The notes beneath the pieces were generated by a model, which was not told where the DNA came from, searched no databases, and saw only the letters and a list, made by a program, of their open reading frames with translations. From Phycisphaerae bacterium (GTDB lineage: Bacteria; Planctomycetota; Phycisphaerae; UBA1845), in the NCBI GenBank assembly GCA_963666835.2, contig CAXXGO010000006.1, forward strand, positions 1,312,001 to 1,376,000: a stretch of DNA of 64,000 nucleotides, in the 5' to 3' direction. A program made the position numbers and the translations under genes. Shown here piece after piece: positions 1-64,000 of this stretch (positions within the stretch are counted from its first letter, which is position 1; each line of letters opens with the position of its first letter).

Positions 1-9
1 TGCCCTCAT

Positions 10-156
10 TCAAAATAGAAAGGCCGCCGCGGCGTTTCGCAGCAGGTCCGTTACGAAGGTCTCGCACTGCTCCGGCACGGTGCAGCCGCTGAGCAGCGTC
101 AGTCCCGCCGAGACTGCCAGGGCCAGGTCCTTCAGTTTCAGGGGATGTTGCTTCAC
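10..156 (-). CDS. small predicted lipoprotein (48 aa)
   Basis: GTG start overlaps the TolC stop (GTGA). Sequence MKQHPLKLKDLALAVSAGLTLLSGC carries a lipobox LSGC. The next ATG begins at 8. Confidence 0.6.
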   Translation of the reverse strand: MKQHPLKLKDLALAVSAGLTLLSGCTVPEQCETFVTDLLRNAAAAFLF

Positions 157-1670
157 GGTTCCACTCCGCTTGGGTTGGTTTCTCTTTCGTTCTGAATGGC
201 CGCGGCTCGACGGATGAGGTCGTCGAGAGGTTGACACGTAATCCGATCCAGCTCGGCCACCGCCTCGGCCGCTTCCCGGGCGGCTACCGCTTGATGACTG
301 CGACTATCGAGGAACTGTCGTTGGGCTTCGAGGACCGCCAGAAATGAAGTCTGTCCCGCTCGGTAAGCGGTCTGTGACAGCTCCAGATTCCGCTGCGCGA
401 TGGGCACGGCCCGCTCTCGGTAAGTCCCGGCCAAACGCCACGAGGAGAGGGCTCGGTCAACCCCGCTGCGTACCTCCTGCACGGCAGCCAGCTCCAGCGC
501 TTCAGCTTTCTTCACTGCCTGTTCGAACGCGAACTCGGCCTTGGCGATCTGCGCCTGGTTCTGGTCGAAGATGGGCAGCTCGATCTCCAAGGTTGGTCCG
601 ATGGTGATATCCGTGTGCTCACGCCCGGCGCTGCGAGGTTCGATTTCCGGGGCCGTCAACCGGCCGTTCGCCAGAGACGCTCGGGCGGTATCCGCCAGGA
701 GGTTCCTGCCGCCCTCGGCCTGCCTCTTCTCCCGTTCGACGGCCAGACCCAAACTGATACTCTGGAGGACGCGGCGACGCTCGGTGTTCAGCGCTTCCTT
801 GGCTCGAGCCACGTCCAGCCGTGCGGCCTGGATGTCGAGGCAGGCGGCGCAGGCCAGCTCGATCAGAATGTCGTTGTCGGGCAGTCCAGCGGGAATCTCG
901 GGATATCCATCGATCAGGACGAGGGAGTCGGCGTTCAGGGTCAACGCCAGCAGGCGGGCCAGTTTTCGACGGGCTTCGGCTGCGGCGAGACGGGTGGCTT
1001 CCTCCGCGAGTTCCGAATCCAGGACCACGCCGCGGGCCAGATTGACGTCCAGCTCGGACGCGGCTCCGGCTCCGAGCCGGGCGTCGGCGAGATCGAGGAC
1101 CTTCTGGGCGATCGTGATGTCTTCCCGGCTCAGAGCGTAGAGGCGTTCGGCTCCGATCGCACGGTAATACGCCGTCTTAACGTCGGCGGCGAGGTCGGTC
1201 GCATAGCGCGCCAGTTCGAGGATCTCCCGCTCGAGTGCTTGCTCCGCCGCTCGTTTGCGGGGCGGAATCTGCCACAGTTCCGCGATGTTCTGGGTGATTC
1301 CGAAGTCCAGGCCTGCCAGTCCGCCCCCGGCGGGGAACCCGGCTGTGATTCCCAGGGACGGGTTCGACAGGATACTCGCTTGGACGACGTCCGCCCGAGC
1401 CATTCCCAGGTCCATAAAGGCGGCTTGAAGCGTACGGTTGTTCAACAACGCGATTTCGACCGCCTCGTCCGTGGTGAGTCCCGATAAGAGGAGTTCTTCG
1501 ACGCGTTGTCGGCCGAGTTCCTCCTCGCCCGGTTCGTAGATGCGCCCTTGGCCGGTGCTGGCGGCGATTCTCTGGGCCGCTTGGTTGTAGTCCGGTTTGG
1601 GGTCCACCGTGGCGCAGCCGCTGCCCAGCATTACAAGGGAGCAGGCAACAATGGCCTGTTTTCGAAGCAT
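153..1670 (-). CDS. TolC-family outer membrane efflux lipoprotein
   Basis: 505 aa with lipobox GSGC, two OEP-like halves, ELPIFDQNQAQI and YRAGQTSFLAVLEAQR motifs. Confidence 0.9.
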   Translation of the reverse strand: MLRKQAIVACSLVMLGSGCATVDPKPDYNQAAQRIAASTGQGRIYEPGEEELGRQRVEELLLSGLTTDEAVEIALLNNRTLQAAFMDLGMARADVVQASILSNPSLGITAGFPAGGGLAGLDFGITQNIAELWQIPPRKRAAEQALEREILELARYATDLAADVKTAYYRAIGAERLYALSREDITIAQKVLDLADARLGAGAASELDVNLARGVVLDSELAEEATRLAAAEARRKLARLLALTLNADSLVLIDGYPEIPAGLPDNDILIELACAACLDIQAARLDVARAKEALNTERRRVLQSISLGLAVEREKRQAEGGRNLLADTARASLANGRLTAPEIEPRSAGREHTDITIGPTLEIELPIFDQNQAQIAKAEFAFEQAVKKAEALELAAVQEVRSGVDRALSSWRLAGTYRERAVPIAQRNLELSQTAYRAGQTSFLAVLEAQRQFLDSRSHQAVAAREAAEAVAELDRITCQPLDDLIRRAAAIQNERETNPSGVEP

Positions 1671-1792
1671 GGCAATCAGCTCCTTGATTATGGCGACAAC
1701 ACTCTCTCGGTCGGCGCGTAGGCCCTAATGGCGAAAAGCGGCGCGAACCAAGGCTAAACCCTGGGCGCGGAGCGTGCGGGCAGGACGGGGGA

Positions 1793-2146
1793 TCAAATCA
1801 AGAGCGGGATGTCAGACGGCGCGTAGGGTGCGGTCGGGCCGCGTGCCGAAAGGTCCGGCGGTCGGGCTCCGGCGGCAAGCGCCGAGTTCTGCAGCGTCGT
1901 AGACGATCCTGTCAGGATCGGGCATTCGGTCGGGGTTGATACTCGTGAGCGGCCGGCCATGCCGGGGGTGTGGGCAACGACGGCGTCGCAGGGATCACCG
2001 GGGCACGAAGGCCCGTGCTCACAATCGGAGTCGCCTTCTTCGTGGTGATGGTGCGCAGAGCCCAGGCACTCGCCGTTACATAGCATGGGCGACGCAACCA
2101 GCGCCCAGGCCGACAGGGCAATCGATAGTACCTTTATCCCTACCAT
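1793..2146 (-). CDS. small His/Cys-rich exported protein, probable metal-binding leader gene of the efflux locus
   Basis: Hydrophobic N-terminus, then LCNGEC, HHHHEE, CEHGPSCPGDPC and a C-terminal PLLI. Lies upstream of TolC on the same strand. Confidence 0.6.
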   Translation of the reverse strand: MVGIKVLSIALSAWALVASPMLCNGECLGSAHHHHEEGDSDCEHGPSCPGDPCDAVVAHTPGMAGRSRVSTPTECPILTGSSTTLQNSALAAGARPPDLSARGPTAPYAPSDIPLLI

Positions 2147-2427
2147 ACTACGTTGAGCCTAGAAGTCTCCGGCGGTCGCGTCAACGTCGGCGGCGTAACG
2201 CTTCAGTCACAGACCGGTTATCGGTTGCTCTGACGACGGGCTTCGCGTGGCGGGCACCGTTCGAGGGCGGGTTTCCTCTTTGGGCAGGCTCCTCCTGCGG
2301 TCCCGCGCGGTAGCCGAGGTTCGCCCCATAATGCCTCTGGCGCGATGCGGTTCCCATTCGGCTGCTGGATAGGTGAGCCGGCAGGGTTGACTCGGCGGTC
2401 GCGCCCTGCTTCAATGCGGCCCTGTGA

Positions 2428-2500
<73 letters not shown>

Positions 2501-2651
2501 GTCTTCGAGGTGCCTGTCCGACGAGCGGCGGTCTTCACCGCCTGGCTGAGTCTATCCCCGTGATTCGGTGCAGGTGTTCGACGCTCTCCATCTGACGAAG
2601 TAGCTCGTGATCCTCGATCGGTCTCTCGCCAGCCGCCGGAATGAAGAGCGG

Positions 2652-3508
2652 GTAGGGTCCGCTCTGCGGACCGTTTGTTCTTAGAGCGGCGTCGGGGAAC
2701 GAAACCGGCCACAACGACGCGCATCGCGAGAAGACATGCCACCGGTGCGGCTCGGGCGTCTTAGCCCCAACCGATCTTGACAATTGTCGCACCGTGCCGG
2801 TGAACAATTGTCGAGATAGTAGGGGCGGCACTTCGAGATTCGCTGAGGTTTCGGTCGTCGCCAAGGCGCTCCCTCGTATGATATCAAACCACCGGCGACG
2901 AACTCGAACACCGTAGCCCTCTGCCGCCCCGAGGGGCTAGGTGTGAAACGACACTACATTCCCCCAGGCTTACGCCATGGGGCTGGAGGACCTGTCGCCC
3001 CAAGGGGCTTGATGCTGCCTTACGATGTGGTAAACACGCTTGCATCGGCGAGCGAACCGGTCCGCAAAGCGGACCCTGCCTCGACTTGTTGGCCCGTGAG
3101 GTGGCATGAGGTCGACATGTTCTCGCGCGCCGGGCGAGGTTGCGGCAGGTCTCGTGCCTCGACCGTGCCCTTACGATGTCGTAACCACATTGACATCAGC
3201 GAGCGAATCTGTCAGCGGAGTGGACACTTCCGGCTCCACGGGTCAACAAGTTGACCCATGCCACCCAGGTGGCAGAGGGTAGGGCCCGCTCTCCGGACCG
3301 TTTGTCCTCAGGGTGGGATTGAAGGGCGAGACCTACGCGATCGTCGCCGATCATCGGCTCCCCCACGTCCAGCGGGGAGGACGTTGAATTACCCGCGAGG
3401 GTTCGGAGCACACGCCAAAGACAAAAGGACGTGGGCCACCCGGCCAGAACATCAACTGACAAACACGGCCTGCCGGTTCCACGGGTCAGCAAGTTGACCC
3501 ATGCCACA
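2652..3508. repeat. cluster of several REP-like palindromic repeat families
   Basis: GTAGGG(T/C)CCGCTCT(G/C)CGGACCGTT at ~2652 and ~3279. CACGGGTCA(A/G)CAAGTTGACCCATGCCAC at 3237 and 3480. GGCAGGTCTCGTGCCTCGACCGTGCCCTTAC at 3144. Confidence 0.75.
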
Positions 3509-3571
3509 CGGGTGGCAGGCTTGCAGGGCTCGTGGCATTCCGGGGATTGGGACTACGGGTAGCGCGTATGT

Positions 3572-4357
3572 TCAACGGCCCACGCCGACTGCGAGTAGCA
3601 GCCCGAGTCCGACGAGCAGGACTGACACCACTTGACTGAACTGCCGTTCGGAGATGCGGTGGTGGATGATCGTGCCGATGAAGACCCCGGCTACTGAACC
3701 GGGAAGAAGCAGGACGGCCGCCCAGATGCGATCCGCAGTCAGCAGGCCGGCCGCGATGTAGGTCACCGCGCGCAGCAGGCTCATCAATAGGAAATACGTC
3801 AGAATAGTCGATCGGAACGTACTCTTGTCCAGGCGGCAGGCGCGCAGGAAGACGATCACCGGGGGGCCTCCCGTGCCGAACATGGCCCCCAGCAGCCCGG
3901 AGAGCAGCCCGACCGGGACCGAGATCCACGAGGTTCTCGAAGATGGCGAGGACGCGCCGGCGGAGTCTCGGCGATCGCGGCGGATTCGAGTATCGAAGAT
4001 GAAGTACAATCCCGCTCCTGCCACCACCAATCCCAGGAACCGCTTAAGCAGGCCGACATCGGTCGAGACCAAAGCCTGCGTCCCCAGCCACAAGCCCAAG
4101 GCCATCCCCGGTACGAGCCAGCCCACCAGCCGGATTCGCGCTCGCTGCCAATTGCGGGAGAGGACCGAGATTTCGGTGACCAGGGTGACGATCAGCAGGA
4201 CGACGACGGCCCCGGTCAGATCAGGCAGCACCAACGCCATCAACGTCACCGCGAACATGCCGGCCCCGAAACCGATCGTGGCGTAGATTAGCTGAGCCCC
4301 GGCCATGATCAGGGCACAGGCGATGAAGGTCGGCAGATTGTCGAACAGTTCTGGCAT
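3572..4357 (-). CDS. TauE/SafE (TSUP) family membrane transporter
   Basis: About 8 TM segments, with GFGAG and GAMFGTGGPP motifs. Confidence 0.9.
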   Translation of the reverse strand: MPELFDNLPTFIACALIMAGAQLIYATIGFGAGMFAVTLMALVLPDLTGAVVVLLIVTLVTEISVLSRNWQRARIRLVGWLVPGMALGLWLGTQALVSTDVGLLKRFLGLVVAGAGLYFIFDTRIRRDRRDSAGASSPSSRTSWISVPVGLLSGLLGAMFGTGGPPVIVFLRACRLDKSTFRSTILTYFLLMSLLRAVTYIAAGLLTADRIWAAVLLLPGSVAGVFIGTIIHHRISERQFSQVVSVLLVGLGLLLAVGVGR

Positions 4358-4493
4358 TGGATAGGCAGATTAGCGGTGTTCGAGCCGCAAAGCGAGCGAT
4401 GGTTGATTATCCCGCCGGTTGGATTTGAGCGCGGGGCTCGCGGCCCGCACCGGAGATGTGATGCCTGTCTTCCGCCGAGTGGCGTCGGCGTTT

Positions 4494-4581
4494 GTAGGGC
4501 AGCGTCGAGGCACGAGACCTGCCAAGAAAGCGCGGGTCGCGCGAATATTGTGGCAGGCCTCGTGCCTCGACCGTGCCCTAC
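4494..4581. repeat. inverted pair of GTAG-type REP elements (BIME-like)
   Basis: GTAGGGCAGCGTCGAGGCACGAGACCTGCCA (4494-4524) and a reverse-complement copy (4551-4581). Confidence 0.8.
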
Positions 4582-4760
4582 TGGACGATGCGCGATTCTG
4601 CCACGGCTAGCGCGGCGCAGTCATGACTTCTTCGATGCCCATGTTTTCGACTCGCTTTCGGAGTGCATTGCCGTAATGGAGATGAAGAGGAGGTCAACGC
4701 GCAACTCCTTGTCCCAACAGGAGTACGGGTTTTTCGGGATGGACAACGGTCCACACGTTC

Positions 4761-5621
4761 TTAGAACTCAGGCTCAGCGGGAAACAGTGAATCTCGATTC
4801 TCCATGAGTTCTTCGCAGGAATCGATGTCATCTGAGACCGGTATCAGAATGATCGGATTAAGGCCCGGGTCGCGCCGCTGGGGTGGGTTGTTTGGCACGT
4901 CCAGGATTGCGAGCGATGCGCCAATCACGAGCTGCTCCGAGTCATCGATAACGCTGCCCCGCAGACTGCCATCGGAGTAGAGCGTCAAATTGTTTGCGAA
5001 TATCTCACGCCGAGCGATGTAGATCTCACCTTCAATAAGGCCGAACAATCTTACGACCACTGTCACACCCGGCTTTCCGTCGTTGTCGTCGTCGCTGATC
5101 AGGGGATCGTTGCGGTCCATCGAGAGTGGTACGTTTGGGTCACCGTCTATGCCGTTGAGCGTCGGCGTCGCTGGACGCCATACCTTCCACACACCGTTCT
5201 CCTCATACACCTCGACGATTGCACCAGGGGGCTGAATGGCCTGTGTGGCTGCATCGGAGAAGAACGTGTCGAAGGGCTGGTTGGCGATATACTCGGCATG
5301 GCAGAAGCTGTCGAACGCGACAAGCTCTCCGTCTTCGATGATCAGGTCCGTGAAGCCATACGAGACGATGAACGTCGCTAGCGGGCCGTTGGCCGTCTCG
5401 CCGTCGTAGGCGACGATGTCGTAGTGGGCGTAGTGTCCCGCCATGGCCGCCATGGCCTCTTCCTTGCTCGCCGGTGCGACCCAATCTGGATCGTTCGCGG
5501 GCGTTTCATACAGTGGGCTTTCCGGCCAGGGCAGCGGCCTCGAACATCCGCATCCGACAAGAAAGAGACAGCCGGTGACCATTGTGGTTAACGGCAATAC
5601 GCAAGCAAATGGCGTCAACAT
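4761..5621 (-). CDS. hypothetical acidic exported or lipoprotein
   Basis: GGAGGA RBS before ATG 5621, hydrophobic N-terminus with Cys, DDDNDGKPGVT Ca-binding-like loop. Confidence 0.75.
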   Translation of the reverse strand: MLTPFACVLPLTTMVTGCLFLVGCGCSRPLPWPESPLYETPANDPDWVAPASKEEAMAAMAGHYAHYDIVAYDGETANGPLATFIVSYGFTDLIIEDGELVAFDSFCHAEYIANQPFDTFFSDAATQAIQPPGAIVEVYEENGVWKVWRPATPTLNGIDGDPNVPLSMDRNDPLISDDDNDGKPGVTVVVRLFGLIEGEIYIARREIFANNLTLYSDGSLRGSVIDDSEQLVIGASLAILDVPNNPPQRRDPGLNPIILIPVSDDIDSCEELMENRDSLFPAEPEF

Positions 5622-5782
5622 CTCAAATCCTCCGTCTGGATCCAACACGGTTGTAAGCCTCAAGCAATCATACGATAGACTGCCCACTACGCAACACTGC
5701 TTTTGGGTCTAGACTGTGGCGAGCACGGAGTGGCACATTGAACGTAGGGTAACCGTTCACGGGGTCCACACCCTGAAAAACA

Positions 5783-7326
5783 GCCTCCTCAGCAGAATTT
5801 GTGGTGGATTTTCGGTTCGGGTAGTTTGCCAAGTGCGTGATATAGGGCGACTTCCGCGGCCTTTAGCTCTCGAAAGCCGTAGGCTCTTCTGATGGTCAGT
5901 TTGACCTTGTTGTTGAGTCCCTCCACGATCCCGGACGAATACTGCTTTCTCGCCGCAAACCAATTCAAGATCAGGTTCTCATGAGCACGCAGACTGCGCG
6001 CGACTTTCTTAATCGGTTCAAGCCGGCTGCGCATGGCCCGTTGAATCCACCCCTTCAGAAATCGTCCTGCCCAGTGGTATGACTCGTAATCCCAGAGCGC
6101 CTGGAAGCTGTCCTTGAGCAGGTAGGCCCGGATGCTCTTGAGGTTGTATCGCATCAGTTCGCTGAGCTTGGCTCCCTGTTTGTTCGTCAGGTTCGCGGGA
6201 CGCTTCAGCAGGCACCACCGGCTGTGCTTCAGCACCGGGTCGAAACCTTCGCGTGCCAGTTCCTTCGCCTCGGCCGCCCGGACCTCGTCAACCGCCTTGT
6301 TCAGCCTGGCCACGATGTGGAACCGATCCAGAATGTGAATCGCGTCGGGGATCTTCTTCCGGATCACGCGCAGGTAGGGCTGCCACATATCGCTGCAGAC
6401 GTAACGGATTCCGGCTGATCGCGGCTTGCCCATCATGCGAAAGAAACGCAGGAAGCTCTTGGCGGTGCGATCCTGCCCGATCCACAGCAGACGCCGGCAC
6501 GAGTTCTCAATCTGGTAGACCAACGTCAGATACCGATGTCCTTTTTGGAACTGAATCTCATCGACGCCGATGGCGGCGACGTTGTCCAAATCCCGGTGTT
6601 TCAGGCCGTATTCGACGACCCAGGCAACCGAGCGGTAGACCGTGTCCCAGCTGGTCTTGAACACCGTGGCCACCTCTTTCCAACTCAGGCGGCGCGCCCA
6701 CCGAGCGAGGAACAGCGCGTGAGCGTTGGTGATTCGCTTCTTACCGTCCGCCCAAGGCAACAGTTCGACCTTCACGCCGCAATCCTCGCACTTGACGCGG
6801 CGGGGTGCGTAGAGCATCACAACCGGCAAGGCCCACAGCGGAATGAACGAGAACGATCGTCTCGGCATTCGGTCGTAGGCCTTGCCTCGGCGGCCGCAAC
6901 CCGAGCAGAACGGACGGCTGCCGCGTCGCGGCCGGATTTCGCCTTCCAGCGTCATGGGATCCGAATCACGGAATCGAACGTCTCCGTAGACGAAGCCCTT
7001 GACTTTGTGGACGCGATTGAGGATGGTCTTCACTTGCATCGTTCGTTTTCTCCGGGTTGATGTCTTCGCAAACACCAATTTACCGGATTCTCGAACGATG
7101 CACTTCTTTTGTCCCGGACACAAGCCGGCCTCTGCCCGTTCCGTCACGTAAACCAAACGCTGCCTCCAGGCCCCTGTAGCTCCGTCACCCTCGGCGTCGG
7201 TCTCACCCGACTAGGGCCGACGCCGAGGGGGACGGTGCGGAAGGGGCCGCCCCGGACAGCTCCCGAGCCGGAGGCCGAGGATCACCTCAACCTATGAAAT
7301 CCTTCCACAGATTCGGCGGAAGAACC
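5783..7326 (-). mobile_element. ISL3-family insertion sequence, complete, 1544 bp
   Basis: Imperfect TIRs GCCTCCTCAGCAGAATTTGTGG / GGTTCTTCCGCCGAATCTGTGG. 8-bp TSD GAAAAACA at 5775-5782 and 7327-7334. Transposase is intact. Confidence 0.95.
5789..7039 (-). CDS. ISL3-family transposase
   Basis: CSGC/CEDC zinc finger, IGVDE, CSDMW, DRFH and VEGLNNKVK motifs. Start MQVKT at 7039. Confidence 0.95.
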   Translation of the reverse strand: MQVKTILNRVHKVKGFVYGDVRFRDSDPMTLEGEIRPRRGSRPFCSGCGRRGKAYDRMPRRSFSFIPLWALPVVMLYAPRRVKCEDCGVKVELLPWADGKKRITNAHALFLARWARRLSWKEVATVFKTSWDTVYRSVAWVVEYGLKHRDLDNVAAIGVDEIQFQKGHRYLTLVYQIENSCRRLLWIGQDRTAKSFLRFFRMMGKPRSAGIRYVCSDMWQPYLRVIRKKIPDAIHILDRFHIVARLNKAVDEVRAAEAKELAREGFDPVLKHSRWCLLKRPANLTNKQGAKLSELMRYNLKSIRAYLLKDSFQALWDYESYHWAGRFLKGWIQRAMRSRLEPIKKVARSLRAHENLILNWFAARKQYSSGIVEGLNNKVKLTIRRAYGFRELKAAEVALYHALGKLPEPKIHHKFC

Positions 7327-7444
7327 GAAAAACAAGGGTTTTCCGTCGTAGTCGGTTCAGAAAAGTGCTCGAATCAGGTCCGCGGCGCCTGCATAAACTC
7401 CGTCTGGAGAGCGCCAGAGCCGATTCGACCCCGTGAACGGTTAC

Positions 7445-8053
7445 AACGTAGGCATACCTATCTCGACGATCAAGATTGTCAATGACCTTCTGCAGTTCGA
7501 CGACCTCAATCGGGCATTCAGGCCAGTTGTGCTTCCAACAGACGATTACGTCGCAGGCGTTGGGGTCGTGACCGTGGTCACGAGAGTTCCGGGACCGGAA
7601 CTCGAACTCAATCCGAACTCGCTGCCAGCGTTCATTCCGTTGGTCAATGCGCCTCTTGGCTTCGCAATCTGGGAATGTCGCATGAACGGCCTCGACGATG
7701 TATCCTAGTTCATCGCTGACCATTCCGAACAGGAACACTACGCCTTGCTCATTGATGGGCGTGCGTTTGAAACCTTCGCCATGGAGTTTGGCCTTGTTTA
7801 TGACAATCGAGGCGTAGATGAAATCAAATTCGCGCACGCACTCAAAGAACGCTTTGCGCACATGGTCCTTTCTGGCGACGAAATGATACTCATGCGTGCG
7901 ACCTTGGCGAAGGGCAAGACGTTCTATCGCGCGAGCGCAGCGAGTTGCCTCGTGACGATCCATGAAGAGCACCGCGGCAACCACGAAATACGCGGAGGAG
8001 TTCTCCTTGAGTTTCAGCCCCGTGTCGCCGGACTCGTCAACGAAAACTAGCAT
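7445..8053 (-). pseudogene. chimeric ORF: DUF3800-like N-terminus fused to an endonuclease-like C-terminal domain, 3' end hit by the MITE
   Basis: MLVFVDESGDTG...YFVVAAV, then an abrupt switch near 7766 to PINEQGVVFLFG...FPDCEAKR...VRIEFEFRS...HGHD...CDVIVCWKHNW. Confidence 0.6.
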
Positions 8054-8412
8054 CCGCGCCTTATTCCACTCGGATTGGGAAACATAGAAGCCTGGTAAAC
8101 CAAGATCCTCGATGAACCAACCGGTTTTATTGTCCCCCAGCATCCCGTGCGGACGTGCGATGGCTGGGTGATCCGTCTCGAACTCATCCGACTCTCTTGT
8201 CAGAAGCAGGCGTGGTGGAGTACACATACATCATTGGAACTGGCTGGCCTTGAAGGCGCTCGCGCCTGGCTAGCTTTCAGGCATCCCCCGACACTTCGCA
8301 ACCACGTTTCGCCCTCGCCCGGTCCTTGAGGTTAGGTTTTTGCCAGGGCTGCCGACGATCCATGAGTCGCTCGTATTCCTATACCTTTCTGAGTTTAGAG
8401 CAAGGAAACGCA

Positions 8413-8508
8413 CGGGAGTGGATGGGAATCGAACCCACCAGGAGCCGCGTAAACGACCCCTCAACGGCTTTGAAGGCCGCGGGACCCACCAGGTGTCCGG
8501 ACACTCCC
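8413..8508 (-). tRNA. selC: tRNA-Sec(TCA)
   Basis: 96 nt with GGGAGTG/CACTCCC acceptor, extended D-stem, GCGGC-CTTCAAA-GCCGT anticodon arm, long variable arm and TTCGATT T-loop. Confidence 0.93.
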
Positions 8509-8702
8509 GGGTAGTGGGTCGGAATGTACCATGATCGGCCCACGGATCAACTTCGGGCCACGAGCAACCCGGCGGGGACGTGTTCAAAAGGAGAAGCAAA
8601 GCACCGCGGAGGTTAACGATATCCGCCTTCAATCGATGGCAGGTCTCGTTCCTCGACCGTGCCCTACCAAGCTGACCCTGCACGGGTCAAACAGCCACGA
8701 CG

Positions 8703-10442
8703 TCAGGCGGAAACCGAACTTACGTTCTCAAGGAAGCCCTCGAGCTTGCGGGCGCGGACCGGGTGCTGCAGCTTCCGGATGGCCTTGGCTTCAACCTGGC
8801 GGACGCGCTCGCGGGTGACCTTGAAGATCTTGCCGACCTCTTCGAGCGTATAGGTGTAGCCGTCCCCGATGCCGTAGCGGAGTTTGATAATCTCGCGCTC
8901 GCGGTACGTGAGTGTCTTGAGCACTTCTTCCACGCGGTCCTTGAGCATCTCCCCACCGGCCGTCGAAACCGGGGAATCGGCACTGTCGTCTTCGATGAAA
9001 TCGCCGAAGTACGAATCCTCGCTCTCGCCTACCGGGCGGTCCAGCGATATCGGATGACGGGAGATCTTCAGAACGCGCCGGGCTTCGCTTACCGGCATCT
9101 TCGCGCGGCGGGCGATTTCGTCGATGGTCGGCTCGCGGCCGATCTCCTGCAGAAGCTCTTTGCTGATATTGCGCAGCCGGCTCATCGTCTCGATCATGTG
9201 GACGGGGATCCGGATCGTCCGCGCGTGATCGGCAATCGCCCGGGTGATCGCCTGACGAATCCACCACGTGGCGTACGTGCTGAACTTGTAGCCGCGCTTG
9301 TACTCGTATTTGTCCACCGCCCGCATCAGCCCGGTGTTGCCCTCCTGGATGATGTCCAGAAAGCTCAGCCCGCGATTGCGATACTTCTTCGCAATGCTGA
9401 CCACCAACCGAAGGTTCCCGCCGGAGAGCTTCCGCTTGGCGTCCTCATACTCGCTGAAGACGCGGCGGATGGACTTGAGGCGGTCGGCCAGAGATTCCGA
9501 TTGCTGCAAGCACAACGACTCCAGCCCGGAAAGCTCTTCCTGCATGGCCTGCAGATCCTCGTCCGGCATGGTCTGCCGTTTGTTCTGCCCGGCGATGTGC
9601 CTTTCGAGTTCCCTCATTTTGCGATGCAGCCCAACCAGTCGCTTCATCAGCGGCTGAATACGGCTCGTGCGCAGGGACAGCTCTTCCAGAAGCTTCGAGA
9701 TTTTCCGACGGCGCTCGCGGATTCCCCGACTAAGAGCCCGGCGCGTGGCGGCCGCCAGTCGGCTGGCCTGCAACTGGCGCCAAGCCTCTTCGTTACGCTC
9801 CATTAAAGCTCGAACCGTCTCAAGGTTCACGGGGATTCGGGCGCTGATCCGAGACTTCGCCGCGTGCTCCGACGTGGAGATCTTCATCGTCCGGTCGAAC
9901 GGCAAACGGCTGTCATGGACCTGCTGCAGAATATCCACCGCCAAGCCCGCGCAGTAATCGCTCTTGAGCACCTTCTGCCGGAACGCCATCCGGGTCAGCT
10001 CAATCTTCTTCGCGAGACGGATCTCTTCGGGCCGGGTCAGGAGTGGAATCTCACCCATCTGGGTAAGGTACATTCGCACCGGATCGTCGATCCGCTTGGC
10101 CCCGACCTCATCGGTCAAAACCTTGGTGAGGTTCTTCGCCCGGGCATCTCCGTCGAAATCGGCATCTTGCTCGTCGTCTTTCGAAGCCTCACTCGCTCTG
10201 GTCTCGGCCGCTTGCCGCGCGTGCCGCCGGGCTTCGATCTCGTCCAGAGTCTCGATCTTGGCCTCTTCGAGCCGGACCATGATCATTTCCAGCCGGGCCG
10301 GGTCGATGGCATCATCCGGGAGGATCTCATTCATCTCTTCCCAGGTGACATAGCCTCGTTTCTTACCCAGACCCAGCAGCTCGTCTACCGCGACCTGGAT
10401 TGGGTCCGGCTCGTTACCTTGTTGGTCCATAGCGTCGATCAT
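8703..10442 (-). CDS. rpoD: primary RNA polymerase sigma-70 factor
   Basis: Region 1.1 present, [40 protein letters not shown] and [12 protein letters not shown] motifs. Confidence 0.97.
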
Positions 10443-12316
10443 GGTTGCTCCCGACTGACATTAGGCACCACCGATTCCTCGGGCAGGATCTCCGGATCGC
10501 TTATCGTCCGCCGGATCAGTCGCCGAGGTGCGAAGTGACGATGTCCCTTCGCGCCGTCGTGACATACTGCCAACCGATCGGACGTCCCGCCATCACTCGA
10601 TAGTCCGGATGCCGTGTGCCGTGCCATGTCCACTGCGGTATCGGACGACGCACTTTTCAAGCGCTCAATCGCCGACCGCAGTCTTACCTCGTAATTCCCT
10701 AGTTCCTCTCCCCGTGATGCCAGCTCCGTGACCCTCTCGGCGTCGGCCGGATCAACACACCGGGCCAACACGTCCGCCAGGTGGAACTCGCCCAATTCGT
10801 CCGCCAACGCGAGCACGAGCCCGGCGATTCGCCGGTCCCGCTCGTCCATAATCGCGCTCGGATCACCGGGACTCCCCACTACCCCCAGCAAACCGGGTTC
10901 GTTGAGCAGCACTTCCAGTATATGCCGCCACACCGCCTGTTTCTGGCCGCGTGGGACATCGGGCGTCCGTTGGCGCAAGTTATGGGTCTCAGCCCCCCAC
11001 CCCCTCGGCTTGTCACCGAGGCGAGCAAGAGCGCGAAGCACCTCCCGACTATCAATCCGAAGCACATGGGCTACCTGATTGGCCAGCAGCCCGCGCTGGA
11101 TCTCGTCTACCGCCCCCGAGTTGAAAGACTCTGCAACAACCCGAAGGAAATCTAGAATCGCCTCGCGGCGTCCGGTGTCCGACGCGCCCCCATCAAACCG
11201 GGCTCGGGTCTGGCACCATTTGAATTCTAGCGCGTCAACCGCGCCATTCAATACGTCCGAAAACCGTTCTGCCCCGGCATTATTGAGGAATTCGGACGGA
11301 TCCTTACCCTCCGGGATCCGCGCCAACCGCACCGCAATGCACCGCGGCAGAGCCACGTGGATCGCCCGGTCGGCCGCCGCCTCCCCGGCAGCGTCCGAGT
11401 CAAAAAGCAGAATCAACTCCTCGCAATATCGCCGAAGGAGATTAACCTGGGCTTCGGTCAAAGCAGTACCCAGCGTCGCCACCGTCTCCGTGAAACCGGC
11501 CTGATGCGCGGCGATGCAGTCGGTATAACCCTCCACAAGAATCGCACGATGCCGCGAAGAGATCGCGTCGCGGGCCAGGTCGATTCCGTACAATCCGCGC
11601 CCCTTGTCAAACAGGGCGTTCTGGCGGGTGTTGAGATACTTCGCCCGATCGTCCGCAAGCGTACGACCACCGAAACCAACCACTCGGCGCGTGCTATCGC
11701 TGATCGGGAACATCAATCGGTTGCGAAACGTCTCGTAGGTCCGACCGGTTTCGTCGGACCGCAGCAGATCCGCCGCCAGCAATAGAACCTCTCCGAATCC
11801 GGCACGGGCAGCCGCGTTCCGCAGTTCCCCGCCGTCAGTTGTGGCCAGCCCGATGTTGAAACGCTCCGCGGTCCCCTTAGAGATCCCTCTGGTGTCCAGA
11901 TACTCGCGCGTACTTTGCCCGATCGATCCATCGAGCAGATTCTGCCGAAAGAACCGCGTCGCCCAGTCATTGACTTTCGCCAGATCCGTACGGCTCGGCC
12001 CGCCGGCGGACGGACCCCGAGCAGTGTCGGACAAATCCACCCCGACTCGATCTGCCAGGATCTTCATGGCCTCCATGAACTGGACGTTCTCCCGCGCCTG
12101 CACGAACGAGAAGATGTCTCCGCCTTTACCGCACCCGAAACACTTGAACAAGCCGAGATCCGGGTTCACCGTAAATGACGGGGTCTTCTCGCTGTGGAAC
12201 GGGCACAAGCCTACCCATCGCCGCCCGCGCTGCTTGAGCGTAACGTGCTCGGACACAACATCAACGATGTCGACGCGCTCAAGAACCTGTCGTTTCTTTG
12301 ACTCGAAATCGTGCAA
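10439..12316 (-). CDS. dnaG: DNA primase
   Basis: [11 protein letters not shown]...CFGC zinc finger, FGGR, KYLN and TOPRIM VEGYTD/FDSDAAG motifs. Overlaps rpoD. Confidence 0.97.
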
Positions 12317-12532
12317 GGATGAGCGACCTTCAGTATGCGACGAAGAAATCGCGAGAGACCTCTTCCACCTCCGCAGAAACTACGCCGGAACCACTAGCGG
12401 CAGTCAAGATTTAGGGGTTTCGAATATCCGAGCAATTCAATTATACACCACGTTTCCCGGACCGTCAAACCGGAAACGTATGCGCACAAAGAACTTGCGG
12501 CTGCTCTTACCTGAGTTTCGGTTGATGATTCC

Positions 12533-13934
12533 CTATCGTTGCGCTGTTCGCCCGGAGTATCCCAGGAAATTCAGGAATACATCTTGTGACATAACCGGAA
12601 CTGACAGGTTCCGGGCGGACGTCAAGGTATCCATGTAGCTCTGCCAAGCGGCTTGATCGCCCCGGACTTCCGTGTCGCCCGTGGCTGCCCGCGGGCGGCG
12701 CGGAGCGGCGCCGGCAACGACGAAATCGGTCATGGCCGTGAGCTCGTTCGTGGTCTCGCCACCCCAATCCGCTACGATTGACTCAATCGCGGCGCGTCCG
12801 TCCGGGTCCACCGTGCCGTCGTAGTCGAGGTCAAACCCACCGATGGTAAGGAAAACAAGCCGACGCTTCGGGTCGTAGACCGGATTAGCGATCAAGTCCC
12901 CTTCGAGCACCACCTGGTTGGGTTCGAGACGTACGATCTTGCACTCGGCCGATGATCGATCGATCGAGACGACTTCGATCTGGGCCTTGCTGTAGCCGCT
13001 CGCCGGGATTCCGGTGCTCGCCGAGTATACCGAGAACTGCAGCCCGAGGGTCAGTTGGTTCTCACTGCCCAGGTTGACATACACGACATCGTCCCCGGGA
13101 ACCGCGGTCAGAATCTGTCCGTCCGGCTGGCGGGCGGTTACCAGCTCCGCCGGGCCGATCATCAGTTCACCGAACTTCTCCTGCTGGTCCACGAACCGCT
13201 GGCGAAGCTCGCGAAGATCTCGCTCCAAACTGGCGACCCGCTGCCGCTCAGCGGTCAGGTCGGCCACCGCCTGGGTGCGACTGCTCTCGAAGTCCTGCTC
13301 CATCCGGGCAACAGCTTCATCCCGTTCGGTGCGGTACGCCTTATGATCGGCCTCAAGCTGAGCGAGCTGATCGGTGAGTTCCCCGACCCTTGTCTCGAAA
13401 TCGCTCTTCTGTTGCGCGTTGAGTTCCACCAACTTGCCAACCTCGGTATCAAGTTGGCCAACTCGACCGTCGGCCTCGGTGCGCAAGGCGTGCTCCGCCT
13501 TAAAAGCATCGTACAGGGCCTCCATGTTCCCCAAGATCGCCCCACCGGGGTACTCGTCGGCGTTGGGGACGATGTTGTCACCCTCGATCGTCGACGCAAA
13601 CTGCTCGAACCGGCGCCGGGCGGTCTCAACGTCGTCGGTCTCAGTACACCGTCGCCAGCGCGGCCATCTTCTTGCGCTCGCCTTCCAGAATGCCCACCAC
13701 GGTCGGGCCACCCTCAGCGCGCGACCGGGCGTTGCGCACCAATTCCACCGAACGTTGTTCATCCGGGCTTATCAGCTTGTCCTTGTCCGCTTGGAGGCTG
13801 TTTATCTGCGTATGCAACTCCTCCTGGCCGGTGTAGAGCACCACCAGGAACACGGTAGACGTGAGCCACAACGCCACGAAGATGATCATCCACACCGTGA
13901 TGGCGCCAGCGCCTTGTTGCTGTCCTCTGGCCAT
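12533..13934 (-). CDS. membrane-anchored coiled-coil protein with BRCT-like C-terminus, apparent +1 frameshift near 13645
   Basis: N-terminal TM ORF (MARGQQQ...ALAT) continues in another frame as TETDDVETARR, then coiled coil, then IVADWGG...TDFVVAG...FLNFLGY. Confidence 0.75.
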
Positions 13935-14199
13935 CTGCGACCGACCTCCAATAGTCTGATTCTGCGTGGTTGCGAGTAGGCGACGTCCCCCACGCGCCAA
14001 CAGTCTTCCACCGCGACCCCCGCGGCCGAACACCACTCCCCGTCGCCGGGGCAGCGCCGGCCAGGGAGCACGCGTAACGCCACTGCTAAGCCGGATCAGC
14101 CTCGATCCGACCACGCGGTGGACCGGGATTGTTGAAGATAAAGGGGATTCTGTCAAGATTACACAGGATCCCAATACCCGTTCCATCCGCCCGGGCCGA

Positions 14200-15522
14200 T
14201 TAGCCCTCGAATTCCCGAATGACCAGGGCGTCGTTCTGTCCACCGAACCCGAACCCGTTCGACAGGCACGTTCGGACGTTAACCGCACGGGCTTCGTTCG
14301 GAACGTAATCCAAATCACAATTCGGATCGGGCTCCCGGTAGTTGGTGGTCGGCGGCAGCATGTTGTCGCGAATCGCCAGAACGCAGGTGATAACCTCCAC
14401 GGCTCCCGCGGCCGCTATCAGATGCCCCAGCATGCTCTTGACACTGCTTATAGGAACATCCTTCGCCCGATCCCCGAGCACCTTACGGATCGCGAGCGTC
14501 TCGATCTTGTCGTTCTCCTCCGTCCCGGTCCCGTGGGCGGAGATGTAGTCAATGTCCTGGAATGCCGACCCCCGCGTTGCTCAGCGCCGCTCGCATGGCC
14601 GCGATGCCCCCTCGGCCATCTTCGTGAATGTCCGTAATCCGGAAAGCATCTGCAGTAGAGCCGAATCCAATAACTTCAGCCTGAACCTTGGCCCCGCGAC
14701 GCCTGGCGTGCTCCAGTTCTTCGAGAACAACGATTCCTGCCCCCTCGCCGAGCACGAAACCGTCTCTGGTGCGGTCGAATGGGCGAGAGGCGGTGGCGAT
14801 ATCGTCGTTGCGGGTCGAAAGGGCGGTCAGACGGTTGAAACCGGTCACACCAAGCGGGTGGATCATGCTGGTGGGCTGCCACCGGTGATCATCAGATCTG
14901 CGTCACCGCTTCGAATAAGGTGCATAGCCTCACCGATTGCCTGGGTGCTGGCCGCACATGCGGTAAGGGTGTTGACGCTCGGTCCTTGGGCGTTGAACAG
15001 GTTGGCGAGATGCCCGCCGGCCAGGTTAGGCTCCTGCTCCAACTCGTTCTCGGAGTTGAGCAGTTTCATGGCCTCCTCGGCCCATCGGACGGTGTCGAGC
15101 GGAGTCGTCTCGCCGGCGGCGTTTCGACAACCGGCAAGGGCCGCCGCCGCGAACGGAGAGAAGTCCAACGGACCTTCCCCGCCCCCGAGGTAGATCCCGA
15201 CCCGTGTGGGATCAAGCTGGGCATACGCTCTCAACCCGGCGTGTTCCCAAGCCTTGACGGCGGCGGCAAGGGCGAACTGGGTATTGCGGCTGGCACCCTT
15301 GTGCGTCTCGGCGTCGGCACCGAGGAACTCGTCGAGCGCGAAGTCCTTGACCTCAGCCGAGAACGACGACGGAAACGTCGAAGCGTCGAACAGAGTGGTG
15401 CGGGCTAAGCCGCTTTCACCGGCGAGCAGGGCTTTCCAGACGCCCTCAATGTCGGTTCCGAGCGGGGTTATCCACCCCAGGCCTGTGATGACAGTGCGTC
15501 GCTCCACGGGATTACTCCTCAT
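14200..15522 (-). CDS. fabF: beta-ketoacyl-ACP synthase (FabF-like), split by frameshifts near 14875 and 14555
   Basis: TACAAS catalytic Cys, [20 protein letters not shown] and KSMLGH are spread over three frames. Confidence 0.85.
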
Positions 15523-16852
15523 ACCGCTTAATCACCGCCGCGCCGATCTGACCACCGGACAACGCATGCCCCGAAGAAACCGCGTGCGTAATCTTGGCGT
15601 CGACGGGATCATTCTGCCGGAAGCGGAACCGGCTCACGGAATCCGATTGGTCAGTATTCAGCGAGGCGGGCACCATACTGCGATGCACCGCCAATACGGC
15701 TGCGGCGAAGTCTATGGCTCCGGACCCGGCCCCGTTATTGCCGGTGGCGCCGCGGGTGGTCAATGCCGGAATATCGTCGAGTCGATCACCGAAAACGGCG
15801 TTCCACCCGGCCATCTCGGAGGCATCGCTCTCCACGACCCCGGTCCCAAAGGGTGCCGCCAGTTGGACCTGATCGGCGCCGATCCCTGCCGCGGTCATAG
15901 CCTTCTGAAGAGCCAGCGCCACCGCCCGCCCTTCCGGATCCGGCTTGGACCAATGGTAACTGTCGCTGCTGGCCCCGAACCCCGCAAACTCGGCGTAGAT
16001 TCTGGCTTGGCGTGCCTTGGCGTGTTCCAGGGACTCCAGGATAACCAATCCGCCGCCCTCTGCGGCTACGGTACCAGCCCGGCTCTCTCCGAACGGTTGA
16101 CACGCCCGCGTCGGATCATCGTTGGCGTCGACATTGATCAGCCCGAGCAGCTCACGGCGGGCCATTGCCATCGGGTTGATTCGCGCTTCCGCCCCGCCGC
16201 AGATGCACACGTCCGCGTCGCCGCGTGCTATGGTGCGGTAGGCTTCACCGATAGCGAGATGGCTGGACGCTTCCCCGCACGTAATCGTGTTCGACGGCGC
16301 CTGGGCGTCGTGGATGATCGTTACGTGGCAGGCAAGCATATTCGGCAGGAACTTCAGCAGCCACAGCGGGGTGAGGTTCTCCATACCCTCACCGCCCCAG
16401 AGCTTCAAATCGAAGGCCCCTTCGGAGTCGGCGGCGGTCGCCAGCGCTCCGGCCAGCTCGTTAAGGTCGGCACAGACCAGCCCCGCCCCGATGTTGGCCC
16501 CGAACCTGGTGCTATCGACGTTCGCCGGGGCAGGCGCCTCGCCGCGTTCCAGAATGCACTTGGTACGCAAACCGGCATCCGTCACTGCATGATAGGCGCA
16601 CATTACGGCGATCTTGATGTCTCGTGACATCACCTTGGCACTTTTTCGGTACGTCTTAGGAATGAAGTCGCCCAGTTTGAAGGACGGAAGTTCTCCGCCA
16701 ATCTGCGACGCCAGCCCCGCCGGATCGAACGCTTCCACCCGGGCGATGCCGCAGCGTTGCTCCATCAGGGCGTCCCAGAATGCGTCGACCCCTATACCGA
16801 TGGGCGTAGCCACACCCAACCCGGTGACTACAACACGTCGCTTACGTTCCAT
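15512..16852 (-). CDS. KS-fold protein lacking the catalytic triad (chain-length-factor-like)
   Basis: VVVTGLG start. ITCGEASS aligns Glu at the catalytic Cys position, APFGTG replaces AHGTG and TRGATGN replaces KSxxGH. Confidence 0.8.
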   Translation of the reverse strand: MERKRRVVVTGLGVATPIGIGVDAFWDALMEQRCGIARVEAFDPAGLASQIGGELPSFKLGDFIPKTYRKSAKVMSRDIKIAVMCAYHAVTDAGLRTKCILERGEAPAPANVDSTRFGANIGAGLVCADLNELAGALATAADSEGAFDLKLWGGEGMENLTPLWLLKFLPNMLACHVTIIHDAQAPSNTITCGEASSHLAIGEAYRTIARGDADVCICGGAEARINPMAMARRELLGLINVDANDDPTRACQPFGESRAGTVAAEGGGLVILESLEHAKARQARIYAEFAGFGASSDSYHWSKPDPEGRAVALALQKAMTAAGIGADQVQLAAPFGTGVVESDASEMAGWNAVFGDRLDDIPALTTRGATGNNGAGSGAIDFAAAVLAVHRSMVPASLNTDQSDSVSRFRFRQNDPVDAKITHAVSSGHALSGGQIGAAVIKRYEE

Positions 16853-17342
16853 TCGACTCCTCACTTCCGCTGCTTTTGTCACCCCGGAAGGTCGCCAGCA
16901 GGTCCATGAACTGGTCAGTAAAAACGAAGTTGTGATCGGGGAGTTCCGGCGGCTTCTCCGCCTGATCGACGTGGGCGAAAATCAGGTCGATGTTGCCGAT
17001 CTTCCGGCCGTTCTTGAGCACGGTTCCCGTGGTCATGGCGGCCCGTTCGTCAACCGATTCCACAACCGCTTCGTAGCGCAGTTGATCCCCCGGACCGGCG
17101 TAATCGGCGAAGTCCGCCCGCCGCACCTTGGCGAGAATGACGTTCTCAGCGAAACCGCGGACTTCTCCTACGAGTATGCCGGCCGTCTGGGCCATCCCCT
17201 CGATCATCAAAGACGGCGGCAGAACGGGATACCCGGGAAAATGGTCGTGAAGGTGCTCTTCGGCGAGCGTTACGTTCTTTACCGCCGCGGCCCGTTGCCC
17301 GGAAACGAAGTCGACAAAGCTGTCAATCCAGATCCACCGCAT
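16842..17342 (-). CDS. FabZ-like hydroxyacyl-ACP dehydratase
   Basis: MRWIWID and KNVT...DHFPGYPVLPPSLMIEGMAQ motifs. Confidence 0.9.
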   Translation of the reverse strand: MRWIWIDSFVDFVSGQRAAAVKNVTLAEEHLHDHFPGYPVLPPSLMIEGMAQTAGILVGEVRGFAENVILAKVRRADFADYAGPGDQLRYEAVVESVDERAAMTTGTVLKNGRKIGNIDLIFAHVDQAEKPPELPDHNFVFTDQFMDLLATFRGDKSSGSEESNGT

Positions 17343-17390
17343 GCCGATTCCGCCGCGCGTTGGCGCTTGGCTGCAAAGCTGCCTGAAGGA

Positions 17391-17783
17391 CTACGCAGCC
17401 GCGACCTTGCTCTCCACGTAGTTGACGATCGTATCGACGGTGAACAGATCCGGCATCCGCGAGACCTTGGGGTCGCGTTCGAACTCCGTAAAATCTGCGT
17501 GGGGCATGGCGGCCTTGAGTGTTTCGACCCCGACCGGAGTCATGGTGTCCCCATCTACGTACTCCGGATTGTTGAGCAGGTCCTCCGGGAACAGCTCGCC
17601 CTTCGGTATCTTGATCGAGAAGGCCTTCTCCAGCCGAAAGACGATGTCCAGAAAATCAATGCTCTCGGCACCAAGGTCGCCCTGCAGGGTTGACTCGGCC
17701 AAGACCTCATCGTGGTCAACTCCCAAAGCGTCGCTCAATACCTCTTGCACCTCAGCGAAGATTTCCTCACGGCTCGCAGCCAT
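17391..17783 (-). CDS. acyl carrier protein, extended (130 aa)
   Basis: DLGAESIDFLDI phosphopantetheine site, with a ~45-aa insertion before FTVDTIVNYV. Confidence 0.92.
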   Translation of the reverse strand: MAASREEIFAEVQEVLSDALGVDHDEVLAESTLQGDLGAESIDFLDIVFRLEKAFSIKIPKGELFPEDLLNNPEYVDGDTMTPVGVETLKAAMPHADFTEFERDPKVSRMPDLFTVDTIVNYVESKVAAA

Positions 17784-17864
17784 GCCGCACAGACCTCCTT
17801 ATCTCGACCGAGCTTCGTGCGGCCCGCCGCACACTCCGGACCCCGGTCCTGTCATATCCCAAGC

Positions 17865-18329
17865 CTATTGACGAAGGAGAGCGAATCGCCTCCTCAACTC
17901 CTCGACTATCTGTCGGTCCGCGGGACTCGACTCCGTTGCCGAACCGCTCGAGAAGTGCCGCAGCCCGAACCGCGCTTTAACGACCTCTCGATCACGGCAA
18001 TAGCCGACGCCGGTGAACTCACTTGCCTCGGGCGCCAGCCGACGACACGTGACTTCCAATCTCAGCAGATTGCCCGGCTTCACAAAGCTCTTGTATGTTA
18101 CGTTCCTGGCCTCTCGGAGCAAGATAATGCTGGATGAGAAATCTTGTGCGTCCCGGACCAGCCAGGCAGCCGCCTCCGTCAACGCCTCCAGCATCAACAC
18201 CCCGGGAAGCACCGGAAAAGACGGAAAGTGGTCCGCCAGGTACTCCTCGGCCAGAGAAACCGCCTTAACGGCGACTATCCGCTCGCCCCGGGTCAGTTCG
18301 AGAATGCTGTCAACCAGTGCGAATTTCAT
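17865..18329 (-). CDS. FabZ-like hydroxyacyl-ACP dehydratase
   Basis: MKFALVD, DHFPSFPVLPGVLMLEAL and FVKPG motifs. Confidence 0.9.
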   Translation of the reverse strand: MKFALVDSILELTRGERIVAVKAVSLAEEYLADHFPSFPVLPGVLMLEALTEAAAWLVRDAQDFSSSIILLREARNVTYKSFVKPGNLLRLEVTCRRLAPEASEFTGVGYCRDREVVKARFGLRHFSSGSATESSPADRQIVEELRRRFALLRQ

Positions 18330-18405
18330 TCAGGTACGAGCCGGCTCAGGCGCCCCGCGATCCATACTCCGACCCGCCTGCGCCGAGCGGGCCGGAAAGA
18401 ACGGT

Positions 18406-19995
18406 CTACCAGTCGAAGTGACTGGAAAGACCGCCGCGGAGCGGCTTCTTGCGCTTCTTCGGGGGCTTCTTGGGTGCAGCCTCTTCCATAGGAGCGCTAC
18501 TCTCGGGATCCACCGGATTGGCTACCGCCTTGATAGACAGTGAAATCCTGCGGTTCTCCTGATCCACCCCCAGGACTCGGGCCTCGACCTCCTGGCCCGC
18601 CTGCACGACCTCGGAACAAGACTTCACCCGCCGATCGGACAGCTCGGAAATATGAATCAAGCCCTCAACACCCGGCACTAGTTCCACAAACGCGCCGAAA
18701 TCGGCGAGACGGGTGATCCGCCCTTTCACCAGGGATTGCGCCTCGAAGGTTTCAAGGACGCCCTCCCAAGGATCCGCCTGAGCCTGCTTCATACTCAGCG
18801 CGATCCGCCTTTTATTCGCCTCGCAACGGATCACAACCACGTCGATCATGTCACCAGCAGACACCGCGTCTGAGGTTTTGCCGACCCGCGACCACCCCAT
18901 CTCACTAATGGGGATCAACCCTTCAACGCCGGTCTCCAATTCGGCGAACGCCCCGAAGTCCGCGAGCCGAACGATGCGTACCTTCAAAGCCGTCCCGGCC
19001 GGGTACTTCTCCTCGGCGCCGACCCAGGGGTCCGGCTGGCACTGCTTGGCCCCGAGGGATATTCGATCGCGTTCGGTGTCGATCTTGAGGATCTGAACAT
19101 CGATCTCCTGGCCTTCGGTGAGCACGTCGGTGACCTTCTCAACCGATCCCCAACTCAAATCGCGAATATGCAGCAGGCCATCAATGCCACCGAGGTCGAT
19201 GAACGCCCCGTAGTCGGTAATGGTACCGACGATCCCCTTGCGAACTTGCCCGACCGCCAGTTCGGTCTTCAGTTTCGCTTTCGCTTCCGCCGACTCACGT
19301 TCCATCAGCTTTCGCCGGCTGACCAGCACGTTCTTACCGCGGCGATCAACTTCCACCACCTCGCAACGCAACGACTCGTTGAGGAAGACGGAAATATCCT
19401 TCATCGGAATGTTGTCGACCTGGGAGGCCGGCATGAACGCCCGAATCCCGTTCAGATCGATTTCCAGACCGCCCTTGTTCATTCCAGTCGCGCGGCCTTG
19501 GACAATGGCACCGACGGAAAGGTTGGTCCAAGTGGCCCGCTGAACGGCACCTTTGCGGTTCAGGATCAGCATGCTGGCGTCGGCATCGTAGCGTTCTACG
19601 ACGACATCCACCCGCCGGCCGTTCTCGACCACCTCTTTCTTTCCGAACTGTGATCTGGGCACGAACCCCTGCGATTTCGGGCCGAACTCGATGAAGACCT
19701 CGTCTTCCGACACGCCCACGACCGTACCGGTCAACTCCGTGCCGGGCTCGATGCCCTCTGCAGGTTCGCCGGATTCCACATCGGGCGTTCCGCCGCACAG
19801 TTCCGCGAGGTCGTCGGGGTCCATCGCCCCCATCGCCTCTTCGACCTCTCGGTTGAGATCGGGCGGTAACGGATTAGGGTCCGGAGACGGCACCGGGGGC
19901 AAGCCATCCGGTACTGGAGGGGGCACGTACTCTTCCGGCCGAGTTTCGGGATATTCCGCCGACCCGCCCGATTCAACTGCGTCACTCATGTCCAA
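18406..19995 (-). CDS. ribosomal protein S1-like multi-S1-domain protein, probably a paralogue
   Basis: About five S1 repeats (YGAFIDLGGIDGLLHI, FGAFAELETGVEGLIPI, FGAFVELVPGVEGLIHI) and a Pro/acidic N-terminal extension. Confidence 0.85.
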   Translation of the reverse strand: MDMSDAVESGGSAEYPETRPEEYVPPPVPDGLPPVPSPDPNPLPPDLNREVEEAMGAMDPDDLAELCGGTPDVESGEPAEGIEPGTELTGTVVGVSEDEVFIEFGPKSQGFVPRSQFGKKEVVENGRRVDVVVERYDADASMLILNRKGAVQRATWTNLSVGAIVQGRATGMNKGGLEIDLNGIRAFMPASQVDNIPMKDISVFLNESLRCEVVEVDRRGKNVLVSRRKLMERESAEAKAKLKTELAVGQVRKGIVGTITDYGAFIDLGGIDGLLHIRDLSWGSVEKVTDVLTEGQEIDVQILKIDTERDRISLGAKQCQPDPWVGAEEKYPAGTALKVRIVRLADFGAFAELETGVEGLIPISEMGWSRVGKTSDAVSAGDMIDVVVIRCEANKRRIALSMKQAQADPWEGVLETFEAQSLVKGRITRLADFGAFVELVPGVEGLIHISELSDRRVKSCSEVVQAGQEVEARVLGVDQENRRISLSIKAVANPVDPESSAPMEEAAPKKPPKKRKKPLRGGLSSHFDW

Positions 19996-20979
19996 AGCCT
20001 TCTTGCAGGCACTGGCCTACTCGACAATACGCCGGCCCGGTGAGCTGCTTCCGGGGCCGACTCGCTTTAAGCCCTAGTGAAAAACAAAAGAGGATGCTGC
20101 AGCGCCACTCCCAATGGGGGCATCCACGCCTGTACCGTGAGGTCGCCTGGAAAGCGATACGACAATACCGCACGCGCTAACACTGATATCACCGGTGCGA
20201 ATTCAGGTCACCTCCCAGACACTGAAACCGACCATTGTTGTAGCGGGACTCAGCAAACAAGTCAAGTTGGCAGCGGCAAACGCAAAACGCTGCCTCGATT
20301 GCAGACGTTGGGAATCCACGGTGGCCGCCCGGCATCGTCGGGATGCCGCGCCCAAAGGAACTGCGATCGGGTCAACGCACAGCCGCCTCACAATCCGGCT
20401 GCAATGCGCGGCCGCACATCCTTGAAGACCAACTCAAAGTCGTAGCCAACCCAAGCACCGGCAAGGGGCCGAATCTGTCGCCCTCCGCCGTCGACCAACC
20501 GAAATGAGAAACCGGAGAGGCGATCCTCCCCGGCGCACGTGAACATAGGACGATCCGGCTTCCGCTCAACAGCGTGGAGATGAACAGAAGCTCCCACGCG
20601 GGGGTAGTCCGATAATACTCCGTAAAAAGCCGCGGGTCTGAAGAGTTTTTCCTTGTGTTCGTGTTATAAGACGAGCTAAAATGGCTATGGTATTTTGGAC
20701 GTTCTAGATAGGCTGCGGGGAGCCGTTGAATTCCCTCCCTTCGCAGACTCCTATGACCAGCGTTCCTGCGCTGCAACGTTGCGGTTCTGCATTGCGCGGA
20801 GCCAGCCGTATTAAGGGCGGGCCGGAACGTCCGGACCCTGATTCACAGGGTATCTACCTGGCTGTGATTGGTGCCCGCCTGGATCAGACGCGGCAAGTAG
20901 TGTCGGTGGCATACGGACGGCGTAATAACTCCTGCCGGCGCGGGCCGGCGGCGGGACTTAAATCGGAAAGGGAGGAGCA

Positions 20980-22800
20980 ATGAAGAGCACGGTCACGATT
21001 CTCGTGGTTGATGTCGTACTAGCCTGCGGCGTCGCCGCTACTGCGGACTTTACGCCCATTAATGATGCTTCGTCCGGCAGCGAGGTGGACCTTTGGGAAG
21101 CTCTGGACTTGGTCGCGCGCGATCCGGGCGGCTCCTTCTCGTGGACGAGTACGGCGTATCTCAACAGCGGGGCCGACGGGCGGCGCGTGGATGATAGTTC
21201 CGATCAGGTTTGGATGGACGTCGGAACGGCCTCTCATGCGGGGTATGTGGTCAGCGTGAGCATGTCCGCTCTGTTCTGGGGCGGGATGGCCAACCCGAGC
21301 GACACGCTTGGGCAAGAGCTGGTCTTTGACGATTCGGCCTACGACGGAACCGTGGAAATCTCGACGGCGCCCCCGGTCGACGACTTCGGTGACGCCGGTA
21401 CGTTCGAACCGGGCGGATTCGGCATATTCCTCTTTGGCGACGGCAGCAGCAGCCGGCCCACGGCCTGGAGTCTCCAGACGCTGAACACGCCCTTCGGCGA
21501 CGGCGAGTTGGATCGAGTGACCACGGTCAACGTAACCGGTATGGACATCTACTTCTGGGACGGCGCCGATTACTCCCTGTACAAGGAAGACGCTCCGCCC
21601 AACTCGTACATTCTCTGCTTTGACCCCGGCTCCGACCATGACTATCAGGACATGATCGTCTACATCGAAGGTGCGGTTCCGCAATCTCCCTGTGATGACG
21701 ATCTGGATTGTGATGACGGTTACACCTGCACGCTCGATTCCTGTGGTCCTACCGGCGTATGTGAATACGAATACGTGCCGGCCGGTACGGTTTGCCGGCC
21801 GAGCGCCGGGGTCTGCGATGTGGAAGAGGTATGCCCCGGGGATGCGCCGAGCTGTCCGGTCGATCTGAAGCTCACCGATGAATGCCGCGCATCCGAGGGC
21901 GTTTGCGATCCGGCGGAATTCTGCGACGGCGCAAGCAACGATTGCCCGGTGGATGTCAAGAGCACGGACGAATGCCGCGCATCCGAGGGTGTTTGCGACC
22001 CGGCGGAGTTCTGTGACGGCGCCAGCAACGACTGCCCGATCGATTTCAAAAGTACGGACGAGTGCCGGGCATCCGGCGGGGTCTGCGATCCGGCCGAGTT
22101 CTGTGACGGCGTCAGCGACAACTGCCCGGTCGATCTGAAGAGTACGGACGAGTGCCGGGCATCTGAAGGGGTGTGTGATCCGGCCGAGTTCTGTGACGGC
22201 GTCAGCGACAACTGCCCGGTCGATCTGAAGAGTACGGACGAGTGCCGGGCATCTGAAGGGGTGTGTGATCCGGCCGAGTTCTGCGATGGGGTAAACGACG
22301 ATTGCCCGGTTGATCTGAAAAGCACGGACGAGTGTCGGGCGTCGACAGGGGTCTGCGACCCGGCCGAGTTCTGTGACGGCGCGAGCAGCGACTGCCCGGC
22401 GGATGAGTACTCCCCGGAGGGCACGGCCTGCCCGGACGACGGCGACGAATGCACGAACGACGTATGTGACGGAATCGGCGTTGACTGCACGCACCCCAAC
22501 CACGGCATGTGCGGAGCGTGCTGCCTGCCGGACAAGACCTGCCTTTTCGACGTGCTGTCAGGCACGTGTCAGGGGCAAGACGGCACGTTCCTCGGGTCGG
22601 GATCCGTGTGCCTGGGTGACAGCGACGGCGACGGATACGACGACCAATGCGACGAATGCCCGGGAGTCAACGACGACCTCTTCCCCGAGTGCCAGGAGGC
22701 AATCCCAACGGTCTCCTGGTGGGGATTGCTGGTACTGGCTCTGCTTCTGATGGTGGTTGGCAAACTCCGCTTCGGAGTTGGCCGATCGGAAACTGCATAG
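20980..22800 (+). CDS. secreted Cys-rich protein with disintegrin-like repeats and IPTL-CTERM sorting signal
   Basis: GGAGG RBS, signal peptide, 7 units of ~30 aa (ECRASEGVCDPAEFCDG..CP.D) and C-terminal AIPTVSWWGL-TM-basic tail. Confidence 0.88.
   Translation: MKSTVTILVVDVVLACGVAATADFTPINDASSGSEVDLWEALDLVARDPGGSFSWTSTAYLNSGADGRRVDDSSDQVWMDVGTASHAGYVVSVSMSALFWGGMANPSDTLGQELVFDDSAYDGTVEISTAPPVDDFGDAGTFEPGGFGIFLFGDGSSSRPTAWSLQTLNTPFGDGELDRVTTVNVTGMDIYFWDGADYSLYKEDAPPNSYILCFDPGSDHDYQDMIVYIEGAVPQSPCDDDLDCDDGYTCTLDSCGPTGVCEYEYVPAGTVCRPSAGVCDVEEVCPGDAPSCPVDLKLTDECRASEGVCDPAEFCDGASNDCPVDVKSTDECRASEGVCDPAEFCDGASNDCPIDFKSTDECRASGGVCDPAEFCDGVSDNCPVDLKSTDECRASEGVCDPAEFCDGVSDNCPVDLKSTDECRASEGVCDPAEFCDGVNDDCPVDLKSTDECRASTGVCDPAEFCDGASSDCPADEYSPEGTACPDDGDECTNDVCDGIGVDCTHPNHGMCGACCLPDKTCLFDVLSGTCQGQDGTFLGSGSVCLGDSDGDGYDDQCDECPGVNDDLFPECQEAIPTVSWWGLLVLALLLMVVGKLRFGVGRSETA
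21790..22410 (+). repeat. intragenic 90-bp tandem repeat, about 7 units
   Basis: Near-identical units such as GAGTGCCGGGCATCTGAAGGGGTGTGTGATCCGGCCGAGTTCTG recur every 90 bp. Confidence 0.9.
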
Positions 22801-23190
22801 AACCGGGCCGGCCCCCGGCTTCCGTCTGATTTAACTGTGCAGTAACGCCGCCGGGCAGCAGGGGATTTGTATGCCAATGGTTCCGGCACCGGTTCGGCCT
22901 CGAACCGGTGCCCGGCCTCGGTTCTCTGGCCGTTCATGGGGTTGTTGGCTGACGACGCTTCCCGACTTCCGTGCTGATATCACCACCGAACGGCTTCTAC
23001 CCGACGATGACGCGATCGTGACGGCCGAGCAATCGGCGATTGCAGGTGCCCAATCGGCCGTTACACCCCGGGGAAGCAAGATCCCATAATCAACGGCAAT
23101 ACCCTATTCAAGGCTTGCTTTCACCTTGCGTGATCTGGTACGATACAGATCTAGTACCGTTCTAGCTGCGATTCTCAGCGGTGGCCGGGG

Positions 23191-23781
23191 ATGTCGACAC
23201 AGGAACCCAACCAGATCACTCGTCTGCTGGAATCTGCCGGCAACGGAGACGTTTCGGCCAAACGGCAGTTGTGGTCGGTCATCTACGACGAACTGCACCG
23301 GCTGGCGCAACAACAAATGCGGAACGAACCGGCAGGCCGGACTATGCAGCCGACGGCTCTGGTACACGAGGCATACCTCCGCCTCTTTCGCGAAGAAGAC
23401 ATCAAATGGGCTAACCGAAGGCACTTCTTCGGTGCAGCCGCGCAGGCCATGCGCCGGATCCGTATCGAGGATGCTCGGCGCGTCAGGGGGCTTAAACGAG
23501 GTGGCGACCGCCGCCGCGTGGACCTCGATTGTGCGCCACCGATGTTTGATCAGGACCCGACCGAAGTGCTGGCGGTTGATGAGGCCCTGGACGAACTGGA
23601 AAAGGTCGATCCGCGAAAGGCCAAGGTCGTCATGTTCCGTTACTTCGCCGGCCTGACGGAGGAGGAGACCGCACGGGCGATCGATGTGTCTCGTCGCACC
23701 GTCCAGAACGACTGGCAGGTGGCGCGGGCCTGGCTACACCGGGCGCTGTCGAAGGGCGATACGGCGGAGGCCGCGCGTTAA
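23191..23781 (+). CDS. ECF sigma factor, planctomycete kinase-associated type (TIGR02999-like)
   Basis: YDELHRLA, QPTALVHEAYLRL, HFFGAAAQAMRRI, KRGG and DWQVARAWL motifs. Confidence 0.93.
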   Translation: MSTQEPNQITRLLESAGNGDVSAKRQLWSVIYDELHRLAQQQMRNEPAGRTMQPTALVHEAYLRLFREEDIKWANRRHFFGAAAQAMRRIRIEDARRVRGLKRGGDRRRVDLDCAPPMFDQDPTEVLAVDEALDELEKVDPRKAKVVMFRYFAGLTEEETARAIDVSRRTVQNDWQVARAWLHRALSKGDTAEAAR

Positions 23782-23784
23782 CTC

Positions 23785-26700
23785 ATGAATTACGATCGCC
23801 GGCAGCGCGTTGACGAATTATTCGAGAAAGCGCTGTTCCGCGCGCCCGACGAACGCGAGTCATTCCTGGCCGAGGCTTGCGGTGACGATCCGACGATCCG
23901 CGCCGAAGTTATTTCACTTCTGGAGCATGATGAGCAAGCCCCCGCGGAGTTCATGCGGCCGCCGGATCCTGCAATCCGGTCTCCGCTATCCAGTAGCACC
24001 CTCGAGGTCGGTGCGATCGTGGGTGGCTACCGCATCACGGGCCTGATCGCATCCGGCGGGATGGGCACGGTGTATGAGGCGGTGCAGAAGGCACCGCAGC
24101 GAGTCGTGGCCCTGAAGATCATGCTTGGCGGCATGGCCTCGAGATCAGCTCTGGGGCGTTTTCAGCTCGAATCGGCGGTTCTGGCACGATTGCATCATCC
24201 GAACATTGCCCAGGTCTTCGATGCCGGCGTGCAACGCCTGGGCGAAAGCCGCATACCCTATTTCGCGATGGAGTACATCGCCGGGGCCCGCACCGTTACC
24301 GCATTCGCGCAAGAGGAAAACCTCTGCATATCAGATCGCTTAGCGCTTTTTGCCACGATATGTGATGCCGTTCATCACGGTCATCAGAAGGGCATCATCC
24401 ACCGCGACATCAAACCTGCCAACATTCTGGTAGATTCGTCAGGCCGGCCGAAGGTCATCGACTTCGGCATCGCCCGCGCGACTGACTTGGATCTCGCGAT
24501 CACCGCGCAGCAGACGATTACGGGCCAGCTCATCGGCACAATGCAATACATGAGCCCCGAACAGTGCGACGCCGATCCGCACGCTCTCGACATTCGCACC
24601 GACATCTACTCGCTGGGCGTGGTCCTCTATGAACTCCTTACGGGAGAGAGTCCATACGTCACGCCGAGCGCGAACATCTACGAAGCCGCCCGCACAATCT
24701 GCGAGCAGCCGCCGAAGCCGCCGTCTCGGGTCGACCCCGAACTCGAAGGCGATGTGGAGACGATTGTCCTCAAGGCCTTGGAGAAAGAGAGGGAACGGCG
24801 TTACCAATCCGCCGCAGAACTGGCGTCCGACATTCGCCGTTTTCTCAAGAACGAACCGATCCTCGCGCGACGCACGACCGCGCTGTATCAGCTTCGTTTG
24901 TATGCTCGGCGCCATCGGGTCGCGTTTCGAGCGATCGTAGCGGCCGCAATCGGATTGTGCCTGGCCACGGTCATCAGTGTCTGGTCGGCGATCGAGGCAA
25001 CCGCACAACGCCGCGTTGCCGAAGCGGCCCGCGATGATGTGGCGAGCAAGTCATACGCGGTGAACCTAACAGCCGCGGAAGCAGCGCTCGCCGCTGATGA
25101 CCCAGCAACCGCGCGTATCGCTCTGGAGGGTGCGGACCCGAAGTCCCGCGGTTGGGAATGGCGGTACCTCAGGAACCGGGTCGATCAGAGCATTCGGACG
25201 TTGATGCAAGTAGACACGGCCTTCGAGTACTTCTCGGTCGACAAGGAGGGGCAACAGTTAGCGGTTGCGTTGAAGTATCTCGGAGTGGTCCGCGTGTACG
25301 ACATTCGCACCGGCAAGATCATCCACGAGTTGCCAACGCAGGAGCCTTGCGCAGTTGCCTTCAGTAATGATGGGACTCTGCTTGCAGTAGCGTCGACGGT
25401 TGGAGGAACGGATAGACGCGGGACTATCGCGTTGTGGAGGTTGGATACAGCTTCCTCAACACTGGTGGCGCATTGGATAGTCAACGATGTCGGGGCCCCG
25501 ATGCTGGCGTTTCACCCGACTCGCCGGATTCTGGCCGGCGGACGTTCTGGGGATCACCCAATCAGCCTGTGGGATCTCCGGGACCTCGAAAGGTTCGAAT
25601 CAGATGAACTGGCCGAGGTGGCGGCCGACGCGGTCCTGCAGGGTCACAAATGGGAGATCAGGAGCCTGGCGTTCAGTCCGAGAGGAGACTTGCTTGCCTC
25701 CGGCTCGCATGACTATACGGTTCGCCTTTGGGACGTCGAGTCGTCCTTGCGGACGGGGTCCGGACGTGCCTTGGCCGTGCTCCGCGGCCACACGTATTAT
25801 GTTGAAGCGGTTGCCTTCAGCCCCGACGGGTGCCGGCTCGCCTCGGCGTCGACCGACAAGACCATCCGGGTCTGGGACGTCGCGAAAAGCATCGAAGAAA
25901 GCGCCGGCAAGGGCGGCAGCCAATCAGAGGGGGACAAGGCTCCGGGCGTGCAGCTTGGCGTGCTCGGTGGGCACGATGAAGGATTCATAGCCGTCGCGTT
26001 CGACTCCACCGGGTCGAGGTTGGTTTCCGGCGGCAATGCAGGACTCATCTGCGTGTGGGATGTGGCGGACGACGCGATCGTGTCGGATCTCCAACGAAGT
26101 CAGACCTGGAGAAGGCCTCGTTATCAACAGACTGCCGCCCTACGCGGGCATGAAGGTTGGGTGCGGCGGGTGGCCTATCTGCCGGATGGACAGATTTTAT
26201 CAGGGGCGGGCGACAAGAGCATAAGACTCTGGCGGCCGGAGGTCCGAGACGTTCCGCAACTTCACGGACACAGCACCAGCATCGACGCCGTGGCGTTTTT
26301 GCCGGACAACCAACACGTTGTGTCAGGCGATGGCTCCGGTTGTCTTATCGTGTGGGATGCAAAACGATGCGTACCGGTCGCCAAGCGTTACTTCCGCGAG
26401 CGAGAGCGCGTTAATGCTGTTACACCCTTCAGGCGAGATGATCGCCTGCTGTTGGCCGTAGCAACCGGACGGACGCCGCCGTACGAGCCGGGAGGCCGCA
26501 TTATCTTGCTGGACGTTACCAGCCCTGAGGCGCCTCGGCGGGTGCAGGTTCTCTCCCCGGACGATGGCATTAAGCCCTCGTTCCATTCGATTGCGGTCAG
26601 CGCAGATACCCGAAGACTTGCGGCGGGAGATGGTCAGGGCGTTGTCAGAGTGTGGGAGCTTGACAAGCAGCTTGAGTTTCGAGAGGTCTGCTCTCTGGCT

Positions 26701-27852
26701 GGGCCGCGTTACTTCGTGAATGATCTCGTCTTTCTTCACGATTCCGGAAGCTGGTTGGTAAGCGCGGGCGGCACTGGCGGAGACGATGTCCCCGAGGACT
26801 TTGCGATCCGGATCTGGAATGCAGACACCGGGAACGTCGCCACGGCTCGCGGGCATGACCAGCCGATCCACGCGCTGGCGATGGACCCGCCCGGGCAGCT
26901 ATTGGCCTCGGCGTCCTTCGATCGGACGGTTGTGGTTTGGCGCGTAGTCTGGGAAGGTTCCTCCCCCCGTCTCGAGCGCGCACACACTCTCGAAGGTCAC
27001 GCCACAAGGGTGTATTCGGTAGCGTTCCACCCCAGCGAGCCACGTCTTTGTTCCGGGTCACAAGACGGGATCATTAAACTGTGGGATACGGATCGGATGG
27101 TCGAGGTTGCCACGCTTCGCGAGCAGGTCGGTCAGGTTGCGGACCTGACCTTCGATGCTACCGGCGTTCGGTTGGCGACTACATCGGTGGGATTCATGGG
27201 AACGGATAACGTGGCGCGGGTATGGGACGCTCCGAACCAGCCCGATTCTTCTCGCTACGAACGGCTGGTCGTGCGTGCGGATTGTGCACGAGCGCTGGCC
27301 GCGGTGAGCGACGTACTACAGACGCCGCTGGCCTCGCCGGCTGAGGCAAAACGGAAGGTCGCCGACCGCTTGAAGTCGTTCCCGGACAGTGTTCGGCATG
27401 CGGTACTCGATAACTTCGCGGCTCTGTACGTGCATCCCGGTTGGGCTGACCGGCGAGCCGGGCGCGCCGTCGATAACGCCGAGGTAACTGAGGAAGAGCT
27501 GCTCCAAGCGCTGGAATGGGCAAATCTCGCTGCACAGACTGCTCCGGAGAATGGGACATTCCTGGCCATGGTCGGCATTATCGAGTACCGCTTGGGACGC
27601 CATAGCCAGGCGCTCGCCACGCTCAGCGCGGCTGCGGGGATGAACCACAGTAGGCTCCCGGCCGTTTGGGCGGTACTGGCCATGACGTATCGCCAACTCG
27701 GCGAGCCGGACAAGGCTGCCGATGCCCAGAAGCGGATGGAAGAGCTGGACCGAATCCTATCCGGCCTTGACCCTGTCAACCGGCATTTCGTTGACGAAGC
27801 AAGGGCCTCCCGAGAGTCGACAGATCGCGAGGGCATCGCCGCTCGCCGCTGA
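23785..27852 (+). CDS. Ser/Thr protein kinase with WD40 repeats and TPR-like tail
   Basis: GGMGTVY, VALK, HRDIKPAN, DFG and GTMQYMSPEQ motifs, a TM segment, then many GH...WD repeats. Confidence 0.95.
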   Translation: MNYDRRQRVDELFEKALFRAPDERESFLAEACGDDPTIRAEVISLLEHDEQAPAEFMRPPDPAIRSPLSSSTLEVGAIVGGYRITGLIASGGMGTVYEAVQKAPQRVVALKIMLGGMASRSALGRFQLESAVLARLHHPNIAQVFDAGVQRLGESRIPYFAMEYIAGARTVTAFAQEENLCISDRLALFATICDAVHHGHQKGIIHRDIKPANILVDSSGRPKVIDFGIARATDLDLAITAQQTITGQLIGTMQYMSPEQCDADPHALDIRTDIYSLGVVLYELLTGESPYVTPSANIYEAARTICEQPPKPPSRVDPELEGDVETIVLKALEKERERRYQSAAELASDIRRFLKNEPILARRTTALYQLRLYARRHRVAFRAIVAAAIGLCLATVISVWSAIEATAQRRVAEAARDDVASKSYAVNLTAAEAALAADDPATARIALEGADPKSRGWEWRYLRNRVDQSIRTLMQVDTAFEYFSVDKEGQQLAVALKYLGVVRVYDIRTGKIIHELPTQEPCAVAFSNDGTLLAVASTVGGTDRRGTIALWRLDTASSTLVAHWIVNDVGAPMLAFHPTRRILAGGRSGDHPISLWDLRDLERFESDELAEVAADAVLQGHKWEIRSLAFSPRGDLLASGSHDYTVRLWDVESSLRTGSGRALAVLRGHTYYVEAVAFSPDGCRLASASTDKTIRVWDVAKSIEESAGKGGSQSEGDKAPGVQLGVLGGHDEGFIAVAFDSTGSRLVSGGNAGLICVWDVADDAIVSDLQRSQTWRRPRYQQTAALRGHEGWVRRVAYLPDGQILSGAGDKSIRLWRPEVRDVPQLHGHSTSIDAVAFLPDNQHVVSGDGSGCLIVWDAKRCVPVAKRYFRERERVNAVTPFRRDDRLLLAVATGRTPPYEPGGRIILLDVTSPEAPRRVQVLSPDDGIKPSFHSIAVSADTRRLAAGDGQGVVRVWELDKQLEFREVCSLAGPRYFVNDLVFLHDSGSWLVSAGGTGGDDVPEDFAIRIWNADTGNVATARGHDQPIHALAMDPPGQLLASASFDRTVVVWRVVWEGSSPRLERAHTLEGHATRVYSVAFHPSEPRLCSGSQDGIIKLWDTDRMVEVATLREQVGQVADLTFDATGVRLATTSVGFMGTDNVARVWDAPNQPDSSRYERLVVRADCARALAAVSDVLQTPLASPAEAKRKVADRLKSFPDSVRHAVLDNFAALYVHPGWADRRAGRAVDNAEVTEEELLQALEWANLAAQTAPENGTFLAMVGIIEYRLGRHSQALATLSAAAGMNHSRLPAVWAVLAMTYRQLGEPDKAADAQKRMEELDRILSGLDPVNRHFVDEARASRESTDREGIAARR

Positions 27853-28102
27853 AAGACCACCGGCGGGGTACCCTCCCGGGCCCGATGCGTTCGCGGGGTC
27901 GTCAGCTATCTGGAAAAGAGCCGAGCGTTTCTCTGCGCCGTGCGCGGACGTTTTGCGCATGTAATCTCGGAAACGCGATATCTTCTGCGATGCTCTCGGA
28001 GATCTGTCGCACGTAGATGCGAGCACGTGCAACTCGAGGCGTGCGAGATCGTCTCGCACTGCCTGAGGGGATTTCTGTAGCCCAATACTCGAGGAGAGAG
28101 AG

Positions 28103-30043
28103 ATGTTAACCAACAGACCGATACCACTTGTGTTCGGCGCCGTGCTCGTACTTTCGGTTGCTGGAGGATCACACGCAGGCACAGACAGCGATGCGCTGCA
28201 ATCGGCGTCCTGCCCGGATTCGGAGGTTCGGGTGTACATGCTGGGCGACGAGGATGATTATGAATACGAAGGACCGGGAAGCGAGGATGATGTCTATATT
28301 GACCCTGCTTGGTGGCTCGAAGTTACTACCGAACATCCGGGGGATGAATTCGACTTTGATCAGGTTTCCCGAGGCGGGTTGATTCCGTTCTCTTTCGTCT
28401 TCGATCTTGCGGACGGTGAAGGGGTAACTGGGGCGTGGCTGACTCTTCGTTTGAAACAGAATGGAGGGCAACCGTGGGAGACTGATTTCATCCTGCTTGA
28501 TCAGTTGCAACCGCAGAGGCTTCTGGTGGATCTTGGATGGGATGGGACGCCATCGGTGTTGTCATTTGACCTCTCCGATGTCTTGGGGGATAACCTGCTT
28601 CCGTTACTGGCCGATGGCTTACTGAATTGCGCGGTTTATGATGACTCGGCCATCGATTATGCTACTCTGGAGCTGCACGTAGCGCCCCCGTGTTATGATC
28701 TTAGATACGAATGCAGAATCGTTAACGAGCCGAGCGTGGAGGATCAATCCCCAGAGCTTCCCGGCGGGCTGACGGAACTTCCCGCCGGTGAGACCTTCTT
28801 CGTCGAATTCTGGGCCAGCGATTCGGGGGACGTCAACACCGGCGTGGTCAGCGCCTATGCGGACCTGGACTATCCGGAGGAGTTGGTCACGTGCTACGAG
28901 CCGCAGTCGTCTCCGTTGTTCAGCCTGTTCCCGGATGGCGTGTGTGACGGCACGATCGTCGACGAACTTGGTGGGAGCCAGCTTGATCCGGGTATCGGCG
29001 TCGAGCCGGAATGGGCTCGCATAGCCGTTGGGGAATACACCGCCGATGCGGTCGGGCAGGCGGAGTTCGCGTTGTTGCCGGCTGACACGGAATCATCGGC
29101 CCACGGACGGGGGCTGATCCTGCCGGAGGACATCGATTATGGCACTTGCACGGTCGAGATCGTCTGTCCGTGCATCTACGACCTGGACGCCAACTGCAAC
29201 ATCGCGGCGGGAGATCTCGGCTTGTTCGCTCCGTGCTGGGGATGCTGTGATGATCAGCCGTGTTGGGACGAGCACACGTGCCAGGATAAGGACTTCGACT
29301 GCAATGGGTGCGTAAGCGGCGGCGACTTGGCTTGGTTTGCGGCCGGGTGGAACAAGAGCTGCAACGACATCGACCCCGTTGCTGATTATCCGCCGTGCCG
29401 CGAGTGTGAGGGACCGGTCTACTGCGCCGACGCGGCCGCAACGCAGAGCAGTGGCGGTATCGCCGCCGGACCGGTCCTGGCCGGGGATCTTGGGACCACC
29501 GAGGACGTAGTGGAGCTGGCCGTGAGCCTTCGCCGGGATAACCGGTCGGACTACGAGGTCGATCAACTCGATGTACAGAATCTGCGAAGGGTAACGGCCG
29601 GTGAGCGGGTGTTCGCGGAGGTTTGGGCCAAGGACTTCAACCCGTCCAGCCAGGGACTCACGGCCGTGTTCGCGGACCTGTATTTCGACTCGGGGCAGTT
29701 CCGGGTTGTCTCCGTCGATCCGGGGGACACGTTCACCCTCTTTGCGGAATCCGACCTGGAGGGAGACTTCGGCGTGGTTCGCGGATTGGGCGGAGCCACG
29801 ATGGAGCCCAACCACGGGACCGACCGGTGGACGCGCGTTTCGGTCGTGGAACTGCAGGCCCTGGTCGACGGCGTTGGGCCGACGGTGATTGTCCGGCCGA
29901 TCAAGGGCGAAGCGGTATCGCGTTATGCTTATGGACTGGTTACCGACGTTCGCGTGAAAGAGTCTGACAACAGCTCGGTTCAGAAGCGATCGAAGGTGGC
30001 TCGGGATGGCCGGGCGCCGAACGCCGCTCACGTGATTGACTAG
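28103..30043 (+). CDS. secreted protein with two cohesin-like domains flanking a dockerin-like module
   Basis: Signal peptide. Repeated GETFFVEFWASD..GVVSAYADL / GERVFAEVWAKD..GLTAVFADL domains. Paired DLDANCNIAAGDL / DFDCNGCVSGGDL loops. Confidence 0.75.
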   Translation: MLTNRPIPLVFGAVLVLSVAGGSHAGTDSDALQSASCPDSEVRVYMLGDEDDYEYEGPGSEDDVYIDPAWWLEVTTEHPGDEFDFDQVSRGGLIPFSFVFDLADGEGVTGAWLTLRLKQNGGQPWETDFILLDQLQPQRLLVDLGWDGTPSVLSFDLSDVLGDNLLPLLADGLLNCAVYDDSAIDYATLELHVAPPCYDLRYECRIVNEPSVEDQSPELPGGLTELPAGETFFVEFWASDSGDVNTGVVSAYADLDYPEELVTCYEPQSSPLFSLFPDGVCDGTIVDELGGSQLDPGIGVEPEWARIAVGEYTADAVGQAEFALLPADTESSAHGRGLILPEDIDYGTCTVEIVCPCIYDLDANCNIAAGDLGLFAPCWGCCDDQPCWDEHTCQDKDFDCNGCVSGGDLAWFAAGWNKSCNDIDPVADYPPCRECEGPVYCADAAATQSSGGIAAGPVLAGDLGTTEDVVELAVSLRRDNRSDYEVDQLDVQNLRRVTAGERVFAEVWAKDFNPSSQGLTAVFADLYFDSGQFRVVSVDPGDTFTLFAESDLEGDFGVVRGLGGATMEPNHGTDRWTRVSVVELQALVDGVGPTVIVRPIKGEAVSRYAYGLVTDVRVKESDNSSVQKRSKVARDGRAPNAAHVID

Positions 30044-30790
30044 AACCAGATGGCCTTGGCACGGCAGTCTTCCCGACTGTCGTGTCGGGGCTTCTCTTGT
30101 GTTTCACGACCCGCCCCGGCGAAAGTACGTAGCCGGCTTGGCGTTCGGCAGTGCCCAATGGTACGAACCTTTGTCCGTAGGTCATCGTTTCAACACCTGT
30201 GATCGACAAAGCAGTCTGGTCCGCGGAGCGGACTCTACCGGGCAGAACCCAGGCTTGGCGTCGGGCTTAAGCCCGATATACCGTGGTGCGATCAACGGCA
30301 GGTCTCGTACCTCGACCATGCCTACGAAGCTGCGTCCCGTCCGATTAGGCCTTCGGCGTCGGTGGGGCCGCGGTGCCAGGGGTAGGGCACGGTCGAGGCA
30401 CGAGACCTGCCGTTGGTTTTCGCGTAGTTGGTCTGCCTGCAGTCCTTGGGCAACGTGCATCGTCCGAACATACGCCGAAGGTGTTTCACAGCAAAGCCCA
30501 GGGTAAACAAAGCGGCGCAGCCGCGCAGTGCCACCCTGGGTCACAGAACCCCCCGACGCACCAACCCCGAAGTGGGTTGAACAACGGCGGAACCCCGTCG
30601 GGGTTCATCTTTGATGTGACCGTGAGCATTCCCACGTAGCGGCTGTAAACCAGCTCGTTCCTCTACCGTGTCCTATGAAGTCTTCGGGCGATCTCTGAAA
30701 CCGTCCGCCGGCCCTTCGGGACACCCCGTAGCGTAGGCTTCCAGCCTGCCTCGAGGTCCGCCCTCCTCCGGCCATTCGGGCCGGGAGCGC

Positions 30791-31430
30791 GTGGCGAGCG
30801 GATCTCACCCACGGGTTCCGCTTCGCTCCACCCGCGGCTACGCGCCTATGTCCCTTCGGGACAGTTGCCCGCATGGCGGCCTGACAAGATTAGTATCATT
30901 GGCCGGAGCCCGGTATACCGTGGTGCGATCAATGGCAGGTCTCGTACCTCGACCGTGCCCTACAAAGCTGAAACCCTCCGCCGGCCCTTCGGGACGGGAG
31001 CACGTGGCGAGCGGATCTCACCCACGGGTTCCGCTTCGCTCCACCCGCGGCTACGCGCCTATGTCCCTTCGGGACAGTTGCCCGCATGGCGGCCTGACAA
31101 GATTAGTATCATTGGCCGGAGCCCGGTATACCGTGGTGCGATCAATGGCAGGTCTCGTACCTCGACCTGCCCTACAAAGCTGAAACCCTCCGCCGGCCCT
31201 TCGGGACGGGAGCACGTGGGGAGCGGATCTCACCCACGGGTTCCGCTTCGCTCCACCCGCGGCTACGCGCCTGTCTCCCTTCGGGACAGTTGCCCGCATG
31301 GCGGCCTGACAAGATTAGTATCATTGGCCGGAGCCCGGTATACCGTGGTGCGATCAATGGCAGGTCTCGTACCTCGACCGTGCCCTACAAGGCCAGCGAT
31401 GGCAGGTCTCGTACCTCGACCGTGCCCTAC
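30791..31430. repeat. tandem ~213-bp composite REP array, about 2.8 units plus one extra REP
   Basis: Units start at 30791, 31004 and 31216. Each contains CGGGTTCCGCTTCGCTCCACCCGCGGCTAC, TGTCCCTTCGGGACA (degenerate in the third) and TGGCAGGTCTCGTACCTCGACC(G)TGCCCTAC. Confidence 0.92.
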
Positions 31431-31541
31431 AAAGCCAGACCTGCCCCGGGAGGGCAAAGTTATGTAGCCAGGTGCGCAAGCCGCTGGGAACGGTCCCGCG
31501 TCGGGGGGCGAGCCCGACGGGCGACGGATTCGGCAATCAGA

Positions 31542-32327
31542 TCACATTCGCTTGCGCGGGCGGCCTCCAACTGTCGCGGCCACGAACTGGAGAATACCCT
31601 GTCTCTCGAAGACGATCGTACCGATGGCAAGCAAGCCTATCGCCATGGCGATCATACCCCATGCGGACGAAGTCGGGATCGACGGTCCGAGGACGGTGAA
31701 GACTATTTCGGCGTTGCCCGTATCCGTCGTAGCCTCAACGGCTGGGGATGCGTCCGGAGACGCATTGACCTGCGAAAACACGGTGGCCGAGATGTCGCCC
31801 AGAGAGAGCGTGTACTCACCACCGATGTGCGGCGCGGAAAAAGAGCCGCTGGCCAGGATGACCCCACCGCTTTGACCGACCCCGAAGACCACCGTTGCGC
31901 TCTCGGCGATACCGGAACCTGCGGGCAAAGCGGCGCCCGCGTTGTTCTGGGCACCACCAATCTGCCGGAGGTTCATAGCGCCGGCGGTTCCGCGTTGCAG
32001 CCCGATATACCCGGTTGAAGAACCGGACTCGCCGGGATTACAGATGCCGTTAGGCAGGCTGAAGTTGGCCATGGCCGTGGGTACGTCGTCGGCTGATGGG
32101 AGATCGAGAAACGCAGGGTTGGCTTCATCCTGCTCAAGATCCACCAGCAGTGACGCCAACCCGGCGTTGTCTCCTGTCGACACGGCGAAGGAGATGGCCC
32201 AGTCGATTGTGGCGCCCGCCGCTACTACCTCGCCGTCACGTGACGAGTCGAGCGTTACGGTAACGGTCTGTTGCGCGCCGGCCGCGACAATAAGCGATGC
32301 CACTTCCAGGATTACTAATGCACTCAA
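31542..32327 (-). CDS. secreted cohesin-like beta-sandwich protein with IPTL-CTERM
   Basis: Signal peptide, GATIDWAISFAVSTGDNAGLASLLVDL and C-terminal SIPTSSAWGM-TM. Confidence 0.75.
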   Translation of the reverse strand: MSALVILEVASLIVAAGAQQTVTVTLDSSRDGEVVAAGATIDWAISFAVSTGDNAGLASLLVDLEQDEANPAFLDLPSADDVPTAMANFSLPNGICNPGESGSSTGYIGLQRGTAGAMNLRQIGGAQNNAGAALPAGSGIAESATVVFGVGQSGGVILASGSFSAPHIGGEYTLSLGDISATVFSQVNASPDASPAVEATTDTGNAEIVFTVLGPSIPTSSAWGMIAMAIGLLAIGTIVFERQGILQFVAATVGGRPRKRM

Positions 32328-32407
32328 TATCGACCCTCCTGTATCTTATGCCCGTCAGGCTTCTGACAGCGTTTGCCGCGCTGCCGAGGCCTGCGCCGGG
32401 TGCGGTG

Positions 32408-34798
32408 TTACTGCGCATTTACGTTCGTAACGATACTGTACGTCGTAAACGTGTTGGTTTTGGTTCCGGGAGAATACGTTCCACCTTGGTACAATCCGTC
32501 CGTAACAGTGCCGGTTGAGCTACCTGCGCGATACAGATCGTACGACGTACCGGACACCAGGTCCGGTGAAGAAACAACGAGCGAGCGATACATCTTCGAC
32601 GGAGCAAAAGTCACGATTTCGCTGCCGCCGGATGTGGTTTCAATATGAGCCAACGTGCCCGCCGACTTCCACTGACTATAGGTGATCTTCACGGAACGCT
32701 GCGATGATGACGAACTGGGGGCTTCCGCCATTCCGGCGCTGCCTGCGGCCACGAGGAACCCGCCGCTGATGTTAAACGTCCCGTCATAATCCAGCGCGCC
32801 GTTCATGTCGCCGGTTGGACCGTGAACGATGACGGTACCACCGGTCATCACAATGTCGCCGTTCACGTCGATGCCGTCTCCGTCGGCATAGACCGCAATG
32901 TAGCCGCCGTTGATGTAGAGAGTATGGTCGCCCGGCGGCGGTGGCGGCGGGCCGCCGGACCCATCGCCTCCGGCACCGTTAATGCCGTCATCGCTCGACG
33001 TCACCCTGATGGTGCCGTCGTTGATGGTGACATCCGCACCTTCGATACCTTCATAGGAGTCCGTAACAATGATCGTACCGCCGTTGATTTCAACCAGCTC
33101 ATCGGCGTGGACCGCGTCATCCCCGGTGGCAATGGTGAGCGTGCCGGTGTTGATGGTTACGTCGGCATTAGAGTGGATGCCGTCGTCGGCGCAATCGAGG
33201 GTGAACGTGCCGCCTCCGATTACAACGCTCACCAGACCCTTGATACCCTTGGCCGACACATCCTCAGGAAGAGTCGCATTGTGTCCGCCGCCCGACGTAA
33301 TGTCGAAGTCGCCGCCGGTGATCAAAACGTCGGTTTCAGCCGCCAGGCCATCGCCGCCGGAGGTGATGCTGAAGGTCCCACCTTCTATCGCGATGTATCC
33401 GAGTTCGGCGTCTTCATCGTTGTCGGATTTCAACGCATCGCCCTCGGCCGTGACGGTGATGTCACCGTCCTGGATCAGCAGGTAGTCCTTACCGCGGATG
33501 CCGTCGTCGGCCGCAATCACGGTAATCGTTCCGCCGGTGATGGTAAGTTCATCCTTGCTGGTGATTGCGTCGTTGTAGTTGCCGTGCACGGTCAGCGATC
33601 CGGAACCCGAAATCAGCATCGTGTCCTTACTGAACAGAGCCGCATTGGGCTCGTCTTCCTCCGGATCCTCGTACACGTACGTAGTGGCGTCGTACAGGTA
33701 GTTGTTGGTCTGATCGGGTAGGATAACCTCTACATCGCCGGCGTTCATTACGTAGATGGGCGCGTTGGTGGAGTTGGTGATATTAACTCCGTTCAGAACC
33801 ATTTCAACGAATCCGCCGGACGCAGCGTTCACGACGATTTGGCCATCGCTCAGCGTGCCGGTGATGTTGTACGTGCCGTAAGATGTGATCGTAGCAGTCG
33901 TACCGTCAACGGTTACGCCGCTTCCCTCGACGGTTATCGAGCTGCCGTTCAGAATGATGTTCGCGCCCCCGGGCGTTTCTCCTGAGTCGTGTCCGCACGA
34001 GGGATCGGCCGGTTCACCGGCACCGCTTACACACACCTGGAACACCGCGACATAGTCGGACATGTCCAAATCGCCATCTTCGTCGTAATCAACAGCGAGG
34101 AAGCCCTCGGCATCCGGCGTCAGGGTACAACCGGCCGGAAGCGGATCGTACGACACGTCCGGTCCGGTTATGCACGCGTTGAACACCGCGAAGTCATCAA
34201 GATCCACATCGCCATCTTCGTCGAGATCGCTCGCGGCATAACCAACGATGCGCCCCGGACTGGCAATATCGCCCCCGGCAGACATCCACGAACCGAACGA
34301 ATCTCCAACGGTGGCCAGGGTCCAGTCCGTCTGCGCGACCGTATCGCCGTAGTCGGTATCCGGCACGTTACAGCTTGCATTCTGAGTTCGGGGAGTCCCG
34401 GGATAGGTCTCGTCGCCGAATGCCAGTTGGTCGATCAGGGTATCGCCGGCATCATAGAGGTTGATCTGATCGTCACGACCGAGATTAGCCGCCAGCTCGC
34501 CGATGATGTCGACTCCCGTAAGGCCCCAGGCCGTGGCAAAGTCCGCCGCGACCGCCTCCGTCAGAATAACCGACTCCCCGGAATTAACCACGCCGAAAGC
34601 GCTTAAGTCCACGGTTCCGGGAATCTGGCTACTATCGTCGAAGCTCCAACCGGACATATCCACTGACGCGGGCCCGGTATTCGTGAATTCGATGAACTCG
34701 CCGTTCGTACCGCTGTACATCCACTCGGATATCACTATGTCGCCGGACGCCGCCAAGGTAAGCGACATGACAACACCAATCGCGATCAGATGCCTCAT
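32408..34798 (-). CDS. secreted lamin-tail + dockerin-like + Cthe_2159-like beta-helix protein
   Basis: ISEWMY..GEFIEFTN lamin-tail domain, DLDEDGDVDLDDF / DYDEDGDLDMSDY loops, then GGTITV..DDGI repeats and DGIDVNG..GALDYD. Confidence 0.85.
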   Translation of the reverse strand: MRHLIAIGVVMSLTLAASGDIVISEWMYSGTNGEFIEFTNTGPASVDMSGWSFDDSSQIPGTVDLSAFGVVNSGESVILTEAVAADFATAWGLTGVDIIGELAANLGRDDQINLYDAGDTLIDQLAFGDETYPGTPRTQNASCNVPDTDYGDTVAQTDWTLATVGDSFGSWMSAGGDIASPGRIVGYAASDLDEDGDVDLDDFAVFNACITGPDVSYDPLPAGCTLTPDAEGFLAVDYDEDGDLDMSDYVAVFQVCVSGAGEPADPSCGHDSGETPGGANIILNGSSITVEGSGVTVDGTTATITSYGTYNITGTLSDGQIVVNAASGGFVEMVLNGVNITNSTNAPIYVMNAGDVEVILPDQTNNYLYDATTYVYEDPEEDEPNAALFSKDTMLISGSGSLTVHGNYNDAITSKDELTITGGTITVIAADDGIRGKDYLLIQDGDITVTAEGDALKSDNDEDAELGYIAIEGGTFSITSGGDGLAAETDVLITGGDFDITSGGGHNATLPEDVSAKGIKGLVSVVIGGGTFTLDCADDGIHSNADVTINTGTLTIATGDDAVHADELVEINGGTIIVTDSYEGIEGADVTINDGTIRVTSSDDGINGAGGDGSGGPPPPPPGDHTLYINGGYIAVYADGDGIDVNGDIVMTGGTVIVHGPTGDMNGALDYDGTFNISGGFLVAAGSAGMAEAPSSSSSQRSVKITYSQWKSAGTLAHIETTSGGSEIVTFAPSKMYRSLVVSSPDLVSGTSYDLYRAGSSTGTVTDGLYQGGTYSPGTKTNTFTTYSIVTNVNAQ

Positions 34799-34915
34799 AA
34801 CTCCCCTCTCTCTTTCTACACACGCTTGGAATACACCCGGAGCCCTTCCAGGTGACTCCCCGTTCCCCTCTCCGCAATCCCGCGTGCCTTTGCCGCGCGG
34901 ATCAAGCGTCCCTCA

Positions 34916-37654
34916 TTACGATGCCGACCGGTGGCGGAGGCCGAAGCACAGCTTTCCAACCGTCAGCAGCAATAGCGCCAAAACCGCCAAGCCCCATTCA
35001 GATACGGTGGGAATCGCGCTTACGCATTCGGGTCCGAACACCGCATCATCCACCCCGGGGCAGAAATCACAAAGATCTACAACACCGTCGCCGTCCGAAT
35101 CGTCTCCGCACGCAACGGCCATTCCGTTGAACACCCCGCCGAGGCTCTCACAGGTTGCCGCCAGGACATCGTCGCGGCAGCTCTGATTCTCGAGACAACA
35201 CGCCCCACAGAGCTCGTTATCGAAGTGCGTACAGTAGACGTTCTCACCATCACACACATCGCTCGTACACTCGTTGCCATCGTCGCTGCAGGGCGTTCCC
35301 GAGGACATCGTACTGTCATCCGGGCAGACGCCGTCGGACCCGCTGCAGAACTCGGCCGGGTCGCACTCGCCGGCCGATGCACGACACTCCGTCGTGTTCG
35401 GCTCAACGACGTCGGCCGGGCAGTCGACGGATACGCCGTCGCAGAACTCGGTTATATCGCAATCACCCACTGCGGCCCGACACTCGGTTGTATCCGGCTC
35501 CACCACGTCGGCGGGGCAGTCAACGGAGGCGCCATCACAGAACTCGGCTACGTCGCAATCACCCGGCGCGGCCCGACACTCCGTGGTGCTGGGCTCCATC
35601 TCGTCGGCGGGGCAATCGGCGGATGCACCGTCGCAGGCTTCGGCTACGTCGCAATCGCCCACTGCCGCCCGACACTCCGTGCCGGCAGCCACAAACACAC
35701 AGACAGCGGTGCAACAGTCGCCCCCGTCGCAATCTTCGCCCGGGTCGACCCGACCGTTGCCGCAGATCTCGCAAGCGACGAGATTGAACGTGCCGGGGTT
35801 GCCGAAATCGCCGCTCGCCGACGCAAAGCAGTTTTGCAGATCGCCGGGGTACGACAGGAACCAGTCGGCGATCGCGTTGTTGCCGGCCGCATCCTCACAT
35901 GGCCAACCGCTGGCGTCCTTAGTGCGGATGGTGCCGGGGAAGTCCTCGTCACCGTACGTGAGGCGATCGATGAGAATACCCGAACTATCGTAGAGGTTGA
36001 TCTCATCGTTGCGTCCGAGGCCCGCGCTCGAACCACCGATGATCTTCACCCCCGTAAGACCCCAATCAGCTTCGAAGGCGGCGGCGTCACCGTCGGTCAG
36101 AATGACGGACTCACCAGCGGCGACTATCCCAAACGCACTGAGATCAACCGTGCCCGGAGTATCACTGTCATCATCATAGCTCCAGCCGGTCAGGTCGACG
36201 GGATTGCTGTCCAGGTTCGTGAATTCAACAAACTCATCGCCGTTTCCGCTGTACAGATACTCGGTGATCCGGATGTTCCCGTCGGCCGGAGCGGGGCACG
36301 TGAAAGTGCTGCAATCCGTGGAATCACCCTGATAGAACTTCTCGGCCATAAGGCACGCCGTCGCGGTCACGTCCGTGCAGAAGCCAACGTCGTCGCAACA
36401 TGCTCCGGTAGGCGTGGTCGTACAATCGTGGTCGACGTAGATGCCGGGACTGCCCACGTCGCCGTCGCTCGATGTGAAGGAACTCTGCGAGTCTCCCACA
36501 GACGCGTAGAGCCATTCCGCGATGTTGTCGGCCCCAACAGCCGTGTTGCACGGCCATCCGCTCAGCTCATTCGTCCGGATCGTCCCGGGGTAGTCTTCAT
36601 CACCGTAAGTCAGGCGATCCACCAAGGTTGCCGAGCTGTCATAGACGTTTATCTGGTCGTTTCGCCCTAGTGCAGCGGCACTATTGCCTATGATCTGAAC
36701 GCCGGTCAGCCCCCACGCCGAAGCGAAAGTAGCGGCATCTCCGTCCGTAACGATTACCGACTCCCCAGGGGAGACCGTCCCGAAGGCGCTGAGATCAACC
36801 GTGCCCGCCACGTCGCTGTCATCGTCGAGACTCCATCCAGTCATGTCGATGGGGTTGGCATCAAGGTTGGTAAGCTCGATGAACTCGTCACCTGACCCTT
36901 TGTACATGAACTCCGTGATGCGGATCACGCCCGTTGACGGAGCGGGGCAGGTGGTTGTAGCACAATCAGTACCGTCTCCCTCATAGACCCCACCGATCAG
37001 GACGCAGTCCACCTGAAGCCCCTCAGTGCAGTTTCCGGTCAGACAACAGGCGCCTTCCGATGGCGCTCCGCAACTGACTTCCGTGAGGCTACCCGGACTT
37101 CCAAGATCGCCGCTCGCGGAGAAGTAGGACGCTTGCGCATCCGCATCAGCCGAGAGGTTCCACTGATAGATGTTGTTCAGACCAAGCGACTCTGAGCAGG
37201 GCCACGCACTGGCGTCGTTCGTGCGTTCGGAACCGGGGAAGTCCTCGTCCCCGTATGTCAGACGATCGACCAGCGCATCCGTGTCATCATACAGGTTGAT
37301 CTCGTCGTTCCTGCCGAGACCCGCGGAAGAGCGCGCAATCACGTCGACGGCAGCGCCGAGGCTCCAATCGGCTACGAACGTCGCGGCATCGTCGGCGTCC
37401 GTCAGAATGACCGACTCACCCGGATCGAGCACCCCGAAGGCGCTTAGGTCCACCGTCCCAGGCACGCGGCTGTTATCGTCGAAACTCCACCCGGCCATGT
37501 CCACCTGGGTCGCGCCGGTGTTCGTAAACTCGACGAACTCCGCACCGTTGCCCGAGTACATGTACTCCGTGATACGAACCTGTCCCTGTGCGGCCGTCGC
37601 TACACCGAACCACACTGCCGTCACGGCCACCATCACCTTTGTGCTATGCGACAT
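34916..37654 (-). CDS. secreted protein with three lamin-tail domains, disintegrin-like repeats and IPTL-CTERM
   Basis: 3 x RITE(Y/F).Y.G..EF.E.TN, GACC linkers, CGNGRVDPGEDCD followed by 4 x ECRA..G(D/E)CD..E.C.G, and AIPTVSEWGL-TM. Confidence 0.88.
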   Translation of the reverse strand: MSHSTKVMVAVTAVWFGVATAAQGQVRITEYMYSGNGAEFVEFTNTGATQVDMAGWSFDDNSRVPGTVDLSAFGVLDPGESVILTDADDAATFVADWSLGAAVDVIARSSAGLGRNDEINLYDDTDALVDRLTYGDEDFPGSERTNDASAWPCSESLGLNNIYQWNLSADADAQASYFSASGDLGSPGSLTEVSCGAPSEGACCLTGNCTEGLQVDCVLIGGVYEGDGTDCATTTCPAPSTGVIRITEFMYKGSGDEFIELTNLDANPIDMTGWSLDDDSDVAGTVDLSAFGTVSPGESVIVTDGDAATFASAWGLTGVQIIGNSAAALGRNDQINVYDSSATLVDRLTYGDEDYPGTIRTNELSGWPCNTAVGADNIAEWLYASVGDSQSSFTSSDGDVGSPGIYVDHDCTTTPTGACCDDVGFCTDVTATACLMAEKFYQGDSTDCSTFTCPAPADGNIRITEYLYSGNGDEFVEFTNLDSNPVDLTGWSYDDDSDTPGTVDLSAFGIVAAGESVILTDGDAAAFEADWGLTGVKIIGGSSAGLGRNDEINLYDSSGILIDRLTYGDEDFPGTIRTKDASGWPCEDAAGNNAIADWFLSYPGDLQNCFASASGDFGNPGTFNLVACEICGNGRVDPGEDCDGGDCCTAVCVFVAAGTECRAAVGDCDVAEACDGASADCPADEMEPSTTECRAAPGDCDVAEFCDGASVDCPADVVEPDTTECRAAVGDCDITEFCDGVSVDCPADVVEPNTTECRASAGECDPAEFCSGSDGVCPDDSTMSSGTPCSDDGNECTSDVCDGENVYCTHFDNELCGACCLENQSCRDDVLAATCESLGGVFNGMAVACGDDSDGDGVVDLCDFCPGVDDAVFGPECVSAIPTVSEWGLAVLALLLLTVGKLCFGLRHRSAS

Positions 37655-38127
37655 GCTTCTATCCTCTCCGCATGTACCTCGTAACTTCCGTGGACCTGTA
37701 TGGAGTGCAGTTACACACTTTCCCCTGTTCGAACGTCCGGCCGGAGGTCTCCCCGACCGTTGCCCCGGCGTAATATGACAGCGCTAGGCTAGGATGCGAC
37801 TACCTCCAGCACCGTCGAAACAGTCGGTGATCGACGGAGCGAGATTGCCCAGAGTGTCAGGATCCACCGACCTGGCGCTGTCATGCCAGCCCGCCTGGAC
37901 AATCGTCCAACCAAACATCATAGGGTTCATGTTAACCACCAGACCTCGAAGGACCGTGTGAGATTACGCAAAGTCCTGCAAAGATCCCTTTGCGCTTCTT
38001 TGCGCTTCTGGAGTTGCGAGCATCGCGACCGCAGCGACAACGCTCTGCGAGCACGCGATACAACAGGCCGAGCGGGGAATCACCATCCTAGCGTTATCGG
38101 GCGGTCAACTGGTTGCTCACCACCGAA

Positions 38128-38613
38128 TCACCCTTCGAATGCGCGCCGGCCGCGCTGCTGAGCGGTTGTCTCACTGATTCGATCCAGCCACCCGGAGCGG
38201 GCGTCGTCGCGGGTATCAAAACGGACTATGTACGGCTTGATGTCCAGCAGCGGTGTGTTGTCGAGGATGTCCACGTCTTCGATGTGCAGCGCGCAGCCCT
38301 CGCGGCGGACCAATCGCACCAGGCTCAAGCCGATCGGATTGGGGCGGGACGGTGCCCGCGTCGCAAAAACGCCGCGCGGCACATCCTCCAGAAACGGCTT
38401 CACCGTCAGTCTTACGGCGTCGGTACGGTCGAACAGGTAAAAAAGCCAGATATGCGAAAAGCCGTCCAGGTCCGCCAGTCCTTCCTCATACGCTGCGTCG
38501 ACCTCGACCTTGCCCGGAATTCCCGTTGCGAAGGACGGCTGAATGGGGGTGTGCTCGGACGCCGTGTGCGGACTGCGAATGATCCCGATCGGACGCAGGG
38601 AGATTTCGTTCAC
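38128..38613 (-). CDS. tsaA: TrmO/TsaA-family SAM-binding protein
   Basis: PIGIIRSP, GVFATRAPSRPNPIGLS and DNTPLLDIKPY motifs. Confidence 0.92.
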   Translation of the reverse strand: MNEISLRPIGIIRSPHTASEHTPIQPSFATGIPGKVEVDAAYEEGLADLDGFSHIWLFYLFDRTDAVRLTVKPFLEDVPRGVFATRAPSRPNPIGLSLVRLVRREGCALHIEDVDILDNTPLLDIKPYIVRFDTRDDARSGWLDRISETTAQQRGRRAFEG

Positions 38614-38932
38614 TTGGACACCTCAGGCATTAACGCAATCAACCGGCCACCATGTCCGCACGTCACCAGTTCCGGGCACGGATGCTCGGGGACAATCTCA
38701 CCCGGAACAAGGTGATGCAGCGGGCGTTGCGCTTGGTATATGACCTTATCGTCCGTCTCACGGCTATTCGAGTGCCTCCCCGTGCAAGATGCTCGATGCA
38801 TCGTTGGCCGGGATCGCTCCGTATCCTATACAGCGTGACAGCGGACGACTTACGCCTTGACGCTGGTTCTGTCAACCATCGGTTTCCAGCGTAACCGCGC
38901 CGTGAAGTGCGCCGTGCTTCACTCCACCACCG

Positions 38933-39901
38933 TCATCGGACCGTTGTCGCATGCCGCCGGACGAACGCGAGCGTTCCGGCCACCAGCACCAACAGTGACA
39001 TCACGATCATGCCCCACGTGGACACCGTCGGGACCGACTCGCCGCCGCTATACGAGATCTCCAGGTGCGGCTTCTGGGCCGGATTGCATGGAATCGTCTG
39101 GTCCTCGCACTCCTTGCTACGGAACTGATACACCGTGCTCCCGACGTCCGTCATGCCGGGGCCACCCTGCAGCTCATCGTTCAATCTGATCAAGAAGCCG
39201 TGATTGTCGTCTCCGTCGATCCAGGCCTGAACCTGTTCCGCAACGTCAAACTCGATCCACTCGCCCGGAAAGGACTCCCAGTCCGACTCCTGGCCGCCGG
39301 GAAAGGTCCAGTCGAGCGTATCACTGGCGATCCGCACGAGCTCGTCGTAATCCCCGCCGCCTCCGGCACTACCGTCGGGGCCGCTATAGTAAGGCGACGC
39401 GGCGTTCCATACATCGATGGAATTCCATTCGCCCTCTGTAGGATCCCCCGGATTCTCGGGATCATCAGAGTATCGCCAGTTGCTGCTACCCTCTGCCCAG
39501 GCATTGATCATTCTGTAAACGTCAACCGTTTGCGGGGTCTGAGGAGGAATCCAATGGCCGGTATGCCAGTAGATGCGCAATGCCGCTCCCTCAATGGTCG
39601 CGCCGCTCAACTCGGAAAGATCGAACCGCAGAGCCGCTCGGAAAGCCCGCGGGCCATACCCCCAGCCCCTCAGCCTCAGTTCCTGGTATGCCCCGGTAGG
39701 TCCGGTGCCGTTCTTCTGGCTCCAGCCACCCGGGCACGAACTCAGCCAGGTATCTGCCTCTGGTTCAAGCGTGACAGTCTCCGCCGTTGCTAAAGGTACG
39801 AATGCGCTTGCGAAAAGAACGATCGCGGCGTAAGCCCAGTGGAGCCTTGCCGGCGACTGTCGACGACACGCCCTCTTAACATGGTTCTGAATACGTTGCA
39901 T
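38933..39901 (-). CDS. secreted DNRLRE/CBM96-like protein with IPTL-CTERM
   Basis: EADTWLSSC, ALRFDLS, WAEGSSNW, FDVAEQVQAW, NHGFLI, FRSKE..PHLEISY and SVPTVSTWGM-TM. Confidence 0.82.
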   Translation of the reverse strand: MQRIQNHVKRACRRQSPARLHWAYAAIVLFASAFVPLATAETVTLEPEADTWLSSCPGGWSQKNGTGPTGAYQELRLRGWGYGPRAFRAALRFDLSELSGATIEGAALRIYWHTGHWIPPQTPQTVDVYRMINAWAEGSSNWRYSDDPENPGDPTEGEWNSIDVWNAASPYYSGPDGSAGGGGDYDELVRIASDTLDWTFPGGQESDWESFPGEWIEFDVAEQVQAWIDGDDNHGFLIRLNDELQGGPGMTDVGSTVYQFRSKECEDQTIPCNPAQKPHLEISYSGGESVPTVSTWGMIVMSLLVLVAGTLAFVRRHATTVR

Positions 39902-40057
39902 AACTACGCTTTCTTCTCAGTTGGTGCAATGATTGCTCTCTATTGCACATTAAGTCATTGTCCACGCGTCCGGGCCGCCGTCGCCCCGGCCCCTATCAGA
40001 TCCCCTCCGAAAAGCTCCCGTTCGCCGTGCCTATCACCGGCACCCGGCGTTTACGGT

Positions 40058-41260
40058 CTATTCACAACCGGCAGCTTTCGCGCCAAGCGCAGTCTCGAAC
40101 GCTACGAAATCTCTCAGATCCACATCGCCGTCATAGTCGCCGTCGAACGCTCCCAGGCACATGCTGTCGCAGGCTGCGAGCGGCGGCACGGGCGGCCCCT
40201 CCGGTCCGCCCATGCACTCGGCAAACCCGCGGTAGTCCGTCAAACCGACACCACCCGAGCCGCCGAAGTCCGGACCATCGATTTGCTCGCAGTCATCGGG
40301 AATCCGATTGGCGTTACAGTCCGGATTTTCACCGCATCCCGGAACATCACACATTCCGCCTGTCGAACCACACTCAATCTCACATTCATCCGGAATGCTG
40401 TTGGCGTTGCAGTCATAGAAAGTCACTTCGAGATACGGCTTCTCGTTCTCAAAACAACCCACCCCCTCCATAGTGCAGTCTTTGCTATAGAACTGATACA
40501 CGGTCGACCCACCACCGTCGGGCTCACTACGTAGCTTCAGCAGAAGACCATAAGCCTCCTCGCCACCGACCCACGCCTGGACCTGCTCGGTAACGTCGAA
40601 CTCGAGCCACTCGCCCGGAAAACTCAACCAAGCCGCCTCCGAACCGTCTGCAACCCACTCGAGAACGTCGCTGGCAACAACCACCGAAGAGTAGTCGCCA
40701 CCCCCGCCGGCCGCTCCTGCCGGCCCGCTCAAATATGGCGTCCAATCATCCCAGGACTCGACCGAATCCCACTCCACGGGATCGTCGCGGTACCGCCAGT
40801 TGCTGTTTCCCTCCACCCACGGCGTGGTCACCGCATGGACATCCACGGTCTTCTGTATGGTCGGCGTGGCCCAGTGGCCTGCATACCAGTGAATCCGCAT
40901 GGTGGCGCTCGCGATTCTCACCCCCGGCGCAAGCGTAGACAGATCAAAGCGAAGCGCCGACCGAAAGACCCGCGGGCCATAGTCCCAAGCCCGCAAGGCC
41001 AGTTCCTCGCTGTGTTCATCATCCGTGGGACAACCGTACTTTCCGTTCCATCCCGTTGGGCAGGAGTTGAACCATGTATCCGCCGCGGGAGCATACTCGA
41101 CATGCACAACCTGTCCTTCAACCGACTGCGCCACCCACAACGTCGTGGCAACCGCAAGTGCCGCGTGAATACCCCAGCATCGTATACGGCTCCGAATCGC
41201 CGTTGCACTGAAAAGCCACTCACAAACAATCATGAGCTTCACTTTCTTATGTATGTACAA
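40058..41260 (-). CDS. secreted DNRLRE/CBM96-like protein with dockerin-like C-terminus (start uncertain)
   Basis: AADTWFNSC, ALRFDLS, FDVTEQVQAW, PYLEVTF, DCNANxIPD repeats and DGDYDGDVDLRDF. Confidence 0.82.
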   Translation of the reverse strand: MYIHKKVKLMIVCEWLFSATAIRSRIRCWGIHAALAVATTLWVAQSVEGQVVHVEYAPAADTWFNSCPTGWNGKYGCPTDDEHSEELALRAWDYGPRVFRSALRFDLSTLAPGVRIASATMRIHWYAGHWATPTIQKTVDVHAVTTPWVEGNSNWRYRDDPVEWDSVESWDDWTPYLSGPAGAAGGGGDYSSVVVASDVLEWVADGSEAAWLSFPGEWLEFDVTEQVQAWVGGEEAYGLLLKLRSEPDGGGSTVYQFYSKDCTMEGVGCFENEKPYLEVTFYDCNANSIPDECEIECGSTGGMCDVPGCGENPDCNANRIPDDCEQIDGPDFGGSGGVGLTDYRGFAECMGGPEGPPVPPLAACDSMCLGAFDGDYDGDVDLRDFVAFETALGAKAAGCE

Positions 41261-41272
41261 AGTTCTGTGTTC

Positions 41273-42409
41273 CTACTGAATCGCCCACCAGCCGGATGCG
41301 TCTCGTTGGCGGTGCCGAATGGCGTCCAACGCGAGTGGCTTAGCATGGGGAACAACGTCGAGCGCCCAGGGCGACGAATCAACGGGAGCCGAGCCGTCGA
41401 ACTCCGATTCCCGAACCTCCGTTCGGCTGGGATACCATAGATCGACGGTTTCAATCGCCTTACGCTTTGTCATCATCTCCACGTGACCGTCGAACAAAGC
41501 CGCGTTGATCGCCGGCTCACTGTTGAGCCGATGCCGATAGACGGACTCATCTCCTCTCGGAACGGTATCCGGTTCGGCGGCGCCGATGGCATTAACGTAC
41601 GCGGCCGAGTGGCTGCTGCACGGCCCAGCCGCCGAAAACGTACCCCCATCCGCTGCATAGTAGATGATGTCGGACGTATGTCCGTGACGATCTACCGAGC
41701 GCACCCCTTCGGCCAGCAACACTTTCCGGGAAGGCCTCTTGATGGCGGAGAAGGTCGGCTTGTAACCGCATGGTGTTCGAGCGGAATCGCCGAAGTAGGT
41801 GGGATAATAGACGGCATTGTGTCGGTACAGCTCACCGTAGTCGGCATTCGTAGACTGCCAGCCGAAGTACATGAAGCTACGGATCGTACAATAGCTGTTG
41901 GCCGGCACGGGGCCGTCCCATCCCCACCGGTCGGCCGCGCAGTTGGGGTGAAAGGTCTCGACAACGGCGTCGTTGCTGGGGCAGCGGAAGATACGCTCGC
42001 GTAACCGGGCCATTCGCTCCGCGCGATCCGTCGGCAGGTCCGCTTGCCCCATACCGTAAACCGCAACCGGACCCGCCCAATCCCAGGATTGGGTGATAGC
42101 TTCGGCGGGCACGGTCTTATCTGCGGGGCTGTAACCCGGTATCAAGAATGCGAGAGGCGCTCCCGAGCCGCCCGGAGCGCCGGGGATCCAATCATCGAAC
42201 TGAGTGGCGTAGTTCACCATACCAGTACAGAGATCGTGAAGGTGCGCGGCGCAAACGACTGCCTTCGCTCTCGCACGCGCGGTTCGCAGAGTCGGTAAGA
42301 GAATCGCGAATATCAGAGCGATGATCCCAATTACCACCAGCAATTCGATAAGCGTGAACGCCGAAGCCGAACGTTCCCGACGTTTGCACCTCTTCTTATC
42401 CGCATACAT
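41273..42409 (-). CDS. prepilin-type N-terminal cleavage/methylation protein (DUF1559/H-X9-DG type)
   Basis: AFTLIELLVVIGIIALIFAILLP, FRCPSN and HR......NAALFDGHV motifs. Confidence 0.9.
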   Translation of the reverse strand: MYADKKRCKRRERSASAFTLIELLVVIGIIALIFAILLPTLRTARARAKAVVCAAHLHDLCTGMVNYATQFDDWIPGAPGGSGAPLAFLIPGYSPADKTVPAEAITQSWDWAGPVAVYGMGQADLPTDRAERMARLRERIFRCPSNDAVVETFHPNCAADRWGWDGPVPANSYCTIRSFMYFGWQSTNADYGELYRHNAVYYPTYFGDSARTPCGYKPTFSAIKRPSRKVLLAEGVRSVDRHGHTSDIIYYAADGGTFSAAGPCSSHSAAYVNAIGAAEPDTVPRGDESVYRHRLNSEPAINAALFDGHVEMMTKRKAIETVDLWYPSRTEVRESEFDGSAPVDSSPWALDVVPHAKPLALDAIRHRQRDASGWWAIQ

Positions 42410-42472
42410 GTGGTTGCTCCGTGGAATACCGGACTCCGGGGCACCCTCCCCAGTTGCGTTACGCGTCGGGCG

Positions 42473-43438
42473 TCACCATGGCAATGTCGCCCGAGACCGC
42501 GCACCGCCGAAATACACTTTGCCGGCCGTGAGCAACAGCAGGCTTAAAACGAGCAGCCCCCATTCGGACGTCGTGGGTATGGCCGCCTCGCATTCAGGGC
42601 CGAAGATCGCATCATCCACACCGGGGCATTGATCAACACAATCGGGAACCCCATCCTGGTCCTGGTCGGCATCATCTTCAAAGACAATCTCCAAATACGG
42701 ATGAAAGGCACTGTCCCCGAACTCGCGACTGCGGAACTTTGCCAACCGGCTGACCGTACCGCCGCCGGGGTCGCTTTCGATCTCCGCGCCGTCCTGCAGA
42801 ATCACGCCCAGATTGTCACAGGATCCCTCGACCCACTCCCGCACGAGAGTGGTAATGTCCCATGACATCCACTGACCGGCAGTCGCCGGCACAATCTCCG
42901 ACGCGTAAACCGTTCCATCGAAGTCACCGCCTCCCGGTTGGTAGCCCGGCAGGCCCGCGTCGTAGCTGTCCCAGTAAAGAGGATCGGGCGTATCAAAGTT
43001 GTCGCAGGCCTGCCAGGTCGAGTACAGTTCGTCCCACGAATTGGTCAAGCGCCTTACTTCGTAAGTACGCCCGGCCGGGTCGGTTTGCGAGTAGCCGTAG
43101 TAGTACAGGTTCAACGTTGCCTGACTGATATTGCCGGCCGGCAAGGCAAAGGAAGAAACGTCGAACGCCAGCACGGAGCGGAAGTTCTTGGGCTCCCTAC
43201 TGCTCTGCGGGCCCCACCATGCACTGCGCACCCGCAACTCCTCCATTCCGCCGTTGTTGGCGGTGCAACCGGTCGAGCATGAACTGATCCAGTTATCTGC
43301 AACCGGTTCGAACTGCGCAGTCTCCGCTTGCGTCACTGACGCCGAGAGTAGACCTGCCAGAAGCCCTATCAAACAAGCCCTTTGCCCAACCGGGCTCCGA
43401 GGCCGGCTTGATCTCGAAGTCTGATGGGAAACATACAT
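42473..43438 (-). CDS. secreted DNRLRE/CBM96-like protein with IPTL-CTERM
   Basis: VADNWISSC, VLAFDVS, WDITTLVREW, FRSRE..PYLEIVF and AIPTTSEWGL-TM. AGGAGG RBS. Confidence 0.82.
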   Translation of the reverse strand: MYVSHQTSRSSRPRSPVGQRACLIGLLAGLLSASVTQAETAQFEPVADNWISSCSTGCTANNGGMEELRVRSAWWGPQSSREPKNFRSVLAFDVSSFALPAGNISQATLNLYYYGYSQTDPAGRTYEVRRLTNSWDELYSTWQACDNFDTPDPLYWDSYDAGLPGYQPGGGDFDGTVYASEIVPATAGQWMSWDITTLVREWVEGSCDNLGVILQDGAEIESDPGGGTVSRLAKFRSREFGDSAFHPYLEIVFEDDADQDQDGVPDCVDQCPGVDDAIFGPECEAAIPTTSEWGLLVLSLLLLTAGKVYFGGARSRATLPW

Positions 43439-43534
43439 ATAAATCGCCCTCCTCCTAAGATAGCCTATTACATACCCCCGACATTGCCCGCCGGGTCGCC
43501 GCCGCTCAACGCATCGGACGGCGATACGTCTTGT

Positions 43535-43732
43535 TTAGTTGTGCTCACCGTCGGAAAGCGGCCAGCGGTCCAGGCGTCCAGGGCTGGCGCCGTCATTCAG
43601 AACCTCACCGTACCGGGTCATGACCTGCTTCATGAGCGTGCCCAAATCCCTGACCTGCTTCTTGGACAGATGGACTGTCGTACTCTCAATGGTGAGATGA
43701 AAGCAGCCGTGCGGACATCGAAACAGTTTCAT
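43535..43732 (-). CDS. small protein with CPHGCFHL motif, directly after feoB
   Basis: AGAGGA RBS, ATG 43732, 65 aa starting MKLFRCPHGCFHLTIESTTVHL. Confidence 0.65.
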   Translation of the reverse strand: MKLFRCPHGCFHLTIESTTVHLSKKQVRDLGTLMKQVMTRYGEVLNDGASPGRLDRWPLSDGEHN

Positions 43733-43801
43733 CGGTTCATCCTCTCTGCGTATTACTGCATACAGTCGCCGCGACAATGGCACGGCGCCACAGCGCACTA
43801 T

Positions 43802-45988
43802 CTATCCGGTTGTGAACACGCTACCCACCTGGTAAACCGCGGTGGTCAGAATCCATGCCAGGGCGGTCAGTCCGCCCAATTGAAACAGCGCAAAGCCCCA
43901 GGAGTTACTCTCCCGTTTGGTTACGGCAATCGTTGCCATGCATGGGGCACTCACCAGGCAGAACAGCATGATGCAGAACGCCTGGAGTGGAGAGTAGCTC
44001 TCCCGTAAGCGATTACGGAGCGAATCGGATTCCTCATCAGCTTCGCCCACGGAATAGACAATGCCCAGTTGGGCCACGAACACTTCCTTTGCGGCAAAGG
44101 CCCCGATCAGCGCCGTTCCGATCTTCCAGTCGAATCCCATTGGTCGGAGCACCGGCTCAATGGCGGATCCGACTCGCCCGGCCACCGTGTAGGCCAACTC
44201 TTCGGCCTGCCTGGCCTGGTCAATCGCGGCAGTCTTTGCGGCGTGTGCGTCGGAATCGGCGGCGTGCTGCGATACGAGCGCGGCAATCTCACCTTCATAG
44301 TCGCGCGAGAAACGGGTCTGCTTGGGATAGCTCGTCATCGCCCACAGAACGATTGATATCCCCAGAATGACGGTGCCGGCCTTCTTGAGATACAACCACG
44401 CCCGTTCCCAAGTGTGGAGCATCATGCCCTTCAACGTTGGCATGCGATATGGCGGCAGTTCCATGACGAACGGCGGTGCCGGCCCCTTGAAAAGCGTGGC
44501 CTTCAGCAGTTTCGCGGCAAACACGGCCAGGACGACACCGATCATGTAGATAACCCACAACATCGGGGCGTGCCACGTCTGAGGAAAGAACGCCGGGATG
44601 ATCAGAGCATAAATCGGAAGCCGGGCTCCGCAGCTCATCAGCGGCACAACGAGCATTGTGGTAAGGCGGTCCCGCCGGTTCTCAATCGTGCGTGTGGCCA
44701 TGATTGCCGGAATGGAGCAGCCGAAGCCGATCAACATCGGGATGAAACTCTTACCGTGGAGACCGATCTTGTGCATGAAGCGGTCCATCAGAAAGGCGGC
44801 GCGGGCCATGTAGCCGGAGTCTTCCAGGATGGTGATCGCCAGAAACAGCAGCACAATGTTGGGCAGGAACACAAGGACACCGCCGACACCACCAATGATC
44901 CCGTCCACCAGAAGCGACCGGATGGCACTTTCGGAGCCCGGCGCCCAAAGCGAAGAGATCGCCCCACCGAGCCAACCGAACAGGCTTTCCAGCCAACCCA
45001 TGGGCGGATCTCCCAGGGTGAACGTCAGGTGGAACACCAGGTACATCAATATGAAGAAGACCGGCAGGCCCAGCACGCGGTTCGTTACGATGGCGTCGAT
45101 CTGGTCGGACGTGGTGTGGCGGGCTTCCACCGTGGACCGGACCGCCTCCGTACAAGCCCCACTAATGAAGCCGTAACGCCGCTCGGCGATAATCACCTCC
45201 GGCGGATGACCCAGAAGATCCTCAATGCGCTTCGAGCTATGGTCGACGGCCGCAACAACGGAATGCGAAGCCAACTGTTCGCGCAAGTCCGTATCGTTTT
45301 CCAGCAATTTGATGGCCAGCCAGCGCGGCTCATACTTGCCGGATAGGGCGTTGCTGCCTTTGATCAGATCGGCGAGCCGGGCGATCTCCTCTTCGAGTTC
45401 GCGGCCATAGCTGACCTGTACGGGCGCGTCTTGCTGGTGTTCAACTGTCGACAGGATGGCATCGAGAAGTTCACCAATCCCCTCCTTCTTGTGCCCTACA
45501 GTCGGCACTACCGGCGCCCCGAGTAACTGGGACAGAAGCTGAAGATCAAATTCCGTCCCGCGCGCCGCTGCAACGTCGCTCATGTTGAGTGCCAACACCA
45601 GCCGCAGGTTCATCTCCATCAGTTGGGTTGCGAGATACAGATTCCGCTCGAGATTCGAGGCGTCGAGAACGACAACAACGACATCAGGCCGGGCGTCCAG
45701 AAGATGATCCCGCGCAACGGTCTCCTCAACGGAATGCGCGGTCAGGCTATACGTACCCGGCAGGTCGGCGATGTTGAGCTCGAGGCCCTTATGCCGGCAT
45801 ACGCCGCTCTTCTTCTCGACGGTTACGCCGGGGTAGTTGCCCACGTGCTGTCTCGCCCCGGTCAGGTCGTTGAAGATCGTGGTCTTGCCGGAATTGGGAT
45901 TCCCGGCCAGCGCCACGTTCACGCATCGGCGATCCGTGGCCTCTTCCCTTCGTCGCCGAGATTCGGCATTACGCATAATGTTCGTCAT
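43802..45988 (-). CDS. feoB: ferrous iron transport protein B
   Basis: GNPNSGKT, VGNYPGVTVEKK, DLPGTYSL, LNMSD, GFGCSIPA, SCGARLPIY and FVMELPPY motifs. Confidence 0.97.
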   Translation of the reverse strand: MTNIMRNAESRRRREEATDRRCVNVALAGNPNSGKTTIFNDLTGARQHVGNYPGVTVEKKSGVCRHKGLELNIADLPGTYSLTAHSVEETVARDHLLDARPDVVVVVLDASNLERNLYLATQLMEMNLRLVLALNMSDVAAARGTEFDLQLLSQLLGAPVVPTVGHKKEGIGELLDAILSTVEHQQDAPVQVSYGRELEEEIARLADLIKGSNALSGKYEPRWLAIKLLENDTDLREQLASHSVVAAVDHSSKRIEDLLGHPPEVIIAERRYGFISGACTEAVRSTVEARHTTSDQIDAIVTNRVLGLPVFFILMYLVFHLTFTLGDPPMGWLESLFGWLGGAISSLWAPGSESAIRSLLVDGIIGGVGGVLVFLPNIVLLFLAITILEDSGYMARAAFLMDRFMHKIGLHGKSFIPMLIGFGCSIPAIMATRTIENRRDRLTTMLVVPLMSCGARLPIYALIIPAFFPQTWHAPMLWVIYMIGVVLAVFAAKLLKATLFKGPAPPFVMELPPYRMPTLKGMMLHTWERAWLYLKKAGTVILGISIVLWAMTSYPKQTRFSRDYEGEIAALVSQHAADSDAHAAKTAAIDQARQAEELAYTVAGRVGSAIEPVLRPMGFDWKIGTALIGAFAAKEVFVAQLGIVYSVGEADEESDSLRNRLRESYSPLQAFCIMLFCLVSAPCMATIAVTKRESNSWGFALFQLGGLTALAWILTTAVYQVGSVFTTG

Positions 45989-46031
45989 CCCGAACTTTTA
46001 CCGAAAAAAAAGACGTCGCGTCGACCCGCCT

Positions 46032-46253
46032 CTACGGCAAGACGAGGATCTTACTTACCATTCCGCGTCCCAAGACCAAGCGAGTATCTCCGACGGACAC
46101 AACGAGCGGGCCCTTCGCACTTCTGCTGATTACCTCGAGTTCCGTCCCCGGGACAAGCCCCATGGACGCAAGTCGAGCGGTAAGCGTGCGACCCGCACAT
46201 ATTCTGTGCAAGCGCACCCTGCACCCACTATCAATCAGCGAAAGCGGAACCAC
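46032..46253 (-). CDS. feoA: ferrous iron transport protein A
   Basis: RLASMGLVPG..GPLVV..RLVLGRG motif, upstream of feoB. Confidence 0.92.
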   Translation of the reverse strand: MVPLSLIDSGCRVRLHRICAGRTLTARLASMGLVPGTELEVISRSAKGPLVVSVGDTRLVLGRGMVSKILVLP

Positions 46254-46303
46254 CCGATCTCTCCTATTGCGGCTTTGAGGCCGCTACAGCTCCATTCTCG
46301 AAC

Positions 46304-47059
46304 TCACAGCGGCGTCACCGTGACCTTCTCGGCCTCTTCCTTTCTCAGCGAGAGGTGGTAGCCCTTGACCTTCACCTCAATAGGATCGCCCATGGGTGCC
46401 ACCCGCCCCATCTCCACCACCGAGCCGGGCGTGAGTCCCATCTCGATAAGCCGTTTGTTGGCCTCGCCGCGGCCTTTGATCCTCTCGACCTTGGCCTTCT
46501 GTCCCGGGCTCAGTTCTCTTAACACTACTGTTGTCACAGCCCTCCTCCCAGCGTTTGCTTCCTTCTTCTTGACGTCCTTCAGACAGGCGGTGATACAACG
46601 CTCACAGTCTTCAGGTTCACCATGTTCGCAGTGGTAACCGAAGCCCCTGATCCACTTGACCCCCGCACGCGGACATACATCTACAAACTCGATGAACTCC
46701 ATGAACCTCTCGAAGACTGCGGGCGGGATAGCATGTTCCATCTGGCAGGCCCCCTCGTCGGCCAGCTTCTCGTCGATCGCCAACACCTTGACCAAAAAAT
46801 CGCGCAGCACCTCATGCCGCCTGACCACCTCGCGGGCGGCCGCCTCGCCCTCGCGGGTGAGCGTGATCACCTCGTAAGGCGCGTAATTCACCAGCCCCTT
46901 CTCTGCCAAAGAGTGCAACGCCCCGGTCACCGACGAGCGGGCCACCTCGAGGCGCTTGGCGATGTCCCGAGCCCTGGCCGCCCCCTTTTCCGCCACCAGG
47001 TGGAAGATGGTCTCTAAGTAATCCTCGAGACTCTCGCTGAGTTTCGCTGTCGCTACCAT
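46304..47059 (-). CDS. DtxR/MntR-family metal-dependent regulator fused to FeoA through a Cys-rich linker
   Basis: SLEDYLETI, SVTGAL, RRHEVL, ACQMEH. Linker CPR...HCEH..DCERCITAC. C-terminal RLIEMGLTPG..APMGDP..LSLRKEEA. Confidence 0.92.
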   Translation of the reverse strand: MVATAKLSESLEDYLETIFHLVAEKGAARARDIAKRLEVARSSVTGALHSLAEKGLVNYAPYEVITLTREGEAAAREVVRRHEVLRDFLVKVLAIDEKLADEGACQMEHAIPPAVFERFMEFIEFVDVCPRAGVKWIRGFGYHCEHGEPEDCERCITACLKDVKKKEANAGRRAVTTVVLRELSPGQKAKVERIKGRGEANKRLIEMGLTPGSVVEMGRVAPMGDPIEVKVKGYHLSLRKEEAEKVTVTPL

Positions 47060-47111
47060 CGGTTCACTCCCACGCGGGAAACGGCCGGCAAGTTCTGTTC
47101 CACAAACTTCA

Positions 47112-47154
47112 TTCGGCATGCCGAACAATATACGCAAATACGAAACGCTGTCAA
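47112..47154 (-). promoter_or_regulatory. sigma70 promoter with adjacent palindromic operator (candidate DtxR-family box)
   Basis: TTGACA (47154-47149), 16-nt spacer, TATATT (47132-47127), then the perfect 14-bp palindrome TTCGGCATGCCGAA (47112-47125). Confidence 0.75.
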
Positions 47155-47339
47155 CCGGGCGATTAACGGCAGAAATTGCCCGTTTTCGCCGACGCCTGGC
47201 CGCAAACCGGGACGGGCGCCCCAATATGCAGCGCAGATGGGCGGGCTGGGGGGCCAGCGTCGAACGCGTAATTCATGCACGCTGCGGCTTGGATACTCGT
47301 GGTCGGTGCGAGATAATCCGGACATTCGAGCACTTATGC

Positions 47340-47858
47340 CTACGGCTCCTCAGCGAGATCACGCACTTGGCTAAGGAACACACAGTAGGCAGCATCGCGT
47401 TCGCACGCATACTCCAGATTCCAGATGATGTTCGATCTTTGTAGATCAGAAACATCAGAGTAGAGGTTCACGACCCCTGTCCCCGACGAACATTTCAGGC
47501 CGTATCTCGCATCCGGGCCACAGTCAGCATCTATCGACTTATGAACCGGATAGACGTACGCGTCAGAAAACAGCCGCTCCGGAGAGGGCACGGGGATCGC
47601 GCCCACGATGCGATTCGACGCTCCCGGCTCGGTCATCCGCCAGGTCCTGTCGCTCCCCCGGACATAGTCGTCGCTAACGAACAGGGTAGCGTGGTCCTTC
47701 AGCGGAAAGTAGGTGAGCGTCAGACCGCCTTCTTCGATCTGCCAGACCATAGATTCGGTGGCACCGTTGATGCGGTACAATTGCCACCCAAACCACGACA
47801 ACACGAGGACCACCAGAACTGAGAATATCTGCAATAGCCGCCGTACTGGTTTGGGCAT
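47340..47858 (-). CDS. hypothetical protein with N-terminal TM
   Basis: 172-aa ORF with a hydrophobic N-terminal anchor, co-oriented with the upstream gene. Confidence 0.6.
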   Translation of the reverse strand: MPKPVRRLLQIFSVLVVLVLSWFGWQLYRINGATESMVWQIEEGGLTLTYFPLKDHATLFVSDDYVRGSDRTWRMTEPGASNRIVGAIPVPSPERLFSDAYVYPVHKSIDADCGPDARYGLKCSSGTGVVNLYSDVSDLQRSNIIWNLEYACERDAAYCVFLSQVRDLAEEP

Positions 47859-47872
47859 TTGCTGTCCCTGCC

Positions 47873-49270
47873 TCAGCGTTCACGGTTAACGCGAAACCTC
47901 TCCAGCGGCACGATGTACTTGCCACCTTCCGCCAGAAGTCCCAGTCGTCGCTGATCGATGTCCAGCAAGTAGAGCTGCCCCCACCACTCCAGCAGCACCT
48001 CCGTTCCGGCGGGCAGGAACGTCGGCGAGGACGGATACGACCTGCCGAGCTTCATGAGTCCATAGCCGTCAGCCACCTGCATGATCGGTTCACCGTCCCG
48101 CGTCACGACAAAGTGTGCCCCCAATCCCGGCAGACATCGCAAGTGGTCGAGGCTCTTCGAGTCCTCCCAGAGCGCCGACCCCCAATCATCGCGACTCGCA
48201 TACCAGCCGGAGTTCGAGCGGACATAGTTAAGAGGAAACTCGGGGGGTGCCAGCGTGTCCATGCCTCGTACTTCGAGGACATTCCAGGGGGCCTTCCCTT
48301 GGACAACAACGACACGGTCGTTCTCCTGCTGGCCGAATAGGAACTCGCCGGACCGCGACCACGACACGAATGGCCAGAAGTCAGCAAGCTGGCACCCGAC
48401 CACCGTGTGGGCCTCTTCCCGGTTCAGATCAAAGACACGAAGCTCATGGCCGGCTGACCCCGTTTCGCGGCCGAGTGGCTTTGCCGCAAAGGCGACCACC
48501 GCGTTATCCGGCGACAGGCTCACACCGTCCATGAGGAATCGCTCGTGCGTCTGCCAGATCAGCGTCGATGCTTTAGCGCCTTCTCGATAGACGTACAGGC
48601 TGCCATCGACACCTCGGTAGGCAAAGGTCGATTCGTCCTCGCTGACGAGGAACGCGGCAGCCGGGAACGGGACCACGGTAGCCACACCTGTGCCGTCCAT
48701 GTTGATCCGCTTGATGAACCGGTCATCGTTGTCGATGAAGTAGACCGGCACGGCAGAGTTGGCCGTCCAAGTCGTGTCTTCTCGCAGCTCAAGATGCCCG
48801 AAGGTAGGCCGAGTGGCCAAATAGAACAGCGGCCCGACAATGCAGTAACTTGCAATGTTCGCCAGCAGAACGCCTCGAAGTAGCCGAAGCCGCGAACGCT
48901 CCAGCACCTCCGCAAATCCGCGTGTTGCGATGACAATACCCTCTACAATCAGGGTTTTGGCGAAGTAGATCAGGATCAAGATGAGGGCTACCCACCAGTA
49001 GCCCTTGGCAAAAGCTGGAACCGAGACATCGATGGAGCTTGCTTCGATCACGCTGTCTTGAAACACACATACGATACCGCCGGCAGAGGTCGATAGTACG
49101 TTCGCCCAGAGCAACCTACGAAACACACACCCGGTGGTAACGGCAACCACATGCCGGAAGACGAACCACTCAACAGAAGTTACCAGCAGTACCAGCGGGC
49201 CCAAGACGATCAGACCGGCGGCTGCAACGACAGGGAAGTTGATGGCGTCGGCAAGCATAGCCCCATGCAT
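47873..49270 (-). CDS. hypothetical membrane protein with TolB-like beta-propeller C-terminus
   Basis: Four TM segments (WANVLST, LANIASY), then VSEDES, LSPDN and WSRSG repeats. Start estimated at 49270. Confidence 0.7.
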   Translation of the reverse strand: MHGAMLADAINFPVVAAAGLIVLGPLVLLVTSVEWFVFRHVVAVTTGCVFRRLLWANVLSTSAGGIVCVFQDSVIEASSIDVSVPAFAKGYWWVALILILIYFAKTLIVEGIVIATRGFAEVLERSRLRLLRGVLLANIASYCIVGPLFYLATRPTFGHLELREDTTWTANSAVPVYFIDNDDRFIKRINMDGTGVATVVPFPAAAFLVSEDESTFAYRGVDGSLYVYREGAKASTLIWQTHERFLMDGVSLSPDNAVVAFAAKPLGRETGSAGHELRVFDLNREEAHTVVGCQLADFWPFVSWSRSGEFLFGQQENDRVVVVQGKAPWNVLEVRGMDTLAPPEFPLNYVRSNSGWYASRDDWGSALWEDSKSLDHLRCLPGLGAHFVVTRDGEPIMQVADGYGLMKLGRSYPSSPTFLPAGTEVLLEWWGQLYLLDIDQRRLGLLAEGGKYIVPLERFRVNRER

Positions 49271-49486
49271 ATCACTGCAAAACGTACTCGTCAGCACAAG
49301 AGAACTCTGATCGCTGAATAATATGCCACCGGCCCGGCCGATGGCAAGCGTCGGTTGCACGGTCGAGAACGCCATTCTTGTGCCAGTAGCTGCGTGCCCC
49401 TTTTTTTGACAAGTCCCCTTTTCACAGCTAATCTCAATAGACCAGGCGCCTGCGACTCGGCGATAGCTCAGCGGAGGGAATGGTCG

Positions 49487-50173
49487 GTGAAGGCCGAAAC
49501 GACAAGATCTTACGGCGTTCTGTCTCGGCGCCGTTGGATCGTCGTCATCCTCGGCACGCTGGCCAGCCTCGCCGTCGTGCTTGCCCCCAGAAACAACTCG
49601 ATGCCCGCCCCCGTCATCGCAGCCGTGGTGGGAGCGGTCGGTGTATGCCTGACCGATGTTCTTGTCTGGTCCGGCTTGGCGCGGAGGTGGAGACAAGCGG
49701 TGGCCCCACGCGCCGTAACGGCCGTGGTGGTCGGCGCGTCCGTAGGCTTTTGTTTCACGCTCACAGAAGGAGTCGCGTTCGGCAGAGCCTTCGGAACCGA
49801 CGTGCCGTCCGAGGTCAAGGATATCGTCGTCGAAGGATACTACGTCAGAGGCATTCCCGGCGGCGCCAGTGACCTCGTCATCTTCCTTCAGTTTGAAGCG
49901 AGCCAAGACCAGCTACAGAAGCTTCTGTCGCACCGGTCGTTTGAGCGCGACGCCGAACTGGAGCGTCAATGGTCTGACCCTTACCTGGGAAACAAGCATG
50001 TCTGGCGACACCTCTTCGGCGGTATGGCTGAGGCGTACGCCGGTGAGTCATGGCGGCAAGCGCCTGCAACGGACTGCGTCGAAATCTACCGTTGGGGCGA
50101 GGGATCGCCACAAACAACGGTGCTCTGTGACGTGGATTCCGGTCGGATCTACGCGCTTTTTATGCTTGGGTGA
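49487..50173 (+). CDS. hypothetical membrane protein
   Basis: GGAGG RBS before GTG, three TM segments, then a soluble domain. Confidence 0.6.
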   Translation: MKAETTRSYGVLSRRRWIVVILGTLASLAVVLAPRNNSMPAPVIAAVVGAVGVCLTDVLVWSGLARRWRQAVAPRAVTAVVVGASVGFCFTLTEGVAFGRAFGTDVPSEVKDIVVEGYYVRGIPGGASDLVIFLQFEASQDQLQKLLSHRSFERDAELERQWSDPYLGNKHVWRHLFGGMAEAYAGESWRQAPATDCVEIYRWGEGSPQTTVLCDVDSGRIYALFMLG

Positions 50174-50245
50174 CTGCGATTGAGGTCCCGCACACAGGAG
50201 GCATCCCTTGACACCTGAACTTCTTCGCACGGGAGATCAACAGCC

Positions 50246-50953
50246 ATGAAATGGGCTCTGCTATCGATCCTCGCCTTCTCAGCCGCGGTTGTCATCCATG
50301 CCCTGCGGCGGCGAGATAACGACGCGACCGGGACAGGGTCTCTAAGGGGGGTCGCGGGACGAGGCGCCGCAGTTGTTCTTCCCGAGCTCCCAGATGAAAA
50401 GCTCATCGAGCTGCAACAAGTCACGCGGTGGCTCTCGAACCAGCAAGGTCTGGATGTCAGGCCGTACTGCACTTTCGATTTTGGACGTGCAAGGGACGAG
50501 TCGGGCGTGTCCATCGTAGTTCCAGAGGAGTCGGCAGAGAAGACGCTGTACCAATTGCGCAATGCCATTGATTCGCCACTTCTGGCGTTCATCGGTACTC
50601 ATTCCTGGCTCGGAGATGAGCAGCATGAAGGCGTGGAACTCGTTGTCGGCGCCGGACAGGATCAGTTTGACATCCTCCGGATTGCTCGCTCCGATGCCGT
50701 GAACTACGGCATGGTAACGGATGATCTGATTCAGCGATTGGGGGAATACAACCGGCAATATGGGATAGACATCACGCGCGCCGCGACGGACGTGATATCG
50801 TTTCGACTCCTGCGCATGCCGGATAACATCTTGGACTTCGCAACGGAGTTGTACGAGTTCTGCCCCGACATCGTGGACCAAGGCACCGGCACGGTCGCCG
50901 CCCTGGCAGAGGATATAGAGAAAACAGAGTCGGTCTTTCTTTGGTGGGACTGA
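50246..50953 (+). CDS. DUF4253-domain protein
   Basis: DQFDILR..NYG, A.ELYEFCPDIVDQG and C-terminal LWWD. Confidence 0.85.
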   Translation: MKWALLSILAFSAAVVIHALRRRDNDATGTGSLRGVAGRGAAVVLPELPDEKLIELQQVTRWLSNQQGLDVRPYCTFDFGRARDESGVSIVVPEESAEKTLYQLRNAIDSPLLAFIGTHSWLGDEQHEGVELVVGAGQDQFDILRIARSDAVNYGMVTDDLIQRLGEYNRQYGIDITRAATDVISFRLLRMPDNILDFATELYEFCPDIVDQGTGTVAALAEDIEKTESVFLWWD

Positions 50954-50972
50954 CCAATCCGATGGACTTAGA

Positions 50973-51917
50973 ATGAGCCAACAGACGGATAATCCGAACC
51001 TGATCCTCGCCGTGGGAACTCGTGTCGTGACGAAGGTGGATACGACCCCGATTGGCGGAGGGCAGGTGTGCCCGGCCGGGATTGTCGGCGTCGTTGTGGT
51101 CGCGCCGGCGGACAACGACCATTCCTATCGCATCCGCTGTGCCAACGGCGTGGAAGTGAGCGTACGACGGGCGGAGATCGAGCTGCTGCGCGAGCATCAG
51201 ACCGGTGGTCTGTCACTGCGGGGCGGCGTGGATGAGTATGAGTTGCAGGACCACATCATCTACCGATGCGTGATCGGGTCTCGCGCTTACGGCCTCGAGA
51301 ACGATGCCAGCGACACCGATTATCGAGGGATCTACCTGGCTCCGGCCGAGCTGCATTGGTCCCTGTTCGGCGCACCGGAGCAGTTGGAGAACCAAGAGTC
51401 GCAGGAGTGCTTCTGGGAGCTGCAGAAGTTCATTGTCTTGGCAGTCAAGGCCAACCCCAACGTCTTGGAATGCCTCTACACCCCCTTGGTCGAGCACGCT
51501 GCTCCCTTGGCGACCGAGCTGCTTGCCATGCGCGAGCTGTTCCTGTCAAAGCTGGTCTATCAGACGTACAACGGCTACGTGCTTTCGCAATTTAAGAAGA
51601 TCAACCGGGACATTCGCAACAAAGGAACCGTTAAGTTGAAACACGCGATGCACCTGATCCGCTTGCTGCTGTCGGGGATTCAGGTGCTCCGGGAGGGATT
51701 CGTGCCGGTTCGGGTGGACACGCATCGAGACAGACTCCTGGCCATTCGAGACGGCGACATGGACTGGGAGCACGTGGAAGAGTGGCGGCTGAGGCTGCAC
51801 ATTGAATTCGACGAGGCATTTCGGCAGACGAAGCTGCCGGAACGCCCGGACTACGAACGAGCAAACGACTTTCTGATTAGGGCTCGCCGAACGGCTCTTA
51901 ACGAGAGCGAACGATGA
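50973..51917 (+). CDS. YcgL/RlaP-like nucleotidyltransferase with N-terminal SH3-like extension
   Basis: GSRAYGL...SDTDYRG, KANPNVLE, KHAMHLIRLL and LPERPD motifs. Confidence 0.88.
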   Translation: MSQQTDNPNLILAVGTRVVTKVDTTPIGGGQVCPAGIVGVVVVAPADNDHSYRIRCANGVEVSVRRAEIELLREHQTGGLSLRGGVDEYELQDHIIYRCVIGSRAYGLENDASDTDYRGIYLAPAELHWSLFGAPEQLENQESQECFWELQKFIVLAVKANPNVLECLYTPLVEHAAPLATELLAMRELFLSKLVYQTYNGYVLSQFKKINRDIRNKGTVKLKHAMHLIRLLLSGIQVLREGFVPVRVDTHRDRLLAIRDGDMDWEHVEEWRLRLHIEFDEAFRQTKLPERPDYERANDFLIRARRTALNESER

Positions 51918-52819
51918 AACCACTAGACTCTACGAATACTGATCCCCTGAGTCGCGCCCGGCTTTCGCTGGAAGGCCTTGCGCTCGGCGATGCTTTCGGC
52001 GAGTGCTTCTTTGATCCGTCACTGACCGAATCTCTCGCTAAGCGGGAGTTGCCCGAAGGACCTTGGTTCTACACCGACGACACGATGATGGCCTGGAGCA
52101 TTGTGGATGTGCTGGCCGAGCATGGGTGCATCGATCAGGACCGGCTTGCTCAGCTCTTTGCCGACAGGTTTCGAAAGCAGCCGAATCGTGGGTATGGTGC
52201 AGCAGCCATCGGGCTGTTGGAGCGCGTGGCCACCGGATTCGACTGGCGCAGTGAAGCTCCCCGCCTCTTCGGTGGCGATGGGTCGATGGGGAATGGCGGG
52301 GCCATGCGGGCGGCGCCCGTCGGTGCCTACTTTGCCGATGACCTCGACCGTGTTGTCTTCGAGGCGAAGGCTTCCGCTGCGGTCACGCATGCCCATCCGG
52401 AGGGTCGGGCCGGTGCGATTGCAGTCGCTGTGGCGGCGGCCATGGCCTGGCGCACGCGCGACGACTCAAACGAGGCGAGCAGCAACATCCTCAGGAAGGC
52501 TTACGACTCGACCCCCGATGGTCCGACTCGTGACGGCATCGGGCGGGCTATGGAAGTTGGTCAGGCAGCCAGAGCGCCAGACGTTGCCGTCGCACTGGGG
52601 AGTGGACAGAAACTCCTCGCATCCGACACGGTCCCTTACGCGATCTGGTGCGCGTGCCGTTATCTCGCCGACTTTAAGGAGGCATTGTGGAACACTGCCG
52701 CAGGCTTGGGCGACATTGACACTACTTGCGCGATGGTCGGTGGAATCGTGGCCCTGGCTGTCGGACAGGCTGGACTGCCAAGGGTGTGGCTGCGCCGCCG
52801 CGAGCCGCTGGAGGAATGA
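51914..52819 (+). CDS. ADP-ribosylglycohydrolase (DraG/ARH family)
   Basis: GDAFG, YTDDT, GYG, GNGGAMR, VTHAH and GDIDTTCAMVG motifs. Confidence 0.93.
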   Translation: MKPLDSTNTDPLSRARLSLEGLALGDAFGECFFDPSLTESLAKRELPEGPWFYTDDTMMAWSIVDVLAEHGCIDQDRLAQLFADRFRKQPNRGYGAAAIGLLERVATGFDWRSEAPRLFGGDGSMGNGGAMRAAPVGAYFADDLDRVVFEAKASAAVTHAHPEGRAGAIAVAVAAAMAWRTRDDSNEASSNILRKAYDSTPDGPTRDGIGRAMEVGQAARAPDVAVALGSGQKLLASDTVPYAIWCACRYLADFKEALWNTAAGLGDIDTTCAMVGGIVALAVGQAGLPRVWLRRREPLEE

Positions 52820-52825
52820 GACCAC

Positions 52826-53593
52826 ATGCCTATACCGCATGCCGCAAAGCTCCGAGCCATAGTCACCGAACAGCCTTACCCGCTGCTGTTTGTGACGGTC
52901 AGCGGTGCGCACCTGTATGGGTTTGCGTCGGAGGATTCCGACTATGACCTCCGTGGGACGCATGTTCTGCCGGTGCACGAGGTCGTCGGCCTCGCAGAGC
53001 CGCGAGAAACCGTGGAATACTACGGAGACCGGGACGGACTGGAACTCGACTTGGTCACGCATGACATCAAGAAGTTCCTTCTGTTGATGCTCAAGCACAA
53101 CGGTTACGTTCTCGAACAGCTCTACTCTCCGCTCGTCCTGCACACGACTCCTGAGCATGACGAGTTGAAGCGAATCGCAAAGGAATGCATTACGCGCCAT
53201 CACGCCCATCACTACCTCGGCTTTGCAGGGAGACAATGGGTCCTGTTCGAGAAAGAGGAGCCCAGGCGGGTCAAACCGTTGCTCTACGTGTATAGGGTGC
53301 TTCTGACCGGGATTCACTTGATGCGTACCGGTCGCATCGAGGCAAATCTGGTGACCTTGAACGATGAATTCCGGTTACCGTATATCGACGAACTGGTCTC
53401 GGCAAAGCTCGAGGGCAAAGAGCGATGTACCCTCGAGGATGCGGACTTGGCTCTGCACCAACGCGAGTACGAGCGGTTGCTGGACGAGTTGATGCAGGCT
53501 CACGAAGATAGCTCACTGGCCGAAACGACCATCGGACGGGGCGCCCTCGACGACCTGCTGAAACGACTCAGGCTGGCATCTTATGAAGGTTGA
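52826..53593 (+). CDS. YcgL/RlaP-like nucleotidyltransferase
   Basis: SGAHLYGFASEDSDYDLRG, NGYVLEQL and KPLLYVYRVLLTGIHLM motifs. Confidence 0.9.
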   Translation: MPIPHAAKLRAIVTEQPYPLLFVTVSGAHLYGFASEDSDYDLRGTHVLPVHEVVGLAEPRETVEYYGDRDGLELDLVTHDIKKFLLLMLKHNGYVLEQLYSPLVLHTTPEHDELKRIAKECITRHHAHHYLGFAGRQWVLFEKEEPRRVKPLLYVYRVLLTGIHLMRTGRIEANLVTLNDEFRLPYIDELVSAKLEGKERCTLEDADLALHQREYERLLDELMQAHEDSSLAETTIGRGALDDLLKRLRLASYEG

Positions 53594-53861
53594 AGTTCAT
53601 TGCGTTGGCACAGAACCGGTTTAGCATAGTTGCCCCGCACAACAAGACCACACTGACCGGGTACTCAACCCGCGACAGTCGTGCGACGAACCGGCTTTTT
53701 CCACTTCAACGACGTTTGAGTATCGGACCTGAATAGCCCGCATCCCGGGGCGGTCGTTTGCCCCGAGTATGGGTGAATCCTAGAGTTTAATAGGGCGATC
53801 CATGTGTCTGGTGCCGGTGTAAACGCGGGAATCCGTGGATTCCGCGCGCAACCATGGAGCT

Positions 53862-54416
53862 ATGCCGATGATGCAGATCAACAACGATCATCCGCTCAGG
53901 CGTCACTTCGCCGGACTCATCGAGAACGCGTTCTACGCCGAGATCGGACTCTGCGATCCGGCGCTGACCGGGTACCTGGCCGACCTGCTGGTGAGCTTCA
54001 CTCGGGCGGATCGACTCAATGCCGTGCTGAATGCTCGCGGCAAGCAGATTGAGCAAGTGGCCGCTCTGCTGCTGGTCCTGTCAGACGACGCTCCGCCCAG
54101 CGGGCCGGACCGCGATCGAACTCTCTATCGGAACATCGGGGACTACGCCCTGTTTTGGGCGGGAGTCTATCCGGAGCAGCTCCGCCAAGCGCGGCGCCGG
54201 GCCTCCGACATCCTGCTGGACTACGTCGTCCAGGGGAAGCGTTCTTACGCCATCGCATCCGAGCTGACGGCCGAGAACGACGCCCCCCCGGCCTCGCTGT
54301 TTCGGCACCTCAGCGATGATTTCGAATCGTGCCTCCACGGGCTAGGCCTGGTGAGGCGAGAACTGGAAGATCCCGGCTCGAACCGCTTGGATTCCGGCGG
54401 CGATCTGATCTTCTGA
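53862..54416 (+). CDS. hypothetical protein
   Basis: YLADLLVSF, RNIGDYALFWAGVYPE and GKRSYAIAS look like a conserved helical family. Start uncertain. Confidence 0.75.
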   Translation: MPMMQINNDHPLRRHFAGLIENAFYAEIGLCDPALTGYLADLLVSFTRADRLNAVLNARGKQIEQVAALLLVLSDDAPPSGPDRDRTLYRNIGDYALFWAGVYPEQLRQARRRASDILLDYVVQGKRSYAIASELTAENDAPPASLFRHLSDDFESCLHGLGLVRRELEDPGSNRLDSGGDLIF

Positions 54417-54754
54417 CGGAATCGGCGGTTTGATCCTCTGGGGACCGCCGCCGGGTCCTGTCTGGAACTTGTCTGGGCTTACTCCGGGCTATCTCTGGGC
54501 TTTCTCCGGGGCCGTGCTCCGCGAGGTTCTTCAGGCCGACAATCAGCGTAACGTTCAAGTTCTTCAGGCGATAATCAGCGTGGCGTTCGAGCCGGGGCTC
54601 CAGCCCGCGCTGCAGCCCGGGCCGTCCATCCAAGGCGTGCAGTCAGGACTTATTACGGGCGATTCCGGGTGAGTTTGAAAACAAGTCTTGACCTGTGCGT
54701 CCCGATCGATAGAGTGCCCTCTTGCCCTGCTCGGATAGAGGGCAAAACAGCTAT

Positions 54755-54827
54755 TCCCCGATAGCTCAATTGGTAGAGCGAGCGGCTGTTAACCGCTAGG
54801 TTATAGGTTCGAGTCCTATTCGGGGAG
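54755..54827 (+). tRNA. tRNA-Asn(GTT)
   Basis: TCCCCGA/TCGGGGA acceptor, AGCGG-CTGTTAA-CCGCT anticodon arm, TTCGAGT T-loop. Confidence 0.97.
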
Positions 54828-54870
54828 CTTAAATTTTAACGGGGTATTTCCCCGACCTAACAGTTAACGG

Positions 54871-54904
54871 AAAGCCCCGGAGCGAAAGCCACCGGGGCTT
54901 TTTC
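54871..54904 (+). terminator. intrinsic terminator after tRNA-Asn
   Basis: AAAGCCCCGG...CCGGGGCTTTTT hairpin with T-tract. Confidence 0.8.
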
Positions 54905-55134
54905 GTAACCTATTGGAACCAAAGGGTTATGGCCAGTTTCGAACGACAACCCGATTCTCTGTTTCGCAAGAGACCAACTGGGGTCCAAGAGCAACCATCA
55001 TGGTTGCTTTCGACAGTGCGAAAATCTGGCCGCGAACTCTCGGACTCTCTCGTGAACAGATCGAACCGGGTTAACAGCCGGGTTGCTTTCGGACCCCGCA
55101 GCGTTTTCGAACTCTTTGGCGAACGAGGCCCGGC

Positions 55135-55674
55135 ATGACTCCATCCCAGCCCAACGAAGCGCCTCGCGCCCTGATTCTGGCCGGCCCCAACGGCTCGGGC
55201 AAGACCACCTTCGCCACGGAATTTCTCACGGCCGAAGGTCACTGCCCGACATTCCTCAACGCGGACCTGATCGCCGCTGGTTTGTCCCCATTTGCCCCGG
55301 AAAAGGCCAACATCACCGCCATGCGACTGATGGCCGAACGTATTCGTGAGTGTGTCGATCAGCGGCTGGATTTCTCCGTCGAATCGACGCTGGCCGGTCG
55401 AACCTACGCCAATCTGATCCGTGAATGGAAACAGGTCGGCTACGTCGTGAAGATCGTTTTCCTACGACTGGATTCTCCGGAGATGGCCGTTGCGCGTGTT
55501 CAGCATCGGGTTCGCATGGGCGGGCACAACATTCCTGAACCGGTCATCCGACGGCGATTTGAACAGGGCTGGTCGAACTTTCAGAACACCTACAAGGCAC
55601 TGGTGGATAGCTGGCAGGTCTACGATGCAACCAAGACCCCGCCGGTGCTCATCGACGAAGGAGGCCAGGCATGA
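55135..55674 (+). CDS. zeta-toxin-like P-loop ATPase/kinase
   Basis: AGPNGSGKTT, FLNADLIA, ESTLAG and RVRMGGHNIPE..IRRRF motifs. Confidence 0.88.
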   Translation: MTPSQPNEAPRALILAGPNGSGKTTFATEFLTAEGHCPTFLNADLIAAGLSPFAPEKANITAMRLMAERIRECVDQRLDFSVESTLAGRTYANLIREWKQVGYVVKIVFLRLDSPEMAVARVQHRVRMGGHNIPEPVIRRRFEQGWSNFQNTYKALVDSWQVYDATKTPPVLIDEGGQA

Positions 55675-55868
55675 TGAATTGGTCAGACAAGAATAAAGAC
55701 ATGGCTGGTACGCAGGCGGCAATGCTTCGCGCCACGCGCAAGGCGATCAGCGAAGCCAAGCTGCGCGGCGAACTCGTTCCCCAATGGCGCGATGGCAAAG
55801 TCGTCTGGGTGCGCCCGGAAGAGGTCGAATTGCCCCCGGCACAAGAGGGCCAGTCACCGGAGAGATAG
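55671..55868 (+). CDS. small partner protein of the zeta-like ATPase
   Basis: ATGA overlap with the ATPase, 65 aa with WRDGKVVWV. Confidence 0.75.
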   Translation: MMNWSDKNKDMAGTQAAMLRATRKAISEAKLRGELVPQWRDGKVVWVRPEEVELPPAQEGQSPER

Positions 55869-55877
55869 GATGCAGCC

Positions 55878-56828
55878 ATGACAGTCGATTTGCAGCCGTG
55901 GGCGAAGTCTTTGAAGGCGTTCTCTGACTGGATCAATGTTAAGAACCAGACTGCTGGCAAGGCTTGGTTGCGAAGACTCAAATCAAACCAGTCCGAGCAA
56001 GTTGAGAGTGCTATTGCTGAAGCTGTCGTCTGGGATTTCATTGGATGTCGCTGTGATTCGACTTGCTTGAATGATGCACCAGGCACGGGCGGGATCGATT
56101 TCGAATTCATCGTTAATGGTCACAGTTTCCTCGTTGAAGTGACCAATATTTCAACCGAGGCCGCGTCAGCCGCGAGCGCTATGCCGGACAAAGACCGTTT
56201 TTCCGGATTCTACCGTTTGCTCACGAGAAATATTCGGCAGAAGATTAGAGGCAAGCTGAAGCAGGCGCGATGCCAATCGGATCATCCCCTACTTGTAGCG
56301 GTAACAACACTGCACTGGAATGCTAGTCGCGCGTGCATCAGCCGGACAGCAGTTGAGTTTGCGATGGGGTCGCCACCGAAAATAACGCGCAAGTTCAACC
56401 CGAATACGGGTGCAGTCGAAGGGAACCTCTACCAGTCCACGGACCTGAGCCAGTCGGTGTTTCTCTCGCCGCGGCCAGTGAACGGGCCGAACGGTTTGTC
56501 GATCGCGCAAGCGAAATACCAACCGATTTCTGGATTTCTCGTTGGCGGCTTTGGTCTCGACCCCAAGAATGTTTGTGTCTTGGGCGCGCTCAATCCTGAA
56601 GCATCCCAACCGTTTGATTCTGTCATGCTTCCGGATATCCCGTTCTGCTCATTTCGAGAGTGGCCGGTGACAACGGAGATGGGTTTTAGTTGGACCATAA
56701 CAGAGGCCGAGGAGCGAGATCGCCAACAGCAGGCTGCTGAACAGCGTCTTCGCGCTTCAGGATACGGCGAATTTCTGGACGCCATACGCAAGGAGATTGA
56801 GCGTCAATCCGGGAGATGCGGAGACTGA
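55878..56828 (+). CDS. hypothetical protein, possible PD-(D/E)xK nuclease fold
   Basis: E....IDFEF......VEVT motif. Visibly more AT-rich than its flanks. Confidence 0.6.
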   Translation: MTVDLQPWAKSLKAFSDWINVKNQTAGKAWLRRLKSNQSEQVESAIAEAVVWDFIGCRCDSTCLNDAPGTGGIDFEFIVNGHSFLVEVTNISTEAASAASAMPDKDRFSGFYRLLTRNIRQKIRGKLKQARCQSDHPLLVAVTTLHWNASRACISRTAVEFAMGSPPKITRKFNPNTGAVEGNLYQSTDLSQSVFLSPRPVNGPNGLSIAQAKYQPISGFLVGGFGLDPKNVCVLGALNPEASQPFDSVMLPDIPFCSFREWPVTTEMGFSWTITEAEERDRQQQAAEQRLRASGYGEFLDAIRKEIERQSGRCGD

Positions 56829-56835
56829 CCGCTCC

Positions 56836-57125
56836 ATGGCCACTCAATCTTCAATCCGCTACGCCATCTATACTCGCCAATCGAAACAAGGGCTTGCCGA
56901 CTTTTCCTCCTGCCAAGCCCAGTTCCACACCTGTCAGGAATACGCCAAGCAATCCGGGGACCCCTCACTCTACTGGACCGGACAGCACTTCGAAGATGAA
57001 GGCTACTCGGGTTCGACGCTTGATCGACCGGGAATGCGCAGGCTCCGCAAGGTGATCGACCTCGGCGCACTCGACCGAGTCTATGCCGTCGCTTTCGACC
57101 GCATCACACGCAACATGCATAATGC
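56836..57125 (+). pseudogene. truncated serine recombinase (catalytic domain N-terminal part only)
   Basis: YAIYTRQS, FEDEGYSGSTLDRPGM and FDRITRN, then breaks into GAAAACCGGG repeats. Confidence 0.85.
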
Positions 57126-57129
57126 GGAT

Positions 57130-57385
57130 GAAAACCGGGGAAAACCGGGCGAAAACCGGGGGCGAAAACCGGGGACGGCGAAAACCGGGGACAGTCACCT
57201 ATTTACCGGGTCCTTTCGGCATGACCGTCGTATCTTCTCCGCTGGCGCGCGGCGTCCTAAGGCGGCCCACGGGTAGGGGGCGGAGCCGACGGTTCAGCTT
57301 ATGTTCAAGCTTACTCAAGAACGAGTCGGTGGCCAGCGGTCGTCCACGGTAGGTGCATGTGCGCAGCTTGGCGGAGTCGTTCGGG
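57130..57385 (-). pseudogene. 3' remnant of a REP-associated (IS200/IS605-like) tyrosine transposase with terminal repeats
   Basis: LRTCTYRGRPLATDSFLSKLEHKLNRRLRPLPVGR, next to 4 x GAAAACCGGG and GGGGACAGTCACCTATTT. Confidence 0.6.
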
Positions 57386-57387
57386 GA

Positions 57388-57515
57388 AGGCACAAGCGCC
57401 CGTGGTTCGGTTCGAAGGCATGCCGGGCGAGTTCAGCCAGCACGACTTCGGTAGCGTGAGTGTTGTATACGGCGACGGCACGAGCGAGAAGGTGCACTTC
57501 TTCGCCTCGCGCCTA
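57388..57515 (+). pseudogene. internal fragment of an IS21-family IstA transposase
   Basis: APVVRFEGMPGEFSQHDFG...VHFFASRLK. Confidence 0.75.
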
Positions 57516-57794
57516 AAAGCCGGCGGCCCCTTCTTGGCGATACTTCGCGACGCTGCGGAGAACGCTATTCTTGGAGACTCCGAAAGTCCGGACAATCTGG
57601 GCCTGGGTGCACGCGCCTTGACAACAAAGTTGTGCGGTGAACATGCGAAAGGACTGACGATCGCCCGGCGGATGCTGGAAGACGGGCTGGACGCCACAGA
57701 AGTAGGTCCACTGCTGGTCTTCACGGACCACGCTGATCAGGTCGTTGATCTGGGTGGCCCCATGCGGGATCATCGGTAATAATGCTTGTGGCAT
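57513..57794 (-). pseudogene. N-terminal HTH fragment of a putative transposase
   Basis: MPQALLPMIP...QAQIVRTFGVSKNSVLRSVAKYRQEGAAGF, ending at the IstA fragment junction. Confidence 0.6.
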
Positions 57795-58333
57795 CGTGGT
57801 ACCTTCTTCCTGAGAACCGCCAAAGAACTCCGGTTGAAGGTACCACCTTATTTTCCTCCTCGCTCGCACCGGCGAGCTACGCCAATTCTCTCTAAACCAC
57901 GGCTATCAAAGCGAATTCTTCCCGCGAGCCGGCAATCAGCGAAGACCCGAGATCAGGTGGTCTGATGTTGAAGTCAGGAAGACGCTGCTGCCGAAGCGAA
58001 CCACGCCCGAGTGAACCTCCCGGTTGTGATGTCGCCGTTGCTATGTGCAACGATCGTCTACGCCGGGTGTCGCATTATGCAAGCCTTTTGGTCGGGGCCA
58101 GCCGTTCCGGGGAGCTCTGTAAAACATGGAAAATCAATAGTTTAAGCCATATTCGGTCGTTGCGGCGATCCGGTGGCGCGTGCTTTGCTCGTATTGTCGT
58201 AGGCGAGGGCGAATGTCTAAGCCTGGGACGCGAGGGTGTTGCCGGTGCTTGACGTGTGGCGGGGCACTCCTTTTCGTAGTGAGCGTCGAGATGAACGCAG
58301 GAGGTTGCGTGACGCGAAGCGAGGAAGAGAGAT

Positions 58334-58516
58334 ATGTCTATCTTGAAAAGGCTATTCGGCCGCCGGCCGCCGGAAGAGGCCGCCCACCTCGGCCGCAACG
58401 ACCCCTGCTGGTGCGGCAGCGGTAAGAAGTACAAGAACTGTCATTACGAGACGGACAGGAAGTACTTCGCTCGTTCTCTGAAGACCACCTGCAACGGCCC
58501 GGCGTGAAGTCGCTAA
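58334..58516 (+). CDS. small SEC-C motif protein, candidate selenoprotein (ends at 58507 if UGA is a stop)
   Basis: Not in the ORF track. [17 protein letters not shown]...[19 protein letters not shown]...TTCNGPA-TGA-SR-TAA. Confidence 0.8.
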
Positions 58517-58540
58517 ACGAGGTGAGTGTCACCTCTGCGA
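58510..58540 (+). promoter_or_regulatory. candidate bacterial SECIS element
   Basis: GAGGTGA-GTG-TCACCTC hairpin starts 11 nt after TGA 58505-58507, with lower stem TCGC/GCGA. Confidence 0.55.
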
Positions 58541-58624
58541 AATCGCTGGCCAGGAACGGATGCGGGCATACCGCAACGGCGTGCCCACCGCGATCTTACC
58601 CGTTGTGCGAAAGGAAGGACGTTC

Positions 58625-59296
58625 ATGCGAATAGCAATCACGGCAACTGAGCCGACATTGGATGCCGCCGTTGATCCGCGCTTTGGCCGCTGCCCATATT
58701 TCCTGATCGTTGATGTGGACGATCTGACTTTTGATGCGGTGGAGAATCCCAGTATAACACTCGGTCAAGGCGCTGGTATCCAATCGGCCCAACTTATGGC
58801 CGAGAAGGGCGTTACATCCGTTTTGACCGGCAATTGCGGGCCCAACGCGCATCAGACTCTCTCGGCAGTTGGTATTGAGGTGATCGTCGGGTGTAGCGGC
58901 GTCGTAAGAGACGTGATCGAGCGGTTCAAGACCGGGCAGTTCAGCGCCGCCAGTCAGCCGAACGTTGCCGGCCATTCGGGCATGGGCGGTATGGCTCAAG
59001 GCCAACCTGGCCCGACCCAACAGCCTCCGATGCCGGGAGGCGGCGGCGGTGGCCGCGGGATGGGGAGAGGTCGCGGCATGGGCATGGGTATGGGCATGGG
59101 CCGCGGTGGCGGTCGTGGAATGGGCATGGGTAGGGGCGGTGGTCCGCCGGGGCCCGATCCGGCTACCATGCGGCCGCCGGGGCAGAGCGTCGGCAAGGAG
59201 AGCGAGCTGGCCATGCTCAAGCGGCAGGCGGAGGCCATGGCCGAGCAAATGTCCGAGTTACAGCAGCGGATTCAGCAACTGGAGCAGGAGGGATAA
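58625..59296 (+). CDS. NifB/NifX-family (FeMo-co-binding fold) protein with Gly/Met/Arg-rich linker and coiled-coil tail
   Basis: MRIAI, VDPRFGRCPYF, GAGIQSAQ, TGNCGPNA motifs, then GRGMGMG repeats. Confidence 0.9.
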   Translation: MRIAITATEPTLDAAVDPRFGRCPYFLIVDVDDLTFDAVENPSITLGQGAGIQSAQLMAEKGVTSVLTGNCGPNAHQTLSAVGIEVIVGCSGVVRDVIERFKTGQFSAASQPNVAGHSGMGGMAQGQPGPTQQPPMPGGGGGGRGMGRGRGMGMGMGMGRGGGRGMGMGRGGGPPGPDPATMRPPGQSVGKESELAMLKRQAEAMAEQMSELQQRIQQLEQEG

Positions 59297-59415
59297 CTGA
59301 ATCGCAGCGACGGTAGACGTGAAGATACGCACGCCCTGCGGGGAGCGGCGAGATTTGTTAGTGCCGCGCATTAGTCACATACCCGACGGGTTGATAATGG
59401 TGTGGAGAAACGTGG

Positions 59416-60762
59416 ATGAAAGAAACTGACATAGTTGTTGTAGGTGGAAGCGCAGCGGGCTTAACCGCGGCCCTTACTGCTCGACGTCATTACCCGAACA
59501 AGCGGGTCCTGGTCGTGCGGCGCGAAGACCAGGTCCTTATCCCGTGCGGCATTCCCTACATCTTCGGCACGCTGGGGGATTCGGCGAAGAACGTAATGCC
59601 GGACGCACCGTACGAGGCGAACAAGATTGAGTTGCTCAAGGCCGCGGCGACCGAACTGGATCGGGATAAGAAGATTCTCCACACGGACGGCGGCGACATC
59701 CGCTACGATCGCCTGGTGCTGGCGACCGGCTCCTTGCCGATCATGCCGCCGATTCCCGGGTTTGCTTTAGATGGCGTTTTCGCGATTCAGAAAGACGTTG
59801 ACTACTTGCAGAGTTTGCTCGAACGACTTCAAACTGCCAAGGACGTCGTGATCATTGGTGGCGGCTTCATCGGCATCGAGTTCGCCGATGAGATCAACAA
59901 GATGGGCAAGGCCAACATCACGGTTGTTGAGGTTGCGCCCCACTGCCTCAGCCTGGCTTACGATGACGAGTTCTGCATTGAGATGGAGGAGGTGCTCGTC
60001 TCTCGCGGGATTACGATTAAGACCGGCGCGAAGGTCGAGCATATTCAGGGTGAGACTCACGTTGAGTCGGTTTCGTTGTCCGACGGGGTTGAAATCAAGG
60101 CCGATGCCGTGATTCTGGGCATCGGCGCCGTAGCGAACGTCGAGCTGGCGAAAAAGGCGGGCTTGCGCATCGGGCTGACCGGCGGAATCGCAGTGGACCA
60201 GACGATGCTGACCTCCGATCCGGCGATCTTCGCTTGTGGCGACTGTGCCGAGAAGATCTCGTTTTTTGGCGGTCGGCCGTCCGGCCTGAAGCTGGCCTCC
60301 ATTGCTCAAACGGAGGCTCGGATCGCCGGGGCAAACTTGTTCGGTCTTGAACGGCAAAACCCAGGGACGGTCGGAGCGTGGTCAACCTGCGTGGGCGACT
60401 TTGCGCTCGGCACCGCGGGTCTGACAGAGGCGATGGCCAGGCAACGGGGCTACAACGTCGTGACCGCGACCGTTGAAGGACCCAATCGGCACCCGGGCGG
60501 CATGCCGGGCATGGTCAAGACGAAGATGAAAGCGGTCTTCGAGGCGCACAGTGGTGTCATATTGGGAGCCCAGGTTCGGGGCGATACGGCAACAGGTGAG
60601 ATGATCAACGCCGTCTCGGCTTGTGTGCAGAGGCGGATGACCGTTGAGGACATTGCGATCTTCCAAATCGGTACCCATCCGGCGCTTACGGCGTCGCCGA
60701 TCGTATATCCGCTTGTGAATGTCGCAGAGTTGGCGATCAGTAAGATGCGCGACCGGGACTGA
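59416..60762 (+). CDS. FAD-dependent pyridine nucleotide-disulfide oxidoreductase (NADH oxidase/CoA-disulfide reductase-like)
   Basis: VVGGSAAG, single redox Cys in PCGIPY, LATGS, IGGGFIGIE, FACGDC and THPALT motifs. Confidence 0.92.
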   Translation: MKETDIVVVGGSAAGLTAALTARRHYPNKRVLVVRREDQVLIPCGIPYIFGTLGDSAKNVMPDAPYEANKIELLKAAATELDRDKKILHTDGGDIRYDRLVLATGSLPIMPPIPGFALDGVFAIQKDVDYLQSLLERLQTAKDVVIIGGGFIGIEFADEINKMGKANITVVEVAPHCLSLAYDDEFCIEMEEVLVSRGITIKTGAKVEHIQGETHVESVSLSDGVEIKADAVILGIGAVANVELAKKAGLRIGLTGGIAVDQTMLTSDPAIFACGDCAEKISFFGGRPSGLKLASIAQTEARIAGANLFGLERQNPGTVGAWSTCVGDFALGTAGLTEAMARQRGYNVVTATVEGPNRHPGGMPGMVKTKMKAVFEAHSGVILGAQVRGDTATGEMINAVSACVQRRMTVEDIAIFQIGTHPALTASPIVYPLVNVAELAISKMRDRD

Positions 60763-60788
60763 CCACTTTCGATGAAGGGAGAGCCTCG

Positions 60789-61199
60789 ATGGCTAGAGTT
60801 CTCGCAATCGACGACGATCGGGATTTCTTGGACGCCGTACGCCTGATGCTCGAGAAGGAGCACTATGAGGTAGAGGTCGCGTGGACCCCGGACCAGGGGA
60901 TCGAGAAGGTCAAGACCGTCGCTCCGGATCTCGTCATCCTCGACGTCATGATGCCGAGTGATTATGAGGGGTTCGCGGTAGCGCGGAAGATACGTGAAGA
61001 CCTGAACATGCAGGATCTGCCGATCGTTATTCTGTCCTGTGTACACGAGAGAAAACCGGTACCGTACCGCTTCGCCCCCGATGAAAACTACTTGCCGGTC
61101 GATGTCTTTTTGGACAAGCCTATCGACACGGCGAGACTGCTGGAGACCGTCAACGGGCTTCTGGGTGAACAGCGTGAGGAGCCGAAGTACCCGTTGTAG
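60789..61199 (+). CDS. stand-alone response regulator receiver
   Basis: IDDD, PDLVILDVMMP and FLDKP motifs. Confidence 0.92.
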   Translation: MARVLAIDDDRDFLDAVRLMLEKEHYEVEVAWTPDQGIEKVKTVAPDLVILDVMMPSDYEGFAVARKIREDLNMQDLPIVILSCVHERKPVPYRFAPDENYLPVDVFLDKPIDTARLLETVNGLLGEQREEPKYPL

Positions 61200-61504
61200 A
61201 CGACCGGAACCAGGCTCACGATGAACCGTCTGGTGGTGATGGCACCGTTGGTCAAGCGGGCCAGCAGAATAGCCGAGGCGATTGCCAGGCACACCAGGCA
61301 TACAATCCAGCTCCATAGCGCGATTCGAACGGCCGTCGTTGTTCCAAAACCTATATCCTCGGCGATATCGCCGAGAGTGTCGCGCGGGATAATGCCCGGC
61401 CGGTGCATCAGGTGCATCGCAACCGGCTCGAGCTGGGGTACCCACTGACCGCGCGCGTCCTTGATGCGTCCTGCGGTTGTCTTCTTCTCGGCCACGGCCG
61501 GCAT
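61196..61504 (-). pseudogene. possible 5' remnant of a membrane-protein gene
   Basis: Plausible N-terminus and TM helix, reading frame runs head-on into the response regulator 3' end. Confidence 0.35.
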
Positions 61505-61690
61505 CTCTATGGTCCGCCGAGTTGCGTTGACGTCATCTTATCCGGTGGACGGGTTGGTTCAACGTAAGGCAATGCGCGGGTACGCACTCCTTGCCTGATG
61601 CCCTTGTCCCGCGATAATCGGGGAATCCAACGACCGCCGTTTGGAATAATGAGCAGTTATGAAATCCCAGGAAGTCACAGGGGAAACTCC

Positions 61691-62983
61691 ATGCTGAACC
61701 CGGAAGAAATCAGGCCGTATCTCCTGCACGAGGACGAGCACGTTCGCAGCGCGGCCGTCGAGTATTTCGCCGATATGTGGTGCCAGGACGAGGGGATCGT
61801 ACCGATGATCCTCGAGGCTTGCGACCGGTTTGGCGAGGAGAAGAACGTTCGTGGCGTGGTTGCTTGTCGACGGTTTCCAATAACGGAACAGACGTTTCTT
61901 GATTTGCTTGCACGCGTTCCCCGTTTGCCCGTGATCACCGGCATGATCGGTGTCAACGCTTCATATCACCTGGTCTGCGCAATCGCCGCAGCGCCGGTGG
62001 AGTTTCTGATTCAACATGAGCCGGTTGTCCTGGAGAACACTCGCCCATCAAAGGAGATGATGGAATTCGTTCGGCGTCGGCGAGAACTCGCTGCCTGGTC
62101 CGACCAACAGCTTTGGGAAGAACTTCAGGATTATGCTCGACGGGGGGACGAGGACAATGACGTTGACGATGTCGACCATTCCTACGTTAGTGCTCTGATC
62201 GAGGCACTAGTGCCTCGCGGTCTGCCGGACACCGCGACGCTTTGCACCCTCTTGAAGTCCCCGGAAACTGAACACAGTTGGCTCGAGATATTCCTGATCG
62301 GTTTGGCGGGTGAACGATGCGTTGATGAGGCGATCCCGATTCTCGTAGACAAGTTCCGTGTCGATGCAGACTTCATGCTGGAGCGATCTTCTGAGGCCCT
62401 CGCCAAGATGGGCAATCCGGAAGCCGTGCGGTTGATCAGAGAGGCGTTTCCGAACGAGTCGTGGACGTACAGGCTCTACACCTCGAGCCTGCTGGCGAAA
62501 ATGAAGGTCCAAGAGTCCGAAGACGCGGTCATGGCTTTGCTGGAGACTGAGAGTGACTTGACGATCCGCACGAACCTGTGTTTCGCACTGTGCAAGCTGT
62601 TCTCGCGCCGGGGGGTTGACGTCGTAAGGCAGGAGATTCAGACGCAATACGATTCGAGCGTTGTAGAGCTGGAGGAGGAACTGCTTCCGGTAGCTCAGGT
62701 TCTGGGTATTGACCTCCCTGAAGCCGACGAATGGCGACGGAAGCGCGAGGAAGGAGAGCAGCTTCGGGCTCAACGGCAGAAAGAACTGAGCGAACTTGGA
62801 GCCGGGTATGCTACATTGAAGAAGAAGGGCATCGACCCTGTTGCCCAACTCGGCTCGCCACCTCGCAGCCGAAAACCCGCGCCGACCATAACCTATCAAC
62901 GCCACGACGCCCGAGTGGGACGCAACGATCCCTGCCCCTGTGGTAGTGGGAAGAAACACAAGAAATGCTGCGGGAGGAAGTAG
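61691..62983 (+). CDS. HEAT-like repeat protein with C-terminal SEC-C motif
   Basis: AIPILV..EALAKMG..AV.LI helical repeats and [19 protein letters not shown]. Confidence 0.85.
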
Positions 62984-63469
62984 CCCTTCGTGCAGGGCGG
63001 CAGCGGTCTTCGGGGACTGATGTGAGTCGGGCGATGCTCCGGGCAAGGCCGCGCCGCTGCCGGTATCGGTGTACCGGCTCGCTTCGCCGGTCCCCTGCCG
63101 GGTTCAAAATGCTCCTTTGACTGAAAAACGCAATCCTGCAGCGACGGTACACACGCAGGTCAAAGCACGGGCAACCTCCCCCTCAAACCGGCCCCTTTTC
63201 CCGTCCCGTACGCAGGCCTGCGGGGCAATCCTCAGAGAATAGACAGGTTTTTCTTCCTTTCCGGGGCTGATTCCGTCATCCCGTCCGAACCTTCAGGTGA
63301 GATCGAGCTTTCACCTGCGGAGAGGACGCTACGCGGCGTCAATCCGGCGGTGAGATGTGCCGTTCGATCGGAGGTGGAAAGACGCTGCGCCGGCCCTTGG
63401 TTGGCCTGAAAACGCCACGGGGCAAGCGGCCTCGCCTCCGGTCGTTACCAGAAGAAAGAAGAAAAGACG

Positions 63470-64000
63470 ATGAAGGTGACCCAGACAAGAAGCTCTGCCC
63501 TGTTTCCGGTGTTTCTGGCCTGCGTATTCGCGGCGCCGGCCGCCTGCTTGCACTCTGTGCAGGCCGACACCTACGAATGGGTGAACATGTGGGGCGGAGA
63601 GTATGACAATCCGCAGAACTGGAGCCCGTCGGGCGTGCCGGGCAGTTCGGACGCCGCGGTCTTCGATCACACGCAGAACATCTTCATCCATCTCGCGGAT
63701 TCCGTCACCGCGAGCCGGCAACTGAGCGTCAAATCCGGAATAACCACCCTTCTGCTGGGCGTTCCGGGAGACGGCTGTGATGAGCCGGCGCTGTACCGCC
63801 TGCTCGGCTCGGGAGGGTTCATCAACGGCGCCGTCAGCATCGGGGGGCTTCCCGATGTCCCGGCGACTCTGCGTATTCGCGACACGGTTTCCTCATGCGG
63901 CCCGGACAGCTACGTCATTGCCGACGGGCTGCTCACGATTGCCCAGGCAGAGGACAGCATCGGCACCCTCGTACTCGGAGACAGCCGCGCGCAAGCCACT
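63470..64000 (+). CDS. secreted protein, partial (runs off the window)
   Basis: MKVTQTRSSALFPVFLACVF...ADTYEWVNMWGGEYDNPQNWSPSGVPGSSDAAVF, typical of a beta-rich surface protein N-terminus. Confidence 0.75.
   Translation, partial: MKVTQTRSSALFPVFLACVFAAPAACLHSVQADTYEWVNMWGGEYDNPQNWSPSGVPGSSDAAVFDHTQNIFIHLADSVTASRQLSVKSGITTLLLGVPGDGCDEPALYRLLGSGGFINGAVSIGGLPDVPATLRIRDTVSSCGPDSYVIADGLLTIAQAEDSIGTLVLGDSRAQAT

Follow-up and report, generated by a model that had tools for sequence, protein, structure and literature searches.

The window, the whole 64,000-nt stretch of Phycisphaerae DNA that was analysed, contains a short reading frame that is the first gene of a sigma-54 operon and ends TTCNGPA-TGA-AGT-CGC-TAA. 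No sigma-70 promoter or terminator was found at this gene. The features of the locus are as follows.

8413..8508, minus strand: tRNA-Sec gene.
58038..58082, plus strand: two enhancer-like half-palindromes of the TTGC...TGCAA type, at -136 and -104 from the sigma-54 site.
58132..58144, plus strand: IHF-like site, weak alone (2 matches in the window, 0.58 expected).
58174..58189, plus strand: sigma-54 (-24/-12) promoter-like site, 144 nt before the ATG (the only match in the 64-kb window, 0.17 expected).
58334..58516, plus strand: gene of the proposed SEC-C selenoprotein, 60 residues from ATG to TAA, with Sec as residue 58 (frame reading and family conservation).
58334..58363, plus strand: short, modestly amphipathic N-terminal helix, consensus MGxLxxLF (alignments and model).
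58394..58447, plus strand: SEC-C metal knuckle, C25-x-C27-G-S29...C36-H37 (PF02810 and PDB peptide matches).
58490..58492, plus strand: tail cysteine C53, at the end of a predicted helix 38–53 (alignment and model).
58505..58507, plus strand: in-frame TGA assigned to selenocysteine, C-x4-U (TGA at this position in homologues).
58514..58516, plus strand: true stop TAA, two codons after the TGA (mixed stops in close homologues).
58519..58535, plus strand: SECIS hairpin of 7 bp with loop GTG, wholly past the stop codon (covariation and geometry).
58625..59296, plus strand: next gene, a NifX/Di-Nase (orange-protein-like) protein with a DUF5320-like tail (PF02579, E 6.4e-24; PF17253 below cut-off).
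59416..60762, plus strand: NADH oxidase / CoA-disulfide reductase-like flavoprotein.

An earlier note, made from the letters alone, had described the frame as a missed gene encoding a SEC-C motif and ending C-N-G-P-A-UGA-S-R-stop. The motif and the ending are as described: PF02810 (SEC-C) covers residues 21–38 (E 7.6e-12; 45.3 bits vs the Pfam cut-off of 20.4), and the SEC-C pattern C-x-C-x-S-x6-C-[CH] is satisfied. The gene was missed only in part, because a 57-residue form ended at the TGA is known to gene callers and present among the called proteins (P0002), and it is the Sec-extended end that had gone uncalled. Public records likewise name members 'SEC-C domain-containing protein' and end them at the TGA, three residues short. 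Two studies provide contigs, from four public runs, in which the TGA is identical; one run may be the source of the window.

The knuckle resembles the C-terminal peptides of SecA and YchJ in the PDB, the solved relatives covering the knuckle alone, and C25, C27, S29 and C36 are invariant in 70 sequences from members picked for having a tail Cys. By homology it would bind Zn or Fe through C25, C27, C36 and H37. The zinc site proposed earlier thus stands as a metal knuckle, but zinc itself is not assured, since SecA-like motifs with the conserved serine are reported, in the available part of bioRxiv 10.1101/613315, to prefer iron in vivo. The hydrophobic moment of the N-terminal helix averages 0.59 in 60 related sequences vs 0.39 when shuffled (sd 0.20). 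An AlphaFold2 model (Cys in place of Sec, 70 sequences, pLDDT 74) comprises this helix (residues 3–7, low pLDDT), the knuckle, helix 38–53 and a disordered tail, so modelled that C53-x4-U58 sits on a flexible arm. The protein is basic, with 13 K+R vs 5 D+E. A fold search gave no match at E 0.001, the sole Foldseek row being the YchJ C-terminal peptide (E 0.16).

Relatives were collected by a protein search, which returned about 30 full-length relatives, most of them 57–59 residues long and ending four residues past a cysteine, and by a metagenome scan with a mid-protein pattern that includes neither TGA nor hairpin, which gave 92 loci. With three genome loci added and four truncated loci removed, the close set comprised 91 loci and 74 distinct genes, 71 of which came via the TGA-free, hairpin-free pattern. 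The first stop past the tail Cys is TGA in 73 of the 74 (C+5 in 72, C+6 in one); the remaining gene has CGA instead. In these 73 close homologues the next stop is mixed (TAA 30, TGA 25, TAG 18), lies two codons on in 55 and is always one to five codons past the TGA. Across the close set, Desulfobacterota and Nitrospirota, with the CGA gene left out, TGA occupies the Sec position in 119/119 distinct tail-Cys genes, and neither TAA nor TAG was found there in any tail-Cys gene examined. The aligned TGA is present in 13/13 Desulfobacterota genes, 30/30 fetched Nitrospirota loci and 3/3 Acidobacteriota tail-Cys genes. The spacing from C to U ranges from 2 to 5 residues across the family, and a further tail Cys occurs in 24 of 30 Nitrospirota genes, usually as C-x3-C-x3-U.

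The codons past the TGA are under selection as protein. The second is Arg in 60/89 close-set and Desulfobacterota genes, and this Arg is kept using all six codons (AGA 19, AGG 18, CGG 10, CGT 5, CGC 5, CGA 3), which indicates that the codons past the TGA are translated. The gene with CGA (Arg) at the Sec codon (L089; the same gene in L165 and L230) retains an intact hairpin, and its genome has selA and tRNA-Sec; it probably represents a recent loss of Sec. This gene ends at a TGA inside the hairpin arm. A TGA within the 5' arm of the hairpin likewise serves as the true stop in 16 of the 73 close genes and in the majority of Nitrospirota genes.

No Cys orthologue was found in 92 further proteins (from the best 120 of 4837 matches), among the 150 representatives listed or in the DNA sets. 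The tail Cys is present in all 92 further proteins, of which 88 end at C+4, three at C+3 and one continues with Val. The earlier note had counted a lack of Cys-containing orthologues against selenocysteine; none turned up, and the Sec reading is nonetheless not refuted. Because no Cys orthologue exists among the relatives found, the family may have been overlooked by Cys/TGA searches. The authors of deep-Sep themselves state, in the available part of PMC12013277, that selenoproteins without Cys homologues may be lost at its filtering step.

The hairpin GAGGTGA/GTG/TCACCTC begins 11 nt past the TGA and places its loop G at 18 nt, exactly where the earlier note had put it. It folds alone at -8.6 kcal/mol. 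The bacterial SECIS model in section 5 of PMC13188914 specifies a loop of 3–9 nt, a stem of 4–16 bp, a G in the first two loop positions, a distance of 16–37 nt from the UGA and an energy of at most -7.5 kcal/mol, and the window hairpin agrees with it throughout (loop 3, stem 7, G first, 18 nt, -8.6 kcal/mol). Its geometry is that of the E. coli fdhF element, described in the available part of PMC8659212 as a 17-nt stem-loop 11 nt from the UGA. Rfam gave no relevant match.

Compared with shuffles, the folding energy of the region is unremarkable (z -1.0 to -1.8), so the significance of the hairpin rests on its conservation. When 49 stretches, selected mainly because their spacing is equal, are aligned without gaps, 96% of stem cells are paired and compensatory change is seen at 7/7 pairs, with 0/500 shuffles as high; in slid-alignment controls, pairing drops to 42–56%. 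A lower TCGC/GCGA stem, also pointed out by the earlier note, is present in the window but is not conserved, pairing in 39% of cells across the 49 homologues. A strict hairpin rule is satisfied by 92/119 tail-Cys genes and 0/8 Cys-less genes, so that the aligned TGA plus hairpin proposed as a check on homologues was largely found; of the 27 misses, most place the stem at 16 nt or form a loop of 5 nt, and under a looser rule 105/106 are recovered. At the stops of the genome's long ORFs, the strict rule is satisfied by 24/4314 TGA, 17/3036 TAG and 9/1851 TAA. The hairpin is not a terminator, since a U-rich tail follows in just 4 of 91. The commonest stem across the family is GAGGTGA/TCACCTC(C), the GAGGTGA/TCACCTC arms of which we take to resemble a Shine-Dalgarno (SD) sequence and its complement; stem variants retain pairing, not the SD-like sequence.

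A genome-wide hairpin scan was dropped as a selenoproteome finder (377 hits, too many by chance). A peroxiredoxin-like ORF on the minus strand of C1 near 294805 has an in-frame TGA (TFV-U-PTE) and an 8-bp SECIS-like hairpin; this TxxU ORF is likely a selenoprotein of known type.

The decoding machinery is in place. The genome encodes selA, selB, two selD and tRNA-Sec, the last lying in the window where the earlier note had placed it. The two selD genes are at C1:1328296-1329225 and C6:1524365-1525294, one in a 740-codon TGA-free frame and the other with an in-frame TGA, whose hairpin has its loop at 33 nt. In Nitrospirota, selA is present in 32/32 carriers vs 95/201 genomes, and none of the 106 selA-negative genomes carries the gene; the carriers are mostly one clade, so this co-occurrence is consistent with Sec rather than independent proof of it. 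In Desulfobacterota and the window's own phylum, selA occurs in 278/301 and 112/151 genomes, which makes co-occurrence uninformative there. With an invariant TGA before a mixed stop, protein conservation past the TGA, a covarying hairpin, the Sec machinery and selA co-occurrence all pointing the same way, the UGA almost certainly inserts Sec through a minimal SECIS beyond the stop codon, as the earlier note had proposed. The sequence comparisons thus strongly support a real, apparently uncatalogued selenoprotein family that joins known decoding to a new scaffold and motif.

The family is patchily distributed. Full-length matches were found in 2/401 Planctomycetota genomes, where the family is rare (2/61 among relatives, the window's genome being counted in both), and in 21/301 Desulfobacterota, 32/201 Nitrospirota and 5/241 Acidobacteriota genomes. 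By profile search, 24/301 Desulfobacterota genomes matched, with 13 tail-Cys genes, eight tail-less genes and three unrelated SEC-C proteins; all 13 tail-Cys genes end with TGA, two codons and a stop. In Nitrospirota, 32/201 genomes matched, and the 30 fetched loci all have the TGA two to four residues past a Cys. The matches in 6/241 Acidobacteriota genomes comprise three tail-Cys genes, three tail-less genes and one unrelated. Names in NCBI protein records also place TGA-cut copies in Dehalococcoidia, Zixibacteria and Aquicultorales.

The tail-less sisters (L253-L260, L297, L302, L303) have the N-terminal helix, the SEC-C motif and a basic tail, with no Cys and no SECIS. The eight in Desulfobacterota stop at TAG (4), TAA (3) or TGA (1), and the three in Acidobacteriota at TGA (2) or TAG (1), all without the hairpin. 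Since the eight form one clade (99/97 support), the Desulfobacterota loss was a single event. We rejected the idea that tail-less forms mark genomes without Sec, as selA is present in all eight Desulfobacterota and all three Acidobacteriota carriers; one genome (G990) has a tail-less paralogue beside the Sec form. The persistence of tail-less forms in selA-positive genomes indicates that the core works without Sec and that the tail is an add-on. Cys, TGA and hairpin are lost together, and therefore C and U act as a pair.

The gene context links one part of the family to the orange-protein (ORP) system. The enhancer layout of the window promoter recurs at C1:133938 and, divergently, at C1:132090, flanking a PAS sigma-54 activator with the OrpR Cys spacing C-x8-C-x3-C. 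The window promoter and these two orp-like promoters are the top three of 88 sigma-54-like sites in the genome. As the window, C1:133938 and related loci supplied the consensus, there is some circularity in two of the three ranks, and C1:132090 is the only independent enhancer hit. Around the activator, C1 encodes Di-Nase proteins, DUF5320, ferredoxin, DUF89, two MinD-ferredoxin ATPases and MrpORP above cut-off, a complete orp-like cluster (C1:132466-139848; L294) outside Desulfovibrio. Tandem TTGCA-N3-TGCAA enhancers 32–33 nt apart recur in L153, L159 and L175 and may be the binding site of the OrpR-like activator.

In Desulfovibrio, according to the available parts of PMC8359166 and PMC6345978, OrpR senses redox state with a [4Fe-4S] cluster and, when the potential is low, drives the orange-protein operons. 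The likeness to the D. vulgaris orp regulon (OrpR, Orp3/4/8/9) extends to the PAS sigma-54 activator with the same Cys spacing, the two MinD-ferredoxin ATPases, MrpORP and Di-Nase proteins in the genome, and the layout of sigma-54, IHF and tandem enhancer sites at the window promoter. The window enhancer differs from the D. vulgaris site GGGCGYRTTTTGCGCCC, and those parts of PMC8359166 and PMC6345978 name no SEC-C or selenoprotein member of the regulon.

Among the close-set loci, orp-like genes are near 26 of 76, where the gene often sits with ferredoxin on one side and DUF89 or a Di-Nase gene on the other; none were seen in the other 50, many of which are short. They were seen in 0/13 Desulfobacterota and 0/29 Nitrospirota loci, with flanks of mostly 1.5 kb. 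No sigma-54 site was found within 300 nt upstream of the homologues (0/119 loci with enough flank), and in orp-linked loci the promoter is further upstream, before the NifX-like gene. The genome's own orp cluster is without the SEC-C selenoprotein gene, its usual slot being empty; in the window, a separate promoter serves the gene together with a Di-Nase gene, which suggests a satellite operon. Promoter architecture appears to be shared with the orp cluster, and the orp link appears clade-limited. Of the context named by the earlier note (NifX-like, NADH oxidase and receiver genes), the NifX-like link holds in one part of the family; the other two are not conserved, with flavoprotein homologues in 3/126 loci. 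Neighbours vary in Desulfobacterota and Nitrospirota loci, and most other-phylum loci are free-standing.

Several other observations concern the surroundings. A RiPP-precursor reading was dropped (radical SAM gene near in 6/126 loci). Just upstream of the promoter, window positions 56797-57869 contain a resolvase N-terminal fragment and short ORFs without a Pfam match, possibly mobile-element debris tied to the operon's move. A multiheme cytochrome c gene follows in four loci of one subgroup (L152, L179, L210, L211).

We hypothesize that the protein is a small redox relay, the likeliest role in our estimate and one proposed tentatively. SelB acting on the 17-nt SECIS 11 nt past the UGA would insert Sec, two more residues would be added, and termination would occur before the hairpin. 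The product would consist of a short amphipathic helix, the SEC-C knuckle, a long basic helix and the flexible tail C53-x4-U58, which would cycle between thiol/selenolate and selenenylsulfide. The knuckle would dock the tail on a partner and keep that partner, or the metal centres in it, in the reduced state; for this genome and its close clade, such a partner may belong to the ORP metallocluster system, with which a sigma-54 regulon is apparently shared. Decoding, relay and ORP partner taken together form our best explanation, which we put forward with somewhat less than even confidence.

A possible, less probable role for the selenoprotein is that of chaperone, buffer or sensor, with the Cys/Sec tail as a soft-metal ligand (Cu, Hg, Mo/Cu or Fe-S). 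Besides orange-protein-like Di-Nase domains, close-set neighbours include ArsP-type permeases at 5 loci and, at 2 loci, a cation-efflux-Di-Nase fusion; a Mo-Cu-S cluster is present in the orange protein of Desulfovibrio (available part of PMC6345978), and the second tail Cys of the Nitrospirota genes would suit metal binding; however, no metal transporter is a constant neighbour, and the free-standing loci of other phyla speak against this role. Slightly less probable still is a helper at the membrane, ribosome or Sec translocon, whose knuckle would dock SecB or ribosomes while the tail keeps nascent exports reduced. Such a role would draw on the binding of SecB and ribosomes by the SecA metal-binding domain (available part of 10.1101/613315), on SecA tails as the nearest solved structures and on the conserved amphipathic helix, which would touch the membrane; free-standing genes and tail-less relatives fit a housekeeping function, and the cytochrome genes that follow in four loci are in keeping with it. 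Against it, the annotated neighbourhoods have no sec-gene linkage, and the distribution is patchy in every phylum sampled.

We consider it improbable that the selenoprotein is a redox-switched nucleic-acid-binding regulator like YchJ. The C-terminal SEC-C motif of Salmonella YchJ is reported, in the available part of PMC13377102, as a disulfide switch that forms a disulfide dimer and binds DNA; the YchJ peptide is both the only Foldseek row and a sequence match, and the window protein has the basic charge expected of such a role, but the rest of YchJ is missing, the knuckle ends C-H rather than C-C, and no target gene is conserved. Very unlikely is a selenium-sensing leader, in which UGA and hairpin act on the next gene and the peptide matters little: the ORF does come first in the window operon and the common stem is presumably SD/anti-SD-like, yet the downstream gene varies and in several loci lies on the opposite strand, stem variants keep pairing and lose the SD-like sequence, and conservation at the protein level is seen in the knuckle, the tail Cys and the +2 Arg. 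Least credible is that the TGA is a plain stop, the hairpin a terminator or processing signal and the product the annotated 57-residue protein, as all databases call it: TGA is the commonest stop in the genome (4314/9201 long ORFs) and Cys orthologues are lacking, but the missing TAA/TAG, the second stop within 1–5 codons, the six Arg codons at +2, the scarcity of U-rich tails, the fixed hairpin distance and loop G, and the absence of the gene from selA-negative Nitrospirota are all at odds with it.

We compared the redox-relay candidate with catalogued selenoproteins. The earlier note had recognised no described family, and this holds in the catalogues compared. Table 1 of PMC13188914 (2026, 119 families), through which the families of Haft and Tolstoy 2025 were also compared, contains no SEC-C family and no C-x4-U motif, and NCBIfam gave only partial SEC-C matches below cut-off, for 11 members. 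The main text of BSepDB has no SEC-C; its supplementary family table, outside the comparison, may bear on novelty. No paper joining selenocysteine with the SEC-C motif was found in a literature search that lay outside most subscription journals.

The closest parallels are SaoC (NF040734, Cys-Sec-COOH) and KCU-star / DUF466 (NF033934), which have Sec in their last residues (10.1101/2022.07.06.499078, available part). Both share with the window protein its small size, little or no homology past the UGA and a 7-bp stem with a 3-nt G loop past the coding end. In contrast to the vicinal CU of these proteins, the motif here is C-x(2-5)-U-x(1-5), and there is no sequence match; they have Cys-Cys forms, whereas none was found for the SEC-C selenoprotein. 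FmdB (TIGR02605, UxxU), dual-CXXC NF041197, NF041115 and MbdU (NF045648), all in Table 1 of PMC13188914, also combine a small metal-binding scaffold with Sec, but scaffold and motif are different, and these NCBIfam models gave no match at E 0.1.

The same knuckle with the conserved serine is found in the SecA C-terminal domain, YecA/AscA, YchJ and SEC-C methionine aminopeptidase. Unlike in those proteins, the motif here is the core of a stand-alone 60-residue protein with an N-terminal helix and a Cys/Sec tail. No fusion of the whole module was found in the best 120 longer matches, one full-coverage match being an N-terminally extended call. In eukaryotic thioredoxin reductase, SELENOS, SELENOK and SELENOO, Sec lies within two or three residues of the C-terminus, on a tail that is flexible and has a Cys upstream. 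Any resemblance to the window protein would be one of analogy, as there is no homology and decoding here is bacterial.

The family would be a widespread addition to the bacterial selenoproteome, its carriers making up 16% of the sampled Nitrospirota genomes. It marks a blind spot: a gene that has its Sec codon two codons before the end, and for which no Cys homologue exists, passes for complete in annotation pipelines and can be discarded by methods that depend on such homologues. The three tests used here (a TGA that never varies ahead of a stop that does, synonymous codon variation beyond the TGA and a covarying hairpin) are applicable to all short genes. Since no coding constraint acts on this SECIS, its alignment provides a clean natural sample of a minimal SelB-binding hairpin. 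If the regulon link is true, the protein, being small and synthesizable, offers a way into the orange-protein system, which is still unexplained, and connects that system with selenium. The full set of claims to novelty, namely a Sec-only family in at least four phyla with no Cys version, a knuckle that docks a Sec redox arm, the first selenium component of the orange-protein regulon, and a SECIS wholly in the 3' UTR that makes the class unseen by Cys/TGA searches, is doubtful when taken as one.

Two further ORFs may be of interest. Some 3 kb downstream of the gene, window positions 61598-62983 encode a HEAT-repeat protein with a further SEC-C motif at its end. Downstream of the divergent orp-like promoter is an FmdB-family zinc-ribbon ORF (TIGR02605; L294:2112-2312, minus strand; C1:126111-126311), for which no full-length homologue was found in 60 relatives. 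Its TGA is followed by GVGRGC-stop, and a 7-bp hairpin places a GTT loop at 20 nt, features that make it an unconfirmed candidate for a possible second small selenoprotein.
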